Source: Acidobacteriota bacterium
Lineage (GTDB): Bacteria; Pseudomonadota; Alphaproteobacteria; Caulobacterales; Hyphomonadaceae
NCBI GenBank assembly: GCA_016712445.1
Contig: JADJRB010000010.1
Location: 85,778 to 117,777 of the forward strand
DNA: 32,000 nt
Reading direction: 5' to 3'
Shown: one piece after another, positions 1 to 32,000 of the stretch
Numbering within the stretch: position 1 is the stretch's first letter
Layout: each line of letters opens with the position of its first letter
The notes under the pieces: model-generated
The model's input: only the letters and a program-made list of their open reading frames with translations
Databases searched by the model: none
Told to the model about the DNA's origin: nothing
Translations under genes and position numbers: made by a program

Positions 1-1493
1 AACAGGTAGGAGCCGATCGGCTTGTTCGGTTCGCGCAGGCCCGCGCGGGCGAGCTTGATCGAGGCGGCGAGCGCAACGATGGCTTCGTCCTGGCCGAACA
101 CCACGCGCTTGAGATCACCTTCCAGCGATTTCAGCGAAGCAGCATCGTCGCTCGTCACCTGCTTGGGAGGAATGCGCGCAATCTTCGCGACGACCGCCTC
201 GATGTCGCGGATGCCGACCTGCTTCTTGCGCTTCGAGGCCGGCAGCAGCCACTGCGCCGCACCCGCTTCGTCGATCACGTCGATCGCCTTGTCGGGCAGC
301 TTGCGGTCCGTGATGTAACGGTCCGACAGCTCCACCGCCGCCTTGATCGCGTCGTTGGTATATTTCAGCCCGTGGAAGTCCTCGAACTTCGACTTCAGAC
401 CCGTGAGGATCTTGATCGTGTCCGGAACTGTCGGCTCGACCACGTCGATCTTGCGGAACCGGCGGCTCAGCGCGCGGTCCTTCTCGAAGTGCTGCTTGTA
501 TTCCTTGAACGTCGTCGAGCCCATGCAGCGCAGGCCGCCGGACTGCAGCGCAGGCTTCAGCAGGTTCGACGCATCCATCGCGCCGCCGCTCGTTGCGCCC
601 GCGCCGATGATCGTGTGGATCTCGTCGATGAATAGGATCGCTTTTTCCTGCTGCTCGAGTTCCTTCATCACCGACTTGAGGCGCTCCTCGAAGTCGCCGC
701 GATAGCGCGTGCCGGCGAGCAGCGCGCCCATGTCGAGCGACCAGATGATCGCGTCGTCCAGGATTTCCGGCGCTTCGCCTTCAACGATCCGTTTGGCCAG
801 GCCTTCGGCAATCGCCGTCTTGCCCACGCCGGGATCGCCGACGAGGATCGGGTTGTTCTTGTTGCGCCGGCACAGCACTTCGATGCAGCGGTTCACTTCC
901 ATGTCGCGGCCGATCAGCGGGTCGATCTTGCCGGCCCGGGCGCGCGCATTGAGGTTCACGCAGTAGGTGTCGAGCGCTTCGTGGCCTTGCTTGACCGGCT
1001 CTTCCTCGCTCGCCTCGGCGCCGCGCGGCGTCGTCGGGCGCGACATGCCCGGCTGTTTCGCCACGCCGTGCGAGATGTAGTTCACCGCGTCGTACCGCGT
1101 CATGTCCTGCTCCTGCAGGAAGTAGGCGGCATGGCTTTCGCGTTCGGAGAAGATCGAGACCAGCACGTTGGCGCCGGTCACTTCCTCGCGCCCGGAGCTT
1201 TCGACATGCAGGATCGCGCGCTGCACGACCCGCTGGAAAGCAGCCGTCGGCTGCACCCGCCCGTCGCTGCCATCCACGATGAGGCTCGACAGCTCCTCAT
1301 CGATGTAGCGCGTCAGGTCGACCCGGAGCTCGTCGATATTGACCTTGCAGGCCCCCATCACGTCACGCGCGTGCTCGTCCTCCGTGAGGGCCAGCAACAG
1401 GTGCTCCAGCGTGGCGTACTCGTGATCGCGTTCGGATGCGAGCGAGAGCGCTTTTTCAAGAGCCGTTTCGAGAGGTTGGGAAAGACGGGGCAA
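1..1493 (-). CDS. clpA: ATP-dependent Clp protease ATP-binding subunit ClpA (partial; C-terminal part lies beyond the left edge)
   Basis: I translated the reverse complement by hand from TTG at 1493. It gives MPRLSQPLETALEKALSLASERDHEYATLEHLLLALTED (Clp N-domain), then Walker A GDPGVGKT (near 815-840) and Walker B ILFIDEIH. The start of the second AAA module (VFGQDEAI...KPIGSYL) runs off the window. The gene is absent from the ORF track because it is open at the edge. Plus-strand ORFs at 22-1556 are shadows of this gene. Confidence 0.9.
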   Translation of the reverse strand, partial: MPRLSQPLETALEKALSLASERDHEYATLEHLLLALTEDEHARDVMGACKVNIDELRVDLTRYIDEELSSLIVDGSDGRVQPTAAFQRVVQRAILHVESSGREEVTGANVLVSIFSERESHAAYFLQEQDMTRYDAVNYISHGVAKQPGMSRPTTPRGAEASEEEPVKQGHEALDTYCVNLNARARAGKIDPLIGRDMEVNRCIEVLCRRNKNNPILVGDPGVGKTAIAEGLAKRIVEGEAPEILDDAIIWSLDMGALLAGTRYRGDFEERLKSVMKELEQQEKAILFIDEIHTIIGAGATSGGAMDASNLLKPALQSGGLRCMGSTTFKEYKQHFEKDRALSRRFRKIDVVEPTVPDTIKILTGLKSKFEDFHGLKYTNDAIKAAVELSDRYITDRKLPDKAIDVIDEAGAAQWLLPASKRKKQVGIRDIEAVVAKIARIPPKQVTSDDAASLKSLEGDLKRVVFGQDEAIVALAASIKLARAGLREPNKPIGSYL

Positions 1494-1552
1494 GGAATGA
1501 AGCCTTTTCGGAGGTCGAGTTGGGAGGGGTCTTCTCTGGTTATATGGGGCGT

Positions 1553-1936
1553 CTAGTCTTCTTTCTCCATGACGCACTGGAGAGGATGTTCATGCCGGCG
1601 CGCGAGGTCCAGCACCTGGGCCACCTTGGTCTCGGCAACCTCGAATGTATAGACCCCGCAGAGGCCGACGCCCTTCTGGTGGACGTGCAGCATGATCCGC
1701 GTGGCCTGCTCGCGCGACCGGTTGAAGAACCGCTCGAGTATGAACACCACGAATTCCATCGGCGTGTAGTCATCATTGAGCAGCAGTACGCGATACAATG
1801 ATGGCTTTTTTGTTTTGATCCGGGTTTCGGTCGCGAGATCAAAGCTTATCCCGTCGCCGCCATCCGGTGTTCCGCCCCCTGGGGCGCCGGGCGTCGGCGA
1901 TCCGGACATCCGGACCGGGGCGAAAGCGCTGCTCAT
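1553..1936 (-). CDS. clpS: ATP-dependent Clp protease adaptor ClpS
   Basis: The C-terminal 85 aa, [85 protein letters not shown], is a typical ClpS core. It sits 59 nt upstream of clpA on the same strand. The start is uncertain: ATG 1936 is chosen, with GTG 1993 and a later ATG (MSGSP...) as alternatives. Confidence 0.85.
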
Positions 1937-2007
1937 GTCTGACAAGATATACGTTCCTGCACGAGTTTGAAGATGCAATTGGCGCCTGAGCACAGCTCTG
2001 CCCGAAA

Positions 2008-2406
2008 TCAGGGCGTCCGGAGGGCTTCGGCAAATGCGTTGAGACGCTTTAGATTGGTGCCGAGGTCGGAATAGCCAACCCGTGACCTTGAGTAAGCTGC
2101 AAAAGTCGACCGGTTGGCTTGCCCGGCCGCCGGCAGCACCAGCACGTCCACGTCGTCCTTGAACCTCAGCAGCGGGGTCACCGCCACGAAGGTCAGCCGC
2201 ATCGCCGCCGGATCCTGCTCTCCCAGCACCCAGCCGCGCCGCTCCCCCACCCGTTTCAGCGCCCGCATGTAAAGGTCGCCGGCCGGCACGTCATAGACCG
2301 GCGCCGCGCCGTCCGCCTCCGCCTGCGTCAGGCCGGGCGGTGCGAGTAGCGCCGTGTTGGGGCTTGAAGGGCGCGTCAGGGTGGCGAAGTCGACAAAACC
2401 GGTCAT
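2008..2406 (-). CDS. DUF1499-like small protein
   Basis: Only the last 132 aa of track ORF 2008-2874, from [17 protein letters not shown]..., show good GC3 bias. They end in the [19 protein letters not shown] pattern that I associate with DUF1499. The upstream 155 aa are Arg/Ala-rich shadow overlapping the next gene. Confidence 0.55.
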
Positions 2407-2423
2407 CGAAGCTGTCCTCTCGA

Positions 2424-3743
2424 TCAGTGCGGGCGCAACCCGGCGCGGCGGGCAAACGCGATGTTGACCCGGCTTTCCGGCCTGAGCGCAAGGCGCTCCT
2501 GAACCAGTGCCCGGGCAAGCGGGGCCACCTTGCCCCGGATGGCCGCCTCGGTCAGCGTCCAGTCGATCACGTCGCGCTGGGCATGGCTGCCGCCGAACAC
2601 GTTGGCAATCTGGCGCGCCGCCAGCAGCGGCTCGATGGCGCCCGCGAAGTCGCCGCGCTCGAACAGCAGCAGGCCGTCGATCACTGGCGCGCCGGTCTCC
2701 CGCATCCAGCGGTTCATTTCGCTCTGCGTGCTGCCCTGGTGCGCGATCTTCACAAGATCCGTCGCATCGCTGCGCCGGCCGGCGCCGATATAGGCGAGCG
2801 CGGCATGCACATCGTTGAAAGGATAGCACCGGCCATCTGCGTGCTGCGTCCAGGTGTCGGCCAGCTCGTCCCAACGGTCGCCGACGTCCACACCCAGCAG
2901 CTGCAACCGCCAGAGCAAGGAAGACGCGTCCACCAGGTTCTGCGCCACCGTGCTCGTCTCGGCGCGGACCTCTTCGTCATAAAGGCTGAGCGCAGCGTCG
3001 CCGTCACCCAGTTCCAGATGGCAGAGCGCCAGATGCCACCAGTTGTGCACTTTCAGGAAGTTGTCCGGCTGCGCCCAGTGCGAGCGCCGCTTGCGCATGA
3101 AATCGCGCCCTTCGGCTGCGCGCCCCTGCATCTCAAGCACATGCGCCACCGCGTGGTGCGCCCAGCTGTCATCCGGATCCCCCTCAAGTGCCTTGAGACC
3201 GGCGGTCTCGGCGCGGTGGTAATCGCCCATTTCCTCCAGACCGAAGGCCAGCATGCCCAGAAGGTGCGAACGCCCCGGCACGCCGTCCCAGGCCGGCAGT
3301 GCCCGCGCAATCCGGTCGCGCAGGTTGCGCGCGTTGGCGGTGAGGAAATCGGCCTGGTGCCCGGCCAGCAGTCCGATCAGGTCGCAGGGAAAGTTGGCAT
3401 TGTGCAGGTCGAGCGCCCGGGAGGCCGCCGTCCACTCCGTAGCCGCCGCGAGTTTGAGCGCGCCGAGGTGGCTCAGCTCGCGCGGCCCCAGCGGCATTTC
3501 GGCAATTTCCTCGACCATCCGCCGCGCTGACGCGGTCGCCTGCGGTTCGGTGGACATGGCGTAGATCCACGCCTTGGCAATCAGGGCCATGGCGAACTCT
3601 GGCGCCTCATCGAGGGCCTCGCGCAGAGGCTCGAGCGGATCGCCGCAAAAACGGGCAAACCGACCCACGGACAGATCAAACAGCTCCGCTGACCGGGGCG
3701 TTGCCCCTGTCAGTTCCACGCCTTGCCGGTCCCGAATCGTCAT
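2424..3743 (-). CDS. TPR-repeat protein, TTC38-like family
   Basis: 439 aa from MTIRDRQGVELTGATPRSAELFD... The helical-repeat content and motifs such as WAHHAVAHVLEMQGR and NWWHLALCHLELGD resemble tetratricopeptide repeat protein 38 homologues. The N-terminal 110 aa of track ORF 2424-4073 overlap the terminator and the phasin gene, so I dropped them. Confidence 0.6.
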   Translation of the reverse strand: MTIRDRQGVELTGATPRSAELFDLSVGRFARFCGDPLEPLREALDEAPEFAMALIAKAWIYAMSTEPQATASARRMVEEIAEMPLGPRELSHLGALKLAAATEWTAASRALDLHNANFPCDLIGLLAGHQADFLTANARNLRDRIARALPAWDGVPGRSHLLGMLAFGLEEMGDYHRAETAGLKALEGDPDDSWAHHAVAHVLEMQGRAAEGRDFMRKRRSHWAQPDNFLKVHNWWHLALCHLELGDGDAALSLYDEEVRAETSTVAQNLVDASSLLWRLQLLGVDVGDRWDELADTWTQHADGRCYPFNDVHAALAYIGAGRRSDATDLVKIAHQGSTQSEMNRWMRETGAPVIDGLLLFERGDFAGAIEPLLAARQIANVFGGSHAQRDVIDWTLTEAAIRGKVAPLARALVQERLALRPESRVNIAFARRAGLRPH

Positions 3744-3824
3744 CGCCTGGCTCCCGCCCGCGCCCCATCCGGCACACTCTGTGGCGGACGCCCCCGAGTC
3801 GCAAGCGGAACCGGGCGGGCGGCC

Positions 3825-3859
3825 AAACGAAAAGGGCCGGACCAAGAAGGTCCGGCCCC
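3825..3859 (-). terminator. Rho-independent terminator of the phasin gene
   Basis: Perfect 10-bp stem GGGCCGGACC (3834-3843) / GGTCCGGCCC (3849-3858) with loop AAGAA. On the minus strand it is followed by TTTTCGTTT. It lies 60 nt after the phasin stop. Confidence 0.65.
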
Positions 3860-3918
3860 TGAACTCTACTTCGCACGCTACTGCCGGACGCCTCCTGGAA
3901 GGCTGTCCAACCTCGAGC

Positions 3919-4335
3919 TTACTTCGCGAAGGAAGCCATATACGGTTTTGCAGCGTTGCGCCATGCGGCAACGCAAAGCTCGGTCTGGGCCGACATCTCG
4001 GTGGTGAAGGCCGAGAACATCGACTTGGCGAACGCCGATTGCAGCTCGAACATCTCGCGCGGGTCGCGGACATTGGCGAGCGTCTGGGTCAGCTCAACGC
4101 CCTGTTCCATGGCCGAAGTCATGAAGTTGACGTTCCGGTTGCCGAGTTCGCGCAGGACTTCGCCCGAAGCCACGGCGCTGTCGGTCATCGCCTTGACGCC
4201 GCCTTCAGCAAAGCCGGTGAACTTCGAGGCCATTTCAGTGATCTGGTCGACGCCCGCTTCGATCTGCTTGGTCGTTGCGGTGTTCGGACGGGCTTCCGCT
4301 TTGGCGCGGGCCGTCGATGCAGTGGTCTTGGCCAT
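3919..4335 (-). CDS. Phasin family protein (PHA granule-associated)
   Basis: 138 aa from MAKTTASTARAKAEARPNTATTKQIEAGVDQITEMASKFTGFAEGGVKAMTDSAVASGEVLRELGNRNVNFMTSAMEQGVELTQTLANVRDPREMFELQSAFAKSMF... This is the typical alphaproteobacterial phasin pattern. A good SD (AGAAGGA) sits 8 nt upstream of ATG 4335, and a strong terminator follows. Confidence 0.75.
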   Translation of the reverse strand: MAKTTASTARAKAEARPNTATTKQIEAGVDQITEMASKFTGFAEGGVKAMTDSAVASGEVLRELGNRNVNFMTSAMEQGVELTQTLANVRDPREMFELQSAFAKSMFSAFTTEMSAQTELCVAAWRNAAKPYMASFAK

Positions 4336-4569
4336 TTGGGGAATCCTTCTGTTGTAAGGTGTGTTCTGGATAGCACACTCCCCTCGCAAGTGCAATAAAT
4401 TTTGTGCGCTGCAACATTAATCATTTGGCGTTGGGTTTGCATTCATCTTGCATCAGTTACAAAACTATCAGCGACGGGGCTGCGTTAAGGTGTGGTCAAC
4501 TGGTTTGACCGAATCTAGGTTCCACTCGGGAAGACCGGGGGTTCTGCGTATTTTGGAGGTGGCCGTTTA

Positions 4570-5748
4570 ATGGCGCTGCTCAACCTTTCCCTGTACCGCG
4601 CCGCGGCTGCCACCCTGGCGGTTGCATCGGTTGGCGCGATGGCTGCCCCCTCGGCCCTGGCTGAAAAATATGCCGCGCTGGTCATGGATGCCGATACCAA
4701 CGAGATCCTGCATTCCCGCAACGCTGAAGACCTTCGGTATCCCGCGTCGCTGACCAAGGTGATGACGCTTTACCTGCTGTTTGACGCCATCGATTCCGGC
4801 GAGGTCAAACTCACCGACAAGATGACCGTGTCGCGCAACGCCGCAGCCCAGCCGCCGTCGAACCTCAAGCTGAAGTCCGGCGACAAGATCAAGGTCGAAG
4901 ACGCGATCTACGCGCTGGTCACCAAATCGGCCAACGATGTGGCCGTGGTCGTGGCCGAACACCTCGGCGGCACCGAGCGCAAGTTCGCCGTCAAGATGAC
5001 CGACAAGGCCCGCGACCTCGGCCTCAAGAACACGACCTTCAAGAACGCGTCCGGCCTGCCGAACACCGAGCAGACCACGACCGCCTACGACCTCGCGCTC
5101 CTCGCCGATGCGCTGATGGAGCAGCACGAGCAGTATTATCACTACTTCCAGAAGGACAAGTTCTCCTGGGGCCGGATGGTCTACAAGAACCACAACGACC
5201 TGATCGGCAAGGTCGACGGCGTTGACGGCATCAAGACTGGCTACACCCGCGCCTCCGGCTTCAACCTGATGACCTCCGCCGAACGCGATGGCCACCGTGT
5301 GATCGCGGTGATGCTCGGCGGCGCAACCGCCAAGTCGCGCAACGAGCATGTCGAAGCCCTCGTCGAAGCCGCCTTCGCCACGCTGGGCGGCCCGGCCGAC
5401 CCGACCTCGCCCCAGCTGCGCGGCACGACCGCCACCTTCGCCTCGGTCGAGACCCCGGTGAACCCCAACGCCGCCGCCGAGCCGATGCTCAATGGCAAGC
5501 CGCTCAGCGCCTTCACCGCACCGGCCGTCAACCTGACCCTCGCCGAGAACACCGAAGAAGACCTGCCGGGCGACGCGATCGTCATGGAAGGCGACAGCTC
5601 CGAAGACGTGGCCGAAATGCAGCCCTCGCCGGCCCTGCCCGCGCCCGGCGCCAGCTTCTCGGTCAGCGAGTACGAAGCCCGCCAGGTCGCCAAGCCCGAC
5701 CCGGCCGCTGAAGTCAGCGAATACGTCCGCCGCCAGATCCGCCGCTGA
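4570..5748 (+). CDS. D-alanyl-D-alanine carboxypeptidase (peptidase S11, PBP5/6-type) with low-complexity C-terminal tail
   Basis: A signal-like N-terminus is followed by the SxxK motif (SLTKVMT), SxN (KSANDVA) and KTG (IKTGYT). GGAGG lies 8-12 nt before the ATG. Confidence 0.85.
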   Translation: MALLNLSLYRAAAATLAVASVGAMAAPSALAEKYAALVMDADTNEILHSRNAEDLRYPASLTKVMTLYLLFDAIDSGEVKLTDKMTVSRNAAAQPPSNLKLKSGDKIKVEDAIYALVTKSANDVAVVVAEHLGGTERKFAVKMTDKARDLGLKNTTFKNASGLPNTEQTTTAYDLALLADALMEQHEQYYHYFQKDKFSWGRMVYKNHNDLIGKVDGVDGIKTGYTRASGFNLMTSAERDGHRVIAVMLGGATAKSRNEHVEALVEAAFATLGGPADPTSPQLRGTTATFASVETPVNPNAAAEPMLNGKPLSAFTAPAVNLTLAENTEEDLPGDAIVMEGDSSEDVAEMQPSPALPAPGASFSVSEYEARQVAKPDPAAEVSEYVRRQIRR

Positions 5749-5838
5749 GGCGGTGAGCGCACCGGGGGGCTTGCCGAAGCCGCCCGGCTCCCGCACAACG
5801 CCGCTCCCTGTCCTGAACCGGCCCGGAGCAGCCCGCAC

Positions 5839-6804
5839 GTGAGCGCATCCTCAGACCTGAACCTCGCCCGCAGCGTCGTCCGCATCGAACGCGACGCGCT
5901 CGACAAGCTTGAAATGTCCCTCGGCAACAGCCTGGTCGAAGCGGTCGATGTCATCCTGTCGACTGACCGGCACGTCGTCGTCGCCGGCGTAGGCAAGTCC
6001 GGACATATCGGACAGAAGATCGCCGCGAGCCTCGCCTCGACCGGCACGCCCTCTTTCTTCATCCACCCGACCGAAGCCAGCCACGGCGACCTCGGCATGC
6101 TGGTGCCGGGCTCGGTCGTCATCGCCATTTCCTATTCCGGCGAAAGCCGCGAACTCGTCGACCTCCTGCGCTACTGCAAGGCCAACAACATTCCCCTCAT
6201 CGCGATGACCCGCGCCGCCGATTCCACGCTCGGCCGTTTCGCCGATGTGCTGCTGGAAATGCCGACGGTTGCCGAAGCCTGCCCCAACGGCCTCGCGCCC
6301 ACCTCGTCCACCACGATGGCGCTTGCCCTCGGCGACGCATTGACCATCGTCCTGATGGCGCGGCGCGGCTTCTCGCGCGAGGATTTCGGCTTCCGCCACC
6401 CCGGCGGCAAGCTCGGCCGCACCCTGCAGACGGCCGGCGATTATGTCCGTGAGCGGAAGGATGCGCTTCCGCTGGTCGAAGCCGGCGCCAATTTCGAAGC
6501 GCTTGTCTATGCCGTCTCCGAAGGCCGCAAGGGCTGCGCCGGCGTGGTAGACGACAAGGGCGCGCTCGTCGGCATGGTCACCGACGGCGACCTGCGCCGC
6601 GCCATGCTCGCCGGCAAGACCGGCCTTCCCGCCCGCGACGTGATGACCGTCCGCCCACGCACGATCGACCCGGACGAACGCATGCAGTTCGTCATCAAGG
6701 CGCTGAGCGAGAACCGCATCTCGAACGCCTTCGTCGTCGGCGAGAACGGCGCCCCGCTCGGCCTCATCGACATGAAGGACCTGCTCGCCGAGGGCTACCT
6801 CTGA
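5839..6804 (+). CDS. kpsF: Arabinose-5-phosphate isomerase KpsF/GutQ family (SIS + tandem CBS)
   Basis: SIS-domain motifs are present (VVVAGVGKSGHIGQKIAASLASTGTPSFFIHPTEASHGDLGM, ISYSGES). The C-terminus has CBS-pair sequence (GMVTDGDLRR...ISNAFVV...GLIDMKDLL). The start codon is GTG. Confidence 0.85.
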   Translation: MSASSDLNLARSVVRIERDALDKLEMSLGNSLVEAVDVILSTDRHVVVAGVGKSGHIGQKIAASLASTGTPSFFIHPTEASHGDLGMLVPGSVVIAISYSGESRELVDLLRYCKANNIPLIAMTRAADSTLGRFADVLLEMPTVAEACPNGLAPTSSTTMALALGDALTIVLMARRGFSREDFGFRHPGGKLGRTLQTAGDYVRERKDALPLVEAGANFEALVYAVSEGRKGCAGVVDDKGALVGMVTDGDLRRAMLAGKTGLPARDVMTVRPRTIDPDERMQFVIKALSENRISNAFVVGENGAPLGLIDMKDLLAEGYL

Positions 6805-6811
6805 CCCACGC

Positions 6812-6837
6812 GCCCCCTCGCCCGAAGGCGAAGGGGC
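6812..6837. terminator. GC-rich hairpin between convergent kpsF and SIMPL genes (possible bidirectional terminator)
   Basis: GCCCCCTCGCC (6812-6822), loop CGAA, then GGCGAAGGGGC (6827-6837). This is an 11-bp stem with one mismatch. There is no clear U-tract. Confidence 0.4.
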
Positions 6838-6853
6838 CGGGACCCGCAGGTAT

Positions 6854-7648
6854 CTATTTCACCAGTTCGAACAACACGCTGACGCTCGCCGTCACACCCA
6901 CTTCGCCGCCCGAAACCGGCGAAGACGCCTGGTCCATCGCCATTTCCGCGCGGGCATAAGCCATCGGCTGCGGCGCATACTCGTAGCCCTCGTTGATGGT
7001 CACGATCCGCGCCACGCGCATGCCGGCCGCCGAGGCATAGAGCTCCGCCTTCGCCATCGCATCCTTCATCGCCATCGTGCGGGCTTCGTTCTTGATTTCC
7101 TTGTCATCCTCGATCGCGAAGTTGACGCCGGAGAACGTGTTGCCGCCCGATTTCACCAGGCTGTCGATGGTGGCGCCCAGCGAATCCAGGTCGCGCACGC
7201 GCGCCGTCACCTGGTTGGTCGCCACGTAGCCGGCCAGCTTCTGCACGCCGCGCGAGCTGCCATCCTTCAGCTTCTCCTCGATATAGTCATAGCGCGGATA
7301 GAGGCTCAGGCCGGACGTCTGGATGTCCCGTTTCGTCAGGCCGGCCTTCTCGAGCGCGGCAAACACGCCGTTCATCGCCTTTGCCTGCGCGGCCATCGCT
7401 TCACCCGCGGTCGCGCGCTCCTCGGTGACACCCGCCGTGATGTAGGCAATGTCAGGCGCGCGCTGGATCTTGGCTTCTGCGTTGATCTGCAGCGTCGTCT
7501 CGGGCTGGATCGAATTGTGGTTCATCATCTGCGCCATTGCAGGGTTCCCCGTCATGGGCGCTGCCGAAGCAGGCATTGGCATTTGTGCGCAGGCGACAGG
7601 CGCCGCGGCGAACATCAGGGCAATCAACGAAATTAAGGGACGTTTCAT
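6854..7648 (-). CDS. SIMPL/DUF541 periplasmic protein (BP26/OMP28-like)
   Basis: 264 aa from MKRPLISLIALMFAAAPVACAQ (signal peptide). The body has the pattern LQINAEAKIQRAPDIAYITAGV...LSLYPRYDY...YVATNQVTARVRD...FAIEDDKEIKNEARTMAMKDAMAKAELYA. An SD (GAAGGAG) precedes ATG 7648. Confidence 0.75.
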   Translation of the reverse strand: MKRPLISLIALMFAAAPVACAQMPMPASAAPMTGNPAMAQMMNHNSIQPETTLQINAEAKIQRAPDIAYITAGVTEERATAGEAMAAQAKAMNGVFAALEKAGLTKRDIQTSGLSLYPRYDYIEEKLKDGSSRGVQKLAGYVATNQVTARVRDLDSLGATIDSLVKSGGNTFSGVNFAIEDDKEIKNEARTMAMKDAMAKAELYASAAGMRVARIVTINEGYEYAPQPMAYARAEMAMDQASSPVSGGEVGVTASVSVLFELVK

Positions 7649-7747
7649 GGAGGTCTCCTTCGAGGGGTGAGTAACCGGTACGCCTGTCTTCTCTACCGAA
7701 CAAGGCCGTTGCAAGGCGTCCCTGCGGCGCCTAAACGACCTGCGCAG

Positions 7748-7824
7748 GGGCCTGTAGCTCAGTTGGTTAGAGCGGACCGCTCATAACGGTTTGGTCGCAG
7801 GTTCAAGTCCTGCCGGGCCCACCA
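7748..7824 (+). tRNA. tRNA with anticodon CAT (elongator Met or, more likely, lysidine-modified Ile2)
   Basis: It folds by hand into a 77-nt cloverleaf. Acceptor: GGGCCTG/CGGGCCC. D stem: GCTC/GAGC. Anticodon stem: GACCG/CGGTT. Anticodon loop: CTCATAA. Variable loop: TGGTC. T arm: GCAGG-TTCAAGT-CCTGC. The CCA end is encoded. G1-C72 pairing excludes an initiator tRNA. Confidence 0.9.
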
Positions 7825-7960
7825 CACCTCCCGCGCCATCGGCAACATCGGGAACGAGCCGGCCCGCCGCCGGTTCCCTGATCGCCGCCGCCCCTTCCCA
7901 TGGGGCGCCTGTTGCGTGAGGTTCGGGCGGCACCACACCCATGATTGCGGAGGCCCGCCC

Positions 7961-9211
7961 ATGAAAGCCGATTCACGTCCGCCCCGCTCGCTGGCCGCCA
8001 TGCGACTTGCCGCCGGCAGCCTGCTGATCGCCATGAGCGCGCTATATGTCGCCGCCGTGCTGAACACGGGCGCGGCCTGGGGCTATGCCAAGGCCTTCGC
8101 CGAGGCTGCCATGGTCGGCGGCCTCGCCGACTGGTTCGCCGTCACCGCCCTCTTCCGCCGGCCGCTCGGACTGCCGATCCCGCACACGGCGATCATTCCC
8201 CGCAGCAAGGCACGCATCGCAACCGCGCTCGGGGATTTCGTTGCCGTCAACTTCCTCGCACCAGACGTCGTGCGCGAACGCCTCGGCCAGCAGGACCTCG
8301 CCGGCTCCCTCGCCCGCCAGATCAGCGATCCCCAGACCGCGCGCCGCATCGCAGACGGCCTGTTCGACGCCCTGCCGGGCCTCGTCGACCTGCTCGACGA
8401 CGACGCCGTGAGCGACTTCCTGCACCGGCAGATGTCGGAACTGAGCCGGGGCGGACGCCTGCCCTCGGCCATCGGCTCAGGCCTGCGCCTGCTCACCGAT
8501 CAGGGTCGCCACCAGCCGGTGCTGGATGCCGCCCTGTCGGAAGCGTGGCATGCACTGGCGGAAAACGAGCCAGTCATCCGCGCAAGTGTCAGCGCGCGCA
8601 CCAACTGGTTCCTGCGGCTCGTATCGGTCGACGCGAGCACCTCGAATGCCATGATTGGCGCCATCGAAGACTCGCTGCGCGCAATGGCGCATAATCCTGA
8701 CCATCCGGCCCGCCAGCGGGTGACCGCGCTGTTGCAGCGGTTCTCGGACGATCTGCAGAAATCGCCCGCCCTTCAGGCGCAGGTGGAACAGGTTCTCGCC
8801 GAGGCGCTCGCCCATCCCGCCATCGGAACGTGGCTCGACGCGATCTGGGAAAGCCTGAAATCCGCCGTGCGCGACAGCGCCGCCGACTCCAATTCCGAAG
8901 CGCGTCAGGGGCTCGCCGACACGGTCGCCCACTTCGGCGAATCGCTCAGCACCGATCCGGCGGCGCAGGAGGCCATCAACAGCCGCCTGCGTGTCCTGCT
9001 TGCAGAGCTGGCCGGCCGGCATGGCAGCGACATCGCGCGCCTGATCTCCGACACCATCCAGGGCTGGGACTCGCGCACCGTCGTCGAAAAGCTCGAACAG
9101 AATGTCGGCCCGGACCTGCAGTTCATCCGCATCAACGGCACGCTGATCGGCGGACTCATCGGGCTTACGATCCATCAGCTGACGCTCTGGCTCGCCCCGC
9201 ACGGCGGGTGA
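7961..9211 (+). CDS. DUF445 family membrane-associated protein
   Basis: The N-terminal motif AMVGGLADWFAVTALFRRPLGLPIPHTAIIPRSKARIA and the C-terminal INGTLIGGLIGLTIH are typical of DUF445 (YjiN-like). GGAGG lies 7 nt before ATG 7961, so I prefer that over the track start at 7916. Confidence 0.7.
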   Translation: MKADSRPPRSLAAMRLAAGSLLIAMSALYVAAVLNTGAAWGYAKAFAEAAMVGGLADWFAVTALFRRPLGLPIPHTAIIPRSKARIATALGDFVAVNFLAPDVVRERLGQQDLAGSLARQISDPQTARRIADGLFDALPGLVDLLDDDAVSDFLHRQMSELSRGGRLPSAIGSGLRLLTDQGRHQPVLDAALSEAWHALAENEPVIRASVSARTNWFLRLVSVDASTSNAMIGAIEDSLRAMAHNPDHPARQRVTALLQRFSDDLQKSPALQAQVEQVLAEALAHPAIGTWLDAIWESLKSAVRDSAADSNSEARQGLADTVAHFGESLSTDPAAQEAINSRLRVLLAELAGRHGSDIARLISDTIQGWDSRTVVEKLEQNVGPDLQFIRINGTLIGGLIGLTIHQLTLWLAPHGG

Positions 9212-9352
9212 TCGGAGGCAGGCGCCGCACGTGATTTTCCACCCCAAGATTACAGTTTGGCAATGAGAATGGGGTTTTCGCCGGTGGCGTTAAGTGGCAC
9301 TAGTCGGCAACGAAAAAATGCGCGCCCGAAGATGGTTCAGGAGTAGAGTGCC

Positions 9353-11245
9353 GTGACCCCCAGAGACGCCGCCCGGCGCGCAATGGCGCTCACGCTTTCG
9401 TTCGACCTGGCGATGGCCGGTCTGGCGATGACACTCGCGCATCTGATCATGCTGTTTTCGGATCCGGAGTTGCCGGTCTTTCCCGTCCGCGCCTGGATTC
9501 TTGCCAGCTCCACTTTCATGCTCGCGGCGGCCTGCGGGCTCATCGTGGGCGGCGTGCACCGCCAGGTCTGGCGCCATATCGGCGCGCCGGATGCGATCCG
9601 TCTCATTCAGGGCATCGCGCTCGCGGTCTTCCTTTACTTGCCGGTCATGGTCGCCCTGAATGGCCGCCTGATCGACCCCCTGCCCGTGCTGTTGCTGACC
9701 ACGGCGATCTGGACTGCGGCGGCGTTCGCGGGCCGCATGGTCGCCCGCTATCGCACTACCAATGCGCCCTTCGAAATCTTCCAGCGTCTGCCGCGCGACA
9801 GCCAGCCGGTGCTGCTGGTCGGCAATCCGGACAGCTGGGTGCACGTCCTGCGCCGGCTCGAAACATCGCCGACCGGCGCTACGGTGCGCGTCCTCGGCCT
9901 GATCGAAGTGGACGACAAGGAACCAGGCCGCGCCGTGCGCGGCCTGCCGATCATGGGCAGCCTCGTGAACCTCCACGAGGTGATCGACGTGCTCGCGCTG
10001 CGCTATGGCAGCGCGCCCTGGGTCGCCGTCACCGGTCCGGCCCGCGAACGCGAGACGATGAACCGCATTCTCGAGATCGCCTCCAGCCACGGCGCCAAGA
10101 TCATGGCGCTCGGCCATGACGAGACCGCGCAGACGCTCGAACCCGTTCGCCCCGCCGACCTCCTTGCACGCCCCGAGCGCACGCTGGATCTCGCGCCCGT
10201 GCGCGACCTGATCGCGGGCACCAACGTGCTGATCACCGGCGGCGGCGGCTCCATCGGCTCCGAACTTGCCCGGCAGGTTGCGCGCCAGTCGCCGGCCTCC
10301 CTGTCGATCCTCGATTCCTCCGAACTGAACCTCTACCAGATCGACCACGAGCTGCGTGAACGCCACCCCGACCTTCGCCTCGCCTGCCATCTGGGCGATG
10401 TGCGCGATGCCGGCCGCGTCGCCGGCGTCTTCGCCGAAGCGCAGCCCGGCCTCGTCATCCACGCGGCAGCCCTGAAACATGTGCCGCTGATGGAAGAGAA
10501 CATCTGCGAAGCGATCCTGACGAATGTCAGCGGCGCCGTGAATGTCGCTCGCGCCGCCGCCACGTCCGGCGCCCGCCGGTTCGTGTTCATCTCCACCGAC
10601 AAGGCCGTGCTGCCCGACAACGTCATGGGCGCCACCAAGCGCCTCGCCGAACTCGCCTCCGAACGCATCATCAACGAAGCCGGCATGTCCGGCGCCATGG
10701 TCCGGTTCGGCAACGTGCTCGGCTCATCCGGTTCGGTTGTGCCGCTGTTCGAACGCCAGATCGCCGCCGGCGGCCCGGTCACGCTCACCGACCCGGAAGC
10801 CACGCGCTATTTCATGACCATCGAGGAAGCGACCGCCCTCGTCCTGCAGGCCGCCGCCCTGCAGCGGGAAGACCGGCGCGCGGAACTCTTCGTGCTCGAC
10901 ATGGGCGAGCCCATCGCCATCCGCCAGCTCGCCGAAACCATGATCCGCCTGAAGGGCAAGGTGCCCGACGCCGACATCCAGATCCTCACCACCGGCATGC
11001 GCCGCGGCGAGAAGATGCACGAGGCACTGACCTATGCCCACGAGGCGCTGGAGCCGACGCCGGTCGACGGCGTCAACCGCGTCACCAGCGCCGCCGCGGC
11101 CAGCGAGCTGCTCGACAAGCAATTGACCGTGCTGATCGAGGCTGCCCGCCGGCAGGACGCGTCCGAAGCGCTGCGCCTGCTCGGCGCGCTGGTGCCGGAA
11201 TACGGCGCCGAACGCGGCCCGGACGCGCAGCGCCTCCCGGCCTGA
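9353..11245 (+). CDS. Polysaccharide biosynthesis protein, CapD/PglF-like membrane-anchored NDP-sugar 4,6-dehydratase
   Basis: The N-terminal third is hydrophobic. It is followed by the Rossmann motif VLITGGGGSIGSEL, then STDKAV, MGATKRLAE and FGNVLGSSGSVVPLF, as in the CapD/WbpM/PglF family. The start codon is GTG. Confidence 0.8.
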   Translation: MTPRDAARRAMALTLSFDLAMAGLAMTLAHLIMLFSDPELPVFPVRAWILASSTFMLAAACGLIVGGVHRQVWRHIGAPDAIRLIQGIALAVFLYLPVMVALNGRLIDPLPVLLLTTAIWTAAAFAGRMVARYRTTNAPFEIFQRLPRDSQPVLLVGNPDSWVHVLRRLETSPTGATVRVLGLIEVDDKEPGRAVRGLPIMGSLVNLHEVIDVLALRYGSAPWVAVTGPARERETMNRILEIASSHGAKIMALGHDETAQTLEPVRPADLLARPERTLDLAPVRDLIAGTNVLITGGGGSIGSELARQVARQSPASLSILDSSELNLYQIDHELRERHPDLRLACHLGDVRDAGRVAGVFAEAQPGLVIHAAALKHVPLMEENICEAILTNVSGAVNVARAAATSGARRFVFISTDKAVLPDNVMGATKRLAELASERIINEAGMSGAMVRFGNVLGSSGSVVPLFERQIAAGGPVTLTDPEATRYFMTIEEATALVLQAAALQREDRRAELFVLDMGEPIAIRQLAETMIRLKGKVPDADIQILTTGMRRGEKMHEALTYAHEALEPTPVDGVNRVTSAAAASELLDKQLTVLIEAARRQDASEALRLLGALVPEYGAERGPDAQRLPA

Positions 11246-11248
11246 GGC

Positions 11249-11965
11249 TCAGGCCACCACGATCGGCGAAAACGACCCGAAGATCATCCGGCCCATGTCG
11301 GCGCCGACCGTCGCCGGATTGTATTTCTCCATCCGCGGGTCGCCCATCACGGTCTCCCAGGCTTTCTTCTGCACTTCCGCGTTCGGCCAGTTGATCCATG
11401 AAAAGACCACCGTCTCGCCGGGCTTTTCGAGAATTGCCGTGTGGAACGAGTTCACCTTGCCCTGCGGCACATCATCCGCCCACGCATCAACCACCGACGT
11501 TGCGCCGTGCTCGAGGAACAGCTCCGCCATCTGCTTCGAGGCCGCGATATAATCCGCCCGCTTGTCCGCCGGCACCGGCAGCACCATCCCGTCGATGATG
11601 CCGGGCGTCGCCAGCGCATCGCCCAGCACAACATCAAATCCGCCCACAATCATCCGCATCCCGTCGAAGGGCATCCCACCGTCCATCTTCATGTCGGGGT
11701 CTTCCATCATCTTCTTGTTGCCGGCATCGCGCGTCGCGCGGTCAGGCCAGACGATCCATGAAAAGACCACCGACTCGTCGTCCTTCTTCATCACCGCCGA
11801 ATTGAAGCAATTGGTCTTGCCCTTCGGCACCTCGACGCCCCAATTCTCCACGAACCCGATCGCGCCATGCTTCTGGAAAAAAGGCAGCGCATCGGCCGCC
11901 ATCTTGCGGTAGGCCTCCTTGTTGGCGTTGGGGACCGGCAGGATAAATCCATCGATATACGGCAT
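11249..11965 (-). CDS. Tandem double DUF1428 protein
   Basis: There are two homologous halves of about 120 aa: MPYIDGFILPVPNANKEAYRKMA...ESVVFSWIVWPDRATRD and IIDGMVLPVPADKRADYIAASK...ETVVFSWINWPNAEVQK. An identical 20-mer recurs exactly 360 nt apart (11393-11412 and 11753-11772). An SD (GGGAG) precedes ATG 11965. Confidence 0.7.
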   Translation of the reverse strand: MPYIDGFILPVPNANKEAYRKMAADALPFFQKHGAIGFVENWGVEVPKGKTNCFNSAVMKKDDESVVFSWIVWPDRATRDAGNKKMMEDPDMKMDGGMPFDGMRMIVGGFDVVLGDALATPGIIDGMVLPVPADKRADYIAASKQMAELFLEHGATSVVDAWADDVPQGKVNSFHTAILEKPGETVVFSWINWPNAEVQKKAWETVMGDPRMEKYNPATVGADMGRMIFGSFSPIVVA

Positions 11966-11969
11966 GTCT

Positions 11970-12470
11970 TCAGCTCCCTGACATTTGTGCCATGGCCGCG
12001 TCGCGCGCAGCCGCCATTTCATCGGCCGATTTCGGCGGCCAGACCGGCGTCGCCACGGACCACAAGTGCCCGAACGGATCCTTCACGACGCCGTAGCGGT
12101 CGCCCCAGAACTGGTCGGCCACCGGCATCACGACCTCGGCGCCTGCCTTCACAGCCTGCGCCACCACCGCGTCCACATCATCGACCATCAGGTGCAGCGT
12201 CACCGGGGAGCCGCCCAGCGACAGCGGCGAGACCCCGCCCATCTCCGGATACTCGTCGTTCAGCATCACCATCGCCCCGTTCAGGCGCACCGAGGCATGC
12301 ATCAGCCGCCCGTCCGGCCCCGGCAGGCGCATCATCTCCTCGGCGCCGAAAGCCGTCACGTAAAAATCGATTGCCTTGCTGCAATCCCTGCAGGTGAGGT
12401 GCGGCATCAGCAATGCCACGCCCATTTCCGCTGCAATGTCCGCCACCGGCGGCCGCTTGTCCTTGCCCAT
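11970..12470 (-). CDS. VOC (glyoxalase/bleomycin-resistance fold) family protein
   Basis: The sequence LMPHLTCRDCSKAIDFYVTAFGAEEMMRLPGPDGRLMHASVRLNGAMVMLNDE...VADQFWGDRYGVVKDPFGHLWSV is the PhnB/glyoxalase-like pattern. AAGGAG lies 6 nt before ATG 12470; the track starts one codon earlier at GTG 12473. Confidence 0.7.
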   Translation of the reverse strand: MGKDKRPPVADIAAEMGVALLMPHLTCRDCSKAIDFYVTAFGAEEMMRLPGPDGRLMHASVRLNGAMVMLNDEYPEMGGVSPLSLGGSPVTLHLMVDDVDAVVAQAVKAGAEVVMPVADQFWGDRYGVVKDPFGHLWSVATPVWPPKSADEMAAARDAAMAQMSGS

Positions 12471-12489
12471 CACCTGCTCCTTTTCCAGT

Positions 12490-12699
12490 TCATCCGTTTA
12501 CGGACCGGTAGTGCGCCACCAGCGCATTCGCGTGCCCATGCCCCAGTCCGTGCTCCGCCTTCAGCGCCGAGACGATCTCCATATGCTTGCGCCCGTCCAT
12601 GCCCTTGATGACATTCATCCAGTGGCTGACCGGCTTGCCATAGGTCTTCTCGATCGACGGGAAATATGACGCCGGCCCCTTCACCTTGTCCGCGCTCAT
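12490..12699 (-). CDS. DUF4287 domain protein
   Basis: 69 aa: MSADKVKGPASYFPSIEKTYGKPVSHWMNVIKGMDGRKHMEIVSALKAEHGLGHGHANALVAHYRSVNG. This matches my recollection of the DUF4287 signature. Its ATG overlaps the upstream stop (ATGA). Confidence 0.65.
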   Translation of the reverse strand: MSADKVKGPASYFPSIEKTYGKPVSHWMNVIKGMDGRKHMEIVSALKAEHGLGHGHANALVAHYRSVNG

Positions 12700-13181
12700 G
12701 ACACCGCCGCCTTGTCCTCGAACGCAGCCCGGATTGCCGCAAGATCGATCTTGCGCATCTGCAGCATCGCCGCGCGCGCCCGCCCCGCGGCCGCCTGGTC
12801 AGGATCGGCAAACATCCGCACCATCGGCTCCGGCACGATCTGCCAGGACACGCCATAACGGTCCGCCAGCCAGCCGCACATGCTCTCTTCGCCGCCGCCG
12901 TCCAGCAGCGCGCTCCACAGCCTGTCCGTCTCCGCCTGGTCCTTCGTCAGCACACTGATCGAGGCCGCCGGCGTCAGCTTGTAGTGCGGCCCGGCCGTCA
13001 GGTGCATCATCGGTGCGCCCGCCAGCGTGTATTCAACTACCATCGGGTCAGCGGCATTGCCATGGTCCATGATCCCGTCAATCCGGCTGTCCGGCAGCAG
13101 CGACACGTAATACTTTGCCGCCTCGACGCCGCCCTTGTCGAACCACAGGCAGGTGCGCACCTTCTTCTCAAGCAATCCCAT
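12696..13181 (-). CDS. VOC-fold protein of the 3-demethylubiquinone-9 3-methyltransferase-domain (PhnB-like) type
   Basis: 161 aa from MGLLEKKVRTCLWFDKGGVEAAKYYVSLLPDSRI...CGWLADRYGVSWQIVP, which is typical of that domain. An SD (GAGGAGA) precedes ATG 13181. Confidence 0.7.
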   Translation of the reverse strand: MGLLEKKVRTCLWFDKGGVEAAKYYVSLLPDSRIDGIMDHGNAADPMVVEYTLAGAPMMHLTAGPHYKLTPAASISVLTKDQAETDRLWSALLDGGGEESMCGWLADRYGVSWQIVPEPMVRMFADPDQAAAGRARAAMLQMRKIDLAAIRAAFEDKAAVS

Positions 13182-13191
13182 ACCGGTCTCC

Positions 13192-13854
13192 TCAGGTCGC
13201 CGCGGCCTGCGCGGCCTCAAACGCTTCAAAATGCTTCAGCTGCGCCGCCAGCGCTTTCCTGAACGCAGGCCGTCCAGTGCAACGGACACAGTAAGCCTCA
13301 AGTTCCGGAAAAGCCGCAAGATGCGGCGAGCCCGCAATCTCGCGCAGCACGCACGCCATCATCAGGTCGCCGGCGGAAAATTCGCCCTCCAGATAATCCT
13401 TCGAGCCCAGCCAGTCCGACAGGCGCTGCAGGCGCATCCGCAGGATCTCCGCCGCCTTCGCGCCGAAGCCTTTCGCCCAGGGCTCGGCCGCCCAGAATAT
13501 TTCGGCACTGCGCACATTCATCACGAACGGCTCGACCGAATTCATCGCCGCAAACACCCAGCTCGCCGTGCGCGCCCGCGCGGCCTCACCGGCCGGCATC
13601 AGTGCTTTTGAACGCTCCGCAATCCGCAGCACGATCGCGCCGGATTCGAACATGTCGACCGGCCCGTCGCGATAGGCGGGCACCTGCGCAAACGGCTGAC
13701 GGCGCAGGTGCGCCGGCGCGACCTTCTGGTCATGATCGATGATGTTTTCCGAATAGGCGAGCCCCGCTTCTTCCAGCGCCCAGCGCACGCGCAAGTCGCG
13801 CACGAAGCCCTGCGCGAAATCCGGAACCCAGTTGAATGCCGTCACCTCTGGCAT
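13192..13854 (-). CDS. Glutathione S-transferase
   Basis: The N-terminus has a thioredoxin-like GST segment (QPFAQVPAYRDGPVDMFESGAIVLRIAE). The C-terminus has the helical domain (LSDWLGSKDYLEGEFSAGDLMMACVL). An SD (GGAAGAGG) precedes ATG 13854. This is the first gene of the minus-strand operon. Confidence 0.85.
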   Translation of the reverse strand: MPEVTAFNWVPDFAQGFVRDLRVRWALEEAGLAYSENIIDHDQKVAPAHLRRQPFAQVPAYRDGPVDMFESGAIVLRIAERSKALMPAGEAARARTASWVFAAMNSVEPFVMNVRSAEIFWAAEPWAKGFGAKAAEILRMRLQRLSDWLGSKDYLEGEFSAGDLMMACVLREIAGSPHLAAFPELEAYCVRCTGRPAFRKALAAQLKHFEAFEAAQAAAT

Positions 13855-13895
13855 GGCGCTTACCTCTTCCCTTCAAACGTTGCCTGCCTGTTCTC

Positions 13896-13919
13896 GTTGA
13901 CAGATATGTTGATGTCAAC
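13896..13919. promoter_or_regulatory. Inverted repeat GTTGACA-N10-TGTCAAC in the GST/marR divergent intergenic region (candidate MarR operator)
   Basis: The arms are a perfect 7 bp (13896-13902 and 13913-13919). Each arm reads TTGACA, the -35 consensus, in the outward direction of one of the two divergent genes. Confidence 0.45.
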
Positions 13920-13932
13920 CTACTTATCGGTC

Positions 13933-14379
13933 ATGCGATCTGATTTGCCGCTCAGCGTCACGCACGAAGTCTACACGCGCTGCCTTTGCCTCAGCGTGCA
14001 CCGCGCCGCGCGCGCCCTCGCCCGCAGGTTCGACGCGGCGCTTGCCCCGTTCGGCATCAGCCACGGGCAGTATTCCCTGCTGATGTCGCTCAACCGGCCG
14101 GACGCGCCGCGCCTTGGCGAGGCGGCGTCCTTCCTGGCGATGGACCGCACGACGCTGACGGCCAACCTGAAGCCGCTCGAAAAGCGCGGCCTCGTGCGGA
14201 TCGTGCCGGATGAAGATGACCGCCGCTCGCGCCGCCTCCATCTCACCGATGCCGGGCGCGATCTCCTGAAACTGGCCGTGCCGGTCTGGCGCGCCACGCA
14301 TGATGAAGTCGACACGCACCTGCCCGCCGGCAGCAAATCCCTGCGCCCCAGCCTCACGCGCATCGCTGCGGCTTACTGA
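13933..14379 (+). CDS. MarR family transcriptional regulator
   Basis: The winged-helix pattern is LSVHRAARALARRFDAALAPFGISHGQYSLLMSLNRPDAPRLGEAASFLAMDRTTLTANLKPLEKRGLVRIVPDEDDRRSRRLHLTDAGRDLL. I chose ATG 13933 because it gives the usual 148 aa and leaves the palindrome intergenic. ATG 13906 and 13912 are alternatives. The track start 13708 overlaps the GST gene. Confidence 0.8.
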   Translation: MRSDLPLSVTHEVYTRCLCLSVHRAARALARRFDAALAPFGISHGQYSLLMSLNRPDAPRLGEAASFLAMDRTTLTANLKPLEKRGLVRIVPDEDDRRSRRLHLTDAGRDLLKLAVPVWRATHDEVDTHLPAGSKSLRPSLTRIAAAY

Positions 14380-14515
14380 GCCCTGTGCGCTAGGCGCACT
14401 TACGCAACGGTTTTGCCCCCTGCGGAAAACAAAATAACAAGCCGCACCAAGCGCTTGTAAAATAGTTCGCCAAAACTTACGCCGCCCCTCCGCGCACGGA
14501 GTTATACTCCGTCGC

Positions 14516-14902
14516 ATGTACTCCATCGCCCGCCTCCGTCAGCACCCGCACTTCGCGCCCTTCTTCGCGCATGTGCATCCGTTGTGCTGGCTGATCCTCT
14601 GGTGGGAGCTCAACCGCCTGCTCCGCTGGTTCAACGCCTACGGAATCGGGAACGCGCTCTACTCGGTCAACGAATGGGGCTTCGTCTCCATCCACTATGC
14701 CGTCCCCCAGCCAGACCCGAACGCCTACAACCCCCCACAGCGAACCTTCCGTCCCCTGACGGACCCCGCATGGGAGTCATCCCTTCCGGCTTGCCTGGAC
14801 ATTGAAACGTTGGCTGCCGCCATCCTCCCGCGTTTCGCGGGGAAGGTGTCACCGCAGGTGACGGAGGGGGCTGCAGCCCTCACCCTCCTCGACACTTCCT
14901 AG
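14516..14902 (+). CDS. Hypothetical protein (Trp-rich orphan), no family recognised
   Basis: GC3 bias is very strong through the first ~95 codons (MYSIARLRQHPHFAPFFAHVHPLCWLILWWELNRLLRWFNAYGIGNALYSVNEWGFVSIHY...). The last ~30 codons run into repeat-like sequence, so the true C-terminus is uncertain. Confidence 0.45.
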   Translation: MYSIARLRQHPHFAPFFAHVHPLCWLILWWELNRLLRWFNAYGIGNALYSVNEWGFVSIHYAVPQPDPNAYNPPQRTFRPLTDPAWESSLPACLDIETLAAAILPRFAGKVSPQVTEGAAALTLLDTS

Positions 14903-14984
14903 GCTTTCCCCACATCGCGAAGCTCATCCTGAGCGAAGTCGAAGGATAGAGCGGGCTCACCGCCCACCCCAGCACCCCACCCGT

Positions 14985-15056
14985 GTCATCCCGGCGAACG
15001 CCGGGACCCAGTCCTCGCCCAAGCCCTCGCTGGATCCCGGCTTTCGCCGGGAAGAC
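14985..15056. repeat. Pair of REP-like hairpin repeats in inverted orientation
   Basis: Copy 1 is GTCATCCCGGCGAACGCCGGGACCCAG (14985-15011). The reverse complement of copy 2 (15030-15056) is GTCTTCCCGGCGAAAGCCGGGATCCAG. Each copy contains a CCCGGCG/CGCCGGG hairpin. A related-looking unit, TCATCCTGAGCGAAGTCGAAGGAT, sits at 14924-14947. Confidence 0.5.
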
Positions 15057-15133
15057 ACGGAAAATGAAAGCTACAACTTTGCACCGGCCGGCTCACCCCC
15101 GCGTCCGGCCGCACGTGCTTGTCCGCGCAAGCC

Positions 15134-16006
15134 TCAGCCCTTGCGCCCGCCCGCCTTGAAATAATCCAGCGTCCCGCGCGTGATCACCCGGTCGCCGGCG
15201 ACCACATCGCGGGCCTCGAAAACCGGCAGGCCCTTCACGTCGGCGTAGACGGTGCCGAAATCCTTGTAGCAGGCCTCCAGCAGCGCCTCGAAACTGTCGA
15301 TGACGAAATAGGTCTGCTGGAAATCGTCGATGATGTATTTCGTCCGCATCAGACGCTTCAGGTCAAACCCGATCCGGTTGGGGCTTGCGTCTTCCAGCGC
15401 GAACACCGTTTCGTGCGGGCTCGACAGGATGCCCGCGCCATAGATGCGCAAACCGTCCGTCTCCTGAATAAGTCCGAACTCCACCGTGTACCAGTAAAGC
15501 CGCGCGAGGTTGTGCAGCTGGCCAAGGCGCATCGCCCGCTGTCCGCCCTTGCCATAGGCTTCCATGAAATCGGCAAACACCGGGTTCGCCAGCATCGGCA
15601 CATGCCCGAAGATGTCGTGGAAGATGTCCGGTTCCTGCAGGTAATCGAACTCCGCCTCGGGGCGGATGAATGCGCCTGCCGGGAAGCGGCGGTTGGCGAG
15701 ATGGTTGAAGAAGATGTCGTCCGGCACAAGCTCCGCCACCGGCACGATCCGCCAGCCGGTCATCGCTTCCAGCTTGTCCGACAGCCGGCCCATGTGGGGA
15801 ATGCCGGAGGGCGAAAGCTCCAGCGCGCTCATCGCGTCGAGCGCCGCCTGGCAGGCCCGGCCCTTCGTCACCTCGCGCTGGCGGCGGAACAGCCGGTCCC
15901 AGCGATCATGCTCCTCGGGGCTGTAGGTGTCCCAGGCCTGGTCGATGGTGAAATCGGGCGCGCGCGGCGCGCCGTGATAGCGATTCTTTGCAAAGGCCGT
16001 GTCCAT
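15134..16006 (-). CDS. phhA: Phenylalanine 4-monooxygenase
   Basis: 290 aa with the aromatic amino acid hydroxylase core: PDIFHDIFGHVPMLANPVFADFMEAYG...LARLYWYTVEFGLI...IYGAGILSS. The iron ligands His-His-Glu sit in their usual context. Confidence 0.9.
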   Translation of the reverse strand: MDTAFAKNRYHGAPRAPDFTIDQAWDTYSPEEHDRWDRLFRRQREVTKGRACQAALDAMSALELSPSGIPHMGRLSDKLEAMTGWRIVPVAELVPDDIFFNHLANRRFPAGAFIRPEAEFDYLQEPDIFHDIFGHVPMLANPVFADFMEAYGKGGQRAMRLGQLHNLARLYWYTVEFGLIQETDGLRIYGAGILSSPHETVFALEDASPNRIGFDLKRLMRTKYIIDDFQQTYFVIDSFEALLEACYKDFGTVYADVKGLPVFEARDVVAGDRVITRGTLDYFKAGGRKG

Positions 16007-16030
16007 GGCGCCAGTATAGGCCGGACCGCC

Positions 16031-16054
16031 AATTAGTTCCAGATGTAACTAATT
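16031..16054. promoter_or_regulatory. AT-rich perfect inverted repeat AATTAGTT-N8-AACTAATT between fliN stop and phhA start
   Basis: The arms are at 16031-16038 and 16047-16054, 25 nt upstream of the phhA ATG (16006) and 9 nt after the fliN stop. It is strikingly AT-rich for this genome. Confidence 0.35.
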
Positions 16055-16062
16055 TCGGGGCT

Positions 16063-16329
16063 TCAGTTGACCGAACGGGCGTCCACGATCTCGGTCAGCG
16101 TCACGCCCAGTTCACCGTCGGCCACCACCAGCTTGCCGCGCGCGATCAGGCGGCCGGAAACGTAGATATCCACCGGCTCGCCGGTCTCCTTCTGCATCGT
16201 CAGCACATCGCCGGGCGCCAGCGCCATCAGCTCTTCCATCGTCAGGCGCACATCGCCGAGCACGACCTCAACGCGCACCGGCACGTCGAGCAGCATCCGG
16301 TGGAAGGCGGGGTTGGTCTGTTCGGTCAT
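16063..16329 (-). CDS. fliN: Flagellar motor switch protein FliN (short form, SpoA domain)
   Basis: 88 aa: LLDVPVRVEVVLGDVRLTMEELMALAPGDVLTMQKETGEPVDIYVSGRLIARGKLVVADGELGVTLTEIV. This is the canonical FliN/SpoA C-terminal domain. Its ATG overlaps the upstream stop (ATGA). Confidence 0.85.
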   Translation of the reverse strand: MTEQTNPAFHRMLLDVPVRVEVVLGDVRLTMEELMALAPGDVLTMQKETGEPVDIYVSGRLIARGKLVVADGELGVTLTEIVDARSVN

Positions 16330-16733
16330 GTCTGTCCTTCCCTGGACGAAGCGGCCGGGGGAAACAAGTCGCCCTGCCCACTGACGATGCGCGCTGCAGC
16401 CCCATCAATCAGGCTGCGCAGCCGTGTCTCGGTCACCGCATGATACTGCGCTGCGCCGATCAGGCCCATCACCTGCGTGATCTCCTCCAGCGCCTGCGAA
16501 AGTTCCGCGCTCACGGCCGCCAGACGTTCGCTTTCGCTATCGGCCCGGCGCTGTTCAACTTCCGCCAGCGTTTCGGCCCGCACCTGCGTGATCAGCGCGG
16601 CCAGTTCTTCGCCGCTGAAGCTGACGCGCGTGTCGGCTTCGCTGGCCACTTCCTTTGCCGGTTCGGGCTGCGCACCGAAATCGGCGCGAAAGTCGAACGC
16701 GGTCACGGACTTGATGGCGCGCACATTGCTCAT
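16326..16733 (-). CDS. Flagellar assembly protein in the FliH/FlbE position (family not confidently recognised)
   Basis: 135 aa with strong GC3 bias. A central Glu/Ala/Arg-rich helical stretch (EELAALITQVRAETLAEVEQRRADSESERLAAVSAELSQALEEI) is reminiscent of the FliH N-terminal coiled coil. The gene overlaps both neighbours by 4 nt. The assignment rests mainly on position between fliG and fliN. Confidence 0.45.
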   Translation of the reverse strand: MSNVRAIKSVTAFDFRADFGAQPEPAKEVASEADTRVSFSGEELAALITQVRAETLAEVEQRRADSESERLAAVSAELSQALEEITQVMGLIGAAQYHAVTETRLRSLIDGAAARIVSGQGDLFPPAASSREGQT

Positions 16734-17644
16734 TCGATCAGGTCGTCTTCCTTGCCGGCCTTGCCGGCGCGGATCTCGCCGCGCTCGATCAGCTGGCGGG
16801 CGAGCGCCACGAGTTCGCCGCGCGCGGCTTCGACATCGGCGCGCCGCACGCTGCCGAGCGCCGCGATTTCCTCGCGCAGCAGTTCGCCTGCGCGCTGGGT
16901 GACGTTGGCGAAGAAGGCCGCCGCCGTCGCCGGTTTCGCGGCCTTCAGGGCGAGCACCAGCACCGCGCGGTTGGCTCCGGCCAACAGCGTCTGCATGCCG
17001 GCCGCGTCGAGCGACGCAAGGTCGTCGAAGGTGAACATCAGGGAACGGACTTTCTCGCCCGCGCCCGGTTCGGATTTTTCCAGCGCCGCAAGGAAGAGAT
17101 TGCCCGCGCGCGGATCAAGACGATCAAAGATGCGCGCGATCCGCTCGACGCCCGGCTGCCCGCCATCACGCGACAGTGCGGCGACGCGGCCCTTGAGATG
17201 CTGTTCCAGCCCGGCCATCGCGGCGGGGTGCACTTCGCCGAGATGCAGCAGGCGCTGCATCGCCTCGATCGCCAGCGAAGGCGGCAAGGCGCGCAGCAGC
17301 CGCGCGGCCGCCTCACCTGAAAGCCGCGACAGGATGAGCGCGACGACCTGCGCCCGCTCGTGACGCGTCAGGACAGCAAGCAGGTTGGTATCAAGCGCCG
17401 ACAGTTCGGCCCACACACCTGCACCGCTCGTGGCGCGCTGGGTTTCGGTGAAGCGGCGCAGCGCATCGGCTTCGCCGTCGGCATCGTCGCCGACCTGATC
17501 CATCGCAGCGCTGAGCTGCGCGGCCTCCTGCGGATCAAGTTGCGCCCAGACCGCCGCAGCTTCGGCGCCAAGCGCCCGCATCAGGCGGGCCGACCGGGCA
17601 AGGCCGGGCGCGAGGATGGAAGCCGGTTTGGCCAGCGCGCTCAC
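16730..17644 (-). CDS. fliG: Flagellar motor switch protein FliG
   Basis: 304 aa. Middle-domain motifs are AQVVALILSRLSGEAAARLLRALPPSLAIEAMQRL. The C-terminus reads SLMFTFDDLASLD...VTQRAGELLREEIAALGSVRRADVEAARGELVALARQLIERGEI, which keeps the charged torque-helix pattern (R, EE, R). The GTG start overlaps the upstream stop (GTGA). Confidence 0.85.
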   Translation of the reverse strand: MSALAKPASILAPGLARSARLMRALGAEAAAVWAQLDPQEAAQLSAAMDQVGDDADGEADALRRFTETQRATSGAGVWAELSALDTNLLAVLTRHERAQVVALILSRLSGEAAARLLRALPPSLAIEAMQRLLHLGEVHPAAMAGLEQHLKGRVAALSRDGGQPGVERIARIFDRLDPRAGNLFLAALEKSEPGAGEKVRSLMFTFDDLASLDAAGMQTLLAGANRAVLVLALKAAKPATAAAFFANVTQRAGELLREEIAALGSVRRADVEAARGELVALARQLIERGEIRAGKAGKEDDLIE

Positions 17645-18288
17645 GAGGCATCCCCCTTGATCCAGCCGCGCACGATCGCAGCCGCTTGCGCGGGATCGCG
17701 CCGGGCAAGGTCGACGGCGGCGTCCGGAACGGCCACCGGCCGCAGCGGTCGCACGCGCTCCGGCGCGCTTGAAACAATAGGTGGATCGATAACCTGCGAG
17801 ACCGGCCCGGCGACGGGCGCCGACTTGCCTGACAGGACCGCGAGGGCGCCGCTGACGAGAACGAGCAAGGCAAGCCCTGCCAGTTCGGTCCAGGCCGCAG
17901 CGTCGGGCCGGCCCGGAAGGCCGCCCGCGAAAGCGATGGTTTCAATCACGAGACGGTCGCCCTGCGCCGGGTTGATGCCGGCCGCGAGGGCGGCAATGCG
18001 CTGCAGGTCCGGAATGCGGTCCGAGGCGGTTTCATCGAGGAGGAGGAGGACCGTGCGGCCGCCCTCGGCATTGTAGGTAACGCTGAGGCGCGACAGGCCG
18101 GGACCGGCGACCGGCGCCAGGACATCCGCCAAAGCCGCTTCGACCGGGCTCGCTGATACCGGCTTGCCCGGCCCGGTCAGCAGGACAGCGCCGCGCCAGA
18201 CGAGCAGGCCAAGCGCCACGGCGCAGGCCAGCATCGCCAGCGGGCGCGCCAGTCCGGCCGTTCCTGCAGGTTTGCCAAGCGCCATCAT
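17641..18288 (-). CDS. Miniature FliF-like M-ring protein (TM - single ring-building-motif-like domain - TM - FliG-binding-like tail)
   Basis: 215 aa from ATG 18288 (the track ORF starts at TTG 18309). Layout: TM1 LARPLAMLACAVALGLLVW; a periplasmic segment of ~95 aa with VEAALADVLAPVAGPG..LSVTY, RTVLLLLDE and IAALAAGINPAQGDRLVIETIAF, resembling the beginning and end of FliF RBM3; TM2 WTELAGLALLVLVSGALAVL; and a tail ending DPAQAAAIVRGWIKGD. It occupies the fliF position directly upstream of fliG. The family call is by eye only. Confidence 0.55.
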   Translation of the reverse strand: MMALGKPAGTAGLARPLAMLACAVALGLLVWRGAVLLTGPGKPVSASPVEAALADVLAPVAGPGLSRLSVTYNAEGGRTVLLLLDETASDRIPDLQRIAALAAGINPAQGDRLVIETIAFAGGLPGRPDAAAWTELAGLALLVLVSGALAVLSGKSAPVAGPVSQVIDPPIVSSAPERVRPLRPVAVPDAAVDLARRDPAQAAAIVRGWIKGDAS

Positions 18289-18344
18289 GCTCTCCGGGGC
18301 CAGCCGCAAGGCTGGCAGATTCCCGGAAAGCTAGAAGGCCAGCC

Positions 18345-18359
18345 TTAAGGCAGGTTTAA
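18345..18359. promoter_or_regulatory. Perfect CtrA-type box TTAA-N7-TTAA upstream of the fliF-like operon
   Basis: TTAA (18345-18348), GGCAGGT, TTAA (18356-18359). It lies 57-71 nt upstream of ATG 18288. It is the only perfect TTAA-N7-TTAA that I found in the window. A GANTC site (GATTC, 18318-18322) lies between the box and the start codon. Confidence 0.55.
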
Positions 18360-18375
18360 CAAGGCAAACAACGCC

Positions 18376-18648
18376 TTAACGGCGGTATTGCTGGAGGCGC
18401 GTGGTGCGAAGGCCTTTGGCGCCGTGACGGGCGTAGAGGCGTTCCCAGCCTTCGAACTCTTCGTCCGTAAGGTTGTAGCGTTCGCAGGCGTTTTCGCGGG
18501 TCAGGAGGCCGCCCTGCACGGCGGCGACGACTTCCGCCTTGCGGCGGGTGACCCATCGGGAAATGCCGGGCGACGGCAAATCGGCGAGCGTGAGGGTCTG
18601 GCCATCCGGGCCTTTGACACTCATCGGGCGTGCATTCTGCATGTTCAT
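18376..18648 (-). CDS. sciP: DUF1153 protein, SciP-like small CtrA-inhibitor-type transcription factor
   Basis: GPDGQTLTLADLPSPGISRWVTRRKAEVVAAVQGGLLTRENACERYNLTDEEFEGWERLYARHGAKGLRTTRLQQYR matches the DUF1153/SciP pattern as I recall it. I prefer ATG 18648 (90 aa; GGAAGGG lies 7 nt upstream) over the track start 18699. Confidence 0.7.
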   Translation of the reverse strand: MNMQNARPMSVKGPDGQTLTLADLPSPGISRWVTRRKAEVVAAVQGGLLTRENACERYNLTDEEFEGWERLYARHGAKGLRTTRLQQYRR

Positions 18649-18870
18649 GTTCAAACCCTTCCAGGTCCAGTGGTGATCTCCCCGCTTCTGCGAGGCCATG
18701 AGATCACCCTACACGCACCGGTTTAAGCCCGGCCTTGACTTGGAAGTTGAGTTTGGCCGCCCCTGTTAGGAGGCTGTTCGGAAAACTGTTCCGCGCCGGG
18801 ACAATCGCGCCAAATGGGGCAAAACATCGACTGGCAGCAGGAAGTTTCGCGGTTTGCGTGCCAGTCCGTC

Positions 18871-18906
18871 AATAAAACGCCCGGCTGCGGGTTTCGCAGC
18901 CGGGCG
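18871..18906 (-). terminator. Rho-independent terminator of the HU-like gene
   Basis: The stem is CGCCCGGCTGC (18878-18888) / GCAGCCGGGCG (18896-18906). On the minus strand it is followed by TTTTATT. It lies 26 nt after the stop at 18932. Confidence 0.65.
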
Positions 18907-18931
18907 CAAATTCCTGGCGTTCTGGCTAAGC

Positions 18932-19330
18932 CTAGAGGACGCGGTCTTTCAGGTCCTTCGAAGGACGGAAGGCAACTTTCTTCGAAGCCTTGATCTTGAT
19001 CGACTCGCCGGTGGCCGGGTTGCGGCCGTTGCGGGCCGGGCGCTTGCGGACCTGCAGGATGCCGAGGCCGGAGATGCGCAGCTTCTTGCCCTTCTTGAGG
19101 TAGCCGCCCATGCGGTCGATGAAATCGGTGACGACGGCTTCAGCCTGTTTCTTCGGCATCGCGTGAGCTTCCGACAGCTCGGCGGCGAGATGCTTGACGG
19201 TCATCACGTCAGACGCAGTGGCTTTCTTGGCCGCAGCTGCTTTTGCCGGCGCTTTCTTTGCCGGGGCTTTCTTTGCAGGCGCTTTTGCGGCCGGCGATTT
19301 CTTTGCCGGGGCTTTCGGTTTAACGGCCAT
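18932..19330 (-). CDS. HU/IHF-family DNA-binding protein with N-terminal Lys/Ala/Pro-rich (histone H1-like) extension
   Basis: 132 aa. The N-terminus, MAVKPKAPAKKSPAAKAPAKKAPAKKAPAKAAAAKKATAS, is followed by an HU fold: MTVKHLAAELSEAHAMPKKQAEAVVTDFIDRMGGYLKKGKKLRISGLGILQVRKRPARNGRNPATGESIKIKASKKVAFRPSKDLK. An SD (AAGGAA) precedes ATG 19330. Confidence 0.85.
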   Translation of the reverse strand: MAVKPKAPAKKSPAAKAPAKKAPAKKAPAKAAAAKKATASDVMTVKHLAAELSEAHAMPKKQAEAVVTDFIDRMGGYLKKGKKLRISGLGILQVRKRPARNGRNPATGESIKIKASKKVAFRPSKDLKDRVL

Positions 19331-19610
19331 GTCTGTTTCCTTTGTTGGACAGTGGAACTGAAACGCAACCTCGAAACGGGATTTCTTCGGCTGCAAACGG
19401 AACGGTAGAGATAATCGACTGAGAGCGGCAGGGCATAACTTCGCTTGCAGGCGGGCGCAAGAGGCCCAATTCGGTTGATGAAAACCCAATTTATCGCCGG
19501 AAAACCCAGCAAAACATGCTTTGCCGCCTGCGCGGAAGGCGCCGCCCCGAATCAGGGAGCATCCGGCAAAGGCCAGATTCCATCCGTGAGCGGATTTTCT
19601 GGCAGCGCGC

Positions 19611-20702
19611 CTAGGCGAGCGACTTCAACAGCTCGAGACCATTGTTCTCGCGCACCTGCGCGGCGTGGCGGCGCAGCATGGTGAGGAACATCTCGTCGCC
19701 GCGCTCTGTCTGCTTCACGATCATCGCGGCCGCGAAGGCCACAGAGATGCCGTAGAAGGTGAACCAGCGATAATGCGTATAGAGATCATCAAAGCTGTAG
19801 CTGGTGATGCCTTCGGCCCGCAGCGCATTGTGGTAATGGCGCAGCAGCATCTGCTCATGCTTGGGGCGTTCCTCGCGCGTCAGGCCTGCACCGATGAAAT
19901 AGGCAACGTCATTGGCCGGCGCGCCCTTGCCGGCGGTCTGCCAGTCGACCACCGCCAGCGGCTTCTTCGCGCCGGGCTTGCCGAACAGCATGTTGTCGAG
20001 CCGGTAGTCCGAATGCGTCAGCGCATGCGGGCCCTGATAGGCATCACCCCATTTCGGCAGGCTGGCCGCATACGCATCGCCGACCTCGATCTGCTCGGCA
20101 TTGATCTGCGCCGCATACCGGTCCTTGAAGCCGAGCCACAGGCCGGCGATCTGTTCCGGACCGAGCCCCGGCGGGGGCGCCTTCGCGGACCCCTGCAGCC
20201 AGTCGTGTTCGTCGAGCACGGGATCTTCCCAATGCGCGGCATGCAGGACTGCGGCCGCTTCCATGGCGAGCTTTGCCTCGTCGACGCCGCAACCTTTCAG
20301 CTGGTCGCCCTGCTCCGACGGCGCCATGTCTTCCATGATCAGCGCGAACCGGTTGGTTTCCGGGTCATAGTCCGTGTACAGTGCATCCGGCGTGATGCGG
20401 CCGGCGACTTTCGGAAACGTGCGGTAAAACATCACTTCGCGCTTGTAATGGTTGAGCATTTTGGCGGTCATGATGCTGAGCTCGTTGGCCGACGGGAATT
20501 TGCCCACCAGCGTTTTCGGCGCGTTCGCCCCGGCGCGCGCATAGTCGAACACGAAGCGCACGTTCTCGCCGATCTGCCCGGTGCCGATCGACTTCGAGGT
20601 CAGGGAGCGCACCTCGCCGTCAATCCCGATCTCGCCAAACAGCGTGTTGAACCAGTCCGGGCCAAGCTCAAGCGGGTTCGTGTCGAGGCCGGGTCGGCTC
20701 AT
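19611..20702 (-). CDS. Phosphotransferase family protein (APH/choline-kinase-like fold)
   Basis: 363 aa. The catalytic-loop-like sequence HSDYRLDNMLF is followed by VVDWQTAGKG, the Brenner/APH-type motifs. Confidence 0.7.
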   Translation of the reverse strand: MSRPGLDTNPLELGPDWFNTLFGEIGIDGEVRSLTSKSIGTGQIGENVRFVFDYARAGANAPKTLVGKFPSANELSIMTAKMLNHYKREVMFYRTFPKVAGRITPDALYTDYDPETNRFALIMEDMAPSEQGDQLKGCGVDEAKLAMEAAAVLHAAHWEDPVLDEHDWLQGSAKAPPPGLGPEQIAGLWLGFKDRYAAQINAEQIEVGDAYAASLPKWGDAYQGPHALTHSDYRLDNMLFGKPGAKKPLAVVDWQTAGKGAPANDVAYFIGAGLTREERPKHEQMLLRHYHNALRAEGITSYSFDDLYTHYRWFTFYGISVAFAAAMIVKQTERGDEMFLTMLRRHAAQVRENNGLELLKSLA

Positions 20703-21316
20703 GGGGCGGTTTCCTCTGTTGTCGGAGCATCCGGGCGGGCGCGCCCGGTGAATTTTCGGAACTGGCCGAGGCGTTCCTCGGCGCGGCGCAGGCCCTTGTC
20801 GAGCGCGGCCATGGTCAGCGCGAAATCGCCGTTCGTCTCACGCCGCCAGGCACGCTCGGCCTGCGCGATCACGAAAGCGATGGCGATGCGCTTCAAGCTG
20901 GCTGGCGCGCCGCTGTCATTGTCGAGCCCGGCCGAGGCGAGCGCCCAGGCGGCGGTCGCGTGGCGATGGACCGGCAGGTTCACGAGATGGGTCAGCGAGG
21001 TTTCGCGGAACTTCATCAGCGCGGTCAGGCCGGCGCGGTATTTCTCCATCGCCTCGAAGCGCAGCATGATGACATCGAACAGACGCTCGCGCGCGGATGT
21101 CTCCTCCGGCACGCCCTCCGCCGACATCGCCTTGTCGAACCAGCCGTCGAGCGCCTCGACGAGGTCTTCGCGCGCGGCGACGCCGTGAAAGTCCGAAAGC
21201 TGCAGCTTCGCCTTCGCCGCAATGTCCGCCAGCGGAATATCCGACCAGGCGCGCGACGCGGCGAGCTCAAGGGCTGCCTTCAGCCCCTTCTCGATGATCT
21301 TCTCAGACGTGGCCAA
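20699..21316 (-). CDS. TetR-fold protein (degenerate HTH; COQ9-like/TetR family, uncertain)
   Basis: The N-terminus IIEKGLKAALELAASRAWSDIPLADIAAKAKLQLSDFHGV follows the TetR N-terminal spacing but lacks the typical basic recognition helix. The stop overlaps the start of the downstream phosphotransferase gene by 4 nt. Confidence 0.4.
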   Translation of the reverse strand: MATSEKIIEKGLKAALELAASRAWSDIPLADIAAKAKLQLSDFHGVAAREDLVEALDGWFDKAMSAEGVPEETSARERLFDVIMLRFEAMEKYRAGLTALMKFRETSLTHLVNLPVHRHATAAWALASAGLDNDSGAPASLKRIAIAFVIAQAERAWRRETNGDFALTMAALDKGLRRAEERLGQFRKFTGRARPDAPTTEETAP

Positions 21317-21335
21317 GGGCCAGGCCTCCCGGGGT

Positions 21336-22145
21336 TCAGTCCGCCTCTTTCGACAGCTGCCGGTCGCGGTTCGCGGCGGCGCGCAGGGCGTCTCTCATCA
21401 ACCGGGGCATCCCACCCGTGTCCATGAGGATGTCAAGGGCCGCCTGGGTGGTGCCGCCGGGGGAAGTGACTGCACGGCGAAGTGATTCGGGATCGGCGGT
21501 GCCGGAGGCCATCAGCGCCGCTGCGCCTTCGACCGTGCGGCGCGCGAGGCGCTGGGCAAGCGCGCGCGGCAGGCCTTCGGCCTCGCCCGCCTCGGCCATC
21601 ACTTCGGCGAGCAGGAAGAGGTAAGCCGGGCCCGACCCCGACAGGGCGGTGACGGCCGACATCAGCCCTTCATCGACCGGGCCTTCGACCTCGCCGAGCG
21701 GGGCGAGCAGGTCGCGGGCGGCGTCGGCATCGGCCGCAGCAAGTCCCGGCGCAGCAGAATAGACGGTGATGCCCTGCCCGATGGAGCCGGGCGTATTGGA
21801 CATCGCGCGGACCACGCGGGCCGTGCCGAGGCGGCGCGAAATCTGCGCGATGCGCACGCCCGCCATGATCGAGACGACAAGCGTGGCCGGGCCGACGAAG
21901 CCGGCGACCTGCGCAGCGACGGCAGCGAAGGCCTGCGGCTTGACCGCGAGCACCAGCACGCCAGCGGGCTTCACAGGCGGATTGAGCACGACCTTGCCGT
22001 CAGCGGCCCAGGCGGTGAAGTCTTCGGACGGGGTGGGCTCGATGACCGCGATGCGGCGCTTCGGCTTGGCCTTCAGCCAGCCGCGGGCCAGCGCCGATCC
22101 CATCCGGCCGGCCCCGACGAGGACAAGGGACGGCGCGGCAGCCAT
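21336..22145 (-). CDS. proC: Pyrroline-5-carboxylate reductase
   Basis: Motifs LVLVGAGRMGSALARGW, RAMSNTPGSIGQGITV, SGSGPAYLFLLAEVMAEAG and VTSPGGTTQAAL are all present. Confidence 0.9.
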   Translation of the reverse strand: MAAAPSLVLVGAGRMGSALARGWLKAKPKRRIAVIEPTPSEDFTAWAADGKVVLNPPVKPAGVLVLAVKPQAFAAVAAQVAGFVGPATLVVSIMAGVRIAQISRRLGTARVVRAMSNTPGSIGQGITVYSAAPGLAAADADAARDLLAPLGEVEGPVDEGLMSAVTALSGSGPAYLFLLAEVMAEAGEAEGLPRALAQRLARRTVEGAAALMASGTADPESLRRAVTSPGGTTQAALDILMDTGGMPRLMRDALRAAANRDRQLSKEAD

Positions 22146-22152
22146 TTGGGGC

Positions 22153-22656
22153 TCAGGCTTCGCCGTGGGTTTCGAACATCACCGCGTCGATGGCTTCGCG
22201 AGGCGACTTGCCGGCCCAGACGAGGAAGTTGAAAGCCGGCATGAAACGGTCAGCGGCGGCAACGGCGGCCGCGATGACGGCGCGCACTTCGCCCTGGCTG
22301 ACCTCGTCGCGGCCTTCCATCGGGAAAGTGTAGCGGAAGATGATGACGCCGTCGTCCGACCAGAAATCGAAATGGCCGACCCAGAGGCGCTCGTTGGCGA
22401 GCATCACGAGCTCGGCAATCGCGCTGCGCTTGGCGGCCATCGCCTTCACGTCGAGGGTCAGCGAGAAGTGGATGGCGGAGGGTTCAGGCCGGTAGGCGAA
22501 CAGTGCGCCCATGTCACCCCAGCGGGTTTCCGCGACTACCTGGAGGGTGCCTTCTTCGTCCCGCTCGCAGGGCCAGTTGGCCGCCTCAAGCACGACCTCG
22601 ACGATGTCGAGGGGGTCGATGTCGAAGTCCGGGGTGTGTTCGAGTTCAAGGCTCAT
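22153..22656 (-). CDS. YbjN domain-containing protein
   Basis: 167 aa from MSLELEHTPDFDIDPLDIVEVVLEAANWPCERDEEGTLQVVAETRWGDM... GGAGG precedes ATG 22656. The position upstream of proC is the usual alphaproteobacterial one. The family call is from pattern memory. Confidence 0.6.
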   Translation of the reverse strand: MSLELEHTPDFDIDPLDIVEVVLEAANWPCERDEEGTLQVVAETRWGDMGALFAYRPEPSAIHFSLTLDVKAMAAKRSAIAELVMLANERLWVGHFDFWSDDGVIIFRYTFPMEGRDEVSQGEVRAVIAAAVAAADRFMPAFNFLVWAGKSPREAIDAVMFETHGEA

Positions 22657-22769
22657 GCAGGCGCCTCCGCTTCGCAGTCTCAGGATTGGGGCCGGATTCG
22701 GAAGACAAATCCACTCCCCGAACAAACCGGCCGGACGGGCGCTTGTCCACCCGGTTCAACAGTCAGGCA

Positions 22770-23030
22770 TCAGGAAGCCGTGGATTTCCCTTGGCCCGCC
22801 TCGAGCGCGGCGATGCGGGCTTCCAGCGTCTCGACCCGGTCAAGGGCAGCGGTGGCGATGGCCTTCAGGGCTTCCACTTCATCGCGGCCGGCAAGGTCCA
22901 TGTCGGCGATCAGCGCGCGCACGCGGGCCTGGGCGGCGGTCTTGGCTTCCTCGCCGGCGGCGCGGGCGGCGCCGAGCGCGCCGGTCATCAGGCTGGCGAT
23001 GTCATCGAGCAGTGGATTTGTGCCAGCCAT
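22770..23030 (-). CDS. ubiK: Accessory factor UbiK (YqiC/BMFP family)
   Basis: 86 aa: MAGTNPLLDDIASLMTGALGAARAAGEEAKTAAQARVRALIADMDLAGRDEVEALKAIATAALDRVETLEARIAALE. It parallels the E. coli YqiC LDLVSREEF...LEQRISELE segment. AAGGAG precedes ATG 23030. The rest of track ORF 22770-23771 is shadow of lgt. Confidence 0.7.
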   Translation of the reverse strand: MAGTNPLLDDIASLMTGALGAARAAGEEAKTAAQARVRALIADMDLAGRDEVEALKAIATAALDRVETLEARIAALEAGQGKSTAS

Positions 23031-23105
23031 GCAGCTACTCCTTCGCGCCGGGAATGCCCGTGCCCTAGCAGATAGGGTGCCGGACAGACAGGGAAAAGAC
23101 GCCGC

Positions 23106-24059
23106 ATGACAGACCTCCTCGCCGCCCTCAGCGTTTACTTTACCCAGGCCGCGCTGACGTTTCCGGAATGGAGCCCTGCGCTCTTCTCGATCGATTTCGG
23201 CTTTGCCGGTCTCGGGGAGTTCCACCTGCGCTGGTACGCGCTCGGCTATATCGCCGGGATCGGCGGGGCCTGGTGGTATGCGAGCCAGCTGCTGAAGCGC
23301 CCGGCCCTGTGGGGCGGCGAGCCGCCGCTGAGCCAGGAAGCGATGGATGACCTGATGTTCTGGATCATCATCGGCATCATCCTCGGCGGGCGGCTCGGCT
23401 ACATCCTGTTCTACATGGTGCCCTACCAGATGGACGTGCTGGCCGCCGATCCGCTGACCATCATCCGCATCTGGGACGGCGGCATGGCCTTCCATGGCGG
23501 CATCCTCGGGGTGGCGATCGTGCTGTGGTGGTTTGCGGCGAAGCGCGGCGTGAAGCTGCTCTCGGTGGGCGACATTGCAGGCGTCACCGCCCCCATCGGC
23601 ATCGGCCTCGTGCGGATCGCCAACTTCGTCAACGGCGAGCTTTACGGCCGGCATACCGACGCCCCGGTCGGCATGGTGTTCCCGGAGGGCTACGTGCAGG
23701 GATCCACGCCGCCGGCCTATAACTGGGACACCGGCGAGTGGGTCTATTCGGGGACCGAAATGGCCCGCCATCCGAGCCAGCTTTACGAGTCCGTGCTGGA
23801 AGGCTGGCTGCCCCTGCTCGTGCTGTCGCTGCTGATCTGGAAGTTCGGCGCCCTGAAGCGCCCCGGTCTCGTGGCAGGACTTTTCCTGATCATGTACGGT
23901 GTGGGGCGATCTGTTGCCGAAAACTTCCGGATGCCGGATTCTTTTGTCAGCGGACTGCCAGAATGGCTGACGATGGGGATGATCCTGTCGGTGCCGATGT
24001 GGATCGGCGGCGCCTGGCTCATCTGGAACGCCTTGAAAGCGCAGGAAAAGCGCGTATAA
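23106..24059 (+). CDS. lgt: Prolipoprotein diacylglyceryl transferase
   Basis: A polytopic membrane protein with HLRWYALGYIAG, IWDGGMAFHGGILGV, GRIANFVNGELYGR-like (VRIANFVNGELYGR) and HPSQLYESVLEG motifs. Confidence 0.9.
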   Translation: MTDLLAALSVYFTQAALTFPEWSPALFSIDFGFAGLGEFHLRWYALGYIAGIGGAWWYASQLLKRPALWGGEPPLSQEAMDDLMFWIIIGIILGGRLGYILFYMVPYQMDVLAADPLTIIRIWDGGMAFHGGILGVAIVLWWFAAKRGVKLLSVGDIAGVTAPIGIGLVRIANFVNGELYGRHTDAPVGMVFPEGYVQGSTPPAYNWDTGEWVYSGTEMARHPSQLYESVLEGWLPLLVLSLLIWKFGALKRPGLVAGLFLIMYGVGRSVAENFRMPDSFVSGLPEWLTMGMILSVPMWIGGAWLIWNALKAQEKRV

Positions 24060-24121
24060 GGATTTCGTTAATACGTAGAGTTACGGATGCTTTGACGCGC
24101 GAACCTGGGGAGGGGGGCGCA

Positions 24122-24484
24122 ATGAAGTCTGACAGCCTGTACCGTCTGACAGCGGCGTGCCTGTTCACGCACGAGCTCGATTCCCCCCTGAGACAGGGCT
24201 GGAACCCGCTCGCGCTGAACACAAGTTCCTATACTTCATTCGACCAGCAGATCTTCATGTGGGCACACGTGCCGATCGTGCTCGGGATGATCTTCCTTGC
24301 CGAGACGGGCAGCCGCGCGGCCATCCGCTACGGGCTCTGCGTGTTTGCGGTGGTGCATGTCGGGCTGCACTGGTTCTATCGCAACACCCCGGTCTACGAT
24401 TTCAGCTCCCTGTCCTCGTGGGTGCTGATCCTGCTGGCCGGCATATTCGGTGCGGCCTATTTGGTGCCCGCGAAGGCGCGATAA
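24122..24484 (+). CDS. Small hypothetical membrane protein (about 3-4 TM, THELD motif)
   Basis: 120 aa from MKSDSLYRLTAACLFTHELDSPLRQGW... with hydrophobic segments (VPIVLGMIFLA, GLCVFAVVHVGLHWF, WVLILLAGIFGAAYLV). A GGGGAGGGG SD region precedes ATG 24122. The upstream part of track ORF 23738-24484 overlaps lgt. Confidence 0.5.
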   Translation: MKSDSLYRLTAACLFTHELDSPLRQGWNPLALNTSSYTSFDQQIFMWAHVPIVLGMIFLAETGSRAAIRYGLCVFAVVHVGLHWFYRNTPVYDFSSLSSWVLILLAGIFGAAYLVPAKAR

Positions 24485-24508
24485 CGCGCTGAAGAAATTG
24501 ACGGACAC

Positions 24509-25555
24509 ATGACTCTAAAAGACCGGCTGGTTCGCCTGATCGAAAGCGGCGGGCCGATCCCGCTTTCAACCTACATGCAGATTGCCCTGCACGACCCGAA
24601 GGGCGGCTATTACGCCGCGCGTCCGGGTATCGGGCGCGATTTCACGACGGCGCCCGAAACCAGCCAGGTGTTCGGCGAATTGCTCGGGCTGTGGCTGGTG
24701 CATGAATGGCGGGCGCTGGGATCGCCGGCAGCGTTCCAGCTGGTCGAGATCGGACCGGGGCGCGGCCAGCTGATGCTCGACGCCCTGCGCGCGGCAGGCA
24801 CAGCGGGCGGCGACGAGTTCGCCAGCGCGATGCGGCTGGTGTTCATCGAGCCGAGCCCGTTATTGCAAGCGGAGCTCAAGGCGCTGTTCGCGCCCTCGAA
24901 GCCGGAGTTCGCGTCAAAGCTGGCGGAGGTCGCCGATGGCCCTGCCCTGATCGTCGCCAACGAGTATCTGGATTGCCTGCCCGCCCGCCAGTTCCGCAAG
25001 GCCGGCGAGGCCTGGCACGAATGCGTGATCGGGCTGGACAGCGCGGGCGCGCTGGTGTTCGGCCTCGCTGCCGACGAGCCGCGCCCGCCGCATGAGATGG
25101 CGCCCTCCGGTGACACCGTCGAGGTGCAGGCGGGGCTGGACCTGATCGTGGCGGATCTTGTCTCCCGCACGGCCCCGGTGCGGGCCCTGTTCATCGACTA
25201 TGGCCCGGATGACCGGGCGCCCGGCGACACTTTGCGGGCTTACCGGCGCGGCGCGCAGGTCTCGCCCCTTGAAGCGCCGGGCGAGACCGACCTGACCGTC
25301 GATGTCGATTTCGGGCGGCTGGCACGGCTCGCCCGCTCGGCCGGGCTCGACGTGGCCGGCCCCGCGCCGCAGGGCATGTTCCTGCTCGGCCTCGGCGCGC
25401 AGGCGCGGCTGAACCAGCTCGTCACCGCCAATCCGGAGGACGGCGAAGCGCTGTTCAACGCGGCGCGCAAGCTGATCGACCCGAAAGACATGGGCGCCCG
25501 CTTCAAGGCAATCTGCCTGTCCTCGGCCGGGCTGGCGAAGCCGGCAGGTTTCTGA
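24509..25555 (+). CDS. Class I SAM-dependent methyltransferase, MidA/NDUFAF7 (DUF185) family
   Basis: The sequence PIPLSTYMQIALHDPKGGYYAARPGIGRDFTTAPETSQVFGELLGLWLVHEW...LVEIGPGRGQLMLD...IVANEYLDCLP is the typical family pattern. Its position after lgt is the usual synteny. Confidence 0.8.
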   Translation: MTLKDRLVRLIESGGPIPLSTYMQIALHDPKGGYYAARPGIGRDFTTAPETSQVFGELLGLWLVHEWRALGSPAAFQLVEIGPGRGQLMLDALRAAGTAGGDEFASAMRLVFIEPSPLLQAELKALFAPSKPEFASKLAEVADGPALIVANEYLDCLPARQFRKAGEAWHECVIGLDSAGALVFGLAADEPRPPHEMAPSGDTVEVQAGLDLIVADLVSRTAPVRALFIDYGPDDRAPGDTLRAYRRGAQVSPLEAPGETDLTVDVDFGRLARLARSAGLDVAGPAPQGMFLLGLGAQARLNQLVTANPEDGEALFNAARKLIDPKDMGARFKAICLSSAGLAKPAGF

Positions 25556-25616
25556 CGCGCCTATTGGCGTTCGCTCCGAAAGCCCCATGTTAGGGTCCGA
25601 AAGACGAGGTGCGCAC

Positions 25617-26621
25617 GTGGCGGAACTTTCCATTCTTGAGCTGGGGCGCGTGCGCGAGGGATTTACCCGCGCCGATGCCCTGAATGAGGCGCGCCGACTC
25701 GCCCAGCATGCCGAGGGGCTTGGCTACAAGCGCTTCTGGGTGGCCGAGCATCACAACATGTCGGCGGTGACGACGGCGGCGACGTCGCTGGTGGTTTCGC
25801 ACATCGCGGCGGGCACGAAGACGATCCGCGTGGGCGCGGGCGGCATCATGTTGCCGAACCATGCGCCCTACGTGATCGCCGAACAGTTCGGCACGCTGGA
25901 AGCCCTGTATCCGGGCCGCATCGATCTCGGGCTCGGGCGCGCTCCGGGCACTGACCAGCTGACGCTGCGCGCGCTACGGCGCGACGGCATGGCAGCGGAG
26001 AATTTCCAGCAGGACGTGCTTGAGCTGCAGGCCTGGCTCGGCCCGGTGGCGCCGGGCCAGCGGATCGAGGCGGTGCCAGGATCGAACTCCAATGTGCCGC
26101 TGTGGATCCTTGGCTCCAGTCTTTACGGCGCGCAGATGGCCGCGGCCTACGGCTTCCCGTTCGGCTTTGCCTCACACTTTGCGCCGCAGATGCTGGACCA
26201 AGCGCTGGCGATCTACCGGCAGAGCTACCGGCCCTCGAAGCAGCAGCCGAAGCCCTATGCGCTGATCGGCGTCAACATCATCGCGGCGGAGTCGGACGAA
26301 GAGGCGAAATACCTCGCCACCTCGCAGCAGATGTCGTTCGCCAATCTCGTGCGCGGCGAACGCAAGCTGATGCAGAAACCGATCGACGACATCGACACCT
26401 ACTGGACGCCGCAGGAAAAAATGCAGGCCTCGCACATGCTGAACTTCAGCATCGTGGGAAATGCCGAAACCGTCCGTACCGGGATTAACCGCCTGCTGGA
26501 GCGCACAGAGGCCGATGAGCTGATGGTCGTCTCCGACATGTACGACCAGGACAAGCGCCGGCGATCTTTCGAGATCATCGCGGGCGTGATGGCGGACCTG
26601 AAAGTGGGCGCCAGCGCCTGA
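25617..26621 (+). CDS. LLM-class (luciferase-like) flavin-dependent oxidoreductase, YhbW-like
   Basis: Motifs: LSILELGRV, GYKRFWVAEHHNM, GAGGIMLPNHAPYVIAEQFGTLEALYPGRIDLGLGRAPGTD. I prefer GTG 25617 (GAGG lies 8 nt upstream) over the track start 25587. Confidence 0.8.
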   Translation: MAELSILELGRVREGFTRADALNEARRLAQHAEGLGYKRFWVAEHHNMSAVTTAATSLVVSHIAAGTKTIRVGAGGIMLPNHAPYVIAEQFGTLEALYPGRIDLGLGRAPGTDQLTLRALRRDGMAAENFQQDVLELQAWLGPVAPGQRIEAVPGSNSNVPLWILGSSLYGAQMAAAYGFPFGFASHFAPQMLDQALAIYRQSYRPSKQQPKPYALIGVNIIAAESDEEAKYLATSQQMSFANLVRGERKLMQKPIDDIDTYWTPQEKMQASHMLNFSIVGNAETVRTGINRLLERTEADELMVVSDMYDQDKRRRSFEIIAGVMADLKVGASA

Positions 26622-26749
26622 GCGCTGTTTCGGCGCGCAAGAAGCAAGAACAGTGATCACTGGCGCAAACGCTTGCGGGCCAATTACCTGTTTTGTAGGC
26701 TGAATCCCTTATTCCTCCCAGATACAGGTTTTCTGCCATACTTCGTCAG

Positions 26750-27295
26750 GTGCTCCAGCAGGCCACGGGCAGCGATCATGCCCGACTGGACGGACTTGTG
26801 TCCGGACTCGATTTCGCGAACGAGGCGAACTACCGGCGATTCCTGACATCGACGCATGCCGCGCTAGCGGGGCTTGAGCAGCAGCTGGAACGGTCGAATG
26901 TGTCGGGTCTGCTGCAGGACTGGGCGCAGCGGCGGCGGCGGTTCGCGCTGGCAGAGGATCTCGGCGCCCTTGGCGCGGATGCCGGCCAGCCCATGCAGGG
27001 ACCATCAAAAGGCAAGCTGACCAGCGATGAAATGCTGGGCACGCTCTACGTGTTGGAAGGCAGCCGGCTGGGGGCAACTGTGCTCGCCGCCCGCGCGGCC
27101 GACTCTTCAAGCGCCGCGGTGCGCGATAATGTCCGCTACCTGACACATGGCAGGGACGGCCGCTTCTGGCGTTCCTTTCTCTCGCTGCTGGCCGACGCTT
27201 CGGCGGTTGATACCCAACCGATGATCGCAAGTGCGCACGCCGCATTCGCGATCTTTACCCGCGCCTTCGAGGCGCAGGGAGCCGCTTTACGGTGA
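26750..27295 (+). CDS. bphO: Heme oxygenase, bacteriophytochrome-associated (BphO-like)
   Basis: The sequences ATGSDHARLD and GTLYVLEGSRLGATVL are the heme-oxygenase helix patterns. The stop overlaps the bphP GTG (GTGA). GTG 26750 is the first canonical start, but similarity seems to extend upstream (see findings). Confidence 0.7.
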   Translation: MLQQATGSDHARLDGLVSGLDFANEANYRRFLTSTHAALAGLEQQLERSNVSGLLQDWAQRRRRFALAEDLGALGADAGQPMQGPSKGKLTSDEMLGTLYVLEGSRLGATVLAARAADSSSAAVRDNVRYLTHGRDGRFWRSFLSLLADASAVDTQPMIASAHAAFAIFTRAFEAQGAALR

Positions 27296-29844
27296 ATGAC
27301 AACTTAGCGACACAACCGGCAACGTTGAGCAATTGCGACGTTGAGCCGATCCATATTCCGGGAACGATCCAGGCGATCGGTTGCCTGCTGGCCTGTGACC
27401 CGGACAGCTTCGTCATCCGGCATGCGTCCACCAACACTGAAGACCTGCTGGGTCTCGGCGCGGGAAGCGTGATCGGCGCATCGCTCGACGATGTGCTGGG
27501 CCGGGAGATCGGCCACGAGGTGCGCAACAGCCTTGCCCGCTCGCCGGACCCGTCGCGGCCCGGCCTGCTGTTCCGGCAGAACGCCAGCGGCGGCCGCGCC
27601 TTCGATATCGTGGCTCACATGCATGATGGCCGCGTGATCATTGAACTGAAACCTGCGGCGCCGCAGTCCGATCCGGCATCGCTGGAACTCGCGCGCACGA
27701 TCATCCGGCGGCTGGGTGCGGAGACGCGGCTGTCGCAGCTCTTGCGCAATGCGCCGCGGCTGCTGTTCGGCGCGCTGAAGTACGACCGCGTGATGGTCTA
27801 CCGCTTCGCCGAGAATGGCGCCGGCCAGGTGGTGGCAGAGACGAAGCGCGCCGACCTCGAGAGCTTTTCGGGCCAGTGGTTCCCGGCGAGCGACATTCCG
27901 GCCCAGGCGCGTGCGCTCTACTTGCGCAACACGATCCGCGTGGTGTCTGATGCATCAGGCGAGACGGTGCCGATCCTGCCGGTGACCGATGCGGACGGCC
28001 GCCCGATCGACCTCAGCTATGCCCACCTGCGAAGCGTCTCGCCGATCCACTGCGAATATCTGCGCAACATGGGCGTCGCCGCGTCGATGTCGGTGTCGAT
28101 CATCGTCGAGGGAAAGCTCTGGGGACTGATTGCCTGCCACCACTATTCGCCGCGCGCCCTGTCGCTGGCCGAACGGATGAACATCGAGCTGATCGGTGAC
28201 TGTTTCTCGATGCAGGTGGAGTCGCTGATTTCCCGCGAACTGCTGCAGGCAGCTGCCAAGGTGCGCGCCGCGCTGGGCGACATCCTTCTGCGCATCGTCG
28301 ACGAGCCGCGCCCTGACCTGCTGCTGCGCGCGCGGATCGATGACATGGCGAAACTGATCCCCAGCGACGGCGCCGCGCTCTGGCTGGAGGGCGAAGCGGA
28401 GCGGTCCGGTCGTACGCCTGCGGACGATATCCTGCAGCAGGTCGCGCGCCTGGCAGAGTCTGAAGCGCCCGGGCAAGTGTGGGCTACCGACCGACTGTCG
28501 ACGCGGCTGGAAGGGCCGATGCCCGGCGGGCCGGCGGGCGTGCTTGCCATTCCGCTGTCGAAGGCGGCCGGCGACTACCTGTTCTATTTCCGCAAGGAAG
28601 TGGTCGAGACGATCGAATGGGGCGGCGATCCGAACAAGGCCTACACGACCGGCCCGAACGGCGACCGACTGACGCCGCGCGTCAGTTTCGCAATCTGGAA
28701 GGAAGAAGTACGCGGACAATCCCAGCCCTGGACGGCGCAGGTGCTCGAAGCGGCAGAAGGCATCAGGATTGCGTTGATGGAAATCACGCTGCGCCAGACG
28801 GCGCTTTTGCAAGCGGAACGCCAGCAGGCCGAGGTGCGCCAGCGCCGGCTGAACGACGAGCTGAACCACCGCGTCAAGAACATCCTTGCCCTGATTCGCT
28901 CGCTGCTGCGCCAGTCGAAGGACGATGGCCGCTCGCTGGCAGACTATGTCTCGACGCTGGAAGGGCGCATCATGTCGCTCGCCAAGGCGCACGACCAGGT
29001 CTGGCATGGCAGCGAAGGCGGCCACCTGAAGAGCCTCGTCGAGACCGAGCTGTCGCCCTATCACGGCCGGGGCGCGGTGATTGAGCTGCAAGGCCCGCCG
29101 GTCGTGCTGGATGCACGGGCGTTTTCGGTGGTTGCACTGGTCGTGCACGAGCTGGCGACGAACGCGGCGAAGTATGGATCCATCTCTTCCGACCACGGAC
29201 GGCTCGATATCGCCTGGCGCTTGAACGATTCCGGCGACTGCGTGATCGAGTGGACTGAAAGCGGCGGGCCGCCGGTCACGCCGCCGAAGCGCAAGGGCTT
29301 TGGCTCGACGCTGATCGACCGCAGCATTCCGTTTGACCTGCAGGGCGAGGTCGACCTCGCCTACAGGCCGGAGGGCCTGCGGGCATCGATCCGGATCCCC
29401 GCGCCATTTGTCTCGGTGGCAGAGGCAGCGCCGGCCTCGGCCGCCTCCCCTGCCCAGCGCAAGGCGCCGCGCGTGTCGCTCGCGGGCCTGAACATGCTCG
29501 TGGTCGAAGACCAGTTCGTGGTGGCGCTGGAGATGGAGGACCTCCTCCTCAAGCTGGGCGCGGAGACCGTCGAAGTGGCCGCGACCCCCGCCAACGCGCT
29601 GGCCGCCATCCGCCGGCAGAAGCCGGATGTCGCACTGCTCGACGTGAACCTCGGCGGGTCGTCATCGATCGAGGTCGCGCGCACGCTGATCGGCGCCGGG
29701 GTGCCGGTGCTGTTCACGACCGGCTATGCCGACAATGCGCATATCCCGCCGGAACTGCAGGCGGTGCCGGTGCTGCGCAAGCCCTACACGTCGGCCCTGC
29801 TGTCCGCTGCGCTCGAACGCCTGCTGCGCGGGCGCGCGGTCTGA
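27292..29844 (+). CDS. bphP: Bacteriophytochrome photoreceptor: PAS-GAF-PHY + HWE/HisKA_2 histidine kinase + C-terminal receiver
   Basis: Biliverdin-binding Cys lies in LSNCDVEPIHIPG. GAF motifs: DRVMVYRF, FPASDIPAQAR, LRSVSPIHCEYLRNMGVAASMSVSI, LWGLIACHH. PHY tongue: WGG...PRVSF. HWE kinase: ELNHRVKNILALI, HELATNAAKYG, VIEWTESGGP, GFGSTLI. Receiver: LVVEDQFVVALEMEDLL...PDVALLDVNLGG...LFTTGYAD. Confidence 0.9.
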   Translation: MNDNLATQPATLSNCDVEPIHIPGTIQAIGCLLACDPDSFVIRHASTNTEDLLGLGAGSVIGASLDDVLGREIGHEVRNSLARSPDPSRPGLLFRQNASGGRAFDIVAHMHDGRVIIELKPAAPQSDPASLELARTIIRRLGAETRLSQLLRNAPRLLFGALKYDRVMVYRFAENGAGQVVAETKRADLESFSGQWFPASDIPAQARALYLRNTIRVVSDASGETVPILPVTDADGRPIDLSYAHLRSVSPIHCEYLRNMGVAASMSVSIIVEGKLWGLIACHHYSPRALSLAERMNIELIGDCFSMQVESLISRELLQAAAKVRAALGDILLRIVDEPRPDLLLRARIDDMAKLIPSDGAALWLEGEAERSGRTPADDILQQVARLAESEAPGQVWATDRLSTRLEGPMPGGPAGVLAIPLSKAAGDYLFYFRKEVVETIEWGGDPNKAYTTGPNGDRLTPRVSFAIWKEEVRGQSQPWTAQVLEAAEGIRIALMEITLRQTALLQAERQQAEVRQRRLNDELNHRVKNILALIRSLLRQSKDDGRSLADYVSTLEGRIMSLAKAHDQVWHGSEGGHLKSLVETELSPYHGRGAVIELQGPPVVLDARAFSVVALVVHELATNAAKYGSISSDHGRLDIAWRLNDSGDCVIEWTESGGPPVTPPKRKGFGSTLIDRSIPFDLQGEVDLAYRPEGLRASIRIPAPFVSVAEAAPASAASPAQRKAPRVSLAGLNMLVVEDQFVVALEMEDLLLKLGAETVEVAATPANALAAIRRQKPDVALLDVNLGGSSSIEVARTLIGAGVPVLFTTGYADNAHIPPELQAVPVLRKPYTSALLSAALERLLRGRAV

Positions 29845-29938
29845 CCGGGACGTCTGATCGCAGGGCGGCGCGGCAATGACTCTGGACAGCGCAGGGCGAA
29901 GCGATTCAAGACAGACGCGGCAAGCAAGGGATGGCTCC

Positions 29939-31198
29939 GTGGTTCGATTCTTCAGGTTGATGGCCGGACTGCTCGCCGCCGCGATGGGATTCGGGTTGCA
30001 GCCCGCGAGCGCGCTCGATATCCGGCTCGCCGGCTTCACCTCCCCCACGCTGATTGCGCAGGCACAACTGCTGCGCCTTGACGCGACCTTGCAACAGGCC
30101 ATGGGCACCGGGGATTTCGTCGGGCTTGCGGTTGCCGTGGTGCGCAATGGCGAAGTCACATTCCTGCACACTTACGGCGAGACCGAGACCGGCACAGGCG
30201 AGGCCGTCACGGCGGACACAGTGTTCCGGATTGCCTCGCTGTCGAAAGGCTTTGCCTCAAGCATGGTGGGGCTCGCGGCGTCGGAGGGCCGCCTCTCGCT
30301 GGATGCCCCGGTCTCCGGCTTTGCGCCGGAGCTGGCGCTGCCGGGCGGCGGCGAGAAGACGCTCACCCTGGCAAGTCTTCTCAGCCAGCGCACGGGCCTG
30401 CCGCCGAACGCGTATGACAACCTGCTGGAAGAGGGTATCGAACCCGTCCGCATACTGCCGATGTACCGCAAGGTGAAACCGACCTGCGCGGCCGCGTCGT
30501 GCTATGCCTACCAGAACGTCACCTACGATCTTTCCGGGCGGGCGCTCGCGGCCGCCTATGGCGAGAGCTATCCGGAACTGGTCGGGGAACGCCTGTTCGC
30601 GCGCCTTGGCATGACAACCGCGTCCTACGGGCTGGACGGGCTCACCCATACCGGCAACTGGGCGCGCCCGCACACGCGCGCGCGCCAGAGGGACCCCGCC
30701 CTGCCGCCGAATCCCTGGACGCGGCTGGAGGTGAAACTCCCCTACTATGCCATCCCGGCGGCGGGCGGCGTGAATGCCTCGATCAAGGACATGGCGCAGT
30801 GGCTGAATGCCCAGCTCGGCCATGCGCCGGATGTGCTACCGCCGGAGGTGCTGGACCTCATCCACACGCCGCAGGTGGCGACGCCTACCGAGACGCAGCG
30901 CATGCGCGACGTGATGCCGGCGCTGGCGGCATCGCACTATGCTTATGGCTGGCGCGTGTATGACTATGCGGGCCGCACGGTGGTGGCGCATGGCGGCTCG
31001 GTCGACGGCTACGGCGCCCACATCATGTTCCTGCCGGATGAGGATACCGGCATCGTGGTCCTGTCGAACACGCGCACGCGCCGCATGTGGGCCATCGCGC
31101 CGATGTTCATGGACCTGACGCTCGGCCTCGAGCCGAAGGACTGGCTGGGACTGGAGCCGGAGCCGCCGGTACACGATGAGCGCGTCGCGGCGCCGTGA
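29939..31198 (+). CDS. Serine hydrolase, beta-lactamase class C / esterase family (secreted)
   Basis: SxxK motif in FRIASLSKGFAS, a YxN-like YAYQNV, and AHGGSVDGYGA near the C-terminus. I prefer GTG 29939 because AAGGGA lies 7 nt upstream and it yields the signal peptide MVRFFRLMAGLLAAAMGFGLQPASA. The track start 29876 and ATG 29960 are alternatives. Confidence 0.7.
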   Translation: MVRFFRLMAGLLAAAMGFGLQPASALDIRLAGFTSPTLIAQAQLLRLDATLQQAMGTGDFVGLAVAVVRNGEVTFLHTYGETETGTGEAVTADTVFRIASLSKGFASSMVGLAASEGRLSLDAPVSGFAPELALPGGGEKTLTLASLLSQRTGLPPNAYDNLLEEGIEPVRILPMYRKVKPTCAAASCYAYQNVTYDLSGRALAAAYGESYPELVGERLFARLGMTTASYGLDGLTHTGNWARPHTRARQRDPALPPNPWTRLEVKLPYYAIPAAGGVNASIKDMAQWLNAQLGHAPDVLPPEVLDLIHTPQVATPTETQRMRDVMPALAASHYAYGWRVYDYAGRTVVAHGGSVDGYGAHIMFLPDEDTGIVVLSNTRTRRMWAIAPMFMDLTLGLEPKDWLGLEPEPPVHDERVAAP

Positions 31199-31306
31199 AC
31201 CGATCCTGAAAAAATGGACACGGGCGCAGCTGAGCCGCGCGCGGAACGATTCGCGGAACGGGACGTAGCATCTGCATCCCCAAACCCGCAGAGAAGGAGT
31301 CAGCAA

Positions 31307-31870
31307 ATGACCCATCACACCGATTCCAGAACAGTAGCCATTCTCGCCGCCGACGGGTTCGAGCAAGTCGAACTCACCTCGCCGCGCGACAGGCTGCAGG
31401 AGACCGGCGTGAAGACGCACATCGTGTCGCTGAAGGGCGGCACGATCCAGGCCAACAAGCACCGCGAGCATGGCGACACATTCGAGGTCGATGTCACGCT
31501 CGATAAGGCAAAGCCTTCTGATTATGACGCCCTCTTGATCCCCGGCGGCCTGTTCAGCCCGGATGCACTGCGCACAGATCAGAGGGTGCAAAGCTTCGTG
31601 AAGGCATTCTTCGACGCCAGGAAACCTGTGTTTGCGATCTGCCACGGGCCTCAGGTGCTGATTTCGGCGGGCGTGGTCCGTGGGCGGAGCATGACCGCCG
31701 TGAAGGCTGTGCAGAAGGACCTGGAAAATGCCGGCGCCAAGGTCAGCGATGAGGCCGTGGTGGTAGACGCCGGCCTCGTGACCTCACGCACGCCGGACGA
31801 TCTCGACCAGTTCAATGCGCGCATCGTTTCGGAACTGGCGCGGGCAGAGACCGCCTCGCAGAGTCGCTGA
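31307..31870 (+). CDS. DJ-1/PfpI family (type 1 glutamine amidotransferase-like) protein
   Basis: The sequence runs VAILAADGFEQVELTSP...YDALLIPGG...PVFAICHGPQVLISAG (nucleophile-elbow Cys-His)...VVDAGLVTSRTPDDL. AAGGAG lies 7 nt before ATG 31307. Confidence 0.85.
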   Translation: MTHHTDSRTVAILAADGFEQVELTSPRDRLQETGVKTHIVSLKGGTIQANKHREHGDTFEVDVTLDKAKPSDYDALLIPGGLFSPDALRTDQRVQSFVKAFFDARKPVFAICHGPQVLISAGVVRGRSMTAVKAVQKDLENAGAKVSDEAVVVDAGLVTSRTPDDLDQFNARIVSELARAETASQSR

Positions 31871-31926
31871 GGCCGGCGCCAGCGTTCATCGATCATTGGA
31901 GCGGGACCGAAAGCAGCCCAAGCCGC

Positions 31927-32000
31927 TCAGCGCGTGTCCGGCCGTTCGATCGCTTCGATGACAGGCGTGAGGAAATCCGCGAGCGGCGCCGCGATGCGGA
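31927..32000 (-). CDS. 3' end of an unidentified minus-strand gene (partial)
   Basis: The reverse complement reads ...RIAAPLADFLTPVIEAIERPDTR-stop (TGA at 31927-31929) with GC3 bias. It is too short to identify. Confidence 0.25.
   Translation of the reverse strand, partial: RIAAPLADFLTPVIEAIERPDTR

Follow-up and report, generated by a model that had tools for sequence, protein, structure and literature searches.

A 214-residue FliF derivative in a conserved sciP-linked operon of Hyphomonas-type bacteria: probably a spare, repurposed rotor module

The closest described counterpart of the protein characterized here is the flagellar M-ring protein FliF (PF01514 and PF08345; Salmonella structure 6SCN). 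With FliF, our protein (mini-FliF) shares two transmembrane (TM) segments, the core elements of RBM3, TM2, and a tail of the FliG-binding type with its conserved Trp, as well as the position as the first gene of an operon that continues with fliG. However, FliF measures 520-580 aa and mini-FliF only 214 aa, without RBM1/RBM2 and without the beta-collar, such that a 5-residue turn connects beta1 to beta2, where FliF has about 86 residues. In Caulobacter crescentus the class II operon has the order fliF-fliG-flbE-fliN(-flbD), and a CtrA-box-type element is located upstream of it. The sciP neighborhood is shared with this species, where sciP (CC_0903) and fliF (CC_0905) lie two genes apart, and the fliF-type context proposed for our locus in the initial annotation is one of synteny with the Caulobacter sciP/fliF region. 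In Caulobacter the flagellum is built on a full-length FliF, whereas our locus has a minimized FliF, shortened versions of FliG, the FlbE-position protein, and FliN, and no flbD, and the flagellar set appears to be supplied by another locus, as judged from data on H. neptunium. Spirochaetes, which possess FliG1 and FliG2, keep an additional FliG besides the one that acts as the main switch protein; this is a single extra gene, in contrast to the whole coupled FliF-FliG-X-FliN set that seems to have been duplicated and minimized here. The single-RBM proteins SctJ/YscJ and SpoIIIAG/AH share the periplasmic alpha-beta-beta-alpha-beta ring-building fold with our structure model. Compared to SctJ/YscJ, mini-FliF has neither a lipobox nor PF01514, and its sequence affinity is specifically to the RBM3, TM2, and tail of FliF. 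A short FliF is also known from the Chlamydiaceae, a FliF-FliG fusion of about 330 aa, which a 2016 survey noted as the only departure from the three-RBM layout (Bergeron 2016, PMC4768692). It resembles mini-FliF in being a reduced FliF encoded apart from a complete flagellar gene cluster, but it has two RBMs, one of them RBM2, and carries a fused FliG-M-like domain, whereas mini-FliF retains the RBM3 core only, together with the tail, and its FliG is a separate protein with all three domains. Our literature searches found no description of the mini-FliF protein or of its module.

We analyzed a 32-kb stretch of DNA (the window), in which sciP, mini-FliF, FliG, a 135-aa protein, and FliN are encoded in this order on the minus strand. 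The conserved upstream neighbor (18376..18699) was identified as the CtrA inhibitor SciP by the NCBIfam equivalog NF051866 (CtrAInhibSciP; 131.8 bits against a cutoff of 100, E 7e-39) and by Pfam DUF1153 (3e-38), and it adjoins the mini-fliF operon in 32/32 related loci. It is followed by the genes for mini-FliF (17641..18285), a short FliG paralogue (16730..17644), the 135-aa protein in the FliH/FlbE position (16326..16733), and a minimal FliN (16063..16329), and each of the three operon junctions is a 4-nt overlap (GTGA, ATGA, and ATGA). No other flagellar genes were found elsewhere in the window, and a plasmid search by tblastn returned no match.

The initial annotation had reported a miniature FliF-like protein within the open reading frame 17641-18309, with no room for a longer gene. 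This frame, the longest for mini-FliF on the minus strand, is real, and the coding space is limited as described, with sciP ending at 18376, 66 nt from the TTG at 18309. The start was moved to a conserved ATG at 18285, 90 nt from the end of sciP, which gives 214 aa, as in the database entry P0001. All orthologues start with MA[FL]G behind a GGAG ribosome-binding site, and the TTG at 18309 falls in the loop part of a hairpin conserved in the leader and is therefore unlikely as a start. In this 5' leader stem-loop (18289..18331, minus strand), the Shine-Dalgarno GGAG is base-paired with a CUUUCC further upstream, and a GC-rich hairpin (18299-18316) lies inside the structure. The stem-loop has a minimum free energy of -40.4 kcal/mol (z-score -4.4; 0/200 shuffles fold as well), and 4 of the 11 pairs predicted by RNAalifold carry compensatory double changes.

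The intergenic region between sciP and mini-fliF also contains a perfect consensus CtrA box, TTAA-N7-TTAA, at 18345..18359. It was noted that this is the single match in the whole window, compared to 0.01 expected by chance, and that most orthologous loci have the box at the equivalent position, either identical or with one mismatch. From its sequence and location, the box may mark a CtrA-type promoter of the mini-fliF operon. In published H. neptunium data, however, HNE_1391-1393 are listed without a CtrA site and outside the CtrA regulon, which counts against control by CtrA, for that species at least.

We then considered the architecture of mini-FliF through an AlphaFold model (mean pLDDT 77). 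TM1 (residues 10-37; 18175..18258, minus strand) is a hydrophobic helix with a pLDDT of 83-90, conserved across the family and followed by a WR that is invariant or near-invariant. The periplasmic RBM domain (residues 47-117; 17935..18147) has the alpha-beta-beta-alpha-beta arrangement of the FliF RBM3 core, with a helix at 47-60, strands at 65-71 and 77-84, a helix at 85-101, and a strand at 111-117 (pLDDT 88-96). The linker from beta1 to beta2 consists of 5 residues that take the place of the beta-collar insertion, and the whole periplasmic part comprises only about 91 residues in the model, with no RBM1+RBM2 (PF01514). TM2 (residues 129-152; 17830..17901) is a helix that aligns with TM2 of full-length FliF. 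After a disordered linker, the C-terminal cytoplasmic helices (residues 188-209; 17659..17724) carry the motif D-P-x-x-A-A-x-[IV]-[VL]-R-x-W-[IM], and in alignments this segment matches the C-terminal ends of full-length FliF proteins, those of Salmonella and Vibrio among them. At the sequence level it corresponds to the FliG-binding segment of FliF, with an invariant DPxxAAxxxRxW motif; P198 and W208 are the sole invariant residues among 54 diverse family members. A fused chain of FliF tail and FliG, predicted by AlphaFold with a FliG-only alignment, reached a pLDDT of 57.

The relationship to FliF was observed across several types of profile comparison. Alignment with full-length FliF in hhalign gave a probability of 98.7% and an E of 3.8e-16, extending from the last RBM3 elements through TM2 into the tail, with residues 78-117 (beta2-alpha2-beta3) placed on FliF 352-404. 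Residues 45-72 align collinearly but weakly with FliF 238-265, the alpha1-beta1 of RBM3 (E 9e-4, probability 22%), and the N-terminal part also shows a weak match to Salmonella FliF 241-268, while FliF residues 266-351 are without a counterpart. The family profile matched the solved FliF chains 12dr_A (2.4e-5) and 6scn_A (6.5e-5); a narrower profile, restricted to Hyphomonas, retrieved no FliF from the PDB. Profile searches of 1.8 billion proteins returned full-length proteins annotated as FliF (E 1e-6 to 1e-5), matched over their last 150-170 residues, and Foldseek compared the model to FliF RBM3 with a probability of 1.0, yet at a weak E of about 1e-2. Matches to PF08345 were sub-threshold in 18/54 family members (best 1.2e-4), and the protein stays below the curated threshold for FliF, with 12 bits for PF08345 against a gathering value of 23.8. 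PF01514 was matched by 0/54 family members at E<=1, and single-sequence scans of the 214-aa protein gave nothing significant in Pfam or NCBIfam, with no NCBIfam match at E<=1.

We conclude that mini-FliF genuinely derives from FliF and lacks RBM1, RBM2, and the beta-collar. The layout first read from the DNA, a TM1, a periplasmic segment of about 95 aa, a TM2, and a tail of about 55 aa, agrees with the AlphaFold model; its proposed descent from FliF, including the first and last RBM3 elements and a FliG-binding end, is borne out by the model, hhalign, and the profile matches, and the absence of the remaining domains by the unmatched PF01514 and the missing FliF 266-351. An identity as an SctJ-like lipoprotein was rejected, since the TM1 Cys is not conserved in the family and PF01514 is not matched. 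Other short FliF-like matches of 176-275 aa were also set aside; they look like fragments of normal FliF, since several possess no initiator Met and their matches are confined to the C-terminal part of FliF. Among these otherwise fragment-like matches, P0234 is an exception.

The short form was found to be widely retained. The short length is conserved among 94 close clusters, and about 110 clusters of 200-240 aa were counted at 50% identity. A genome scan with a Hyphomonas alignment recovered relatives at the Hyphomonas level only. The operon is kept in 26 Hyphomonas-type genomes and is conserved in cultured species including H. polymorpha, H. johnsonii, and H. chukchiensis, and the five-gene layout was present in 32/32 loci examined. 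In one locus mini-FliF is too divergent for tblastn, being 24-28% identical in alignment, and the layout is the same. The 4-nt overlaps and open reading frames are kept in every locus compared, and the dN/dS of mini-FliF is 0.13-0.17. The operon is under purifying selection, and the earlier view of four intact, translationally coupled, non-decaying genes was sustained. Because of the roughly 110 short clusters, the 26 genomes with the operon, and a dN/dS of about 0.15, mini-FliF is neither an artefact nor a product of decay.

The partner proteins differ in how closely they follow their canonical families. The 304-aa FliG contains all three domains above the Pfam gathering thresholds (FliG_N 3.8e-10, FliG_M 1.1e-12, and FliG_C 2.4e-32) and matches solved FliG structures in the PDB at up to 5e-28, but it falls below the TIGR00207 equivalog cutoff (140.5 against 226.7) and is therefore a divergent member. 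The FliG matches listed were all orthologues, of 283-318 aa. As had been claimed from the sequence, the torque-helix charges are kept: the K in ALKAAK, QR, REE, and VRR align with the FliG of T. maritima and Vibrio and are invariant across orthologues. The FliM-binding EHPQR motif reads E96-R-A-Q99 plus R131 in the window FliG, and EHPQ is intact in some orthologues (L029 and L032) and degenerate in others. The 135-aa protein possesses an invariant F-x-F-R-x-D-F near its N-terminus, a helical middle, and G-Q-G-D-L-F near its C-terminus. It was found to have no relative in Pfam, NCBIfam, or the PDB, where its profile returned only coiled-coil noise, and its likeness to FliH or FlbE is limited to its position and the aromatic N-terminal motif. 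The 88-aa FliN consists of the SpoA domain only and was identified by TIGR02480 (87.1 against a cutoff of 84.05), PF01052 (FliMN_C; 4e-23), and the PDB entry 1o6a (2.7e-18).

The genus Hyphomonas is known as flagellated. Our evidence for a full-length fliF comes solely from published data on the relative H. neptunium, in which HNE_0242 (232121-233720, about 1.6 kb) encodes a FliF of about 533 aa. It belongs to a motility island with a FliH-position gene, FliN (HNE_0244), FliP, FliG (HNE_0246, about 363 aa), FliM (HNE_0252), and MotA/MotB, and we found that this island resembles fla2 of R. sphaeroides. A separate locus has the order HNE_1390 (sciP), HNE_1391 (hypothetical), HNE_1392 (putative FliG), and HNE_1393 (hypothetical). 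From gene order and annotation, HNE_1391-1393 are likely orthologous to the mini-fliF operon. Expression of the HNE_1390-1393 locus lies at 33-100 normalized counts, compared to 190-2600 for the island genes. The H. neptunium data do not support the premise of a missing M-ring, under which our locus was the expected M-ring gene. The initial annotation had also held that a normal fliF elsewhere with its own fliG, together with a silent locus, would count against its reading; the former is found in H. neptunium, whereas the H. neptunium locus is expressed.

Because H. neptunium has an operon-like locus beside a complete flagellar gene set, we think that the operon probably encodes a spare, repurposed rotor module rather than the base of the flagellum itself. 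It seems rather probable that it is a paralogous, minimized rotor module, with a separate flagellum set specified elsewhere, and this fits best among the three options raised initially; a split arrangement with periplasmic rings supplied by another protein is a minority possibility. Its most likely origin is as a remnant of an ancestral sciP-linked fliF-fliG-flbE-fliN operon of the Caulobacter type. In such a module, the working flagellum would be specified by the separate Rhodobacter Fla2-like motility island with its full-length FliF. The two TM helices would insert mini-FliF in the inner membrane, with the RBM3-core domain, lacking the collar, RBM1, and RBM2, facing the periplasm and presumably oligomerizing as RBM domains do; such an assembly could not be expected to house the export gate or rod. 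The cytoplasmic tail would recruit the N-domain of the co-translated short FliG, and FliG, the SpoA-only FliN, and the 135-aa protein may form a C-ring-like layer beneath the membrane, in which the aromatic N-terminal motif of the 135-aa protein may bind FliN in the fashion of FliH. FliG would still present the charged helix that normally faces MotA. Ring formation and the binding of FliG by the tail are both inferred. As a best guess, the cellular role could be that of an accessory polar scaffold or of a stator-interacting structure linked to the swarmer-cell programme.

Alternatively, the operon could serve the one flagellum of the cell, with its FliG and FliN acting as the switch subunits of the island basal body, or with mini-FliF co-assembling with or chaperoning full-length FliF and delivering FliG. 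The island FliG (HNE_0246) and FliN (HNE_0244) are annotated only as putative and have no BLAST match in Caulobacter at E<1e-3, while their operon counterparts match solved structures of the two proteins at 5e-28 and 3e-18, respectively, and look canonical; the invariant stator-facing charges of FliG and the upstream CtrA box, as found in flagellar class II promoters, point the same way. However, the COG assignments for FliG, FliN, and FliM sit on the island genes, which are several-fold higher expressed and CtrA-bound alongside other flagellar genes, whereas HNE_1391-1393 are outside the CtrA regulon. A collar-less RBM3 mixed into the MS ring would also be expected, from published FliF structures, to break the 34-fold beta-collar, and we regard this sharing of parts as unlikely. 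A rotor/stator device without a flagellum appears doubtful to us: here a FliG/FliN ring, borne on a mini MS-ring without a collar, would still engage MotAB-type stators. Such a device might act with the extra-island H. neptunium genes HNE_0504 (FliM-like) and HNE_0894 (MotB-like), and would have no rod, hook, or filament, serving some other polar or signalling function.

We consider it very unlikely that mini-FliF is a genuinely minimal MS ring, the organism's only FliF, whose one RBM domain suffices as the flagellar base. It does occupy the fliF position of a Caulobacter-type operon, in a window without other flagellar genes, but the congener H. neptunium possesses the full-length fliF and full island, according to established structural knowledge a FliF lacking RBM1/RBM2 and the collar would offer nothing to anchor the export gate and rod, and the operon is kept across many species of the flagellated genus Hyphomonas, cultured ones included. 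That the operon is decaying and has lost its function, or that it reflects a deletion in the assembly, as the shortness of all four proteins, the low H. neptunium expression, and the degenerate FliM-binding motif of this clade (ERAQ for EHPQ) might suggest, is hardly credible given a dN/dS of about 0.15, intact frames and conserved overlaps in every locus, about 110 clusters of the same length, and invariant functional motifs, and the divergent flanks of the homologues argue against a single recently spread mobile element.

FliF is regarded as a protein with three RBM domains in nearly all cases, and here it is cut down to the RBM3 core and the FliG-binding tail, a reduced form that has long been retained together with FliG and FliN. 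If mini-FliF forms rings, it would offer a minimal system for examining the share of RBM3 in ring assembly, in stoichiometry, and in the templating of the FliG ring. The operon as a spare, repurposed rotor module would be an example of flagellar parts that persist after one flagellar system has taken the place of another, and the conserved stator-facing helix of FliG raises the question of what job the retained rotor parts perform at present.

The mini-fliF gene, encoding a 214-aa protein, lies at 17641-18285 (-) directly after sciP (18376-18699, -), the first of five consecutive genes. It is followed by a 304-aa FliG-like gene (16730-17644, -), a 135-aa ORF (16326-16733, -) and an 88-aa FliN (16063-16329, -), with a phenylalanine hydroxylase gene next after fliN in the window. 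The three internal operon junctions are 4-nt overlaps (GTGA, ATGA and ATGA), and no further flagellar genes were found across the 32 kb beyond this operon. The longest mini-fliF ORF begins at TTG 18309; the actual start was placed at ATG 18285 because 214 aa matches the database entry P0001 and MA[FL]G follows a GGAG ribosome-binding site in every orthologue. All 32 related loci compared share the sciP, mini-fliF, fliG, 135-aa gene and fliN layout; they take in 26 GTDB species of Hyphomonas or Hyphomonadaceae, including cultured H. polymorpha PS728, as well as a divergent lineage with other flanking genes. The mini-FliF length is kept in every homologue and the mini-fliF/fliG stop/start overlap in 22 of 24 loci, with a mini-fliF dN/dS of 0.13-0.17 (pairs with dS of 0.2-0.6). 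Mini-fliF is a real gene under selection.

Several features of the surroundings were also recorded. Database entries 100% identical to window proteins (P0001, P0258) are labelled as an 'Acidobacteria bacterium' MAG and several related loci as 'Candidatus Sulfopaludibacter'; since all sequence relatives and the synteny are Hyphomonas, these appear to be MAG contigs that were binned or labelled wrongly. On the upstream side of sciP, an HU-family DNA-binding protein gene (18932-19489, -) has in its longest ORF an N-terminal extension of ~90 residues that is Lys/Ala/Pro-rich and histone-H1-like with AKKAPAKK repeats. In L001, a related Hyphomonas MAG locus, the called orthologue has only 90 aa, and the extension may or may not be translated. 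Between its HU gene and sciP, L001 carries a 745-aa TIR/WD40-repeat gene (7093-9330), which may be a defence-type insertion and is absent from the window (about 18700-18930). The HU gene/sciP gap contains a strong terminator-like hairpin (18877-18907, -; 13 pairs, 11 of them GC, then a T-run), which is probably the sole cause of an overlapping weak, sub-threshold anti-hemB Rfam match (E 0.23). Farther away, the gene at 27292-29844 (+) encodes a bacteriophytochrome (PAS_2-GAF-PHY) joined to an HWE histidine kinase and a receiver domain.

We examined the relationship of mini-FliF to FliF through single-sequence scans, family profiles and a structural model. Scanned singly, the 214-aa protein gave only 12 bits (E 0.3) to PF08345 in Pfam and no family in NCBIfam. 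A Hyphomonas-homologue profile searched against 1.8 billion representatives recovered ~110 clusters of 200-240 aa at E<=1e-10 and reached 505-572-aa proteins named FliF by their sources at 1e-6 to 1e-5, the full-length matches being confined to their last 150-170 residues. When 54 mini-FliF family members were compared with 8 full-length FliFs (profile-profile), mini-FliF residues 78-214 aligned with FliF 352-521 of 522 (probability 98.7%, E 3.8e-16). The 54-member profile also matched the solved FliF chain 12dr_A (2.4e-5) and Salmonella 6scn_A (6.5e-5; profile residues 84-220 against Salmonella 396-559). The N-terminal part is weakly collinear with the opening alpha1-beta1 elements of RBM3, the third ring-building motif (FliF 238-265; E 9e-4, probability 22%), and aligns, also weakly, with Salmonella FliF 241-268. 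In the AlphaFold model (mean pLDDT 77; domain 88-96), the order is TM1, alpha-beta-beta-alpha-beta, TM2, a disordered linker and two C-terminal helices. Together, these results resolve mini-FliF into TM1, RBM3 core, TM2 and FliG-binding tail, with RBM1/RBM2 gone and the beta-collar of RBM3 (~86 residues) swapped for a 5-residue turn, an anatomy that the initial annotation had read correctly. Of the 54 members, 18 touched PF08345 and none touched PF01514. The sole residues invariant across the family are P198 and W208, both part of the tail motif DPxxAAxxxRxW. At the family level, the alignments point clearly to a cut-down FliF. In P0234, a 275-aa FliF-like protein of another lineage, TM1 leads straight into a collar-bearing RBM3, followed by TM2 and tail, without RBM1/RBM2; other reduced FliF forms may therefore exist.

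Second FliG copies are known from spirochaetes. Literature searches turned up no publication on a single-RBM FliF or this operon module, and some mini-FliF family members are already labelled COG FliF/YscJ by JGI pipelines, the NCBI label being hypothetical. The closest described exception to a three-RBM FliF is that of Chlamydiaceae (about 330 aa), which retains RBM2 and one further RBM in a fusion with a FliG-M-like domain (PMC4768692).

Among the partners, the operon FliG possesses all three Pfam domains (FliG_N/M/C), scores under the TIGR00207 cutoff in NCBIfam and has orthologues of 283-318 aa. Alignment with T. maritima and Vibrio FliG shows that it retains the torque-helix charged residues, which do not vary even in the most distant orthologue; the FliM-binding EHPQ motif is ERAQ in the window and intact in some lineages. 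The operon FliN consists of a SpoA domain and nothing more, and scores above the TIGR02480 cutoff. Pfam, NCBIfam and PDB profile searches detected no family for the 135-aa protein, in which invariant F-x-F-R-x-D-F and G-Q-G-D-L-F flank a helical middle; its position suggests a possible likeness to FliH.

A candidate CtrA box, TTAA-N7-TTAA, was located at 18345-18359 between sciP and mini-fliF, just past the sciP stop and ~60 nt ahead of the mini-fliF start. It is the sole perfect consensus match in 32 kb (0.01 expected by chance) and is kept or one mismatch away in most orthologous loci. The putative mini-fliF leader (18289-18331, -) has a predicted, conserved and very stable stem-loop (minimum free energy -40.4 kcal/mol, z-score -4.4) in which the Shine-Dalgarno GGAG pairs with upstream CUUUCC/CUCUCC, enclosing a GC hairpin. 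Compensatory changes affect 4 of 11 pairs across loci and no Rfam family matched; judged from sequence, the element may act in translational control.

The M-ring protein of 520-580 aa expected at this locus was instead encountered, in H. neptunium, in a separate motility island, HNE_0239-0276 (supplements of Leicht et al. 2020, PMC7200025). There, fliF HNE_0242 (232121-233720, about 533 aa, COG1766) is full length and is accompanied by FliN (HNE_0244), a putative FliG (HNE_0246, ~363 aa, COG1536), FliM (HNE_0252), FliP, MotB, MotA and a hypothetical gene in the FliH position (PMC7200025). A second locus, HNE_1390 (sciP), HNE_1391 (hypothetical), HNE_1392 (putative FliG) and HNE_1393 (hypothetical), has the layout of the window operon, the orthology of HNE_1391-1393 being by gene order, not sequence. 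Its expression is 33-100 normalised counts versus 190-2600 for island FliG, FliF and FliN; its genes show mild upregulation in a divJ mutant and are marked as without a CtrA site, and the ChIP data list none for HNE_1391 (PMC7200025). The cell's M-ring is thus most likely encoded elsewhere. Because sciP (CC_0903) and fliF (CC_0905) are also close in Caulobacter, the window locus corresponds in position to the Caulobacter fliF operon; the island arrangement, in contrast, resembles R. sphaeroides fla2. The most economical history has flagellum building passing to a Fla2-like system, with the old fliF operon kept and minimised.

An unlikely alternative is that the operon contributes FliG/FliN, or mini-FliF, to the one island-encoded flagellum. 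In its favour, the island FliG and FliN had no BLAST match in Caulobacter and the operon copies look canonical; outside the island, H. neptunium also has HNE_0504, a FliM-like SpoA protein assigned the FliM COG and bound by CtrA in ChIP, and HNE_0894, another MotB, which belongs to the direct CtrA regulon. Both may be part of a second, dispersed rotor/stator set. These observations are also compatible with a rotor/stator set working without a filament, which we consider slightly less probable still.

As to role, mini-FliF is a membrane protein that combines a single ring-building domain with a FliF tail, and it is co-translated with a FliG keeping its stator-facing helix, a FliN and a small conserved partner. 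Such a protein would form a collar-less ring, unable to hold the export gate or rod, its tail would dock FliG_N, and a C-ring-like layer would assemble beneath. With the cell's own M-ring most likely elsewhere, mini-FliF is less striking than the initial annotation proposed; it is nevertheless an unusual, conserved and testable object.
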